A stretch of DNA of 49,206 nt from assembly GCA_037131045.1 (NCBI GenBank), contig JBAXRV010000004.1, positions 1-49,206 of the forward strand, in the 5' to 3' direction. The stretch comes from Actinomycetes bacterium. GTDB taxonomy: Bacteria > Actinomycetota > Actinomycetes > S36-B12 > UBA5976. Positions 1 through 49,206 of this stretch are shown piece after piece; the first letter of the stretch is position 1; the number at the start of each line of letters is the position of its first letter. The position numbers and the translations under genes were made by a program. The notes under the pieces are model-generated. The model saw nothing but the letters and a program-made list of their open reading frames with translations. It was not told where the DNA came from and searched no databases.

Positions 1-948
1 CCTCCTGGATGTGGCAAGACACTGATTGCAAAGGCTGTAGCAAATTCGCTGGCAAAACAAGTAGCGCAGTCAACCGGTAAAGGTGAGGGCCGTAGCTATT
101 TCATCAATATAAAAGGTCCAGAGCTGCTCAATAAATATGTGGGCGAGACTGAGCGACAGATTCGCGTAATTTTTCAACGGGCCCGTGAAAAGGCAAGTGA
201 AGGTACTCCAGTAATCGTATTCTTCGACGAAATGGACTCACTCTTCCGCACCCGCGGTAGTGGTGTCTCCAGCGACGTAGAAAACACTATTGTTCCGCAA
301 TTGCTTAGTGAAATTGATGGTGTTGAATCCCTTGAGAATGTCATTGTGATTGGAGCGTCTAATCGCGAAGACATGATTGATCCCGCAATTCTGCGCCCGG
401 GACGCCTGGACGTGAAAATAAAGATTGAGCGTCCTGATGCCCAGTCCGCAATTGATATTTTTGGTATTTATCTCAACACGGAACTACCGCTTCATCCATC
501 CGAGGTGGCTGTTGATGGTGGTGACCGAGAGGCAACGATCCAACGCATCATCCGCACGGTTATTGATCGCACCTACGCGATGAGTGCGGAAAATGAATTT
601 ATTGAAGTGACGTACGCAAATGGTGACAAAGAAATTATGTACTTCAAGGATTTCAACTCTGGAGCCATGATTGAAAACATTGTCTCGCGCACTAAGAAGG
701 CAGCGATTAAGCAATTCCTCGATTCAGGGGAGCGCGGTATCACTCTTGAACATGTTATACAGGCCTCGTATGACGAATTCCGCGAGAACGAAGATTTGCC
801 GAACACAACAAATCCCGATGACTGGGCTCGAATTTCCGGCAAGAAGGGTGAACGTATCGTGTTTATGCGCACTCTGATTCATGGCCGTACTGGAATCGAA
901 GCCGGCCGAAGTATCGACACGTCGTCCCTGACGAATCCATTCGCTTAG
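1..948 (+). CDS. arc: Proteasome-associated AAA ATPase ARC/Mpa (5' truncated by window edge)
   Basis: Frame 1 from base 1 reads [11 protein letters not shown] (Walker A). It also has VFFDEMD (Walker B), the SRH motif [19 protein letters not shown] and the ARC-specific [24 protein letters not shown], and it lies directly upstream of dop. Confidence 0.96.
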
Positions 949-956
949 GCGCTTAG

Positions 957-2471
957 ATGACTGTCCACAGAATTATGGGCATTGAGACCGAGTACGGAAT
1001 CTCAGCGCCATCGGACCCGCACGCAAATCCAGTTCTCCTATCGTCACAAGTTGTTAATGCATACGGTGTGACGGTTATGCCACATCGTCCACGCCGCATG
1101 CGCTGGGACTACGACGTAGAAACGCCATTGCGTGACGCTCGTGGTTTCGACATGACGCGCGCCGATGCTGATCCTTCGCAGCTCACTGACGATGACTATG
1201 GTTTGGCAAATGTTGTGCTGTTTAATGGGGCACGCTTTTATGTTGATCATGCTCATCCTGAGTATTCATCGCCTGAAGTAACTAACCCAATGGATGCTGC
1301 ACTGTGGGATGCAGCCGGTGATCGCATAATGGAAGAAAGTGCGCGGTTAGCAAGCAAGTTAACGGGACAACTTCTAACCGCCTACAAGAATAATTCGGAT
1401 GGGAAAGGCGTGAGCTACGGGACTCATGAAAATTACCAAGTTGATCGTGCGACGCCTTTTCCGCAGTTGGTTCGTTACCTGACACCATTCTTCGTTACCC
1501 GTTGTGTGTATTCCGGAGCTGGGCGAGTGGGCATTGGACAAGAGAGCAGATTTCCTGGTTTCCAAATTTCACAGCGTGCAGATTTCTTTGAGGCTGAAGT
1601 AGGTCTAGAAACCACACTGCGACGCCCAATTATTAATACCCGCGATGAACCACATGCTGACCCTGAGAGCTTCCGCCGCCTGCATGTGATTGTGGGCGAT
1701 GCAAACATGTCGCAGCGTGCCACCTACTTAAAGATGGGCACAACATCTTTGGTGCTGAGCATGATTGAAGATGGCTTCCTAGATTTTGACCTGCAACTTT
1801 TCGATCCAGTGCAGGCGATGCACCAAGTAAGTCACGACATTAATTTCACAACGGTACTCGGGTTGCGTAATGGAAAGACGATCAAGGCACTTGAGATTCA
1901 ACGGATGTATCTTGACGCCGCACATCGATACGTAGAGTCCCAAGGAATTGATGACGCTATGACTCTAGATGTCGTGGCACAGTGGCAAAGAATTCTAGGA
2001 TCTCTAGAAAGCGACAAGATGTCGTTAGTGAATGAAGTGGATTGGATTACTAAGTATTCAATTATCAATGGTTATCGCCAGCGGGATAATGCGCAATGGA
2101 ACGATGCACGGTTAGCTGCTGTGGACATTCAGTATGCGGATCTACGATCCGATAAAGGTTTAGCCAGAGTCTTACAGGCAAAAGGTCGCATTGCTTCTCT
2201 CTTTACAGAAGAGGAAATTCACCAGGCAGTGCAGATGCCACCGGCCGATACCCGCGCGTACTTTCGAGGAATGTGCATGCGGCACTTTACAAACGAAGTG
2301 GCAGCAGCGTCCTGGGACTCGGTTATTTTTGATTTAGGGCCCGACACAGCATTAAAACGAGTGCAAACTATTGATGCTCGTGGCGGAACTGAAAGCTTGA
2401 CATCGCAACTATTTGGACAAAACCTAGGTGTTGCAGACTTTGTAGCCCGGATCGAATCCTCACAGGTGTAG
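957..2471 (+). CDS. dop: Depupylase/deamidase of Pup
   Basis: Motifs MGIETEYGI, Dop-loop WDYDVETPLRDARGF, NGARFYVDHAHPEYSSPE, NNSDGKGVSYGTHENY and [13 protein letters not shown]; positioned between arc and pup. Confidence 0.96.
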   Translation: MTVHRIMGIETEYGISAPSDPHANPVLLSSQVVNAYGVTVMPHRPRRMRWDYDVETPLRDARGFDMTRADADPSQLTDDDYGLANVVLFNGARFYVDHAHPEYSSPEVTNPMDAALWDAAGDRIMEESARLASKLTGQLLTAYKNNSDGKGVSYGTHENYQVDRATPFPQLVRYLTPFFVTRCVYSGAGRVGIGQESRFPGFQISQRADFFEAEVGLETTLRRPIINTRDEPHADPESFRRLHVIVGDANMSQRATYLKMGTTSLVLSMIEDGFLDFDLQLFDPVQAMHQVSHDINFTTVLGLRNGKTIKALEIQRMYLDAAHRYVESQGIDDAMTLDVVAQWQRILGSLESDKMSLVNEVDWITKYSIINGYRQRDNAQWNDARLAAVDIQYADLRSDKGLARVLQAKGRIASLFTEEEIHQAVQMPPADTRAYFRGMCMRHFTNEVAAASWDSVIFDLGPDTALKRVQTIDARGGTESLTSQLFGQNLGVADFVARIESSQV

Positions 2472-2564
2472 CCAAAGATTTCCTTGTGCGCGTTGAAAGG
2501 CATTTGAAAGCTTTTCCTTGCCATGCCATAGGGTAGAACCACCCGATCACCAGGAAGTCACACC

Positions 2565-2747
2565 ATGTCTGAACGCGAGTCAGTGAGCAAGAGTAAGTCT
2601 CGAGTTGAGCAAGACGAAGTTGTTATTGCGCCAGTTGTGCAGACAAACACCCAGGATGTCACGGACTTGCTCGATGAGATCGACATTGTCCTTGAGCAAA
2701 ATGCTGAAGAGTTCGTCAAGAGCTTTGTACAAAAGGGTGGCGAGTAG
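2565..2747 (+). CDS. pup: Prokaryotic ubiquitin-like protein Pup (C-terminal GGE)
   Basis: 60 aa with C-terminus [27 protein letters not shown]; AGGA RBS upstream. Confidence 0.97.
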
Positions 2748-2757
2748 TCCTCATCCC

Positions 2758-4122
2758 ATGGATCGTCGAATTTTTGGAATTGAAACTGAGTACGGAGTTA
2801 CCTGCAACTTCAATGGTCAACGCCGGCTCACTCCTGATGAAGTAGCTCGATACCTGTTTAGACGAGTAGTTGCGTGGGGACGCAGCAGCAATGTTTTTTT
2901 GACGAATGGCGCTCGTCTCTATTTAGACGTCGGCAGTCATCCCGAATATGCCACAGCGGAATGTGATGACATTCGGGAATTAGTCATTCAAGATAAAGCT
3001 GGTGAACGTACTGTTGAAGGGCTTGTCGCTGATGCCCAACTTCGACTTGCTGAAGAAGAAATTGAAGGCGACATTTACCTGTTTAAGAACAACACCGACT
3101 CAGGCGGAAATTCATACGGCTGTCATGAAAACTATCTGATTCGACGTCGCGCGGACTATTTGGATCAAATCGAGGCGCTGTTGCCGTTCTTGATCACTCG
3201 ACAATTGATCTGCGGCGCCGGCAAAGTGTTAACAACACCTCGAGGCACAATCTATTCAATCTCGCAGCGCGCGGACCATATGTGGGAAGGCGTATCGAGT
3301 GCAACAACTCGTTCCCGACCCATTATCAATACCCGCGATGAACCACATGCTGATGCCGAAAACTTTCGTCGACTACACGTCATTGTGGGGGACTCCAACA
3401 TGTGTGAGATGACCACCATGGTCAAGGTTGCATCTATGGATTTGGTGCTTCGCGCCTTAGAGGATGGCGCTCTCAAGAGGAATATGACGTTAGAAAATCC
3501 GATCAGAGCAATCCGTGATGTATCGCACGACATCACAGGTAAAGCGCAAGTTACTTTGAACTCTGGACAAACGATGACCGCTTTGGAGATGCAGTGGTTT
3601 TATCTAGAGCTGGTTCGCGACTACCTACAAACAAGTGGCAGCGAAGTTTCGCAAACCCACGTGCAGTCGCTGGAACTTTGGGAACGCACGCTGCGTGCAG
3701 TCGAGACCCAGAACTATTCACTCATTGACAAAGACATCGATTGGGCGATCAAGAAGAATCTGATTGAGGCCTACATGGCAAAGAATGGACTCGAACTCGA
3801 TTCGCCGCGAATTGCTCAAGTGGACTTGATGTATCACGATGTCTCTCGACAACGCGGCCTGTTTAACATGCTGCAACGCAACGGCCGGGTGAACAGAATT
3901 ACTACCGACATGGAAATCTTTCAAGCGAAGTCTGTACCCCCTCAAACGACACGAGCCAAGCTGCGTGGCGATTTCATCCGGGCAGCACAAATTGCTGGCA
4001 AGGACATATCCGTCGACTGGGTGCACTTGAAAATGAACGACCAGACGCAACGAACCGTCTTATGCAAGGACCCCTTTGCGGCGGTCGATGAACGGGTAGA
4101 GCGGCTCATCGAAACGATGTAG
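2758..4122 (+). CDS. pafA: Pup--protein ligase
   Basis: ATG at 2758 gives the canonical start [13 protein letters not shown], followed by [37 protein letters not shown] and [14 protein letters not shown]. The ORF-track extension to 2605 overlaps pup and was rejected. Confidence 0.96.
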
Positions 4123-4200
4123 TCCTGCTTGTTTTTCTCCGCTCGGCCGTGAGGGAAAAGTGATGTGGCAAAACCACGTAGTACATAGTGGAGCAATAGA

Positions 4201-4779
4201 ATGACGGTTATGCGTAAATCCCTAGTTTTCCTGGCCGTTGTACTTCTCGCGAGTGGTTGCACCACTACCAAACGAGATGGCGCCGCCACGTATACCCCTG
4301 TAGCAACAGATTCGATGAGCGCTTCTGCGACTCCGATTCCATCTGATATTGCGCCGACATCGGCGCCATCCGCAGAGGCTGTGGGACCCGCCACTGTTTC
4401 TGGGGCAATGGGAAGTGAACCTGTTGTCACGATTGATACTGCAGCCGCTGCGGTAACGAAGCTTTTGCTTTCCGATATTGAGGTCGGCACTGGCGCAACT
4501 GTGGGGCCGAACTCAACTGTCACTGCGCATTACGCAGGTTATGGTGCGACAAGCGGCAAGCAATTTGATAGCTCGTGGTTGCGTGGCGAGCCCGCCACAT
4601 TTCCGCTCAGCGGCGTGATTTTGGGCTGGCAGCAGGGTCTTCAAGGTATGCAGGTTGGTGGCCGACGGGTGTTAGTGATACCTGCGAAATTGGGATACGG
4701 CGATACGCCACCAGCGGGTAGTGGCATTCAACCAGGTGAGACTCTGGTTTTCGTCGTCGACCTAGTTGACTCAAAATAA
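4201..4779 (+). CDS. FKBP-type peptidyl-prolyl isomerase, lipoprotein
   Basis: Signal peptide with lipobox LASG-C, a Ser/Ala/Pro linker, and an FKBP domain (HYAG..GKQFDSSW..VILGWQQGL..GGRRVLVIPAKLGYG). Confidence 0.9.
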   Translation: MTVMRKSLVFLAVVLLASGCTTTKRDGAATYTPVATDSMSASATPIPSDIAPTSAPSAEAVGPATVSGAMGSEPVVTIDTAAAAVTKLLLSDIEVGTGATVGPNSTVTAHYAGYGATSGKQFDSSWLRGEPATFPLSGVILGWQQGLQGMQVGGRRVLVIPAKLGYGDTPPAGSGIQPGETLVFVVDLVDSK

Positions 4780-4825
4780 TTTCAAGACCCAAGTAATGTA
4801 AGCGAAAACAAAAGGAGTACCACGA

Positions 4826-5188
4826 GTGATGAACCCACCAGAAATTGATTTCCCTGAAGGACCAGCACCGACAGAACTTGTTATTGAAGATGTCATTGTC
4901 GGTGATGGGCTAGAAGCACAGCCTGGTCAAAAAGTGACGGTGCACTATCTCGGAATCGATTTTGCAACGGGAGATCAATTCGATTCATCGTGGGATCGTG
5001 GCGAATCGATTGAGTTCCCATTGCGAGGTTTGATTGCTGGTTGGCAAGAAGGCATCCCGGGTATGAAAGTGGGCGGTCGCCGTAAGCTCACAATTCCACC
5101 AGAGCTGGCATACGGGCCATCAGGAAGCGGACACCGTCTTGCAGGCTGCACTCTCATTTTTATGATTGACCTACTCGACGTTAAATAG
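4826..5188 (+). CDS. Cytoplasmic FKBP-type peptidyl-prolyl isomerase
   Basis: Motifs VTVHYLG, FDSSWDRG and LIAGWQEGIPGMKVGGRRKLTIPPELAYG; AAGGAG RBS. The start may be GTG 4826 or ATG 4829. Confidence 0.92.
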   Translation: MMNPPEIDFPEGPAPTELVIEDVIVGDGLEAQPGQKVTVHYLGIDFATGDQFDSSWDRGESIEFPLRGLIAGWQEGIPGMKVGGRRKLTIPPELAYGPSGSGHRLAGCTLIFMIDLLDVK

Positions 5189-5190
5189 AA

Positions 5191-6141
5191 ATGGCGCACA
5201 CTGACGGAACTCAACGTTTGATGGACCTGATTTTGGTCCTACTCAATGAGTCACGTCCCATTTCACGTGAAGCGTTACGCCGAAAGGTTCCGCTCTACAG
5301 CCAAGATAACGATGTAAATTTTCAACGCATGTTCGAACGGGATAAGAGCGATCTTCGTGAGATGAACATTCCGCTAGAGACCCGCGCTATTTCTTCGGGT
5401 TTTGATGATGAAAAGGGATATTTTCTCGACCGTCGACAATGGTTGCTGCCGGAACTTAATCTGTCGGCCCATGAACGGATGCTCATCACACTGGCCGCGT
5501 CAGTGTGGCAAGACCAAGAATTGCAGGCGCAAGCTCGAACTGCGCTACACAATGTTGGAGGCTCAATTTATGATCAACCGCACGTCAATTCTTACTTAGC
5601 CGGTCAACAGACAAATTTGCTCGATCTCATTGATGCCATTGCAAACTCAAAGCAGGTGTCATTCGAGTACGACAGTTTTAACAGCAAGACCCTCGAACAA
5701 CGCGTTGTGGATCCCTGGAGACTCTTCATGACTGCGGGCGCGTGGTATTTAGTGTGCTTTGACCTCAATAGGGAAAAGGAATTGGTCTTCCGGTTGAGTC
5801 GCATAGTTGGGTCAGTATCAACAACTGGTGAGCCACGTGAGAATCCAGCACCCGAGGATCTTGATGTGAAAGCTATTGTCGCTGGCTGGCAGGATTCCGC
5901 AGTTGAGCCGCAGACTGCAACACTGCGGGTCGCTGTGGGTCGCTGTTCGAATTTGCGCTCGCGTGCAACATCTGTCGTTACAGGAGAAGAAAGTGACGAA
6001 ATCACAATCTCCTTTGGATTTGAACGAGACATGGCACGCGAAATTGCAAGCGTTTGTCAATTTGTGCAGGTAGTAGAACCTGAATCACTGCGCAACTTAG
6101 TGTCGAGCTTGGTTTCACTTGCAGGGCAGGTGAATTCATAG
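5191..6141 (+). CDS. pafB: WYL-domain transcriptional regulator PafB
   Basis: N-terminal HTH with FQRMFERDKSDLRE, WYL motif (GAWYLVCFD...FRLSRI) and a WCX tail; canonical position after pafA/fkb. Confidence 0.9.
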   Translation: MAHTDGTQRLMDLILVLLNESRPISREALRRKVPLYSQDNDVNFQRMFERDKSDLREMNIPLETRAISSGFDDEKGYFLDRRQWLLPELNLSAHERMLITLAASVWQDQELQAQARTALHNVGGSIYDQPHVNSYLAGQQTNLLDLIDAIANSKQVSFEYDSFNSKTLEQRVVDPWRLFMTAGAWYLVCFDLNREKELVFRLSRIVGSVSTTGEPRENPAPEDLDVKAIVAGWQDSAVEPQTATLRVAVGRCSNLRSRATSVVTGEESDEITISFGFERDMAREIASVCQFVQVVEPESLRNLVSSLVSLAGQVNS

Positions 6142-7046
6142 TGGTGCGTGACGTAGAGCTCCTTATTGAGATGTTGCCTTGGTTGAATTCACACCCAGGT
6201 CGATCTGTCGCCGAAGTCGCAAAAGAGTTCAACATTTCACAAAGTCATGTGTACTTGTTGCTTAACTTGCTTCGTGAGACAGGCATCGGGCTGTACTACG
6301 GCGAGCAAATTGAAATCACAATCGAAGACGATTGGATTCAAGTGAATGAGGCGCTCAATCTCGATCGCCCAGTTCGTATGAACTCGCTACAGGCGACGAC
6401 CTTACTAGCAGGGTTAACATTTTTGGAGCAGATGCCAGCGTTAGCCGAATCCAGTGAAGTAAGTGTGCTCATTGAGAAAGTGAGTGAGGCTTTAGCTCCG
6501 CAGCAGGCGGTCGAAGTTGTCACGCCAGAACGAGAACGCGACAACGTCGTTGCTCTGAAAAATGCGATAGCGAACAATGTGTGCGTCGAGATTGAGTACT
6601 CTTCGGGAACGGCGACTGGGGCAAGTCAGCGCATGATTGAACCAAAACTTCTCTCAGCTCGTGACAACCGTACGTATGTGCGCGCCTACTGTCATGAGGC
6701 AAGTGCTTTGCGATCATTTCGTGCGGATCGCATTACGACGCTACGCGTCTTGGATGTGGTTCAGCATGTTGAGGTCGCTCCCGAAGCGTTTGTCGATGAA
6801 TACCAAAATTGGATCCCGGTTGAGGTTCGCCTGTCTCGGGAGTACCTCGGAGATTTTGATCAGAGCACTGTCACAAACATGAAAGACATCGATGGTCTAC
6901 TGCAGATTTCGGCACGTGTAGCGAGTCTGGCGTGGTTGGCGAGCATCACGTTAAGTGCGGGTGGCGGTATTGAGATTGTTGAACCCGCGGATGCCCGAGA
7001 ACTAGTGCAACAGATGGCGTTTCAATGGGCTGCTCAAAACTCGTAG
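6141..7046 (+). CDS. pafC: WYL-domain transcriptional regulator PafC
   Basis: Motifs MLPWLNSHPG..AKEFNIS and RTYVRAYCH..RSFRADRI; 1-nt overlap with pafB; followed by tatA. Confidence 0.88.
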   Translation: MVRDVELLIEMLPWLNSHPGRSVAEVAKEFNISQSHVYLLLNLLRETGIGLYYGEQIEITIEDDWIQVNEALNLDRPVRMNSLQATTLLAGLTFLEQMPALAESSEVSVLIEKVSEALAPQQAVEVVTPERERDNVVALKNAIANNVCVEIEYSSGTATGASQRMIEPKLLSARDNRTYVRAYCHEASALRSFRADRITTLRVLDVVQHVEVAPEAFVDEYQNWIPVEVRLSREYLGDFDQSTVTNMKDIDGLLQISARVASLAWLASITLSAGGGIEIVEPADARELVQQMAFQWAAQNS

Positions 7047-7088
7047 CGTCTGTAATAGTCTAAGAGAAGTCATTTCTAAGGAGTCACT

Positions 7089-7301
7089 ATGCGTGCGCTA
7101 TTCGATTCTCCCGCTGCCATCATTTTGTTGTTACTTGTGATTGTGCTGTTTGGTGCAAAACGCCTGCCAGATGCTGCTCGCAGTGTTGGCCGGTCAATTC
7201 GTATTTTCAAATCGGAATTGGATGCACCCGCGGGAAACAAAGACGCGTCAGCAGCGAAGAGTCAGACTGTCGGCGATGCTGATGGTGGAGAATCCAAATA
7301 A
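7089..7301 (+). CDS. tatA: Twin-arginine translocase subunit TatA
   Basis: TM helix followed by [24 protein letters not shown]; TAAGGAG RBS. Confidence 0.95.
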
Positions 7302-7312
7302 CGACTTCGGAT

Positions 7313-8104
7313 GTGAGCCAATCTTCCGCGATGACGTTGCGCGAACATCTCAATGAGCTTCGAAGTCGCATCGTACGTAGTTCATTAGCAATCCTTATCG
7401 CAACGATTTCGGTATGGAATCAGTACCACGTATTCTTTGCAATCATCCGTCGACCGTTCGACGACATTCACGCTAATCATCCAAATGCAGTTTTGGCGTT
7501 GACAGGTGTCACGAGTGGATTTTCACTTCAGCTCAAGGTGTCCGTGGCAGTTGGTCTACTCATCGCTAGTCCGATTTGGATCTATCAAGTCTGGCGATTC
7601 ATTGCACCGGGACTGCATTCCTTCGAAAAAAGATGGGCTTATCTTTTTACCGGAGTAGCAGTGCCACTCTTTCTCGCTGGCGTTGCTCTGGCCTATCATG
7701 TGATGCCAAGAATGTTAGATATTCTGTTTCAATTCACGCCCACCGATGTTACCAACGTGACGAATGTAGACAACTACATCAGCTTTATCTTGCAAATTAC
7801 CCTGTTCTTCGGCATCGGTTTTTTGTTGCCGCTGATTTTGGTGATTCTCAATTTCGCAGGAATTCTGTCAGGGAGTCGGATTCGGGCCTCGTGGCGCTGG
7901 ATCATTCTTGGAAGTTTCGTTTTTGGTGCCATTGCAACGCCCAACGGTGATCCACTGGGCATGACAATAGTTGCGCTACCAATGATTGTGCTCGCGATTA
8001 TTGCAATGTCTGTGGCCTTGGTCAACGACAAACGTCGTATTCGTCGTCAAGAAAAAACTGGAACTAACCAATGGTCAGACTCCGCACCCTCCACAATTGA
8101 GTAA
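7313..8104 (+). CDS. tatC: Twin-arginine translocase subunit TatC
   Basis: Motifs MTLREHLNELRSR, YQVWRFIAPGL and ATPNGDP; six hydrophobic segments. Confidence 0.95.
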   Translation: MSQSSAMTLREHLNELRSRIVRSSLAILIATISVWNQYHVFFAIIRRPFDDIHANHPNAVLALTGVTSGFSLQLKVSVAVGLLIASPIWIYQVWRFIAPGLHSFEKRWAYLFTGVAVPLFLAGVALAYHVMPRMLDILFQFTPTDVTNVTNVDNYISFILQITLFFGIGFLLPLILVILNFAGILSGSRIRASWRWIILGSFVFGAIATPNGDPLGMTIVALPMIVLAIIAMSVALVNDKRRIRRQEKTGTNQWSDSAPSTIE

Positions 8105-8988
8105 TGATGTCGATTGCATTGCTAGTGAAGCCTGCTGCCTGGAACAAACCACGCTATCGAAGAATTCTTGATCAGCTTGTGGCTGACGGAGCGCACGTTG
8201 CAATATCTACAACCAGTGCTGACCTACGCAACGAATTGAAGGACCTTCTCGCAGTTGTCGACGACGAGTTGGTTCTGATCGCATGTGGTGGCGATGGCAC
8301 TGTGCATTTCGCAATCAATGCTTGTGCTGGCTTGCCGGTCAGTCTGTGCATCATCCCAATGGGTACGGGAAATGATTTCGCACGATATTTGGGATTAAAG
8401 TCTCCGGTAGATGGTGTGTCGGCATTGCAGGATGGCGTGCGACAAAGAATTGACATTGGAGTCATCGAACTGTCAGATGGAACCCGCCGGCACTTTGCAG
8501 GTGTTGCTTCATGCGGATTTGATGCCCAGGTAAATGAACGAGCAAACGGATATCGTGGTCCGCAGGGGACCGCCAAGTATGTGGCCGCGATATTTGGAGA
8601 ATTGCGCACTTTACGTGCGCTTCGACTCAAAATGCATTTTGATGACACAACAGTCGAACAACAAGTCACATTGCTTGCTGTTGCAAATACCTCTTCGTAC
8701 GGCGGCGGTATGAAGATTTGTCCGACGGCAAACGCCTACGACGGTGTTTTTGAGATTACCTGTGTCGACGAAGTGTCACGACGCGAATTGGTGCGGGTCT
8801 TACCTCGGGTCTTTAGCGGGTCTCATGTGTCGCATCCACTTGTCACACAATTCACAGCAAGGAATGTCAGTGTGTCGGGTGCACAGTTCCCTGTGTACGC
8901 CGATGGCGAACGTGTTGGCTTAGGCCCCGTAACTATCTCGATTGAGCCTGGCGCGCTCAGCGTTTGTGTCGTGACTTCAAGACCGTAG
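8104..8988 (+). CDS. Diacylglycerol/lipid kinase family protein (YegS/Rv2252-like)
   Basis: Motifs CGGDGTV, IPMGTGNDFAR, GFDA, N..SYGGGMKICP and YADGE. Confidence 0.9.
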   Translation: MMSIALLVKPAAWNKPRYRRILDQLVADGAHVAISTTSADLRNELKDLLAVVDDELVLIACGGDGTVHFAINACAGLPVSLCIIPMGTGNDFARYLGLKSPVDGVSALQDGVRQRIDIGVIELSDGTRRHFAGVASCGFDAQVNERANGYRGPQGTAKYVAAIFGELRTLRALRLKMHFDDTTVEQQVTLLAVANTSSYGGGMKICPTANAYDGVFEITCVDEVSRRELVRVLPRVFSGSHVSHPLVTQFTARNVSVSGAQFPVYADGERVGLGPVTISIEPGALSVCVVTSRP

Positions 8989-8997
8989 TGTTAAGAC

Positions 8998-11679
8998 ATG
9001 ACCAATTCGCCAGCAGCTCGATATGCGGCGGCGAAAACTAGAGTTAAACAGTCGGCTACTTTGCTGGGTGAATTTCGAGAGTCGTTGCCTTTCCCGCTGG
9101 ATAGTTTCCAAGTTCAAGGCTGCGAAGCGATTCAGGACGGTCATAGTGTTTTGGTGGCGGCGCCCACGAGTGCCGGAAAAACGATAGTTGGTCAATTCGC
9201 CGTATACACAGCATTGGCTGGGCAGTCGAGGTGTTTCTATACAACTCCGATAAAGGCACTGTCGAATCAGAAGTACAACGAATTTGTCGAGATCTTTGGT
9301 GCAGAACACGTCGGCTTGCTCACAGGCGATAACAGCATCAATGGTGATGCATCAATCGTTGTCATGACAACAGAAGTTCTACGCAACATGCTGTACGAGA
9401 ATTCAACAGGATTGCGCAATTTATCTCACGTGGTTATGGACGAAGTTCACTATTTAGCTGATCGCTCTCGAGGGGCAGTGTGGGAAGAAGTCATTATTCA
9501 CCTACCACAGGGCGTAGCAGTTATAGCTTTGTCGGCAACGGTAAGCAACGCTGAAGAGTTTGGGGATTGGCTCGGTACTGTACGGGGTGACATTCAGGTT
9601 GTTGTTGAAGAAATTCGACCAACACCATTACATCAACATGTTCTGGCAGGCCGCGACATGTATGACCTCTTTACTGATGTGCGTTTGATGAAAGTAAATC
9701 CTGACCTTGCCCGAATTGCACATAACGAGCGAATGAATCAACGCGGAAAATTTCACAGTAGGTACACCCCACGCCGGGCAGATGTGATTGAGATGTTGGC
9801 GCGAGAAGACATGCTCCCATGTATCACTTTTATTTTTTCGCGTGCGGCGTGTGACGATGCCGTTCAACAATGCTTAGCATCGGGGCTGCATCTGACAACT
9901 CGGGAAGAAGTATTAAAAATCCGTGGAATTGTTGACTCGCGTTTTGCTGATGCTGATTCCGAGGAACTTCGCGTTCTCGGTTACGCTTCGTGGCTAGAGG
10001 CTCTCGAACGAGGAATAGCTGCTCACCACGCAGGAATGCTTCCGGCCTTCAAAGAGGTAGTTGAGTCGCTATTTCAGCAAGGTTTCGTTAAGGCGGTTTT
10101 TGCTACGGAAACGTTAGCGCTAGGCATCAACATGCCGGCGCGTAGCGTTGTGCTCGAGAAACTCACCAAATGGAACGGCACTGTTCATGCACCTGTGACT
10201 CCAGGTGAGTACACCCAACTCACAGGTCGAGCTGGTAGACGCGGAATTGATACTCAAGGCCACGCCGTTGTTGTGTGGCACCAAGGCATGGACCCGAATG
10301 CGCTGGCCGGCTTGGCAAGTACACGCACCTATCCATTGCGTTCAAGTTTCCGTCCGTCATACAACATGGCTATCAATTTGATCGGAAAAGTGGGAACGCA
10401 CCGAGCCAGAGAATTGCTCGAATCTTCGTTTGCACAATTTCAAGCAGACCAGTCTGTTGTGGGACTAGCGACACAATTGCGCAAGACAGAGGATGCCCTA
10501 GATGGCTATGGACAAGCAGCGACGTGTCATCTGGGTGATTTTTCGGAATACATGAATTTGCGTAATGAGTTGTCGCAGTTGGAAAAGAATACGGCGCGTG
10601 ACGGAGTTCGTGAGCGTCGTTATGCGGCTGTGACGTTTCTCAATGAGCTCACACGTGGTGATGTGATAGTTGTTGACACCGACCGCCGATCCAGCGTTCC
10701 CTATGTAGTTCTTGACGAAGCTCGTGATTATGAAGATCCCCGGCCGCGCGTGATGTCCGTTAATAAGCAGGTGCAACGCTTAGCGTTCTCAGACGTAGGT
10801 GACAATGGGCGAGTAGTCGGTCGTGTGAACATTCCACCAACTTTTGATTCTCGCTCTGCAAAAGGCAAAACATGGCTCATTGAGCAAATGCGCGCTGCCT
10901 CGAAGTCTGCACCACCGGTAGTGCATGAGTCCAAAAGTGACTCTCGTACAGAGATCGAAATGACTCGTCTACGTCGGGCATTGCGAGCACATCCTTGCCA
11001 TGGCTGTAATGACCGTGAAGATCATGCCCGCTGGTTTGAACGTATGTTCTCGACACAACGTGAGATTCGTAAACTGGAATCCAAGGTTGAGACTCGGACC
11101 AGTTCGATTGCTCGGGAATTTGATCGGATTTGTGATGTTCTCACGCATCTGGGATATCTGGTTCGTACTGGCACCGAGCACACAGTAACCGAGGCAGGTC
11201 ACGTACTAGGCCGGATTTATTGCGAGCGTGACTTATTAGCAGCAGAGTGCCTACGTCGGGGTTTATGGAAAGATCTAGAACCCGATCAATTTGCAAGTGT
11301 TGCATCTACATTGGTTTATGAATCCCGACGTGATGATGAGGAAGATGGTCCGGCATTACCTGAGGGAAACCTGGGCGAGGTTATTGATGAGATGCTACAC
11401 ATTTGGGGTGAGCTCAAAGATATCGAAAACCAATACCGTACCGACTACTTGCCTGATGTTGATTTGAGTTTCGTATGGCCCATGTTGCGCTGGGGTAGAG
11501 GACAGGCAATTACCAGAGTGCTACGCAACACGGATGTGCAGCCCGGAGATTTTGTCCGCTGGACCAAGCAGGTCATCGACATCATCGGCCAACTTAGTAT
11601 TGCGACTGACTCTCCCGAGTTGGCGACGACTGCACGCCAGGCGATGGGCGCCCTGGATAGAGGAATCGTGTCTTGGTGA
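8998..11679 (+). CDS. helY: Ski2-like DEAD/DEAH-box RNA helicase HelY
   Basis: Motifs APTSAGKT, YTTPIKALSNQK, MDEVH, LSATVSN, FATETLALGINMPA and QLTGRAGRRG; C-terminal GDFVRW..QVID..RGIV. Confidence 0.95.
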   Translation: MTNSPAARYAAAKTRVKQSATLLGEFRESLPFPLDSFQVQGCEAIQDGHSVLVAAPTSAGKTIVGQFAVYTALAGQSRCFYTTPIKALSNQKYNEFVEIFGAEHVGLLTGDNSINGDASIVVMTTEVLRNMLYENSTGLRNLSHVVMDEVHYLADRSRGAVWEEVIIHLPQGVAVIALSATVSNAEEFGDWLGTVRGDIQVVVEEIRPTPLHQHVLAGRDMYDLFTDVRLMKVNPDLARIAHNERMNQRGKFHSRYTPRRADVIEMLAREDMLPCITFIFSRAACDDAVQQCLASGLHLTTREEVLKIRGIVDSRFADADSEELRVLGYASWLEALERGIAAHHAGMLPAFKEVVESLFQQGFVKAVFATETLALGINMPARSVVLEKLTKWNGTVHAPVTPGEYTQLTGRAGRRGIDTQGHAVVVWHQGMDPNALAGLASTRTYPLRSSFRPSYNMAINLIGKVGTHRARELLESSFAQFQADQSVVGLATQLRKTEDALDGYGQAATCHLGDFSEYMNLRNELSQLEKNTARDGVRERRYAAVTFLNELTRGDVIVVDTDRRSSVPYVVLDEARDYEDPRPRVMSVNKQVQRLAFSDVGDNGRVVGRVNIPPTFDSRSAKGKTWLIEQMRAASKSAPPVVHESKSDSRTEIEMTRLRRALRAHPCHGCNDREDHARWFERMFSTQREIRKLESKVETRTSSIAREFDRICDVLTHLGYLVRTGTEHTVTEAGHVLGRIYCERDLLAAECLRRGLWKDLEPDQFASVASTLVYESRRDDEEDGPALPEGNLGEVIDEMLHIWGELKDIENQYRTDYLPDVDLSFVWPMLRWGRGQAITRVLRNTDVQPGDFVRWTKQVIDIIGQLSIATDSPELATTARQAMGALDRGIVSW

Positions 11680-12584
11680 AAACCTATTTTGATACTGCAA
11701 CGCTGTATTACCGTGCTTTCCACGCGGTCCCTGAAAGCATTGTTGCTCCAGATGGCACACCATCAGGTGCGGTGCGTGGATTTCTGGACATGGTCAGCAC
11801 GCTGCTTACGCAATTTCCTGCGGAGGAAGTGGTCTTTGCTTGGGATGATGACTGGCGCCCGGCCTGGCGAGTTGCGCTAATACCAAGTTACAAAACGCAT
11901 CGAGTTGAGGAAGTCGGTGCTGATGATGAGGCCGAATCGGTGCCCGATCTGTTATCACCTCAAATTTCGGCGATTGCAGAGATTCTTGATTGCATTGGTT
12001 TAGTAAGGCTTGGGCAGGTTGGACACGAAGCCGATGACATTCTTGGCGCTCTGATTGCGCAACGCGGAGGACCTGCACATGTTGTCACAGGTGATCGGGA
12101 TCTGTATCAGCTAGTGAGTGACGTGCGCCATACGGATGTTGTGTCAATTACTAAAGGTGTGAAAAATCTTGAAGTGATTACTGATGACGTGTTACGAGGA
12201 AAATACTCTGTGACAGGCGAGCAGTATGCGGGATATTCCGCGTTACGAGGTGACGCATCGGATGGGTTGCCTGGAGTTAAAGGTGTGGGAGAGAAAACGG
12301 CCGCTACTTTGATTACGCAGTGGGGTTCGCTCTCCGGAGTTCTGGCTGCCGCGACAAATCCAGAATCTGGATTGAAAGAATCGCTGCGATTAAATCTGGC
12401 GGCACATGAGGAGTACCTTGCCGCTGCATTAAAAGTTGTCACTGTGCGCACCGATGCACACTTGCCAAAAGTGCTACGAGTTCCCAAACACATCGCCGAT
12501 CCTGAGCGTCTCACATTTTTGACTAATGATTGGGGTATCGAAAAACACGTTGCCAGACTGCTCAAAACCATAGGCATTCGGTAA
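11676..12584 (+). CDS. Stand-alone 5'-3' exonuclease / flap endonuclease (Rv2090/FenA-like)
   Basis: Motifs D..LYYRAFH, WRVALIPSYK, EADD, TGDRDLYQL and LRGDASDGLPGVKGVGEKTA (H3TH); GTGA overlap with the helY stop. Confidence 0.9.
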   Translation: MKTYFDTATLYYRAFHAVPESIVAPDGTPSGAVRGFLDMVSTLLTQFPAEEVVFAWDDDWRPAWRVALIPSYKTHRVEEVGADDEAESVPDLLSPQISAIAEILDCIGLVRLGQVGHEADDILGALIAQRGGPAHVVTGDRDLYQLVSDVRHTDVVSITKGVKNLEVITDDVLRGKYSVTGEQYAGYSALRGDASDGLPGVKGVGEKTAATLITQWGSLSGVLAAATNPESGLKESLRLNLAAHEEYLAAALKVVTVRTDAHLPKVLRVPKHIADPERLTFLTNDWGIEKHVARLLKTIGIR

Positions 12585-12594
12585 CCTAGTCCTT

Positions 12595-13689
12595 GTGAGT
12601 ACATATTCAGAACGAATCAGCCGAGTGGCTTCCGCGCTCGCACAGACTGAAACTGACACTATTTTTGTCACTCCCAGCGCTGATCTGAAGTACCTCACTG
12701 GTTACTCTGCGCTCCCTTTAGAACGGCTTACGTGCCTAGCGATTAGTGCCACGGGTAAAACGTGGATGATTGTTCCAACTCTTGAGCGCCCGTCTGCTGA
12801 AGCACACAACGTGGAAATGTATGGAATTGAACTTCTAGATTGGAATGAGACCGAAAATCCATATACAAAACTGGCATCAGCGGTTGGAGCAGTGGCAAAG
12901 CCGCTGGTCAATAACTTGATGTGGGTCGAAAAGGCCTGGCATTTACAGGCTGCATTTGGGGTCAACGTAGAACTGGCGAATCATGTGCTTTCCGATATTC
13001 GAGCTGTGAAGACAGTCGATGAAGTTGCAGCGTTGCATGAGGCGGGCCGTGCCATTGATTCCGTGCATTCTCAGATGGGGCAGTGGCTACGCCCTGGCCG
13101 AACTGAACGCGAAGTTGGGCGAGACATTGCTGATGCAATCTTGCAGTCAGGTCACACAACCGTCGATTTTGTCATTGTGGCTAGCGGGCCAAATGGCGCA
13201 AGTCCGCACCATGAAGTCTCAGATCGAATCATTAACGCAGATGAGCCAGTTGTCGTTGACATTGGTGGCACCATGCCAAGCGGATATTGCAGTGATTCGA
13301 CGAGGACGTACGTTTGTGGGCAAGCACCTAAGCAATACCGCGCCTACTATGACGCGCTGCAGGAAGCACAACGCGCGGCAGTTGAGTATGCCCGTCCAGG
13401 AGTGTCTTGCGAATCAGTTGACACTGTAGCTCGCAACATTTTGAAAGACCATGGGCTTGGCGATTACTTTATCCATCGCACAGGCCACGGAATTGGTATG
13501 GAAACTCATGAAGAGCCCTACATTGTTTCGGGAAACCGCCAAATTCTTGTTTCTGGTCATGCGTTCTCAATTGAGCCGGGGTTCTACATCCCAGGAAAAT
13601 ATGGCGCACGCATCGAAGACATAGTGACGTGTAATGACACTGGAGTGGACAACGCAAATAACACGCCACGTGATTTAGTGTCCTTGTAG
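12595..13689 (+). CDS. Xaa-Pro dipeptidase/aminopeptidase, M24 family (PepE-like)
   Basis: Creatinase N-terminal domain plus PHH, VVDIGG, YCSDSTRT, HRTGHGIGMETHEEP and IEPG..GARIED. Confidence 0.9.
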   Translation: MSTYSERISRVASALAQTETDTIFVTPSADLKYLTGYSALPLERLTCLAISATGKTWMIVPTLERPSAEAHNVEMYGIELLDWNETENPYTKLASAVGAVAKPLVNNLMWVEKAWHLQAAFGVNVELANHVLSDIRAVKTVDEVAALHEAGRAIDSVHSQMGQWLRPGRTEREVGRDIADAILQSGHTTVDFVIVASGPNGASPHHEVSDRIINADEPVVVDIGGTMPSGYCSDSTRTYVCGQAPKQYRAYYDALQEAQRAAVEYARPGVSCESVDTVARNILKDHGLGDYFIHRTGHGIGMETHEEPYIVSGNRQILVSGHAFSIEPGFYIPGKYGARIEDIVTCNDTGVDNANNTPRDLVSL

Positions 13690-13694
13690 CACAG

Positions 13695-15209
13695 ATGGCT
13701 TTTCGTAAAATACTCTTCGCAATTGTTAGCGGCTACTTATGTTATTTAGCCAGTCGCCCCCACGAATGGTTCTTAGCCATATTGGGTTGCGCAATATTTG
13801 CGTTTACCTTGACTGATGGATCACGTCGAAACCGACTGATCCACTCTGTGGTATTTGCAGCCGCGATGTACATTCCATTGCTCACATGGATGAAGACATT
13901 GGGTGTCGATGCTTGGGTATTGATTTCTTTGCTCAGCATCCTGCCATGGCTGCTGCTTGCGTTACTTCCAACCCTTGATAAGAGTCTGCGTTCCATTGCA
14001 AACTACTCATGTGCCGTTGTACTCATCGAGTACGTACATTCGGCTGTTCCATTAGGCGGATTCCCATGGGGACTCCTGGCGTACACGCAACTGGATGGTC
14101 CGCTGATCTGGCTGGCTCGCCTCGGATCGCAGTATGCAGTGTCGTTCGCTGTTGTCTTCGTCGGTCTCATGATGTGGCGTGCCTACTCCTTGAAAAGTGT
14201 GCGAGCTTTGGGTGTGCTCGCTATAGCCTGCGGGGCGGGTGCAGTGTTATTCGGCGCGACCAACGCCCAAACAACGACGCTCAAGGTGGCAGCTATTCAA
14301 GGCAATGTTCCGCGGCTGGGTTATGACCCGTTTACGCAAGCGATGTTTGTAACAGAGAATCACATTGCGCAAACAAATAGTTTCATTGCCGACATAGCGC
14401 ACGGAAATGCCGTGCAACCCGATCTTGTCATCTGGCCAGAAAATGGTGTTGATGGCGACCCGCTGTCTGCGGCAAACTCAGAGTTGTTTAACCGGATACA
14501 AACCATGGTGAATGAGCTCAATGTGCCTGCAATTATTGGTGCTTTGATTTTGGACAGCGCGGCGCTCAGGCCTACAAATTCTGGGCTCCTGTGGCAGCCT
14601 GCACAGGAAAAGATTCCTGGAAGTGAAAGTTTTACTCATGCAGGAGTGGCGCAGCGTTACGACAAAATTCATCTTGTTCCGTTCGGTGAGTACATACCCA
14701 ACCGCGCATTCTTTACGCAGTACATTGGCCGACTCGGGCAGGTTCCCGTTGATTTTAGGCCTGGCTCAGTTCCGGGGATTTTTGATGTCGGATCGCTAAA
14801 AGTGGGTGACGTGATTTGCTTTGAGATTGCATACGACGATCATGTACGAGCAACTCTGGCAACAGGCGCATCGTTACTAGCGGTGCAGTCAAACAATGCA
14901 ACTTATGCCCACACAGAACAGCCACGTCAACAACTGGCCATTACTCGCTTTCGCGCAATTGAACATCAACGTTCCACAGTTGTCGCCACCACAACTGGCT
15001 ACTCAGCTGTGATTCGACCCGATGGAAGTTTGCTTGATGTGTCACGTGAGATGACTGCAGATGTTGTTTCAGGAGAAGTTCCGTTGAACTCGGCCAAGCA
15101 AATCAGCGATTACCTCAGTGATTGGATTGTCGTATTCTTTGCCTGCTACCTTGGCTTGACGCTGCTGAGTATCCGAAGAAATAGTAAGGGGGCAACATGG
15201 ATCAGATAA
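13695..15209 (+). CDS. lnt: Apolipoprotein N-acyltransferase
   Basis: Multi-TM N-terminus with GGFPWG; nitrilase-fold triad motifs IWPEN, YDKIHLVPFGEY and ICFE; QGN. Confidence 0.93.
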   Translation: MAFRKILFAIVSGYLCYLASRPHEWFLAILGCAIFAFTLTDGSRRNRLIHSVVFAAAMYIPLLTWMKTLGVDAWVLISLLSILPWLLLALLPTLDKSLRSIANYSCAVVLIEYVHSAVPLGGFPWGLLAYTQLDGPLIWLARLGSQYAVSFAVVFVGLMMWRAYSLKSVRALGVLAIACGAGAVLFGATNAQTTTLKVAAIQGNVPRLGYDPFTQAMFVTENHIAQTNSFIADIAHGNAVQPDLVIWPENGVDGDPLSAANSELFNRIQTMVNELNVPAIIGALILDSAALRPTNSGLLWQPAQEKIPGSESFTHAGVAQRYDKIHLVPFGEYIPNRAFFTQYIGRLGQVPVDFRPGSVPGIFDVGSLKVGDVICFEIAYDDHVRATLATGASLLAVQSNNATYAHTEQPRQQLAITRFRAIEHQRSTVVATTTGYSAVIRPDGSLLDVSREMTADVVSGEVPLNSAKQISDYLSDWIVVFFACYLGLTLLSIRRNSKGATWIR

Positions 15210-15961
15210 TAGCTCGCCCCTTGGGGAAAATTCTTGTAATCATACCTACCTACAACGAACTCGACAATATCAACATCGCTGTCGCGCAAGTGCGTGATCA
15301 TTGTCCGCATGTCGACATCTTGGTAGCTGATGACAATTCGCCAGATGGTACTGGAAATACAGCCGATGAGATTGCCAAAAATGATGCGCAAGTCCAGGTA
15401 CTGCACAGAACGGCCAAAGAGGGTTTGGGTGCTGCCTATCTTGCAGGATTTGCATGGGCGCGCGCAAACGGATATGACGTTGTTGTCGAAATGGATGCCG
15501 ATGGTTCACATCGCGCGCAAGATTTGCCAGGAATTTTAGAAGCGCTGAAAACAGCTGATGTTGTTTTGGGTTCACGCTGGATCAAGGGTGGGCGAGTGGT
15601 GAACTGGCCACTGCGTCGCAGGTTGTTATCACAGGGCGGAAACTTGTATACCCGCATCATGTTGGGCATGCCAATTTCTGATGCCACGGGTGGATTCCGA
15701 GCCTTGAGGATGACGTCACTTGAAAAAATGAATCTCTCTGATGTAGCAAGTCAAGGATATTGTTTTCAAGTTGACTTGGCTTATCGTGCAGTACTCGCTG
15801 GCCTACGTGTTGTTGAAGTACCGATTGTGTTTCTCGAACGCGAGCGCGGACAAAGCAAGATGGATCAAGCAATTGTTACTGAAGCGTTGAAGCGCGTGAC
15901 ATTGTGGGGAATTACAAAACGAAAAAATCAGATCACTGCGCTATTTGGACGCGGTGCCTAA
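15197..15961 (+). CDS. ppm1: Polyprenol monophosphomannose synthase (GT2)
   Basis: Motifs IIPTYNE, DDNSPDGTG, EMDADGSH and GYCFQVDL; adjacent to lnt as in other actinobacteria. Confidence 0.9.
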   Translation: MDQIIARPLGKILVIIPTYNELDNINIAVAQVRDHCPHVDILVADDNSPDGTGNTADEIAKNDAQVQVLHRTAKEGLGAAYLAGFAWARANGYDVVVEMDADGSHRAQDLPGILEALKTADVVLGSRWIKGGRVVNWPLRRRLLSQGGNLYTRIMLGMPISDATGGFRALRMTSLEKMNLSDVASQGYCFQVDLAYRAVLAGLRVVEVPIVFLERERGQSKMDQAIVTEALKRVTLWGITKRKNQITALFGRGA

Positions 15962-16016
15962 ATTACATAAGGCGAAGAACCGATAGGCGAGTGTGGTCAC
16001 TGCCCTGCTATCTACA

Positions 16017-16060
16017 CAAAAGATCGGTGGGACCAGCGACCCCCCGCTGACCCCACCGAG
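16017..16060 (-). terminator. Intrinsic terminator downstream of rbpA (possibly also serving convergent ppm1)
   Basis: On the - strand, TCGGTGGGGTCAGCG pairs with CGCTGGTCCCACCGA (15-bp stem with two G-U pairs), followed by TCTTTTTG. Confidence 0.8.
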
Positions 16061-16078
16061 TCCAAGTGTTCTGCGCAA

Positions 16079-16417
16079 TTAGGCAGAACGTGTTGCTGCG
16101 CCTCGTATCAATTCCAAACGTTCACGAAGCAGCGCCTCGAGATCCTTGACAGATCGCCGTTCCCGAAGCATGTCCCAGTGAGTTCTCACGTGCTTTTGGG
16201 GTGTGGCTAACTGCAGTGCAGCACCTACGCGACCGGCCACTTCACCACAGGAGCATTCCCAGGTATCGGGTATCTCATCTGCTTCGAGTGCGAACGGAAG
16301 TGTCGTGTCGTGTCCCTGTGAACACACATACGTCGTGAGAAGTCGAGGTGCCAATTCACCTGAGTCGACCTCGTAGCTGGTTGCGCCCAGCCGGGTTCCA
16401 CGCATTGATTCAGCCAT
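16079..16417 (-). CDS. rbpA: RNA polymerase-binding protein RbpA
   Basis: Motifs MRGTRLGATSYE, C..GH...F...IPDTWEC.CG and RTHWDMLRERRS.DLE.LL.ERL; conserved position next to ppm1. Confidence 0.95.
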   Translation of the reverse strand: MAESMRGTRLGATSYEVDSGELAPRLLTTYVCSQGHDTTLPFALEADEIPDTWECSCGEVAGRVGAALQLATPQKHVRTHWDMLRERRSVKDLEALLRERLELIRGAATRSA

Positions 16418-16517
16418 CTAAATAACCACCCCTCGTAGCTGTTCGCCAGTGAAAGTCACTGACGTGTTGTATGAATACCCATGCAATCAGGGGGTAAACG
16501 GGGGTAATGGTCAAGAA

Positions 16518-16545
16518 ATGGTACGAGACATCCAAGGATTGTCAA
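16518..16545 (-). promoter_or_regulatory. Putative sigma-A promoter of rbpA
   Basis: TTGACA (16545-16540), 16-nt spacer, TACCAT (16523-16518), about 100 nt upstream of the rbpA ATG. Confidence 0.6.
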
Positions 16546-16555
16546 AGGTTAATAA

Positions 16556-16583
16556 ATCACCGATAAGATACATTATGTCAGGT
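16556..16583. other. Probable chromosomal dif site (XerC/XerD recombination site)
   Basis: ATCACCGATAA-GATACA-TTATGTCAGGT has the 11-6-11 layout and matches the actinobacterial dif pattern as I recall it (..CCGATAA N6 TTATGTCAAGT). It is intergenic and lies where gene orientation switches. Confidence 0.85.
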
Positions 16584-16652
16584 AACGTTGACTAGGCCGA
16601 GAAGGGTTATGGCAGCCACATGTGGCAGCAATCGCCCGTGGAACATCGTGAC

Positions 16653-17096
16653 CTAGGACAGCTGAAGAGTTCCCGCTTCAGACGTGACAGGTGCATCTAC
16701 GACGGCTTGTTGGCCGTCTTTGATCTGGTCATAGTCGGCCTGCGACACCATAAGTACTGGAACATACTTGGCATACATTTCGCCTGCCACAATGGCGCCT
16801 AGCGCCACAATTGCATCGGGTTCAAGCATCACAATGGCCGCTGGGGCTAAATCCGCCCGGATGAGCTCAGCGAATGAATAGGTGCCAGAACTAGAGCCCC
16901 GACCTGACGTCATCACCAATACCCGCCCCGTGACGCTCTGGGTGTGCTGGGGATGGTGGACGTCAATGATTGCGCCATCTAGCCCCACGCCGCCCCAAAA
17001 GGACACAGGGTCGTCCAATTTGAGAACGCGGCCAGATCCGTGACCTTGTGTGACCCGAAATCCCGAGATGCTGCCAGCAGAACTCGCGCTAGCCAT
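16653..17096 (-). CDS. Aconitase X swivel (small) subunit (DUF126)
   Basis: Motifs PVSFWGGV..G.IID.HHP, GRGSSSG and APAAIV..EPDAI.ALGAIVA. The start at ATG 17096 overlaps the large-subunit stop. Confidence 0.88.
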   Translation of the reverse strand: MASASSAGSISGFRVTQGHGSGRVLKLDDPVSFWGGVGLDGAIIDVHHPQHTQSVTGRVLVMTSGRGSSSGTYSFAELIRADLAPAAIVMLEPDAIVALGAIVAGEMYAKYVPVLMVSQADYDQIKDGQQAVVDAPVTSEAGTLQLS

Positions 17097-18369
17097 GAAA
17101 CAGTCTCCGATCCCAGGTGACCTTGCCACTGCGGGCTGATGCCACGCACTCCCCAACGGTGGCCAACACCACATCAATTCCTAAGTTGCCCGGCGCATAG
17201 TGCGCCCACTTTCCAGAATTAGTCATCACAGTTCTGGTGTTAGGTCGAAGGATTGATGTCACGTACGTACAGGTATCGAGCACAAAAGTGACGCCGAGCG
17301 CCTGAAGTGGTTCAACCAGCCCTTCATCTTGAGCAGCTGCAAATACGGTGCGACCTGTTGAGATATAGAAGTCAACATCTTTATGAATTGGTTCACCACC
17401 TATGAGCGCGTTATAGGCTTCACGAATTTCTGAAACGGACGCATGTGGTGTTCCCAAACTCACCGCATCGAGATTTTCTAATGTTGCAGTTGATAACTCG
17501 GCACGAGCATTTGCTATATCGTCTGACGTGATGAAGTGCACAGGCGCATCAGTGTTTGTTCCAAGAGCCTGTTCGAGTGTGTTGGCTTCTGGAGTACGTC
17601 CCACAACATGAAAGAGTGCTACCCCACCCGAGGATGCCGCCGCAGCACCAAGTGCCTTGAGATTGTCTTCTGACACATCTGATGGAAGTCCAACGTAAAC
17701 CGGATTTTTTGTTCCAGCGATGTGGCCACCGATGTATCCCAAAATCGGATATGTGATGTCCATATCGAGTACTTGCTGACTCAAAGCGGTGCAATCCAAG
17801 ACCACGTGTCCATAACGCAAGTGATCAAGATGCAATCCAGCGTATGGTGCTTTACCTGTTATCGCTGATGCGATGTCAAGAAAATCACCGTAGCGATCGG
17901 TACGCGCTCCAAGGACAGAGTTCGCGAACACGATCGCGTTGGATTCAGCCCATGCAATGTTCTCCCCAAGTGCGGGACGCGAATCCATTTGATAAGGCGC
18001 ACACGTCCATGTTTGACGACAGCCAAGCGTGGCGTACGCCTCCATCAGTTCCCGACCGCCTTTTGCCACAGATTTTTCATGATCTGTGTTTTGCAAAATC
18101 AAATTGGGATGAATCAAATCAATTGATCCAACATTCACTGTTGTTGGAACCGTAACCTTGCCGCCAAGCTCAATAAGTTTGTTAGCAAAATCGAGTCCTG
18201 CTTGCCCATAGAAAATGCAGCCATCGATGTGCACCGAGTTCACATCAACGAGTTGACTTGCTCCCCGAACACGTCCCAACTCAGTGATGATGCGCATTGA
18301 CATAGCTACTGCAGGTCCGTGCTTACCGTCGAGCATGTCCTGCTCTTGCGCTGTCAATGTAATTGTCAT
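17089..18369 (-). CDS. Aconitase X catalytic (large) subunit (DUF521)
   Basis: Motifs [55 protein letters not shown] and [12 protein letters not shown]; the ATG at 18369 is in an ATGA overlap with the gcvP stop. Confidence 0.9.
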
Positions 18370-21257
18370 GCGGTTACAAAATCTTCGATTGGCGGACAAG
18401 CGCAAACAAGGTTGCGGTCACCATATGCACCATCGATGCGACGAACCGGTACCCAGTATTTGCGTTCCCGCAAACTTGCCACTGGATAAGCGCCTTCTTC
18501 GCGAGTGTAAGCGTGATCCCAATCACCCAGCAAAAATTCAGCAGTGTGAGGCGCATGATGCAATGGGTTATCTGCAAGCGGCCACTCGCCTGCTGCAACC
18601 TTATTGATCTCCGCGCGAATTGCCTTCATTGCTGTAATGAAACGATCGAGTTCGAAAAGTGATTCACTTTCTGTCGGTTCAATCATCAACGTTCCTGCAA
18701 CTGGGAACGACATCGTTGGAGCGTGGAATCCAAAATCAACAAGACGCTTTGCAACGTCATCAACAGATACACCTGTGTCTGCTGTGATCTTTCGCAGATC
18801 CAAGATGCATTCGTGAGCTACAAGACCATTGTTACCTTTGTAAAGCACAGGGAAATCAGCATCCAAATGACGAGCGATATAATTAGCGGACGCAACAGCA
18901 ACCTGAGTTGCTTTGGTCAGCCCTTCCCCGCCCATCATGCGGATGTACGCCCAAGGAATCATCAAGATTCCAGCGCTTCCCCAAGGAGCGCCACTGACAG
19001 CCCCTACTCCACCGTCAGCGTGACCACGACCAGTCGGACCTGATTCAGGACGAAGCGGATGTGAGGGAAGGTACGGCGCAAGATGTGAACGCACTGCAAC
19101 TGGACCAACACCTGGTCCCCCACCACCGTGAGGAATTGCAAAAGTTTTGTGCAAGTTCAAGTGCGATACATCTGCACCGAACTTGCCTGGCTTTGCCAGA
19201 CCAACGAGCGCGTTGAGGTTTGCACCATCGACATAGACCTGTCCACCGGCATCATGCACCATTGCGCAGATGTCTTGGATTGTGGCTTCGTATACACCGT
19301 GTGTCGAAGGGTAAGTCACCATCAACGCCGCAATGTTATTTCCGTGAGCCAGAATCTTGTGCTTGAGATCGTCAAGATCTACGTTGCCAAAATCATCACA
19401 TGCAACAACAGCAACCCGCATGCCTGCCATCACGGCTGAAGCAGCGTTAGTACCGTGTGCCGAACTCGGAATCAAACATACGTCGCGATGCTGATCGCCT
19501 CGCGATGTGTGATACGCCCGAATCGCTAGCAAGCCGGCGAATTCCCCTTGTGAGCCAGCGTTGGGTTGCAGTGACACAGCGTCATACCCTGTCACTTCAA
19601 CGAGCCAGGCTTCTAGTTGCTTAATCATCGTCATGTAGCCCTGCACCGAATCAAGCGGAGCAAACGGATGAATCTGAGCAAACTCTGGCCACGTGACGGC
19701 TTCCATTTCACTTGTTGCATTAAGTTTCATCGTGCACGATCCCAATGGAATCATTGAGCGATCAAGTGCAATGTCTTTATCGGACAGTGATCGTAAGTAA
19801 CGCAGCATCGCGGTTTCGCTGTGGTGTGAATTGAATACTGGATTGGTTAAGAACGTTGAAGTGCGGTGCAATGGCGCAGGCAAAACGTTCGACTCATCAA
19901 CGCTGTCGTAGCTTGATGGGTAGTCGCCGGCAATCTGAGATGCAAAACTTTCCCAAACGAGTTCAACGCTTTCTGGGCTGGTCGTCTCATCGACACTGAT
20001 CGCGAGTGTGTCGTTATCAACAAGCCAGAGCAAGATGCCACGTTCCCGCGCAGCATCCAAAATCTGCGCTGCCTTATTTGGAACTGATACCCGAATAGTG
20101 TCAAAGAATGTATCTGAGACGGTTAAGCCAGCGCGAATCAAACCACTGGCTAACGCGGTTGCGCGACCATGTACGTCTTGTGCAATACGAATGAGACCTT
20201 GTGGACCGTGGTACACCGCGTACATGGATGCCATGACGGCCAGAAGAACTTGAGCAGTACAAATGTTGCTCGTTGCTTTGTCACGGCGAATGTGTTGTTC
20301 ACGAGTTTGCAGGGCAAGTCGATATGCCTTCTTGCCATCAACGTCAACGCTGACGCCAACAAGACGTCCTGGCATTGATCGTTCAAGTCCGGTGCGAACT
20401 GCCATAAATCCAGCGTGTGGACCGCCAAACGCCATCGGCACACCGAATCGTTGTGATGAACCCACAGCAATGTCGGCGCCCTGTTCGCCTGGTGAGGTCA
20501 ACACCGTCAAAGCAAGTAGGTCGGTGACAACACCGACAAGAGTGTCGCCACGGTGCGCAGCAGCAATGAGTGGACGAAGGTCACGTACTCGGCCGGAACT
20601 TCCCGGATAACTCAGGAGAAGTCCGAAGCTCTCCCCGATTGTCGTTGTCTGATCAACATCAATGATTTGTATATCAATTCCAAGTGGTTCGGCACGAGTA
20701 GCGAGAACTGACAATGTTTGCGGATGTGTATCGGCATCAACAAAGAAAACATCTGATGATGACTTACTTGATCGTTTCATCAATGTCATTGCTTCGGCGG
20801 CCGCTGTGGACTCGTCCAGAAGCGAAGCACTCGAGATATCAAGACCCGTGAGCTCGATGATCATGGTTTGAAAATTCAATAGGGCTTCAAGACGACCTTG
20901 AGAAATTTCTGGTTGGTAGGGCGTGTAGGCCGTGTACCAGGCGGGGTTCTCGGTGATGTTGCGCAAAATTACGCCGGGCGTATGAGTTCCGTAATACCCA
21001 AGACCAATCATTGGAGTTAGTACTTCATTGGCACTGGCTAACACCCGCAACTCGGCTAATGTCTGTGCCTCTGTTGCGCCTTGTGCAATAGCTAGCGGTG
21101 CGGGATTTTGGATGTTGACTGGAACGGCGTCACGTGACAGTTCATCGAGTGTCGCGTACCCCAGGAAACCAAGGATGTGTTGCATTTCAGATGCATTTGG
21201 CCCAATGTGACGATCAGCAAATTGGGAATAAGAAGCGCTATGAGTGTGAACAGACAT
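18366..21257 (-). CDS. gcvP: Glycine dehydrogenase (decarboxylating), glycine cleavage P protein
   Basis: 963 aa with [47 protein letters not shown]-lysine motif HLNLHKTF and C-terminal [11 protein letters not shown]. Confidence 0.97.
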
Positions 21258-21273
21258 GTAGTACCCCGATATT

Positions 21274-21302
21274 GAAGAGAAAAGACCAATTAAGGTCTCT
21301 CC
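21274..21302 (-). terminator. Candidate terminator forming the riboswitch expression platform
   Basis: - strand hairpin GAGAGACC-TTAATT-GGTCTTTT followed by pyrimidine-rich CTCTTC, located between the riboswitch and the gcvP start. Confidence 0.45.
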
Positions 21303-21420
21303 CCATCTGTCGCGGTCGCTTCAGAGGCGCTGATTCCACATGGTCCTTTGTGCCTGAGAGGTTCTGGGGAGCATTGCCCCTTCGGCGGTGTACTCGAGGC
21401 ACACTCTCTCCCACACGGAA
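21300..21420 (-). ncRNA. Glycine riboswitch (single aptamer plus short 3' 'ghost' aptamer stem)
   Basis: The - strand reads TTCCGTGTG-GGAGAG..CGCCGAAGGGGCAA..AACCTCTCAGGCACAAAGGAC-CATGTGGAA (aptamer 21420-21334), then CTCTGAAG..ACAGA. It lies directly upstream of gcvP, with a TAAAGT -10-like hexamer at 21442-21437. Confidence 0.92.
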
Positions 21421-21476
21421 TCACTAGCTGGGAACTACTTTAGCGGTAGATAAGAAGAAAAATCAGGAGGTAGGGA

Positions 21477-22097
21477 CTATTCGCCGATTGCCCGGGCACG
21501 TCGTCGCGCTGACAATTCATCAGTACTCGACTCCACGTCAACTTCACCGCTAGTCGACATCTCACCAGGCAACTGTGCCAGGCTTCCTTCAATTTCTTGC
21601 CACACTCTGCCCACAGCAATACCAAAGACGCCCTGGCCACCCATGAGCAAGTCGATGACTTCATCGCGTGAGGTACATTCGTAAACGCTGGCACCGTCGC
21701 TCATCAGAGTTACTTGAGTCAGGTCAGTTGTTCCGCGATGCCGCAGGTGTTCTACTGCTGTGCGGATCTGTTGCAATGAGACTCCCGTGTCCAGAAGTCG
21801 TTTAACAATTTTTAGTTCCAAAATGTCGCGAAAGCCGTATAGCCGAGCAGTGCCAGAACCAGTTGCAGGACGCACTGTAGGACTGACCAAACCTGTGCGG
21901 GCCCAGTAGTCGAGCTGACGATATGTGATGCCCACTACTCCAGCGGCAACAGGTCCGCGGTATCCAATTTCAGGTATGAAATCACTGTCGGGGTTATCAA
22001 ACAATAAGCCTTGTGCCCCAGCCTTGATGGCCGCTGCGTCCCGAGCTATCTCGCGGTGCTCGTCAGCCGCTGGCGTTAAACCATTCATATCCGACAT
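21477..22097 (-). CDS. MerR-family regulator, Rv1830 (McdR/ResR) ortholog
   Basis: Motifs GYRGP....GITYRQLDYWARTGLV.P, LLDTGVSLQQIR and TLMSDGASVYECTS.DEVIDLL.GGQGVFGIA; synteny with Rv1828-Rv1830. Confidence 0.9.
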   Translation of the reverse strand: MSDMNGLTPAADEHREIARDAAAIKAGAQGLLFDNPDSDFIPEIGYRGPVAAGVVGITYRQLDYWARTGLVSPTVRPATGSGTARLYGFRDILELKIVKRLLDTGVSLQQIRTAVEHLRHRGTTDLTQVTLMSDGASVYECTSRDEVIDLLMGGQGVFGIAVGRVWQEIEGSLAQLPGEMSTSGEVDVESSTDELSARRRARAIGE

Positions 22098-22158
22098 AAC
22101 CCACTCCTAGGTGGAAACAGGGCGATGTGGTCTCATCACGGGGAACCTGTGTTCCATC

Positions 22159-22250
22159 ACAGTATGGCGACACGTGGTTCAGGTCAACGACAAACGCCCA
22201 CGACACGCCGAACTCTCACCCTAAACCTCAAGTGTAGAGTCAGAGTTGAG
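22159..22250 (-). promoter_or_regulatory. Promoter region of the Rv1830-like gene: sigma-A -35/-10, GACAC motifs and an imperfect inverted repeat
   Basis: TTGACC (22187-22182), 17-nt spacer, TACTGT (22164-22159). GACAC at 22169 and GACACGCC at 22202 on +. Inverted repeat 22211-22223 / 22235-22247 matching 11 of 13. Confidence 0.6.
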
Positions 22251-22304
22251 ACCTAGCGGCCCGAAAAACCAGGTTATGTGACGCATCCAGGCCACGAACC
22301 GGAC

Positions 22305-22775
22305 CTAAAAGTCTTCTGGATTGATTTCATCCAGAAACGCGCGAAACCGTTCAAGTTCCTCTTGATCATCGATTTCCTCGTCCTGCGACGTGATGTCAAG
22401 CCCCGCAATATCCATGACTTCCGCATTGACCAAAACCGGCACACCAGAGCGAACCGCTAACGCGATGGCGTCAGAAGGACGCGCGCTAATGCTGTCGTGC
22501 GCTGCGAAATTCAAAGTGGCGTAGAAGATGCCATCGACCAGTTCAGACACCGTGACTGATACCAGTTTGGCCCCTAGGTGGGCAATGGTGTGGTTCAGCA
22601 AGTCATGCGTAAGAGGCCGCGGGGTTGAAACACCATCGAGAGCTATGGAAATCGCGGTTGCTTCGCTGGTACCGATCCACAGCGGTAGGTACCGAGAGTT
22701 TTCGGTATCACGCAGAATGAGGACTGGTTGGTTGGAAACCTCGAGTCGAATACCGACAACCTCTACGGGAATCAT
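22305..22775 (-). CDS. Bifunctional nuclease family protein (DUF151, Rv1829-like)
   Basis: Motifs RYLPLWIG..EA.AI, RPLTHDL, ARPSDAIALA and FRAFLDEINPEDF. Confidence 0.92.
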   Translation of the reverse strand: MIPVEVVGIRLEVSNQPVLILRDTENSRYLPLWIGTSEATAISIALDGVSTPRPLTHDLLNHTIAHLGAKLVSVTVSELVDGIFYATLNFAAHDSISARPSDAIALAVRSGVPVLVNAEVMDIAGLDITSQDEEIDDQEELERFRAFLDEINPEDF

Positions 22776-22796
22776 AAGAGTGAGTCTAGAGCGTGA

Positions 22797-23519
22797 CTAG
22801 CGCTGTTGTTCAATCAAACTTCGCACGAGTAGTTCATGCAGCGCGACCACAGATGTGGCAAGTTGAATGGTGAGTTCCTCGGATTCCACAAGTGAGGCCG
22901 GATTCTTGCCAGAACGAGCGGACTTAATAATGGGAGCAAACAGATCGAGTTCGCGGCTAGCGCTGGACAGCACGGTCTTAAGGTGGCGCGCCTCCAGACC
23001 AAATTCATTCAAGGACTGTGCAACTCTGGCGATGTTGAGCCCAATGGAATCGAAGTAGCCTGCCTGGTCACTCACGAGCAAGCCAAAATCAATCAACTCC
23101 CTGGCCAGGGCATCGGTAGCGCCAGAGCTCTCGACCAGTTCGTCCAAAGTCAGCCGCACAGATGTGGGAATGGCAGACGAGGCTAAAGCGTCCGTACTCA
23201 GTAAATTTCGTGGCGGAGTGGGTTTAGTGTCCCCTACTGTTGGCGGTTCCAGACCGCGGTCCATTGCCTCGATGTGATCCCTGATTACACGCAGTGGCAA
23301 AAAATGGTCGCGCTGCATCCGCAGTATGTAACGAAGCCGGTCTACGTCAATAACCGAAAACTTGCGGTAGCCACTTGCGGTGCGTGACGGTGCAATCAGT
23401 CCGTGAGCTTCTAAGAAACGTATTTTAGATATTGAAATGTCGGAAAATTCATCGCGCAATCGCGTGAGAACTTCACCGATACTGAATAAGCCCGCCGATT
23501 GCGGCTGTGATTGCGCCAT
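22797..23519 (-). CDS. ftsR: MerR-family regulator FtsR (Rv1828 ortholog)
   Basis: Motif SIGEVL..L..EF.DISISKIRFLE..GLI.P.RT.SGYRKF..LR.QRDHFLPL.VI. The start is placed at ATG 23519, immediately after the garA stop. Confidence 0.85.
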   Translation of the reverse strand: MAQSQPQSAGLFSIGEVLTRLRDEFSDISISKIRFLEAHGLIAPSRTASGYRKFSVIDVDRLRYILRMQRDHFLPLRVIRDHIEAMDRGLEPPTVGDTKPTPPRNLLSTDALASSAIPTSVRLTLDELVESSGATDALARELIDFGLLVSDQAGYFDSIGLNIARVAQSLNEFGLEARHLKTVLSSASRELDLFAPIIKSARSGKNPASLVESEELTIQLATSVVALHELLVRSLIEQQR

Positions 23520-23520
23520 G

Positions 23521-24018
23521 TTATTCGCCGCTTGCGGCAGATAAGAACACGAATCGGTATTTACCGATTTGAACTTCGTCTTCATCGACCAGAGCGATGG
23601 ATTCAACTCGTTCGCGATTTACATAAGTCCCATTGAGACTGCCCGCATCTGCGATGACCCAACCCGACGAAGCGTGCGTGACTTGTGCATGTTTGCGCGA
23701 GACGGTCACATCATCCAAGAAAATTGAGCTATCGGGTGTTCTGCCGATTGTGATGGGTTCTAGATCTCTGATGTCCAGCGGATAACGTACTCCTTCAAGG
23801 GCGCCACGCTTCACCACCAGTACGGCTGAGCCTGCTGGCAAGACTGTGAACCCGTTGATATCACCTACCCGGATATCGCCAGTGTCAGGATCGGAGGTAA
23901 TCGGGATGATTCGGGTGTCGGTTGACGTGGCGCCTACATCTAATGACGAGCCACAGGAAGAGCAGAACCGTGCGTCATCGTCATCGGCGTGACCGCAGGT
24001 GATACACACAACTGACAT
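23521..24018 (-). CDS. garA: FHA-domain protein (GarA/OdhI-like) with N-terminal zinc ribbon
   Basis: CxxC..CxxC N-terminus; FHA motifs IGR.PDS.IFLDDVTVSRKHA, GSLNGTYVNR and DEVQIGKYR; located between gcvH and ftsR. Confidence 0.82.
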   Translation of the reverse strand: MSVVCITCGHADDDDARFCSSCGSSLDVGATSTDTRIIPITSDPDTGDIRVGDINGFTVLPAGSAVLVVKRGALEGVRYPLDIRDLEPITIGRTPDSSIFLDDVTVSRKHAQVTHASSGWVIADAGSLNGTYVNRERVESIALVDEDEVQIGKYRFVFLSAASGE

Positions 24019-24027
24019 AGCGATGTC

Positions 24028-24417
24028 CTAGTGGTTTGTAATTGCCTGGTAGCCCGCAGCATCCAACAAGTCAGCCAGCGCTGCCTGGGAATCGGTTACC
24101 GTGACTTCAACGAGCCAACCATTTCCGTAAGGGTCGCTGTTGAGCACCTCGGGTGAGGTCTCGGTGGCATCATTGCGGGCAGAAACTGTGCCAGATACGG
24201 GAGCGTAAATATCACTGACGCTCTTTGTCGACTCGACTTCGCCGCAGGTACCGCCTGCTTCAAGGGTGGCGCCGACATTGGGCAAACTGACAAATACGAT
24301 GTCACCCAAGGCATCTTGGGCGAAGTCCGTAATGCCAAATTGGACTGTCGTGGCATCAACTACGCGAACCCACTCATGCTCGGAGGTGTATCGCAGATCA
24401 CTTGGGATGTTACTCAT
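24028..24417 (-). CDS. gcvH: Glycine cleavage system H protein
   Basis: Motifs YT.EHEW, GITDFAQDALGDIVFV, lipoyl-Lys motif EVESTKSVSD and NSDPYG.GW. Confidence 0.97.
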   Translation of the reverse strand: MSNIPSDLRYTSEHEWVRVVDATTVQFGITDFAQDALGDIVFVSLPNVGATLEAGGTCGEVESTKSVSDIYAPVSGTVSARNDATETSPEVLNSDPYGNGWLVEVTVTDSQAALADLLDAAGYQAITNH

Positions 24418-24440
24418 GGATTTAGCGTACGGTACGAGCC

Positions 24441-25163
24441 TCAGGAAACGGGCATCGGGACTACTGCTGAAATGTTGATGTCGTCTGCACTGGTGATGTT
24501 TACCGTGCCGCCCCCGGACCCGACCGTATCGACGAGTCCGCCTGGGATTTGAATCGCTGGAACGATCACGCTTGAATCACCGATTACTGACAAAGTAATG
24601 GGAACTTTGAGCGCTGTGCCCGAGACTGTCACACCACTTGGGCTTGTGCTAAACCAAGTGTTCGCCACGATGCGCACATCCAAGTTGCTATCCGAAATTT
24701 GAATTGCGGTTGCCCCGGCATCGCGAAGTTCTTGCATCGCATCGATCAGCGTTGATGCAGTGAGATTTCCCGAAATCACGATGGAAACCCCCGAGCCAAG
24801 TACGGGTTCGGTACCAGCTAACAGACCCAGTGCTTTGGCACGGAGTTTGGCCTCATTTAAAGCCTGGTACTGATCGCCGCCCAGCAGGGTTTCCCTGGAT
24901 GTTTCAAGTCGGGAAATTTCGGATTGCAGGCGTGCCTCACGCTGTGCCAAATCATCAAGCACACTCACCAAATCACTTTGCCGAGCGTTCGATAACAACG
25001 TATCTGCCGAGGAACCGCGCAGCGCGGCAGTTGTAGCAAAACCAAGAAGTATAAACAAGACCGTGATCATGGCCTGCGTACGACTCAATTGGGGTTTGAG
25101 CGTGCGCAATAATCTCAGTCGCGCTTCAGCTGCAGTTCGCGCCGGACGCGGCGCACTATGCAT
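24441..25163 (-). CDS. DUF881 membrane protein (Rv1825-like)
   Basis: One TM helix, a coiled coil, GLLAGT..V.G.G, QELRDAGA.AIQI and IPGG; the start is placed at ATG 25163 to avoid overlap. Confidence 0.82.
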   Translation of the reverse strand: MHSAPRPARTAAEARLRLLRTLKPQLSRTQAMITVLFILLGFATTAALRGSSADTLLSNARQSDLVSVLDDLAQREARLQSEISRLETSRETLLGGDQYQALNEAKLRAKALGLLAGTEPVLGSGVSIVISGNLTASTLIDAMQELRDAGATAIQISDSNLDVRIVANTWFSTSPSGVTVSGTALKVPITLSVIGDSSVIVPAIQIPGGLVDTVGSGGGTVNITSADDINISAVVPMPVS

Positions 25164-25170
25164 ACCCACG

Positions 25171-25503
25171 TTAAGCCTTAAGTAAGTGGCGCCTGATGGC
25201 GGCGACATTGGCGAAAATACGCATCGTCAAAACAACGACAACACCCGTAGACATTTGCGAGCCCACACCGAGTTGGTCACCAAGAAAAACAATCAGTGCC
25301 GCCACAACAACATTTGATGCAAAGGAAATCACGAAAATTCGGTCATTAAAGATGCCGTCCAACACGGAGCGAAACGCACCGAAAACCGCGTCGAGGGCCG
25401 CAACAATGGCAATCGGTAGGTAGGGCTGTAACCACAGGGGAACCGTTGGATGCAGGAACAATCCCAATAGAACTCCGACGAGCAGACCAAGTGCAGGTAT
25501 CAC
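25171..25503 (-). CDS. Small basic protein family membrane protein (DUF1290, Rv1824-like)
   Basis: Motifs PYLPIAIVAALDAVFG, FVISF.SN, LGDQLGVG and RIF.N.AAIRR; lies between the two DUF881 genes. Confidence 0.88.
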   Translation of the reverse strand: MIPALGLLVGVLLGLFLHPTVPLWLQPYLPIAIVAALDAVFGAFRSVLDGIFNDRIFVISFASNVVVAALIVFLGDQLGVGSQMSTGVVVVLTMRIFANVAAIRRHLLKA

Positions 25504-25509
25504 GGTGTG

Positions 25510-26301
25510 CTATCCCCCGCTTCCAGAGTTCTCAGTCGTTGCGCCTGGCAGCGTAACGCTTCCGATGGTTTGTAAGTCCCAGTTTATGCCGTAGCTCGTG
25601 TGCAACTGTTCAAGCTGCAAACCGGCTGAGCTCTCTCGGAATCGTCCCGCTAACGCGTCCGCTCTTGGCGCGATAGCTCGTATCCGATAAGGCGCAATAA
25701 GTGGCCGGTAATTCACAAGGATCGCCGAACCAGCAGCTCGAATTGCAGAGGTTGCGGTCAACCGTCGATCGTTAATCGTGATGGCGGTAGCACCGGATTG
25801 CCATAGCCCATTGACAACTTCTTGCAAGTCTCGATCAATGACCCGACCTGGTGTCTGTGACATATCGGGCGCAGTCGGATCAATAGGAGCATCAGTCAGC
25901 ACAATCTCTATTCCAGCGCCAGTGACTGCAGTGAAGCCAGCTATTGTGCGAAGCCGGTCTAGCCGCAGTTGAGCTTGAAGCCCGAGCGAAGTGCCTGTCA
26001 AGTGTGCGGCTTCGGCCGCCTGTAGATCACGTTGGGCATTTGCAGATCGTTTTTCTAGCGTTGTGACCCGACCATCTGCTGCCTTGATTCGAGATACCAG
26101 AGCCTGACGAGTCAAACCATTTTGTTCTGCTTGGGTTGCAGTGGAATGCACTCCAAATCCAAGGAGGAAAGCTAATGCAACGGCGCTCACTCCAGCCATG
26201 ATGCGGATGATGAGACGATCTGATTGGTCAGATGCATCGCGATGATAGTCAGAAGTGAGCGCGTCGGCTAAAAGTGCATCCAGTGAAGCGTTTACGCTCA
26301 T
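25510..26301 (-). CDS. DUF881 membrane protein (Rv1823-like)
   Basis: One TM helix, a coiled coil and the motif V.DRDLQ.VVNGLW.SGA.AI.IND.RL..TSAIR.AG.AILV. Confidence 0.85.
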   Translation of the reverse strand: MSVNASLDALLADALTSDYHRDASDQSDRLIIRIMAGVSAVALAFLLGFGVHSTATQAEQNGLTRQALVSRIKAADGRVTTLEKRSANAQRDLQAAEAAHLTGTSLGLQAQLRLDRLRTIAGFTAVTGAGIEIVLTDAPIDPTAPDMSQTPGRVIDRDLQEVVNGLWQSGATAITINDRRLTATSAIRAAGSAILVNYRPLIAPYRIRAIAPRADALAGRFRESSAGLQLEQLHTSYGINWDLQTIGSVTLPGATTENSGSGG

Positions 26302-26858
26302 GCGAACAACTTAATCTTGAGATCGCGAATTTGTTGGATGTAAAGAAACGCGCCGTACCAATACATGCAGATTCCCCACACGAGGAACGCCCATCCAAAA
26401 ATATGTGCAACGTGCCCTATCTGGTTCTGAAAAGTACCGAGTAAAACCAGAGGTAAGGCATACAGCAGATTCATCGTCGCCGATTTTCCTATGAAATGCA
26501 CAGGTACACCAGTGATGCCATGACGTTTCAGACCGGCGAGCACTACTGCCATAACAAGGTCACGACTAATCAGGGCTATCGCAACCCACAGTGGAATGAT
26601 GTGACGCATACACAAAGCAACGAGCGAAGCGGCAATGTAGAGCCGATCAGCTGCCGGGTCAAGGAGTTCGCCTAACCGAGTGTGTTGATTGAGCCTTCGT
26701 GCTAAAAAGCCGTCAAGCCAATCCGTGAAGGCACTCACAATAAGAATGCCCAAAGCTAGCCCATCCTTATGTGGTCCAACAATGAGCCAAAAAAATAAGG
26801 GCACACCAAGCAGCCGCGCAAAACTTAACGCATTCGGAATATTGATGTTCGCATTCAT
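26298..26858 (-). CDS. CDP-alcohol phosphatidyltransferase (PgsA2-like)
   Basis: Motifs IPNALSFAR, TDWLDGFLARR..T.LG.LLDP.ADR and GK.AT; synteny with Rv1822. Confidence 0.9.
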   Translation of the reverse strand: MNANINIPNALSFARLLGVPLFFWLIVGPHKDGLALGILIVSAFTDWLDGFLARRLNQHTRLGELLDPAADRLYIAASLVALCMRHIIPLWVAIALISRDLVMAVVLAGLKRHGITGVPVHFIGKSATMNLLYALPLVLLGTFQNQIGHVAHIFGWAFLVWGICMYWYGAFLYIQQIRDLKIKLFA

Positions 26859-27424
26859 GGTTTAACGAACTCCGCAATAATTCCTTCAGCAACTTCCTGA
26901 ATTGATAGCCTGCGATCCATAGCTGCTTTTTGTATCCATCTAAAAGTCTCGGGTTCGGTCATGTTGAATTTCTCTTGCATCAACCCTTTGGCACGATCTA
27001 GCACCTTGCGAGTCTCGAGCGAAAGTACCAAGGCGTCGCGCTGTGATACCAACTCTTGAAAATCAGAGAACCGACTCACAGCTACTTCAATGGCTGCGAC
27101 AACTTCTGATTCAGTAAAAGGTTTCACAAGGTAACCCATGACACCAGCATCTGTGGCTTGAGCGACAATTTCAGGCTGGCCAAAAGCAGTCAAAAGCACT
27201 ACTGGTGTGGTGCTACGAACCGCTCGGGCGACCTCTATGCCATCCAGTAGTGGCATTCGCACGTCTAAAATAGCCACATCTGGCTGGGTGTCGGTGATTA
27301 TTTTTAGGGCTGCTTGACCCTGGGCTGCTTGACCAACAACGTCATAGCCTGCCGCAGTGAGGCACTCGATGAGATCCATGCGAATGATGGATTCGTCATC
27401 AGCAACGACCACGCGACGTTTCAT
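26855..27424 (-). CDS. pdtaR: ANTAR-domain response regulator (PdtaR/Rv1626-like)
   Basis: Receiver domain (ADDE, ILDVRMP.LDG, LTAF, YLVKPF) plus ANTAR domain (LETRK.LDRAKGL..F.WIQK.AMDRR); divergent from tRNA-Leu(CAA). Confidence 0.88.
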   Translation of the reverse strand: MKRRVVVADDESIIRMDLIECLTAAGYDVVGQAAQGQAALKIITDTQPDVAILDVRMPLLDGIEVARAVRSTTPVVLLTAFGQPEIVAQATDAGVMGYLVKPFTESEVVAAIEVAVSRFSDFQELVSQRDALVLSLETRKVLDRAKGLMQEKFNMTEPETFRWIQKAAMDRRLSIQEVAEGIIAEFVKP

Positions 27425-27476
27425 AGTCCTAGCCTACGGTTCGTACCGAGTTCAAGACGCGCTAATCTAGGTGAAC

Positions 27477-27553
27477 GCCCTGGTACTCCAACCGGCAGAG
27501 AGCGCGGTCTCAAACACCGTTCAGTGTGGGTTCGAATCCCACTCAGGGCACCA
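27477..27553 (+). tRNA. tRNA-Leu(CAA), 77 nt, CCA encoded
   Basis: Acceptor stem GCCCTGG/TCAGGGC, anticodon arm GCGGT-CTCAAAC-ACCGT, T arm GTGGG-TTCGAAT-CCCAC and 3' ACCA; TAATCT -10-like hexamer at 27463-27468. Confidence 0.95.
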
Positions 27554-27612
27554 GACCTACATGGTCACTACTGACAACGCAGTGTGCATGGCGAGCAGCG
27601 CAACTCTTTGTG

Positions 27613-28011
27613 CTACAACGTACTTTGCGAATGCCGCACAAGTGCTACGGATGCTAGAAGGCCGTTGATGAAACTTCCCGACTCATCCGTGCTGAGCACC
27701 CCAGCAATTTCAACTGCTTGCGAAATAATGACCGCAGTGTCTATCTCGGGCTTGTAAAGCAGTTCAGCAACAGCCACTCGTAAGATTGCCCGATCTACGG
27801 CTGGTGCTCGATGGAGTGTCCACTCTTGGGAGTATGTGTCAAGCAATTCATCGATGCGCTGTTGATTGGATTCAACAGTGAGGGCTAGTTCGCTGGCGTA
27901 AGCATTGACATCAGGATTTCGACTTACGACATCGGCGACGGACGTATTGCGCTGTTCAGCTTCAAAGAGTGCTTCTACAGCACGTTGGCGAGCTTTGGTT
28001 CGGGCTCGCAC
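27613..28011 (-). CDS. nusB: Transcription antitermination factor NusB
   Basis: Motifs ARTKARQRA..LFEAE, ID.LL..YS.EW, VDRAILR and FINGLL; follows efp. Confidence 0.93.
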   Translation of the reverse strand: MRARTKARQRAVEALFEAEQRNTSVADVVSRNPDVNAYASELALTVESNQQRIDELLDTYSQEWTLHRAPAVDRAILRVAVAELLYKPEIDTAVIISQAVEIAGVLSTDESGSFINGLLASVALVRHSQSTL

Positions 28012-28572
28012 TTAATTAACGCGTCCGAGGTAAGAACCGTCACGAGTGTCGACCTTCACTTTGGTGTTTGACTCGAGGAACAAAGGCACCTTAATTTCAG
28101 CACCAGTTTCCAATGTCGCAGGCTTCGTCCCTGCACTTGAACGATCACCTTGTAGACCAGGTTCGGTGTAGGTCACCATCAATTCAACGCTTGCAGGAAG
28201 TTCGATGTAAATCGGCGCACCTTCATGAATTGCAACCACAGCTTCTTGGTTCTCGAGCATGTACCAACTATTAGTTCCCACGATGGAATCAGGCACTGGA
28301 TACTGGTCGTAGTTCTCCATGTCCATGAAAACCCAGTCGTCGCCATCGCGATACAAGTACTGCATATCGCGCTTATCAACATTTGCCGTCTCAACTGTGA
28401 TGCCGGCATTAAATGTACGATCAACAACTTTGCCAGAAATAATGTTCTTAAGTTTGGTGCGCACGAATGCTGGGCCCTTACCAGGCTTCACATGCTGAAA
28501 TTCAACGACAGCCCACAGTTGGCCATCAATGTTGAGTACTAGACCATTTTTAAGGTCATTGGTCGTTGCCAC
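28012..28572 (-). CDS. efp: Elongation factor P
   Basis: GTG start at 28572 with an AGGAG RBS; motifs [26 protein letters not shown] and [20 protein letters not shown]. Confidence 0.97.
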
Positions 28573-28585
28573 GTGCATGCTCCTG

Positions 28586-29626
28586 TCAGGAAATATCAAT
28601 CAGGTCGTGTGAGAAGTTGGTTAAATTCTCGTAGCCCGTTTCGGTAACAGCCACAGTGTCTTCAATTCTCACACCGCCACGATGTTCAAAGTAGACGCCT
28701 GGCTCGACCGTTACCACCGTGCCAACGGCAAGTCTATCTGTCTGTTCACTAGACAAAAACGGGTCCTCATGGATTTCCAGACCGACGCCGTGCCCTAACC
28801 CGTGTGTGAAATATTCCAAGTACCCAGTTGTCTGCAGGTTTGTGCGCACTGCCGAAACGATGTCAGCACAGGTACTGACCGATGACACAGCATTGCGCCC
28901 GGCTGCCTGTGCGCTGTGCACGGCTGCGTACATCTCGTTGTGCCAGTCCGATGGTGGCCCTACAACAAATGTTCGAGTGCAGTCGGAAAGGTAGCCGCTC
29001 ACTTGCGCACCAAAGTCAATTTTGAGCAAGTCACCTTTAGCAACTTCTCGAGATGTGGGCTGATGATGTGGAATCGCTGAATGTGGGCCGCTGGCCACAA
29101 TGGTCTCGAAGGCGATGTCGTCAGCACCCGCATCAAGCATGAGACTTCTTAAATTGCGGGCGATCTCACGTTCAGTGAGGCCGACTACCTTGCCATCGAC
29201 AAGTTGGCCCAATGCGCAGGTTGCAATCTGACACGCGGTACGTATCAGATCAATTTCGCCCTTGTCCTTAACTTGTCGAAACGTCTCCACTACTTTCTTT
29301 GTTGCTCGTGGATTACCGGCAGCTTTTAGACGAGCTTCTTGATTCACGGTGACATGGTCACCTTCACAGCCAAACTGCATTCCACTGAGCAACTCCATGG
29401 CTTTGGCAATGACATCTCGACCCATCACAATGTCGACATCATGTGTCTCTGCCCGAGATTGGATTTCGTAACGAGAGTCGGTAATCAGGATGGCGGATTC
29501 TGGTGAGACTACTAAGGCTGCATTTGAGCCGGTGAATCCCGAAAGATAGCGAACATTGATCAGATTGGTGACAAGAAATGATTCATCCGTTGCAAGTACT
29601 GCTTGCAGGTTGGTGATGCGACTCAC
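28586..29626 (-). CDS. Xaa-Pro aminopeptidase, M24 family (PepQ-like)
   Basis: Motifs [43 protein letters not shown] and EPGVY..GGVRIED; upstream of efp. Confidence 0.92.
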
Positions 29627-30051
29627 AGGTCTAATAGAGCACGAAGAGCAAGCAAGTATGAATTTGAACCAAAGCCGCTTACTGTGCCATGAGCGATTCC
29701 CGAAATCAGTGATGTGTGACGGAACTCCTCGCGCTTGATGGGGTTGCTTAAATGAACTTCTATAAGCGGAGCAGACAACATCGACGCTGCATCTCGAATC
29801 GCAACTGAATAGTGCGTGAAAGCCGCAGGATTGATCACCACTGGAGTGTTGTTCTCTGCTGCCTCATGCAGCCAACCGATAATGTCGCTTTCAACATTTG
29901 ATTGACGAAAATCAATAGCAAGATCATGTGCTGCGCCGAATTCTTCGCAACGTTTCTTGATGTCGGCAAGCGAAAGTGAACCGTAAATCTCGGGCTCTCT
30001 CGTTCCCAACTTGTCGAGGTTCGGGCCATTTAAGACCATCACTGTGCGCAT
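29623..30051 (-). CDS. aroQ: Type II 3-dehydroquinate dehydratase
   Basis: Motifs LNGPNL..LG.REPEIYG, NPAAFTHYS and EVHLSN..REEFRH.S. Confidence 0.96.
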   Translation of the reverse strand: MRTVMVLNGPNLDKLGTREPEIYGSLSLADIKKRCEEFGAAHDLAIDFRQSNVESDIIGWLHEAAENNTPVVINPAAFTHYSVAIRDAASMLSAPLIEVHLSNPIKREEFRHTSLISGIAHGTVSGFGSNSYLLALRALLDL

Positions 30052-30055
30052 GGGT

Positions 30056-31132
30056 CTACCCTTTCACCACTTGTTGGTATGCAGCAAAGAGCAACGCCGT
30101 ATCAGGCCCCTCTAAAATTGCCGGTGTGCCTATCGACTCCAGAATAATGAAGCGCATCTTGGCACCTCTGGTCTTCTTATCCATCTTCATAGCGTCAAAG
30201 AGCTCCGGCCATTTATCGCCATCGTAATGAGTGGGTAAACCAACGCTCTGAAGAATTGTGCGATGCCGATTCAAGATGTGGGTGGGAAGGCGTCCAGCCA
30301 GATGTGCCAATTCGGCGACGTAGACCATGCCAACAGACACCGCATAACCGTGGCGCCAAGCATAGTTTTCAGTGCGTTCGATGGCATGGGCAAACGTATG
30401 ACCGTAGTTCAAGATTTCGCGACCGACACTCGTTCCAAGCTTTTCCTTAAGATCGCCTGTTACAACATCGGCCTTGACTTGAATCGCTCGCGAAATAATC
30501 TCCTCGGTATGTTTCCATGTTGGAAGGCGTGCTTCAAAAGGATTTTCTTCAATGAGTTCAAGAATGCGAGAATCTCGAATAAATCCGGCCTTAATGATTT
30601 CGGCTAGTCCACCAATGTAGTCATCGGTGGACTGTGTTAATAGAAAATTTGTGTCGCACAGCACTGCACTCGGTGAATAGAACGAACCAACGAGATTCTT
30701 GCCAATACTGGTGTTTATACCCGTCTTGCCCCCGACTGCAGCATCGACCATACCCAAGAGCGTGGTGGGAATGTGAATAATGCGTACACCTCGTAACCAC
30801 GTGGCTGCCACAAAACCAGCGAGGTCTGTGGTTGCACCACCACCCAACGAGACAATCACATCGTTGCGAGTAAATCCTGCGTCGCCTAAAGCGTTCCAGC
30901 AAAAATCCAAGACCGCGGTGCTCTTGGCCGCTTCGGCATCGGGAATCTCAATCGTGATGGACTGGATATTTCTAAAGTCCTTGCGCAACGTTTCAGCTGC
31001 TTGGCGCAAGTGCGGAGCATGAATGATCGCGACTCGATCGGCGTCTTCAATAAAGCGCGTTACATGATGGGAAGCACCACTTTCCACGAGCACTGGGTAT
31101 GTGGAATCGGCAAAAACATGGATAGTTGTCAC
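30056..31132 (-). CDS. aroB: 3-dehydroquinate synthase
   Basis: Motifs GGGATTDLAGFVAA.WLRG, PTTLLGMVDAAVGGKTGIN and LNYGHT..HAIE. Confidence 0.96.
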   Translation of the reverse strand: MTTIHVFADSTYPVLVESGASHHVTRFIEDADRVAIIHAPHLRQAAETLRKDFRNIQSITIEIPDAEAAKSTAVLDFCWNALGDAGFTRNDVIVSLGGGATTDLAGFVAATWLRGVRIIHIPTTLLGMVDAAVGGKTGINTSIGKNLVGSFYSPSAVLCDTNFLLTQSTDDYIGGLAEIIKAGFIRDSRILELIEENPFEARLPTWKHTEEIISRAIQVKADVVTGDLKEKLGTSVGREILNYGHTFAHAIERTENYAWRHGYAVSVGMVYVAELAHLAGRLPTHILNRHRTILQSVGLPTHYDGDKWPELFDAMKMDKKTRGAKMRFIILESIGTPAILEGPDTALLFAAYQQVVKG

Positions 31133-31644
31133 GATACGGCTCCGTATCGCTTCAACTCGGCAACAACTGCCTCGGTGACGGCATCTACTTGTAAGTGCGA
31201 GGTATCAACTGTGATGTCTGCAGCACCACGATAGATAGGTTCACGCGCTGCCATAAGGTCGGAGAGTTGGCCACGAACGTTTCCTAGAAGCAACGGTCTA
31301 TTGCGATTCATGCCTACGCGATCTACGGCTTGTGAGAGACCGGTTTGCAGCCACACAACGACGTGATCTTTCAGAGAAGCCCGCGTTTCGTCATTGCCTA
31401 GAGCACCGCCACCTAGTGAAATAACAGAATTCTCGTTAAGCAAGAGCGCCGCAATTGTGGATGCTTCTAGTTGACGAAATGTTGCTTCTCCGTCATCAGT
31501 AAAAATATTCGATATTGGTTTTCCGGCGTTAGTCTCAATCACAAGATCCACATCAAAAAACTGCCAACCAATGAAGTCGGCCACGAGTTTGCCCACGGTA
31601 CTTTTGCCTGCACCAGGAACTCCTACAAAAACAATGTTGTTCAT
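31129..31644 (-). CDS. aroK: Shikimate kinase
   Basis: Motifs GVPGAGKSTVG, GEATFR..E, LGGGA and RPLL. Confidence 0.95.
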   Translation of the reverse strand: MNNIVFVGVPGAGKSTVGKLVADFIGWQFFDVDLVIETNAGKPISNIFTDDGEATFRQLEASTIAALLLNENSVISLGGGALGNDETRASLKDHVVVWLQTGLSQAVDRVGMNRNRPLLLGNVRGQLSDLMAAREPIYRGAADITVDTSHLQVDAVTEAVVAELKRYGAVS

Positions 31645-31646
31645 GA

Positions 31647-32822
31647 CTAGAGACTGTGTGTCGCAGTGAATGCAGCGACGTTACGCGCCGTCTCAGACAC
31701 ATGGTCGCCGCCAAATTTTTCTAGAACTGCATCGGCAAGAACCAACGCCACCATAGCCTCTGCAATGACTCCCGCTGCTGGAACTGCGCAAGCATCCGAG
31801 CGTTGATTGATTGCCGTGGCACTCTGGCCAGTCTTCACGTCAATAGTTTCTAGTGCTTTGGGCACAGTAGAAATCGGTTTCATCGCAGCGCGCACTCGCA
31901 AGACATCCCCAGTACTCATGCCGCCTTCAGTGCCACCGGCCCGACCAGTGCGTCGTTTGATAGTTCCGTTGTCGTTGTACATCTCATCATGTGCACCAGT
32001 GCCACGCCTGCGCGCTGTTTCAAAGCCGTCGCCCACTTCAACACCCTTAATGGCTTGAATCCCCATGAGTGCAGCAGCCAGACGACTATCGAGACGGCGA
32101 TCCCATTGCACATGAGAGCCAAGACCGACAGGAAGCCCATATGCAAGAACTTCAACTACACCACCGACGGTGTCCCCCGCATCATGTGCCGAACGAATCT
32201 CATCTTGCATCAGAGCACTTGCAGAAGCAGAAAAACAACGCACGGGATCATCATCAACACGATTGAGATCTGCAGATGTGGGCAACTCCTCTGAGTCCGT
32301 ACTCACAGGACCAATCGCAACAACATGGCTCAAGACTTCAATTCCGCAGGTCTGTCGCAAGAATCGCTTAGCAACTTCGCCGAGAGCTACTCGAGCGGCA
32401 GTCTCGCGAGCACTTGCGCGTTCCAAGATAGGTCTAATGTCGTCAAGTCCGTATTTTTGCATTCCAGCAAGATCGGCGTGGCCGGGCCTTGGTCGGGTAA
32501 GTGGCGCACTGCGGGCCACATTGTCCAAGTCGGCCTCATCCACGGGGTCAGCAGACATGACGACATCCCATTTGGGCCATTCCGAGTTTGCAATGTTGAT
32601 CGAAATAGGTCCGCCCATAGACAAACCGTGACGGATTCCACCTGTGATTGTCACAACATCTTGCTCAAACTTCATGCGCGCCCCCCGTCCAAAACCGAGT
32701 CGGCGACGTGCTAAAGCTTGGGCGATGTCATCTGTTGTGCATTCAATTCCTGCTGGAAAGCCATCAGCGAGCGCTGTCAAAAGCGGTCCATGGGATTCAC
32801 CCGCAGTCAGCCATCGCAACAT
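31647..32822 (-). CDS. aroC: Chorismate synthase
   Basis: Motifs [36 protein letters not shown] and MKPIST. Confidence 0.97.
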
Positions 32823-32858
32823 GCCTTCATTCTTTCACGATGAAAGGCACAAGGCGAA

Positions 32859-33326
32859 TTACCTGCTTATCAACGCCAGAACTATGGTGGCAGCAGTCAT
32901 GTAGGGCCCAAACGGTATCCGACTATTGCGATTCATGCGTCGACCTATGAGCAGTCCTATTGACACTAATGCGGCGGCACCGAAGGCTAATGCAATTGCT
33001 AATAGCCACTGGTCTGGAAAGTACCAACCGGCAATCAGTCCGACAACGATTGAGTATTTAACATCGCCTAGCCCAAATTGTCCGCGGCTCAGCAGATACA
33101 ACAGGACGTAGACAAGAAAGGTTTTACCCGTCGTCACACTAACGGTGCGTAGGTCCGAACTTGGATGAGCGGCGCTACTGGCAATCACTTCGCATACAGC
33201 AACGCTCACCGTTGCCTGAAGGACGAGCCTGTTGGGTAGCCGGTGTTCGCGTATATCGATACGGGACAGCACATAGCCGAAACCTATAAAGGTAAGTAGC
33301 GGAAGAATCTGCAGCACGGAATTCAC
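32859..33326 (-). CDS. Prepilin peptidase-like A24 aspartic protease (short, no N-terminal Zn domain)
   Basis: Motifs IDIREHRLPN, FGLGDVK and IPFGPYM; hydrophobic. Confidence 0.82.
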   Translation of the reverse strand: MNSVLQILPLLTFIGFGYVLSRIDIREHRLPNRLVLQATVSVAVCEVIASSAAHPSSDLRTVSVTTGKTFLVYVLLYLLSRGQFGLGDVKYSIVVGLIAGWYFPDQWLLAIALAFGAAALVSIGLLIGRRMNRNSRIPFGPYMTAATIVLALISR

Positions 33327-34135
33327 TACTGAATTCCTCGTGTATCGAGTTCATTGCGCAGGGCCAGGCGCATCTCTTCAAGAGGAGCAGCGTGCGATGT
33401 CATCAGCTCAAACTGTTTGGCTGCTTGATGAAGCAACATTGAATGGCCAGGGATAGCAACGAGCCCCGCATCTTGCCACCGCTGTGCCAGTTGCGTCGGC
33501 CACGGGTGGTACACGACATCAAGCAGAACGCCACTTGGGTCAGTAAGCGTGCGGGCAATCTCGTCAGCAACTCCTACTGGCGTGGTGTTGACAGTCAGCG
33601 TGCTAGGTGTGGTGCTCACCTGTTCAATTGAGATGTTTGTCAACGTCATGCCTAGTTGTTGCGCTAGTTCTTCGCAGTTCGCAATTGCAGCTGAGTTACG
33701 CGCGAGAATGTCGATAGAGCGCACCTCAAGTTCATGAGCCGCGATAATTGCTGAGCGTGCGGTCGCACCAGATCCGATGAGTACCAGGCGGGCAATGGGC
33801 TCATCCCAATTTTCTTGAACAGCCCGTACGATTCCGTATACATCAGTGTTATCTGCAGTGATGACATCGCCCAAAATGAGAGTGTTAATGGATCGGGCTA
33901 ATGTAGCCACTGGCGTAACTTCGTGCGCTACTTCGAAGGCGACTTCCTTCAAGGGCATCGTCAGCGACAAACCCATCCATGATTCATCCAATTGACTAAC
34001 GAATGAGACAAGGTCTTGTGCGACCACTTCGATTGCGCTGTAGTCATGCGCAAGCTGCGTTGCACGATAAGCCGCATTATGAATGCACGGCGACAATGAG
34101 TGCGACACAGGCGAGCCAAGTACTGCAGCGTGCAT
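33326..34135 (-). CDS. aroE: Shikimate dehydrogenase
   Basis: Motifs LGSPV.HSLSP.IH, TMPLK, NT..DNTD..G, GSGATA and DVVY.PWPT. Confidence 0.94.
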   Translation of the reverse strand: MHAAVLGSPVSHSLSPCIHNAAYRATQLAHDYSAIEVVAQDLVSFVSQLDESWMGLSLTMPLKEVAFEVAHEVTPVATLARSINTLILGDVITADNTDVYGIVRAVQENWDEPIARLVLIGSGATARSAIIAAHELEVRSIDILARNSAAIANCEELAQQLGMTLTNISIEQVSTTPSTLTVNTTPVGVADEIARTLTDPSGVLLDVVYHPWPTQLAQRWQDAGLVAIPGHSMLLHQAAKQFELMTSHAAPLEEMRLALRNELDTRGIQ

Positions 34136-35269
34136 CTAACAACTTCCTGAATTTGCCTTGCAGTACGCTAAAAATTCGTCCTTAAACTTTAAGAACTCCG
34201 AGTAGGAATTCGTAAACTTTGTTTCTTGAGTGGACAAGTTAGTTGTTGTGAAGTACAGCCAATCACCAGTTGCCGGATTGAGTGCGGCTTTGATCGCATC
34301 TGCGCCCGGATTATCAATCGGTGTCGGAGGTAGCCCGTCATGCAGGTAGGTGTTGTAAGGAGTGTCCTTATTTAACAAGTCGGTTGTCAGGATGACGTCG
34401 GTTTTTCCAAGGCCGTAGTTCACTGTTGAGTCGAATTGCATCCGCATCGGCTCCTTAAGTCGGTTGTAAACAACGCGCGAAACTTTGTCAAAGTCGCGTG
34501 GGTGACCCTCTACCTGAAGAAGTGACGCAATTGTAATAATTTGATATGGCGTCATGCCGAGAGCCGCTGACTTTGCTGCAATATCTAGTAATCCGATTTC
34601 GGAATTATATTTATCGACCATTGTTTTAAGAATCAGTTCAGCATTGGCATTTGGTGGGAAGTCGTAAGTTGCTGGGAAAAGAAAACCTTCAACGTTTCCC
34701 TTGGCATAATCTGGTAGACCGAGGCTTCCTGGATTACTCAGTACCGCGTCGAAATCCGTGCGAGCGATTCCGGTTTTTGACGCGAGAGTATCCAGAATCC
34801 ACGAAGCCCGCTTGCCCTCGGGTATCACAACCTTATTAACAACTCGCGAGGTCGGATCAAGCAAAAACTTAATGGCGTCAGCAGATTTCATTTGCAGCTT
34901 AAGCGTGTAGAAGCCAGGTTGAATTCCAGAGCTGTCCGGATTCTCGGCGGCGGCTCGCGTGAATGAATCAACGGAAGCAACAACGCCTTTTGCCTTGAGG
35001 TCATTACCGATTTGCGCCAGAGTTTCCCCACTAGTCACTTCCACTTGGACGCTTTGGGTTCCAGGACCCGCAAAATCTGGTGCAGACTGAAAATGTTTGA
35101 GTGCCTTTGGCAAAGCAAGTGCGATTCCACCCACGATGACCACTATGACCAGCAGTGTGACGAGGCAACTTTTAACCCGTGATGATTTGTTTTCGGGTTT
35201 GCGCCGATCACCGGGATTTGATGGAGGTCGTGGCGACGATGGTGACCCGAAAATATCCAAATTACTCAA
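34136..35269 (-). CDS. mltG: Endolytic transglycosylase MltG (YceG)
   Basis: N-terminal TM helix; motifs IPEG, EGFLFPATY, IASL...E, V.YNRL, Q.DSTV.Y and PYNTY...GLPPTPI.NPG. Confidence 0.94.
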   Translation of the reverse strand: MSNLDIFGSPSSPRPPSNPGDRRKPENKSSRVKSCLVTLLVIVVIVGGIALALPKALKHFQSAPDFAGPGTQSVQVEVTSGETLAQIGNDLKAKGVVASVDSFTRAAAENPDSSGIQPGFYTLKLQMKSADAIKFLLDPTSRVVNKVVIPEGKRASWILDTLASKTGIARTDFDAVLSNPGSLGLPDYAKGNVEGFLFPATYDFPPNANAELILKTMVDKYNSEIGLLDIAAKSAALGMTPYQIITIASLLQVEGHPRDFDKVSRVVYNRLKEPMRMQFDSTVNYGLGKTDVILTTDLLNKDTPYNTYLHDGLPPTPIDNPGADAIKAALNPATGDWLYFTTTNLSTQETKFTNSYSEFLKFKDEFLAYCKANSGSC

Positions 35270-35714
35270 TGTGCTCGCCCACTTTTATCCCTGCTGGTGA
35301 CTTCGTTTGGTTTTCGATCGCTAACGCTTGTTCGAGAATCACAATAGCGGCAGCTTGGTCGATAATGTCCTTACTTGTGCGTGATGTTCGTCCCGAGTCC
35401 CGCAAGGCAGTTGCTGCCGAAACTGTGCTCAATCGTTCATCTACTAAATACACAGGGCACTTGGCGAATTTGTCCAACGCCCGCGCAAACTCAATCGCAT
35501 GTTCAGTGGATAGAGTGCGTCCTCCCGAAAGCGACAACGGCATGCCTACATAGATGATGTCGGCGTGATATTCGTCAACTAACTCCATAATGCGCTGCGC
35601 AGCGTGCTCGCCTGCTTCAACTGTGGTCACAGGCACAGCCATGATGCCTGCCGGGTCGGTGCGGGCCACACCAATTCGGGCCTGACCCACGTCAATTCCG
35701 AATCGGATTCCCAT
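35262..35714 (-). CDS. ruvX: YqgF/RuvX family nuclease
   Basis: Start at ATG 35714; motifs GIDVG.ARIGVA, VGMP, VDERLST and IDQAAA..IL; between alaS and mltG. Confidence 0.93.
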   Translation of the reverse strand: MGIRFGIDVGQARIGVARTDPAGIMAVPVTTVEAGEHAAQRIMELVDEYHADIIYVGMPLSLSGGRTLSTEHAIEFARALDKFAKCPVYLVDERLSTVSAATALRDSGRTSRTSKDIIDQAAAIVILEQALAIENQTKSPAGIKVGEHIE

Positions 35715-35724
35715 AGTGGATTGC

Positions 35725-38379
35725 TTAGAGTGCGCTAGCCACAGCGTGGAATGCAGCATCCAGTTGCGTAACATCGGTTCCGCCGCCTTGCGCCATTTCG
35801 GCGTTGCCACCACCTCGCCCAGCAAGCAAAGGCAGCATTGATTGCAGGACACTATGCGCACTTGCTCCCATGTCGCGAGCTGCAGCATCTGTTGCACTGA
35901 CGACGCTGATCTTGCCTTCTTCAAGCGCAGCGCCAACAAGCACGTAGCCCGTTGTGGTGATTTTAGATTTTGCCGCGGTCACAATGTCACGCAGATCTGC
36001 AGCTAATGTACCTGCGGGCGCAGTGAATCTGAAGAGAGATAGTTCGCCGATCCGCGTTGGCTCTCCAAGTAGGCCAGCAATGTCATTCATCAAAGCGGCA
36101 TTCTTCACCTTGTTGATTTCGCGTTCTGCTAGACGCAGTCGTTCTATCAACTTGCCAATGCGGTCAGGAAGTTCTTCGGGACGCACTTTAGTTAATTCTG
36201 CAAGTTGCGATACAAGTGCGTGCTCTCGCGCTAAGAATCGATATGCGTCCGCGCCAACAAGTGCCTCAACGCGTCTTACTCCGGCTCCAATCGAGCCTTC
36301 AGATAAGAATGTTACAACGCCTAGTTGACCAGAACTGTGAGTATGAGTACCGCCACAGAGTTCTCTAGCCCAGTCGCCAACACTGACGACGCGCACTTGA
36401 TCGCCATACTTTTCACCAAAAAGTGCCATTGCACCAGTTGCACGTGCCTGGTCCTGAGTCATGACTTCGGCAGTGACAAGCAGGTCTTGTATCAGTAGTT
36501 CATTAACTCGCGACTCAACATCATTAAGCACACTTGGCGGTACTGCTCCTGCACTTGGGAAATCAAATCGTAACCGACCAGGTGAATTCTCCGAACCCAT
36601 CTGCGTTGCGGTCTCACCTAATGCTTCACGAAATGCTTTATGCACCATGTGCGTTGCTGTGTGCGCCCGAGAGATGGCGAGTCGGCGTTCAATGTCCACT
36701 AATGCAGTTGCATGCTGACCGACCGAAATTTCACCATGCTGAACTATTCCGCGATGTACATAGAGACCAGGTACAGGAGTTTGTACATCATTAATCGCAA
36801 CTATCGTTCCATCTGACAGAGTAATTTGTCCGTGATCAGCAAGTTGTCCGCCACTTTCGGCGTAGAACGAGGTGCGGTCGACGATTACTTCAACTTCCAC
36901 ACCAGCAGTGGCATGAGAAACATCGACACCATCGACAAGAATTCCAGTGACTGTTCCCTCGGTTATGGTTTCCGAGTATCCGGTGAAGCTAGTTGTTCCG
37001 GAACGGCCCATGATCTCGCGATACATGGTGACTGGGACCACACCGCTCTTGCGAGAAGCCGCATCTGCTTTTGCACGTGTCCGTTGTTCGAGCATCAGGC
37101 TTCTAAAGCCTGCTTCATCAACGGATAGACCCTGCTCGGAAGCCATTTCGAGAGTGAGATCAATTGGGAATCCAAAGGTGTCATGCAATGCGAAAGCAGA
37201 TTCACCACTAAGCACTGGCGAGGCAGACGATTTCAATTCCTTAACAGCCAAGTCGAACATTGTGGTTCCTCGTTCAAGCGTGGAAAGAAAACTATCCTCT
37301 TCGGCAACCGCGATCGAGGTGATGCGACCTTTATCGGTCAGTAGCTCTGGATATTGTGGAGACATCGCAATGATGCTTGCATCGATAAGTTCTGCAATCG
37401 TTGAGTCGTGTGCTCCAAGTAGGCGCATGTTGCGCACCACCCGACGAAGTATTCGACGAAGAACGTATCCTCGCCCTTCATTACCTGGAAGTACCCCGTC
37501 TCCGATCAGAAACGCGCAGGTCCGGGCATGGTCAGCAATAACACGTAACGCAACATCAGCCTTGGCGTCGAGCCCGTATCTAGTTTCGGAAAGTGCGCTT
37601 GCGCGATCCAAAATGATTTTTGTCGTGTCGATTTCGTAAATGTTGTCGACACCTTGTAGTAGCGCTGCCATTCGTTCTAAGCCCATGCCAGTGTCAATGT
37701 TTTTAGCGGGAAGTTCGCCAAGAATGTCGTACCCTTCCTTGCCTGGTCCACCACCGCGTTCAAACTGCATGAACACGAGGTTCCACACTTCTAGATAACG
37801 ATCTTCATCGGCAACTGGTCCGCCTTCGCGTCCATGCTCGGGACCTCGGTCGTAGTAGATCTCCGAACACGGTCCACAGGGACCAGGAACGCCCATCGAC
37901 CAGAAATTGTCGGCCATTCCGCGTCGTTGAATACGCTCGAGTGGCACACCAACCTTCTTGTGCCAAATGTCGATCGCTTCGTCATCGTCCAAGTACACCG
38001 TTGCCCAGAGCTTGTCTTCCGGGAATCCGTAGCCGCCATCTGCAGGTGACTTAGTCAAGAGTTCCCAAGCGAATGGAATGGCTTCCTCTTTGAAATAATC
38101 TCCGAACGAAAAGTTACCGCACATCTGAAAAAATGAGGCGTGACGAGTGGTCTTGCCCACTTCTTCAATGTCGAGTGTGCGCACAACTTTCTGCACGCTG
38201 GTTGCACGTGGATATGGAGGAGAGGCCTCGCCAAGAAAATAGGGCTTGAAAGGAACCATTCCGGCATTGACGAAAAGCAGAGTTGGATCGTCTAGGAGCA
38301 GGCTTGCGCTGGGAACCACTGTGTGTCCGTTTGTCTGGAAGTAGTCCAGAAACTTCTGGCGGATTTGTGCGGAATCCAC
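35725..38379 (-). CDS. alaS: Alanine--tRNA ligase
   Basis: Motifs LLFVNAGM.PFK, GNFSFGDYFK, WNLVFMQ and DTGMGLER; editing domain HTATH/ELCGGTH; C-Ala GGG..MAQGG. Confidence 0.98.
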   Translation of the reverse strand: MDSAQIRQKFLDYFQTNGHTVVPSASLLLDDPTLLFVNAGMVPFKPYFLGEASPPYPRATSVQKVVRTLDIEEVGKTTRHASFFQMCGNFSFGDYFKEEAIPFAWELLTKSPADGGYGFPEDKLWATVYLDDDEAIDIWHKKVGVPLERIQRRGMADNFWSMGVPGPCGPCSEIYYDRGPEHGREGGPVADEDRYLEVWNLVFMQFERGGGPGKEGYDILGELPAKNIDTGMGLERMAALLQGVDNIYEIDTTKIILDRASALSETRYGLDAKADVALRVIADHARTCAFLIGDGVLPGNEGRGYVLRRILRRVVRNMRLLGAHDSTIAELIDASIIAMSPQYPELLTDKGRITSIAVAEEDSFLSTLERGTTMFDLAVKELKSSASPVLSGESAFALHDTFGFPIDLTLEMASEQGLSVDEAGFRSLMLEQRTRAKADAASRKSGVVPVTMYREIMGRSGTTSFTGYSETITEGTVTGILVDGVDVSHATAGVEVEVIVDRTSFYAESGGQLADHGQITLSDGTIVAINDVQTPVPGLYVHRGIVQHGEISVGQHATALVDIERRLAISRAHTATHMVHKAFREALGETATQMGSENSPGRLRFDFPSAGAVPPSVLNDVESRVNELLIQDLLVTAEVMTQDQARATGAMALFGEKYGDQVRVVSVGDWARELCGGTHTHSSGQLGVVTFLSEGSIGAGVRRVEALVGADAYRFLAREHALVSQLAELTKVRPEELPDRIGKLIERLRLAEREINKVKNAALMNDIAGLLGEPTRIGELSLFRFTAPAGTLAADLRDIVTAAKSKITTTGYVLVGAALEEGKISVVSATDAAARDMGASAHSVLQSMLPLLAGRGGGNAEMAQGGGTDVTQLDAAFHAVASAL

Positions 38380-38450
38380 GGGTGGTGTCCCCTTTCATTG
38401 ATGTGGCGAATGCGTATTGGTAAACCCTAACGAACCGTGTGCCGTGCTGG

Positions 38451-39770
38451 TTACTTGCGTCCTAACAGTCCTCGAATGCGTTCCAAAAGAGTTAGTGCAA
38501 GCGACTCAGCGCCACGACCACTTGGTCGGTAGTAACGAGCATTAGCAAGGGTGTCAGGCAGATAAGGCTGGGCTGCTACACCTTCAGGAAGATCATGCGG
38601 GTAGATGTATCCGACACCATGTCCTAAATCTCCGGCCCGCGCATAATGGCTGTCACGCAAATGTGCAGGCACTTCGCCTATCGACATTGTGCGCACATCG
38701 GCAATCGCAGCATCCATCGCAACGTATGCTGCATTTGACTTAGGTGCCATTGCAAGAGCCAGGGTGACGTGTCCTAATGTAATTCGAGATTCCGGCATGC
38801 CAATCAATTGCACGGTATGGGCAGCTGCCTGCGCCAGAGACAACATGGAATTATCCGCCAGACCAATGTCTTCGCTTGCAAGTATTAATAATCGGCGAGC
38901 TATGAAGCGCGGGTCCTCGCCCGCCTCTAACATGCGGGCCAAATAATGCAAGGCTGCATCAGGGTCTGACCCTCGCACACTCTTGATGAAGGCACTGATC
39001 ACGTCGTAATGCTGATCACCTGCTTTGTCGTACCGCACGATGTTGTGATCGCTGGCCGCTGACACATGATCAGATGTCACTTCGCTGAAACCCAAATCGA
39101 CTGCAACTGCCACGGCTGCTTCAAGTACAGTGAGTGCGCGTCGCGCATCGCCTCCCGAGAGGCGCACAATCATTTCGCGAGCATCCTCGTGCAACGTCAC
39201 CACGTGGTTGAGTCCACGCTCATCGGATAACGCACGATCAACAAGGCGATTCACGTCGTCATTGTTAAGGCTATGCAGAGTGACCATCAGCGAGCGCGAG
39301 AGCAGCGGTGCAATGACGGAAAATGATGGGTTCTCAGTTGTAGCAGCAACCAATGTGACCCAACCGTTTTCAACACCAGGTAGAAGTGCATCTTGCTGCG
39401 TTTTATTAAAGCGATGAACTTCATCGACAAATAGCACAGTTTGCAAACCGTATAGCGATTTGTTCTCTTGCGCGGTAGTGATCACATCACGTACGTCTTT
39501 AATTCCTGCAGTGATCGCTGACAGTTCTACGAATCGAGCAGACCCAGCGCGCGCCATCAACTGCGCCAGCGTTGTTTTGCCAGTCCCCGGTGGTCCCCAC
39601 AAAATTACAGAGGTGCGCGAGGCGTCAGACTCAGTATCAAGCAAACGACGAAGTGGGCCACCTTGAGTCAGCGCATGACTTTGGCCAACAAATTCGGCAA
39701 TAGTGCGAGGTCGCATTCGTACGGCAAGCGGTGCAACCACATTGTCGTTATCGAAAAGCGACGTAGACAT
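38451..39770 (-). CDS. rarA: Replication-associated recombination protein A (MgsA/RarA)
   Basis: Motifs PLA.RMRP, WGPPGTGKTT, DEVHRF, ATTENPSF, HYD.ISAFIKS.RGSD and VP.HLRD.HY. Confidence 0.95.
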   Translation of the reverse strand: MSTSLFDNDNVVAPLAVRMRPRTIAEFVGQSHALTQGGPLRRLLDTESDASRTSVILWGPPGTGKTTLAQLMARAGSARFVELSAITAGIKDVRDVITTAQENKSLYGLQTVLFVDEVHRFNKTQQDALLPGVENGWVTLVAATTENPSFSVIAPLLSRSLMVTLHSLNNDDVNRLVDRALSDERGLNHVVTLHEDAREMIVRLSGGDARRALTVLEAAVAVAVDLGFSEVTSDHVSAASDHNIVRYDKAGDQHYDVISAFIKSVRGSDPDAALHYLARMLEAGEDPRFIARRLLILASEDIGLADNSMLSLAQAAAHTVQLIGMPESRITLGHVTLALAMAPKSNAAYVAMDAAIADVRTMSIGEVPAHLRDSHYARAGDLGHGVGYIYPHDLPEGVAAQPYLPDTLANARYYRPSGRGAESLALTLLERIRGLLGRK

Positions 39771-39775
39771 GAGAG

Positions 39776-41515
39776 CTATTCGTCTGTCTCAGCAAAGGGG
39801 TCGACATCGATACCCGCTTCAAGCCGCTGCTGGGCAGTAATTGGTGTGGGCGCACTCGTGAGCGGATCAAAACCTGCACCCGTCTTCGGGAAGGCAATCA
39901 CATCACGCAGACTCGTCGCACCAGCCAGAAGCATACAAATACGATCCCAACCAAAAGCGATACCGCCATGTGGAGGTGGACCATAGGCAAAAGCGTCAAG
40001 CAAGAAACCAAACTTTTCTTTAGCTTCTTCGTCCGTGAGTCCAAGCATTCGGAATACCCGCTCTTGCACATCGCCGCGATGGATTCGAATCGAACCACCG
40101 CCAATCTCGTTGCCGTTGCACACAATGTCGTATGCCCAAGCCAGGGCTTGGTCCGGTGCTTCCTCGAAACGATCAATCCATTGCGCATTCGGCGATGTAA
40201 ATGGGTGGTGGACAGCCGTCCAACCGCCCTCCTCGGTCTTTTCAAACATTGGAGCATCAACAATCCACAAGAATGACCATTCGTCATCGTTTATGAGGCC
40301 GCAGCGACGACCGACTTCTAAGCGAACAGCGCCGAGCAATTGCTGTGAACTGGACTTATCGCCCGCAGCAAAAAATGCACAGTCTCCTGGCTTGGCACCG
40401 AGCGCATCAGCCAGCCCAGCACGTTCGACATCAGAAAGATTCTTAGCCACGGGTCCGGACAGTTCACCTGATTCGTCGAATGTCACATAAGCAAGACCCT
40501 TGGCGCCGCGTTGTTTGGCCCACTCTTGCCAGGCATCAAAAGTACGGCGAGGTTGATCAGCGCCACCAGGCATGACAACTGCACCTACATACGGGGCCTG
40601 AAAAACGCGGAACTCAGTTTGTGCAAAGTGAGTCGTGCAATCGGTTAGCTCTAAATCAAAACGTAAGTCTGGCTTGTCGGAACCGTATCGATCCATTGCA
40701 TCGAAGTACGTCATTCGCGGAATGTCTGCGATGTCGTGACCAACAGTGCCTTTCCACAAATTGCGAACAATTTCTTCGGCGATTGTGATGATGTCGTCCT
40801 GCTCTACGAACGACATCTCGATGTCGAGCTGCGTGAACTCAGGTTGCCGATCTGCTCTGAAATCTTCGTCACGGTAACAGCGTGCTATTTGGTAGTAGCG
40901 CTCCATTCCAGCGACCATGAGTAACTGCTTAAATAACTGTGGGCTTTGTGGCAAGGCGTACCAGTGTCCGGGTTGTAGTCGCACTGGTACAAGGAAGTCG
41001 CGAGCGCCTTCTGGTGTTGATCGTGTCAAAGTCGGGGTCTCGATTTCAACAAAATCATGGGCGTCGAGCACTTCACGTGCTAACCGGTTAACTTTGCTAC
41101 GCATGCGAAGTGCGCGACTTGCAGATGGTCGACGCAGATCTAGATAGCGATATTTGAATCGGGTTTCGTCGCCAACATTGATTGTGTCGTCGATTGGGAA
41201 AGGTAACGGCGCGCTCTTACTCAGGACTGTGACAATCTCGGCAACAACTTCAATGTCACCAGTTGGAATTTCTGCGTTTTCGTTGCCTGCAGGTCGGATG
41301 CGCACAGATCCTGTGATTTGCAAACAAAACTCATTGCGCAGATCGTGTGCCACGGACTCTTCATTGACGACTACTTGCACGATGCCAGATGCATCTCGCA
41401 AGTCAAAAAACGCAATACCGCCATGATCACGACGACGTGCAACCCATCCAGCAAGAATGACGTGTTCCCCGGCATCAGATGCACGAAGTGCGCCAGAGTC
41501 ATGAGTGCGAAGCAT
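39776..41515 (-). CDS. aspS: Aspartate--tRNA ligase (probably non-discriminating Asp/Asn)
   Basis: Motifs [49 protein letters not shown] and PPHGGIAFG. The His in RDHGG is typical of non-discriminating enzymes. Confidence 0.97.
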
Positions 41516-41560
41516 GTTTTCCCTTTAGTGCTAATCACAGCTCGGTCGAGCAGTGTGTTG

Positions 41561-42820
41561 TTAAGAAAGTCGCTGGACGATCTCGGTAACGACTAATTCT
41601 AGGGCAGTAGTTCCCTGCTCCCCTGTCGCCAAATTCTTGACCGTCACAGTCCCTGCATCGAGTTCATCTTGACCCACTATGACGGCAATTCGTGCACCGC
41701 TGCGATCTGCGCTCTTCATAGCCGCCTTAAGACTGCGTCCGTCAAAGGCAAAATCACTTCTTATTCCAGCGCTACGCAATGTGCCCAATAGCGCCACGGC
41801 TGCAGCAGTCGTTGAGTCACCCAAGGCAATCACAAAGGCATCTAGTGAAAGGTTGGCTGTCAGGTCGATGTTTTCGGCCTGGACTGCTAAACAGGTGCGA
41901 TCAACGCCGAGTCCGAAGCCAACTCCTGCCATGGCAGGTCCACCGATTGTCTCGATCAGACCGTCATATCGCCCACCACCTCCGATTGCAGATTGGGCAC
42001 CGAGTCCTTCGTGGATGCATTCAAAGGTGGTACGTACGTAGTAGTCCAACCCGCGCACTAGCCGTGGTGCATTTTCATAGCTGACACCAAGAGCGTCCAA
42101 GTAGGTCAACACCGCCGCATGATGGGTTGCGCAGTCGTCGCACAAGTGATCTGGCATAAGTGGTGCATGCTCTAAAAGTTTTTGTACCTCGGGACGTTTG
42201 TCATCGAGAACCCGAAGTGGGTTAATTGCAGCGCGATTGCGCGTGGCTTCATCTAGTGGCAACGTGCCCAGAAAGTTCAAAAGAAGTTCGCGATACGCGG
42301 GGCGGCATGCTTGACAACCAAGTGAGTTGATCAGCAATCGCACTTTCTTTAGTCCAAGGATATTTCGTTGTGCATAGATTGCCATCCAAATCACTTCGGC
42401 ATCCAGAGCCGGGTCCGATGATCCAATGGCCTCCACACCTACTTGTGTGTGTTGTCGATAACGACCCGACTGCGGTTGTTCGTAGCGAAAGTTTGGTCCT
42501 GTGTACCAAACTTTGGCGGGTAAGGCACCGCGATCAAGTCGGTTTTCTAGCATTGCGCGCAAGACACCGGCCGTGCCTTCAGGACGTAGTGTCAAGCTTC
42601 TGCCAGATCGATCCTCGAAGGTGTACATCTCTTTGGATACAACATCTGTTGATTCGCCAACGCCTCTGACAAACAATGCTGTGTCCTCGAACATTGGAGT
42701 CTCTATATATCCGTAGCCAGAATTGATAGGTGGTGTAGACAGAGCATTCTTTACCGCAAGCCACGTTGCAGAAAACGGTGGAATCACATCGTAGGTGCCC
42801 TTAGGCGCTTGGAACATCAT
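41561..42820 (-). CDS. hisS: Histidine--tRNA ligase
   Basis: Motifs APKGT.D, KEMYTF.D, LRPEGTA, FRYE.PQ.GRYRQ, LVRGLDYY and GGGRYDGL. Confidence 0.97.
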   Translation of the reverse strand: MMFQAPKGTYDVIPPFSATWLAVKNALSTPPINSGYGYIETPMFEDTALFVRGVGESTDVVSKEMYTFEDRSGRSLTLRPEGTAGVLRAMLENRLDRGALPAKVWYTGPNFRYEQPQSGRYRQHTQVGVEAIGSSDPALDAEVIWMAIYAQRNILGLKKVRLLINSLGCQACRPAYRELLLNFLGTLPLDEATRNRAAINPLRVLDDKRPEVQKLLEHAPLMPDHLCDDCATHHAAVLTYLDALGVSYENAPRLVRGLDYYVRTTFECIHEGLGAQSAIGGGGRYDGLIETIGGPAMAGVGFGLGVDRTCLAVQAENIDLTANLSLDAFVIALGDSTTAAAVALLGTLRSAGIRSDFAFDGRSLKAAMKSADRSGARIAVIVGQDELDAGTVTVKNLATGEQGTTALELVVTEIVQRLS

Positions 42821-43506
42821 GTGGCCGACAATCCTTGCGCTATTCGTACAAGGTACGGATTAGTAAGACGTTCAATAGCCATTGTGCTGGACGGACCATG
42901 ACCAGGAAAAATGCGTTTGTCGTCACTTAATGACAACACCACGTCCCGCAAGGACGCATCCATCTGCTCTGGCGAGCCAGAAGGCAAATCAGTTCGTCCG
43001 ATCGCTCCCGCAAAAACCACGTCACCTGTGAAGACAGTTGGGTCAACGTCGGCAAATTCAAAAAGTGCCGAGCCTGCGGTGTGTCCAGGTGCGTGGTGAA
43101 TTGTGATGTCAAAACCGGCCAACGAGATCCGCATCTGATCTGCTAACTCGACAACGTCTTGTGGGTCGGCAAAGAACTCATCTGTTCCTAACATGCTAGG
43201 AAGTGCCTCGCGAGTTTGTTGACTCAGGCCTGGTGTCGGGTCGGCTAGCCATGAACGGTCGGCGCTGTGTATCAGAGCAGGAATGTGGTAACCCGACGCA
43301 ATGGGAAATACCGACCACATGTGGTCTATGTGGCCGTGTGTCACCATAACTGCCACTGGCAACAGGTTGTGCACAGCTAGGGCATCCCGCACGCCAGGTG
43401 CCGCGTCTTTGCCCGGATCAATAATGATGCATTCGCTGTTGGCCGATGGCGCCACAATGTAGCAGTTTGTCTGCCAAGGTCCGGCGGCAAAGGATTCGAT
43501 AAGCAT
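42817..43506 (-). CDS. MBL-fold metallo-hydrolase (glyoxalase II-like)
   Basis: Motifs NCY, IDPG, THGHIDH, PGHT.GS, FTGD..F.G.IGRTD and PGHG; upstream of hisS. Confidence 0.92.
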   Translation of the reverse strand: MLIESFAAGPWQTNCYIVAPSANSECIIIDPGKDAAPGVRDALAVHNLLPVAVMVTHGHIDHMWSVFPIASGYHIPALIHSADRSWLADPTPGLSQQTREALPSMLGTDEFFADPQDVVELADQMRISLAGFDITIHHAPGHTAGSALFEFADVDPTVFTGDVVFAGAIGRTDLPSGSPEQMDASLRDVVLSLSDDKRIFPGHGPSSTMAIERLTNPYLVRIAQGLSAT

Positions 43507-43591
43507 GGGGCACTTTCACGTGGTTTTGGGTACTTGTAACTAGGCTACCGCCGCTACCCGCCCAACTCTTTGCACCCTAGAATGACTATTT

Positions 43592-44389
43592 GTGTCTAAT
43601 AAACGTGATCGCGAACTCGCCCGTGCCAAGTACGAACGTCAACAGGTCCGAAGGACCGCACGACAACAGCGAGCCCACATCCGCAATCGTATTGTTGCCC
43701 TATTTGCAGTAGTCGCCGTCATCCTTGGTTACGGTGCGCTGAAGGGCAAGAATCCGACGGATACCTCAGCACAACCGAGCTCATCAGCAAGTGCGCAACC
43801 TAGCGCCATCACTACTGAACAGGCCGTTGCCAGTTGCGACAAACCTGCAGCGCTGCGCGCCGACAACGTCACGTTCCAGAGCGAGCCGACAGGTGTGAAG
43901 GCCGCCAAGTCAATCGTGCTGTCGACAAATTGCGGAGACATTGCGATTAAGACCAATCCACAGACACCACATACCGCGGGCATCATGTCCTTTTTGACTC
44001 AGAAGAAGTTCTTTGACGGAGTCGGTTGCCACCGCCTTACGACGTCCGGCATTTATGTGCTGCAGTGTGGGGATCCATCATTTACCGGCTCAGGAGGGCC
44101 CGGGTTCAAATTCGCGGATGAGAACTTGCCCACAGCTGGCGCCGATGGTTCCTACACGTACAAGCGCGGTGATGTGGCTATGGCCAACAGCGGTCCTGAT
44201 ACAAATGGGAGCCAATTCTTCCTGGTGTATCAAGATTCAGTGCTTGGCCCGAACTACACATTGTGGGGCAACATTTCCAAAGGTCTAGATGTCATTGATG
44301 CAGTTGCCGGCGCTGGTGTCGTGAACCAACAGCAAGACGGAGCTCCTTCACAAACTATTGTTATTGCCCAGGCCAAGACTGCGCAATAA
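43592..44389 (+). CDS. Membrane-anchored cyclophilin-type peptidyl-prolyl isomerase (PpiB-like)
   Basis: Basic N-terminus and TM helix; motifs CHRLTT..YVLQCGDP..G.GGPG, AMAN.GP.TNGSQFF and YT.WG. Confidence 0.9.
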   Translation: MSNKRDRELARAKYERQQVRRTARQQRAHIRNRIVALFAVVAVILGYGALKGKNPTDTSAQPSSSASAQPSAITTEQAVASCDKPAALRADNVTFQSEPTGVKAAKSIVLSTNCGDIAIKTNPQTPHTAGIMSFLTQKKFFDGVGCHRLTTSGIYVLQCGDPSFTGSGGPGFKFADENLPTAGADGSYTYKRGDVAMANSGPDTNGSQFFLVYQDSVLGPNYTLWGNISKGLDVIDAVAGAGVVNQQQDGAPSQTIVIAQAKTAQ

Positions 44390-44442
44390 TAAGTACGCAC
44401 ACCCAAGAGCCCACCACGGGACCCGAACGCAAGGACACCACA

Positions 44443-45672
44443 ATGACTGTTTCACACTCTCACGGATACGCAGACGAAGAAGGCAATGTTTTCCTCAACT
44501 CTGCCGATGGCCCAGTCAAGCTTGGTCAGTATGTTGCGGGTACCCCTGAAGAGGGTGTGTCATTTTTCGCACGCAAGTACAACGATCTTGTTTCAGAAAT
44601 TGAACTTGCAATCGCTCGGCTACGTGATGGTAAAGCCAACCCAGATGCGGCCAAGGCTTTGCTCGAAAAAATCGAAGCAGCAATCACCACGCCGAGCATG
44701 TTGGGCGACCTGAGTATTTTCCATGGTCATAAAACTGAAATAGAAGAACTGACGGAAAAAGCGCGAGCGCAAGTTGCTGAAAAGAAAGCTGCAGCGAAAG
44801 CAATGGCTTTGGCGCGTCGCGAAGAGATTGTCGCGCTTGCTGAATCTTTGGTGAATTCCAATCAGTGGAAATCAACGGGCGAAAAGTTTAAGGAACTGCT
44901 CGACGAGTGGAAGACACTGCAGTCAGGCGATCGCGGCAAAGAGCAGGAACTATGGAAGCGCTTCAGTCATTCGCGAACTGTCTTTGATAAGGCTCGACGA
45001 AACTATTTCCAAAATTTGGATGTTGCCCGTACTGAGGCACTTCAAGCTAAGAACGCCTTGATCAAAAAAGCTGAAGCGTTAGCTGACAGCACCGATTGGG
45101 TAGCGACCGGCAATGCATTCAAGGGTCTAATGGCCGAGTGGAAGGTGCTGCCGCGCACAGGTCGTGGAAGCACTGATTCGCTATGGGATCAGTTCAAAAC
45201 GCTGCAAGACAAGTTTTTTGATGCTCGAAGCAAGGCACTTTCTGCTCGCGACGAAGAGTTTGGTGGAAATCTGACTATCAAGTTGTCGTTATTAGAAAAA
45301 GCGGAAGCGCTTCTGCCGATCACTGACGTTGATGCTGCAAAGACCGCGCTTCGAAATATTCAAGAGCAATGGGAAAAGGCTGGCCATGTCCCCCGTGGTG
45401 ATAAGGAGAAGATTGAACGACGCCTCAAAAACGTTGAAGATTCAATCCGTAAGGTGCAGGAACAGATCTGGCATCGTTCCAAGCCCGAAGTTATTGATCG
45501 TGCAAACGGCCTGGTCACACAATTTGAAGCCTCGTTAGCAAAGCTCGATAAGCAAATTGCCACAGCACAGGCAGCAGGCAAGAGTGACGAATTAGCACGC
45601 CTAACAGCTTCCCGCGAACAGGTTGAAGCGTTGCTTGCAGCTGCACGTGGTGGTGCTGCCACGCTTGGTTAA
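44443..45672 (+). CDS. DUF349 repeat protein
   Basis: N-terminal G..DEEG.V...GQY..G; three helical W..T..F..L..EWK..G...LW..F repeats; conserved position between ppiB and rel. Confidence 0.85.
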   Translation: MTVSHSHGYADEEGNVFLNSADGPVKLGQYVAGTPEEGVSFFARKYNDLVSEIELAIARLRDGKANPDAAKALLEKIEAAITTPSMLGDLSIFHGHKTEIEELTEKARAQVAEKKAAAKAMALARREEIVALAESLVNSNQWKSTGEKFKELLDEWKTLQSGDRGKEQELWKRFSHSRTVFDKARRNYFQNLDVARTEALQAKNALIKKAEALADSTDWVATGNAFKGLMAEWKVLPRTGRGSTDSLWDQFKTLQDKFFDARSKALSARDEEFGGNLTIKLSLLEKAEALLPITDVDAAKTALRNIQEQWEKAGHVPRGDKEKIERRLKNVEDSIRKVQEQIWHRSKPEVIDRANGLVTQFEASLAKLDKQIATAQAAGKSDELARLTASREQVEALLAAARGGAATLG

Positions 45673-45702
45673 GGCTTTCTCACTCGTAGAAATTCGCCTT
45701 CA

Positions 45703-47922
45703 CTAGACCCGATAGACGTCGTAGACCCCGTCAATGCCGCGGACTGCACGAAGCACAGTGTTCAAGTGTGATGGGTCTGCCATTTCAAAAGTAAAGCGTG
45801 ACATTGCAACTCGGTCCCGTGTCGTAGTGACTGAAGCATGCAAAATGTTTACATGCTGATCAGACAGTGCCCGCGTCACATCCGAGAGCAACCGCGCTCG
45901 GTCGAGGGCCTCTACTTGAATATTTACTAGGTAAACGCTGCCTTTGCCTGGTGTCCATGAGACATCAACAATTCGCTCGGGTTGATCTAGAAGCGATTTT
46001 GTGTTGATGCAATCCGTCCGATGGACCGACACTCCTGATCCACGTGTCACAAATCCCATCACCGCATCGCCAGGAACGGGTGTGCAGCAACGAGCGAGCT
46101 TGACCCAGGTATCGGCCGCGCCCGCAACTGAAATTCCTGAATCAGTTTTGCTGGTCTTAATGGGAATGTTTCTGCCGGGCGTAAGAATGTCAGCAGTGTC
46201 TTCGATAGCTTCTTCATGTCCGCCTAAGGCAACAAGCAAGCGTGTGACAACTGTTTGAGCACCAAGGTGGCCCTCACCTACTGCTGCATAGAGCGCTGTC
46301 ACATCTGCATAGTGAGATTCGGCTGCCAGATTCGTGAGCATGCTATTGGTTAAGAGCCGAAGGGGTACTCCTTGCTTTTTCATAGCGCGAACGATGTAGT
46401 CCTTGCCCACTTCAATAGCTTCCTCGCGGCGTTCCTTCGAAAACCACGCCTTGATTTTGGAGCGAGCTCGCGCGCTCACTGCAACATTGAGCCAGTCTCT
46501 ACTTGGGCCTGCGTTGTCTGCCTTGTTAGTAATAATCTCAACGGCGTCACCATTGGCCAAAGTGGAATCTAGTGGTGCGAGTTTTCCGTTGATACGAGCG
46601 CCTACACAACGATTTCCAACTTCCGTGTGTACCGAGTAGGCGAAGTCGATTGGTGTGCTGCCCGCGGGAAGTGCCATGACCTCACCTTTTGGTGTGAAAA
46701 CATACACTTCGGCTGCGCCGAGATCATCACGTAAGGAATCTAGGAACTCGCCAGGATCTTCGGTCTCGCGTTGCCAGTCGAGTAACTGTCGCACCCAACC
46801 AAGATCATCTGGACCACCTTTGCCTGCTACATCCTTTTGCTTGTAGCGCCAATGTGAGGCCACACCATATTCAGCCGCCCGGTGCATTTCGTGAGTACGG
46901 ATTTGGAACTCAACTGGCTTTCCCGACGGACCAATGACCGTTGTGTGCAGAGATTGGTACATCGTGAACTTAGGCATTGCGATGTAATCCTTGAATCGAC
47001 CCGGCACCGGATTCCACCGATTATGGATAATTCCTAAAGTCGCATAACAGTCTTGAACACTGTCAACAAGTACTCTCACACCAATCAGATCGTATATCTC
47101 TTGGAAATCACGACCACGCACGATCATCTTTTGATAAATGCTGTAAAAATGTTTTGGCCTGCCAGTGACATCATTTTCAATAGCTGACTCTTTGAGATCT
47201 GATTCGACTGCTTCAACGATTTCTTGCAAATATTCATCGCGAGCTGGCGCCCGTTCACTCACAAGGCGAACAATCTCATCAAACATTTTTGGATACAGCG
47301 AGGCAAAAGCGAGGTCTTCAAGTTCCCACTTGATTGCGTTCATGCCCAGGCGACTTGCTAAAGGTGCATAAATTTCGAGGGTCTCGCGGGCCTTTTGTTC
47401 TTGCTTATCAATTGACATGTATGACAACGTGCGCATATTGTGCAGCCGGTCTACGAGCTTAATCACAAGCACACGAATGTCTCGGGCCATCGCGACCACC
47501 ATCTTGCGGACAGTCTCGGCCCCCGAGGCTTGGCCATATTTCACCTTGTCTAGCTTGGTGACACCATCGACTAGTCCAGCGACTTCATCTCCAAAATCAA
47601 TGCGAAGCTGATCAACTGAATATTCGGTGTCCTCGACTGTGTCATGCAAAAGCGCAGCGATGATTGTCGATGTTGTCATGCCCAGATCAGCTAAGAGACC
47701 TGCAACTGCTACCGGATGAGTGATGTAGGCATGTCCCGACTTACGTTCTTGGTGGCGATGCAAATATTCGGCATAGCGATATGCACGCGTGATTTCCTGG
47801 ACATTACTGGCGGGATGATAAACAAGCAGAGTATCGATAACGTCCTGCATATCAGCGGGAAGGTCAGGATTCTCGGACGTGCGAGCCTGCACAGCGTGCG
47901 CTAACGCTAGCGATGCGGGCAT
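45703..47922 (-). CDS. rel: Bifunctional (p)ppGpp synthetase/hydrolase Rel
   Basis: HD hydrolase domain ([24 protein letters not shown]), synthetase domain (GRPKH.YSI, RFKDYIA.PK, YQSLHT, EFQIRT), and TGS, CC and ACT domains. Confidence 0.97.
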
Positions 47923-47970
47923 TGTGACCTCCTGTGTACACAGTCTAGGACAATGCTTCCAACGACTTGG

Positions 47971-48501
47971 TTAAGCAAAAACCGTGAACACTTCAGTCTT
48001 TGGATATTCGCGTGCAAATCTGTCGTGACCGCCGAGAAAATCAAGATCAAGCAGTACGGCTAGTCCGGCAACGGTTGCATGGCAGCGCTCAATCAGACTT
48101 GCGGCCGCTGTTGCTGTTCCACCGGTAGCTAACACATCATCAACTAACAGGACGACATCACTTTTCTGTAATGCATCTTGGTGAATTTCTAAGGTGTCTG
48201 TTCCATACTCCAGGGCGTACTCCACCCCAAATGTTGCACGCGGCAATTTGCCTGCTTTGCGGATCGGAACAAACCCAACATTCATGTGCCCCGCTAATGC
48301 CGCGCCCAGGATGAACCCGCGAGCTTCGATGCCAGCAATCCGAGTGATACCCGCTTGCCCAAAATGGCGGGCGCACTCTGTGAGCACCCACTCAAGAGCG
48401 GCAGTCTCGGAGAATACTGGAGTCAGATCCTTGAATACAACGCCCGGAGTTGGGTAATCCGGAATCGTGGCAATGAGAGATTCGGCGTATTCCCGCGACA
48501 T
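47971..48501 (-). CDS. apt: Adenine phosphoribosyltransferase
   Basis: Motifs PDYP.PGV.FKD, GIEARGF, RKAGKLP, YALEYG and VDDVLATGGT. Confidence 0.96.
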   Translation of the reverse strand: MSREYAESLIATIPDYPTPGVVFKDLTPVFSETAALEWVLTECARHFGQAGITRIAGIEARGFILGAALAGHMNVGFVPIRKAGKLPRATFGVEYALEYGTDTLEIHQDALQKSDVVLLVDDVLATGGTATAAASLIERCHATVAGLAVLLDLDFLGGHDRFAREYPKTEVFTVFA

Positions 48502-48503
48502 TC

Positions 48504-49206
48504 CTAGCGACCAGATCGTTTGGAGCGAGGTGCTTTCACACGTTGTTGCCGTGGTCCTGCGGCCGCAACGATTGGTGCTGAGCCAACAGGCACCAATATT
48601 TCGTCGCCATCTCGCCCAGCATTCTTGCGACGCGATTCAACACGCTTGCGCAAGGCCACCATGTCATCTTGGCGCTCTTTAATCTGGGCCAGAATTGGCG
48701 TGGCAATGAAAATCGATGAGTAGGTTCCTACAAGCATTCCGACAAACAAAGCAAGTGCCAAATCGTTCAGAGTTCCAGCACCCAACTTAACGATGCCAAC
48801 GACCAAGATTGAAAGCACAGGTAAGAGCGCGACCACAGACGTATTGATGCTGCGGACCAGTGTCTGGTTCAAGGCCAAATTAGAGGCCTCGCTGTACGTC
48901 ATGCGCGAACCGGTAGTCAGACCGCGAGTATTCTCACGAACCTTGTCGAACACCACAACTGTGTCATAAAGGGAGTAACCCAAAATTGTCAGGAATCCAA
49001 TGACTGTGGCTGGTGTCACCTCAAAACCGCTGAGTGCATAAATGCCAACCGTGATGAACACGTCGTGCACCAATGCAATAAGCCCCGCGGCTGCCATGGG
49101 CCATTCGAAGTACGTGGCTAAGAAAATTGCGACCAAGATGAGAAACACAACGAGTGCTCGCGCAGCGTTCTTTGACACTTCGCTGCCCCACGTTGGGCCG
49201 ACAAGC
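48504..49206 (-). CDS. secF: Protein translocase subunit SecF (5' truncated by window edge)
   Basis: The frame is open to the window end (VGPTWG); motifs LVHD, LTILGYSLYDTVVVFDKVREN, QTLVRSINTS and GTYSSIFIA. Confidence 0.95.
   Translation of the reverse strand, partial: LVGPTWGSEVSKNAARALVVFLILVAIFLATYFEWPMAAAGLIALVHDVFITVGIYALSGFEVTPATVIGFLTILGYSLYDTVVVFDKVRENTRGLTTGSRMTYSEASNLALNQTLVRSINTSVVALLPVLSILVVGIVKLGAGTLNDLALALFVGMLVGTYSSIFIATPILAQIKERQDDMVALRKRVESRRKNAGRDGDEILVPVGSAPIVAAAGPRQQRVKAPRSKRSGR

Follow-up and report, generated by a model that had tools for sequence, protein, structure and literature searches.

A two-subunit aconitase X joined to a glycine riboswitch-gcvP unit in one clade of a freshwater actinobacterial genus, most likely by lineage-specific operon fusion

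On the minus strand of the window, the whole 49,206-nt stretch of DNA that was analysed, a glycine riboswitch is followed by gcvP and by the large- and small-subunit genes of an aconitase X (AcnX), with no intergenic space between the genes. The features of the locus are as follows.

21331 to 21423, minus strand: single glycine riboswitch aptamer (Rfam RF00504, 66.9 bits)
21306 to 21326, minus strand: conserved short helix after the aptamer (CUCUG...CAGA; RNAalifold, columns 104-128 of alignment A3)
21277 to 21304, minus strand: predicted expression-platform hairpin with an 11-bp stem, a 6-nt loop and a U-rich 3' strand (single-sequence folds)
18366 to 21257, minus strand: gcvP, glycine dehydrogenase (P protein), 963 aa (Pfam GDC-P and GcvP2_C; NCBIfam TIGR00461)
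17089 to 18369, minus strand: acnX-large, 426 aa (Pfam AcnX; ATG at 18369, stop TAG at 17091-17089)
16653 to 17096, minus strand: acnX-small (swivel), 147 aa (Pfam AcnX_swivel; ATG at 17096, stop at 16655-16653)
16560 to 16580, minus strand: 21-nt motif TGACATAATGTATCTTATCGG upstream of rbpA, at the start of the next unit and outside the operon

The gcvP product matches GDC-P (615 bits) and GcvP2_C (185 bits) and lies above the equivalog cut-off for single-chain GcvP (TIGR00461, 1363 bits against 859). The catalytic and swivel domains of AcnX are encoded as two separate polypeptides, the large one matching PF04412 (AcnX, 432 bits) and the small one PF01989 (AcnX_swivel, 81 bits). For comparison, the genus was sampled as 41 species genomes, 32 of which carry an AcnX: nine make up clade A, and 23 congeners with another AcnX make up clade B. 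The gcvP stop TGA overlaps the acnX-large ATG within an ATGA at 18369-18366, and acnX-large and acnX-small overlap by 8 nt (ATGGCTAG at 17096-17089), an overlap kept in all nine clade-A genomes. Though the open reading frame listing offers earlier TTG starts for acnX-large (18405) and acnX-small (17177), it is the ATG starts that align with the N termini of congeners. No Shine-Dalgarno sequence of its own precedes acnX-large; acnX-small has a GGAG 9 nt upstream. Operon junctions often take the form of a 4-nt ATGA overlap, and the gene overlaps are therefore unremarkable in themselves. The gene order and both overlaps described in the sequence-only reading are all present, the aptamer is confirmed by Rfam, and its statement that the window holds no hydroxyproline or mevalonate partners is borne out. 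As for an internal promoter driving acnX independently of glycine, which the same reading had raised, the last ~900 nt of gcvP contain no sigma-70-like site in a scan that covered the sigma-70-type consensus only. Promoter-like matches over the whole region are fewer than in shuffled sequence (3 against 5.4), and neither junction carries a terminator-like site. Because the genes overlap, it is reasonable to propose a shared riboswitch-gcvP-acnXLS mRNA, and co-transcription and glycine induction of acnXLS would be plausible.

The RF00504 match covers the full model (1-94, gathering score 32) and lies 73 nt before the gcvP ATG. The aptamer is found upstream of gcvP in 20 of 20 congener loci, with or without AcnX downstream, and the base pairs of this predicted glycine aptamer covary across 18 congeners. 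Of the pairs in the short helix behind it, four do not vary in any of 18 sequences and two covary, and the position of the helix is like that of the putative 'ghost aptamer' of type-1 singlet glycine riboswitches (PMC5066625 and PMC6944388, each in part). The expression-platform hairpin, which may act on transcription or on translation, ends 9 nt upstream of a GGGG Shine-Dalgarno sequence (21264-21267). A hairpin folds at this position in all 18 congener leaders with differing stem sequences, and in most of them its outer stem uses ACAGAG, which is also able to close the ghost helix. One aptamer, a short conserved helix, an expression-platform hairpin and then a gcv gene, conserved across the genus, correspond to the type-1 singlet architecture (same sources, in part); unlike those riboswitches, the unit carries, in nine species, two extra genes from outside glycine metabolism. 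In the text of PMC6944388, the regulated contexts discussed for glycine riboswitches are glycine cleavage and transporters, with 0 occurrences of 'aconitase' or 'dehydratase'.

To characterize the enzyme, residues were mapped onto AtAcnX, the fused (Type I) cis-3-hydroxy-L-proline (C3LHyp) dehydratase of Agrobacterium tumefaciens (PDB 7CNP/7CNQ/7D2R; PDB index = native + 10). Among relatives with a solved structure it scores best (large subunit 276.8 bits, E 2.5e-81; small subunit 77.7 bits, E 9.6e-21 against 7CNP); unlike the split protein of the window, it is one chain whose three cysteines hold a [2Fe-2S] cluster. Ser70, Trp35, Asp203, Ile206, Asn233, Cys273, Glu292, Ser293, Asn294, Cys508, Lys530 and Tyr534 are conserved; Cys71 and Thr72 are both replaced by serine (the hydroxyl at 72 being kept), the Cys510 position is tyrosine and the Ser449 position threonine. 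In the window's enzyme the catalytic base Ser70 is S68 on the small subunit, while Glu292, Ser293, Lys530 and Tyr534, which bind the carboxylate and the C3-OH, are E142, S143, K387 and Y391 on the large one. Candidate Fe-S cysteines number just two, C123 and C367 of the large subunit (the equivalents of Cys273 and Cys508), and a two-cysteine pattern is stated for Type IIa AcnX (PMC8184944, in part). Of the four C3LHyp landmark residues, Trp35, Asp203 and Ile206 are identical and Thr72 is serine, as is the adjacent Cys71, a position at which the AtAcnX mutant C71A is almost inactive (PMC8184944, in part). The Ser-Ser-Ser motif found here also occurs in homologues from canonical hydroxyproline clusters, and may be common to the characterised Type IIa enzymes, judging by congeneric Micromonospora loci and not by assayed proteins.

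The residue signature is widespread, being common to 48 of 50 large and 47 of 49 small subunits in the genus and phylum sample, and to 80 of 80 large subunits (with I, L or V at position 206) and 77 of 78 small subunits among the 80 best public relatives; at the 16 mapped ligand, catalytic or cluster positions, no change is specific to clade A. The sole NCBIfam match of the large subunit is NF051439 (C3LHyp dehydratase), with scores of 407 bits (large) and 120 bits (small) below the cut-off of 700 of this 555-position model, which was built on a fused Pseudomonas-type protein. Separate large and swivel genes, two candidate cluster cysteines and the retained C3LHyp-contact residues are shared with the Type IIa C3LHyp dehydratases; unlike its Type IIa relatives in hydroxyproline clusters, the pair forms the tail of a riboswitch-gcvP unit. 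TkAcnX, the Type IIb mevalonate-5-phosphate (MVA5P) dehydratase of Thermococcus kodakarensis (PDB 7CNR/7CNS; large 189 bits, small 54 bits), likewise has two subunits and the shared carboxylate and C3-OH binders. At its MVA5P-specific positions Val64(S), Ala47(L), Leu27(S) and Ser50(L), however, the window's enzyme has Ser, Asp, Trp and Ile, and it has no third cysteine to match the three-cysteine cluster site of TkAcnX. With these replacements, two cysteines, and no HMG-CoA reductase, UbiD or mevalonate genes found in the window's own genome (90% complete), the enzyme does not fit a Type IIb mevalonate-5-phosphate dehydratase.

Among the loci of the 80 best public relatives, 25 have proline-racemase-family and/or OCD-family genes within 8 kb, and 55 have no hydroxyproline gene of our panel within that distance; other partners did not recur. 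Homologues with the same residue signature lie within canonical hydroxyproline clusters in Micromonospora, Nocardioidaceae and Arthrobacter, and congeneric Micromonospora loci with 52% identity combine it with full hydroxyproline clusters; one Micromonospora locus (L089) holds an amino-acid ABC transporter, a DHDPS-family gene, a racemase-family gene, acnXLS, an OCD-family gene and DAO. The enzymes of M. viridifaciens and Intrasporangium calvum are C3LHyp dehydratases (PMC8184944, in part), and for one fungal AcnX the main substrate is probably a different one (PMC5144071, in part).

A standard hydroxyproline pathway elsewhere in the genome, which the sequence-only reading had considered as a possible full explanation of the enzyme, is largely there. 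An OCD-family gene (C57:3911-4861) scores 365.7 bits against the Pyr2C/Pip2C reductase family NF004793, above the cut-off of 322, and there are two proline-racemase-family genes; the one at C83:1968-3005 matches trans-3-hydroxyproline (T3LHyp) dehydratase best, at 446 bits, below the cut-off of 550. Each of the nine clade-A genomes has one or more matches to both the racemase family and the OCD family. In five genomes (G018, G035, G008, G013 and G024), which are the three deepest branches and the next pair of the midpoint-rooted gcvP tree, AcnX and the racemase-family gene are absent, and an OCD-family match is absent or not clearly above cut-off. The window's genome also carries four long DAO+GCV_T fusion genes besides gcvT.

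Across the genus, gcvP lies directly upstream of acnX in every clade-A genome, that is in 9 of the 41 species genomes, and gcvP and acnX share a contig in 0 of 23 clade-B genomes; neither the 29 sampled Actinomycetota loci nor the 77 further loci taken from the 80 best public relatives show the adjacency. The idea that it might occur in this genome only is thus rejected, though the nine species, with gcvP 75-90% identical to the window's, are one side of a single branch of the gcvP tree (SH-aLRT 87), and since they form one clade the adjacency is best read as a single insertion event. In the other congeners examined (two clade-B and four AcnX-less genomes), riboswitch-gcvP is directly followed by rbpA, so the acnX pair appears to have been added behind the last gene of a unit that already existed. 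All 7 aligned intergenic regions, whether drawn from genomes with AcnX behind gcvP or from genomes without it, carry the motif TGACATAATGTATCTTATCGG unchanged, and a separate promoter-like site lies just downstream of it (16545-16518). The clade-B AcnX sits between purine-salvage genes (nucleoside hydrolase, 8-oxoguanine-deaminase-like amidohydrolase), and the closest AcnX relatives outside clade A (L072 and L073, 75-76% identity) lie beside a sugar transporter, SSB and GFO/IDH oxidoreductases. Within clade A, the distance between gcvP and acnX-large ranges from -4 to about 50 nt: in G000 (the window's genome), G036 and G003 acnX-large begins within the gcvP stop codon and lacks a Shine-Dalgarno sequence, G006 and G023 have gaps of 35-38 nt, that of G023 being 35 nt with a GGAG upstream of acnX-large, and in G064 a 12-bp hairpin followed by CUUU separates the two genes. 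Tight coupling is therefore not universal in the clade.

We consider it probable, on balance, that a two-subunit Type IIa AcnX, most likely a dehydratase of C3LHyp or a very close 3-hydroxy-imino acid, was inserted behind riboswitch-gcvP in the clade ancestor and came under glycine control by regulatory hitch-hiking. In that ancestor, a member of an uncultured freshwater actinobacterial genus, a two-gene cassette would have been inserted after the gcvP stop and ahead of the rbpA promoter region. Glycine would turn the leader on, ribosomes finishing gcvP would restart at the overlapping acnX-large ATG, and the 8-nt overlap would couple the small subunit to the large. AcnX would convert C3LHyp to delta1-pyrroline-2-carboxylate (Pyr2C), and the predicted Pyr2C reductase, whose gene lies in another part of the genome, would turn this into L-proline. 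The anatomy, residue signature, distribution and pathway partners are observed, whereas co-transcription, glycine induction and the substrate are predicted. Rather than a pathway in common, the link to glycine is most likely one of regulatory hitch-hiking, with a loose nutritional association as the most that would be expected. Against this account, accidental insertion alone would not predict that the adjacency persists across nine species, which may reflect selection for co-expression; the missed NF051439 cut-off, the serines in place of Cys71 and Thr72, and the 55 of 80 relatives' loci with no hydroxyproline gene nearby also weigh on it.

It is unlikely, in our view, that the adjacency is without regulatory meaning, with acnXLS expressed on its own from an internal promoter in the 3' part of gcvP or after partial termination and the overlap a product of genome compaction. 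The streamlined genomes (1.0-1.8 Mb), the clade-B AcnX likewise wedged between unrelated genes, the G064 hairpin, the wider gaps of G023 and G006 and the GGAG that G023 has of its own would all suit such compaction, but acnX-large starts inside the gcvP stop with no Shine-Dalgarno sequence in three genomes, and gcvP lacks a sigma-70-type consensus in the stretch scanned.

We give a low probability to the same family and chemistry acting on another cis-3-hydroxylated imino acid in lake plankton, with glycine as a proxy for Gly-rich material. A candidate substrate is a dihydroxyproline from algal or diatom wall proteins. The DNA of the window occurs in lake and freshwater metagenomes, the four fusion genes noted above suggest heavy flux to glycine, and 32 of the 41 species of this genus, which is abundant in fresh water, have an AcnX, though C3LHyp is described as rare in nature (PMC8184944 and PMC5144071, each in part). 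However, AtAcnX uses 2,3-cis-3,4-cis-dihydroxyproline very poorly, which its authors credit to Trp35 and Ile206 (PMC8184944, in part), both kept here; the operon has no transporter or peptidase partner, and the idea is entirely inferential.

An equally low probability attaches to the central proposal of the sequence-only reading, an undescribed glycine-linked pathway in which AcnX dehydrates a different hydroxy-amino acid or a glycine or one-carbon metabolite. None of the papers searched links a glycine riboswitch to DUF521, DUF126 or hydroxyproline, so the arrangement would be new; the predicted translational coupling behind the riboswitch is tight, and little is known of where cis-3-hydroxyproline comes from in nature (PMC8184944, in part). 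The arrangement has been kept in nine diverged species, but conservation of gene order is weak evidence here because the unrelated gcvP-rbpA order is equally conserved in the genus, and the adjacency goes back to a single event. SDH_alpha (Fe-S L-serine dehydratase family) is not found in the window's genome, but its absence does not track AcnX, since it is missing from all 41 congeners, including those without AcnX. Asp203, Trp35 and Ile206, which grip the ring nitrogen and the pyrrolidine ring, are kept with no clade-A-specific change, and the sister enzymes of L072 and L073 lie among sugar-transporter, SSB and oxidoreductase genes. The C3LHyp dehydratase signature and its occurrence in relatives within hydroxyproline clusters, the Pyr2C reductase and racemase-family genes elsewhere in the genome, the one-clade adjacency and the riboswitch-gcvP-rbpA order of other congeners leave the proposal weak.

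Overall, an operon fusion particular to this lineage, rather than a new glycine pathway, is the most likely explanation of the locus. It seems quite unlikely that the glycine riboswitch has been co-opted over a hydroxy-imino-acid dehydratase, with glycine standing proxy for incoming material rich in Gly and hydroxyproline, such as peptides or algal wall proteins, or accompanying a substrate not yet described. If true, such co-option would be the first riboswitch-level link from glycine detoxification to hydroxyproline-type catabolism, and would offer a handle on the natural source of cis-3-hydroxylated prolines.

The gene order of the window runs from a pgsA-like gene through two DUF881 genes, gcvH, an FHA protein, MerR, a BFN-domain protein and a second MerR to the glycine riboswitch, followed by gcvP, the acnX-large and acnX-small pair and rbpA. 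This matches the actinobacterial pgsA-gcvH-gcvP block named in an earlier sequence-only reading, to which the AcnX pair is an addition. The elements of the operon, all on the reverse strand, are as follows.

Features of the riboswitch-gcvP-acnX operon (window coordinates)
21331-21423 (-): glycine riboswitch aptamer, full length (Rfam, 66.9 bits; gathering score 32)
21326-21306 (-): short helix CUCUG...CAGA, with pairing that is invariant or covaries across all 18 congener leaders
21304-21277 (-): hairpin after the short helix, 9 nt before a GGGG Shine-Dalgarno
18366-21257 (-): gcvP (GDC-P, 615 bits; TIGR00461, 1363 bits, cut-off 859)
ATG 18369, stop 17089-17091 (-): acnX-large, AcnX catalytic domain (PF04412, 432 bits)
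ATG 17096, stop 16653-16655 (-): acnX-small, AcnX swivel domain (PF01989, 81 bits)

The overlaps claimed at both junctions were confirmed by the sequence, which reads ATGA at 18369-18366 between gcvP and acnX-large and ATGGCTAG at 17096-17089 between acnX-large and acnX-small. The small-subunit gene has a GGAG Shine-Dalgarno 9 nt upstream, and none was recognizable for acnX-large in the window sequence. A consensus scan found no promoter-like or terminator-like consensus at either junction, promoter-like matches across the region were fewer than in shuffles (3 observed vs 5.4), and no convincing terminator was seen downstream of acnX-small. From this anatomy, co-transcription and translational coupling of gcvP and acnX are likely in G000, the genome holding the window. 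The sequencing runs listed as containing the stretch comprise 24 DNA runs, from lake and freshwater metagenomes, and 0 RNA runs.

Only one aptamer was found in the leader. Its layout matches that of the type-1 singlet glycine riboswitches described in PMC5066625 and PMC6944388, which carry a "ghost aptamer" and turn on glycine-cleavage genes. RNAalifold returned the aptamer together with the short helix and missed the platform hairpin because of alignment register, and single-sequence folds were used for the hairpin instead; in these it forms at the platform position in 18/18 congener leaders, with differing stem sequences. In most leaders its outer stem takes up ACAGAG, which can alternatively close the short helix. 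The whole-leader minimum free energy was unremarkable (z-score -0.69). Any effect of the riboswitch, transcriptional or translational, would reach acnX-large through the ATGA overlap. The riboswitch precedes gcvP in all 20 loci, in genomes of both AcnX clades and in AcnX-less genomes alike.

An AcnX large subunit was found in 32 of the 41 species genomes of the genus. The association of AcnX with gcvP on which the sequence-only reading had built stood for clade A and was found nowhere outside it in the sets examined: gcvP lies immediately upstream in all nine clade-A congeners (63-100% AcnX-large identity to the window), and gcvP and acnX share a contig in none of the 23 clade-B congeners, which carry another AcnX (52-55% identity). 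Within 1.5-kb flanks of sampled Actinomycetota loci the adjacency occurred in 0/29 (0/26 without three loci from unpublished genomes), and among the best 80 of at least 594 public relatives it occurred in three, all of them clade-A genomes themselves. AcnX protein was absent from 24 genomes of other families of the order and present in 33 of 400 other Actinomycetota genomes in the phylum sample. Among the matches listed, the closest AcnX beyond clade A are those of loci L072 and L073 (75-76% identity) and L075 (63%), which are surrounded by an MFS sugar transporter, SSB and GFO/IDH oxidoreductases, and an FMN oxidoreductase, with no adjoining gcvP. rbpA comes immediately after gcvP in the two clade-B and four AcnX-less genomes that were inspected.

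A quick IQ-TREE phylogeny of gcvP (28 rows, midpoint root), which omits 13 genomes with gcvP not found or fragmentary (G002, G020, G032, G007, G061, G014, G029, G015, G062, G031, G033, G005 and G063), placed clade A on one side of a branch (SH-aLRT 87) and grouped clade B with the AcnX-less G016, a genome 78% complete (SH-aLRT 95). Under this rooting G035, G024 and G008 diverge first, then G018 with G013, all five without AcnX. In the AcnX-large tree (FastTree, 89 rows, midpoint root), clade A was monophyletic (0.76) and joined with L072 and L073 (1.0), clade B (1.0) nested among Micromonospora and Nocardioidaceae sequences from hydroxyproline clusters (node with Micromonospora, 0.78), and the common ancestor of both clades was the root of the whole tree. 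Given these separate groupings and the ancestor at the root, the cassette appears to have entered the genus on two occasions. The placement behind gcvP reflects one insertion, between the gcvP stop and the rbpA upstream region. The gap from the gcvP stop to the acnX-large start is -4 nt (the ATGA overlap) in G000, G036 and G003, 5 nt in G017, 11 nt in G010 and G002, roughly 35-38 nt in G023 and G006 and about 50 nt, with a 12-bp hairpin, in G064; the 8-nt overlap between large and small subunits is kept in all nine clade-A genomes.

The G064 gap (locus L033, contig C1) is filled by this 12-bp hairpin, an inverted repeat, AAAGCACCUACU...AGUAGGUGCUUU, followed by CUUU and found in this genome only among the nine; the likely GTG start of acnX-large lies inside its 3' arm, and the repeat may serve as a terminator or an attenuator. 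On the other side of the cassette, the 21-nt TGACATAATGTATCTTATCGG (window 16560-16580, reverse strand) precedes rbpA (16079-16417). It is invariant in 7/7 aligned regions upstream of that gene, in genomes with rbpA proteins just 48-78% identical, and may be a promoter core or regulator site for rbpA.

The large subunit encoded by the cassette matched the fused Type I cis-3-hydroxy-L-proline (C3LHyp) dehydratase AtAcnX (7CNQ/7CNP; E 2.5e-81), as did the small subunit (7CNP; E 9.6e-21), with a lower score for the archaeal mevalonate-5-phosphate dehydratase TkAcnX (7CNR). Mapped onto the residue list in PMC8184944 (PDB index = native numbering + 10), the catalytic base (Ser70), the ring-nitrogen binder (Asp203), the ring packers (Trp35, Ile206), the carboxylate and hydroxyl binders (Glu292, Ser293, Lys530, Tyr534), the supporting contacts (Asn233, Asn294) and the cluster ligands Cys273 and Cys508 are all kept. 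The cluster ligand Cys510 is Tyr here, Ser449, at the third-Cys position of TkAcnX, is Thr, and both Cys71 (main-chain carboxylate contact) and Thr72 (ring-nitrogen hydrogen bond) are Ser. Two cluster cysteines are also what that paper describes for bacterial two-subunit (Type IIa) AcnX, of which those from Azospirillum, Intrasporangium and Micromonospora are cited there as C3LHyp dehydratases (PMC8184944). The sole NCBIfam match of the large subunit was the C3LHyp dehydratase equivalog, under its cut-off, in a model built on the fused type. Mevalonate-5-phosphate dehydratase identity was rejected, as the mevalonate-phosphate-specific substitutions are absent and neither HMG-CoA reductase nor UbiD was found in G000 (90% complete). 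The enzyme fits best among the Type IIa C3LHyp dehydratases, as a new member with C3LHyp as its putative substrate; AcnX literature in the searched library covers the two known activities only.

The 12-position large-subunit signature D-[I/L]-N-C-E-S-N-T-C-Y-K-Y was present in 48/50 sequences of the genus and phylum sample and the small-subunit W-S-S-S in 47/49 (45/47 for each without L057, L061 and L062, from the unpublished G184, G238 and G332). Among the best 80 of at least 594 public relatives it was found in 80/80 large subunits (position 206 being I, L or V) and 77/78 small subunits. One actinobacterial locus, L071 (G131:C1, 1447-3228, reverse strand), encodes a fused, Type I-like AcnX with an unchanged signature, in which a single frame of about 593 aa has the swivel part ahead of the catalytic one. 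A proline-racemase-family and/or OCD-family gene lay within 8 kb at 25 of the 80 public loci, 11 of which also had a DHDPS-family gene and 11 DAO. Micromonospora L089, for example, runs amino-acid ABC transporter, DHDPS-family, racemase-family, acnX-large, acnX-small, OCD-family and DAO, and in an Ornithinimicrobium locus the pair is preceded by two racemase-family genes, GntR and a Na:alanine-family symporter. At the remaining 55 loci the 8-kb gene panel found neither family. Another recurrent AcnX partner was rejected after clustering 891 flanking ORFs from 46 loci lacking the DHDPS, DAO, racemase and OCD families, since clusters were only generic or lineage-bound (ABC ATPase, sulfotransferase, S41 peptidase, MFS, LysM, class IV aminotransferase, BCAA permease, PAP2) and included spurious frames from high-GC loci owing to naive ORF calling. 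Context is thus uninformative for many relatives.

The surroundings of clade-B AcnX are a purine-salvage setting, unrelated to hydroxyproline. The pair has a divergent nucleoside hydrolase and an exporter as neighbours in 4/4 loci of one set examined. Four further public loci have the hydrolase, and three of them the exporter too, the sequence of L096 stopping short of it. Some loci also contain an 8-oxoguanine-deaminase-like gene; in L022 (G011:C1, 7441-10558) and L024 the pair has a divergent inosine-uridine nucleoside hydrolase on one side and, on the other, an 8-oxoguanine-deaminase-like amidohydrolase with an ArAE-family exporter. This Amidohydro_1 gene was rejected as an AcnX partner: it follows acnX-small in G011 and G026, not in G028 or G001, has no homologue in G000, and resembles 8-oxoguanine deaminase by score (455 bits, cut-off 532), so that it belongs with the adjoining nucleoside hydrolase. 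Orthologues of that hydrolase (71-73% identity) occur at G000:C26:8246-9193 and, in the closest relative of G000, at G036:C1:55944-56891, each with one in-frame TAG that could mark a shared pseudogene or read-through.

Partner genes were sought across the G000 assembly (1.76 Mb, 108 contigs). An OCD-family gene at C57:3911-4861 passes the Pyr2C/Pip2C reductase equivalog cut-off (365.7 vs 322; Pyr2C, delta1-pyrroline-2-carboxylate), and Ldh_2 and SDH_alpha were not found. G000 also has two proline-racemase-family genes, of which the one at C83:1968-3005 matches trans-3-hydroxyproline dehydratase best (446 bits, cut-off 550). As the two-step route from C3LHyp to proline given in PMC8184944 consists of AcnX and Pyr2C reductase, both steps are encoded in G000, though scattered over the genome; of the standard pathways that the sequence-only reading had weighed, the genome search pointed to the hydroxyproline one and found neither mevalonate marker. 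Racemase-family and OCD-family matches occur in all nine genomes with gcvP-acnX. Five genomes without AcnX (G018, G035, G008, G013 and G024; 82-97% complete) have no racemase-family gene and an OCD-family match that is absent or not clearly over cut-off, but they are mutually related and are not five independent observations. The idea that AcnX stands in for Fe-S L-serine dehydratase found no support, SDH_alpha occurring in 0/41 congeners, with or without AcnX.

In some congeners there is an additional OCD-family gene with a higher score (about 360 bits), divergently oriented and beside a racemase-family gene resembling trans-3-hydroxyproline dehydratase (G003:C19:9036-11240; G063:C24:5425-8243); G000 and G036 have a 215-bit OCD-family gene only, and the G000 racemase-family gene adjoins a HAD-like gene on a 3.5-kb contig. 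Besides gcvT proper (C35, 396-aa frame), G000 has four additional long genes with GCV_T matches (C18:15298-16116, C12:8236-9051, C12:4048-4842 and C50:11826-12638) within 830-911-aa frames, which, judged by the GCV_T domain, look like dimethylglycine/sarcosine dehydrogenase-type fusions and suggest that methylated amines feed a large flux into glycine in this organism.

The operon is best read as an older riboswitch-gcvP unit to which a passenger cassette was added. The sequence-only reading had seen in it a candidate undescribed glycine-linked dehydratase pathway, and a metabolic tie to glycine finds no support beyond position: the arrangement has a single origin, active sites show no clade-specific changes, sister AcnX genes sit in unrelated places, and the order gcvP-rbpA, of unrelated genes, is equally conserved in the genus. 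No report in the searched library ties a glycine riboswitch to DUF521, DUF126 or hydroxyproline. If our main reading is true, the enzyme itself is ordinary and its location unusual; the case then shows how streamlined planktonic genomes attach acquired two-gene cassettes to regulated units already in place, and function should be inferred from adjacency in such genomes with caution. A glycine riboswitch would then govern a non-glycine enzyme in nine species, which is unreported in the searched library. A C3LHyp-dehydratase-like AcnX occurs in 32/41 species of a common lake genus, although its substrate is reported to be rare in nature.
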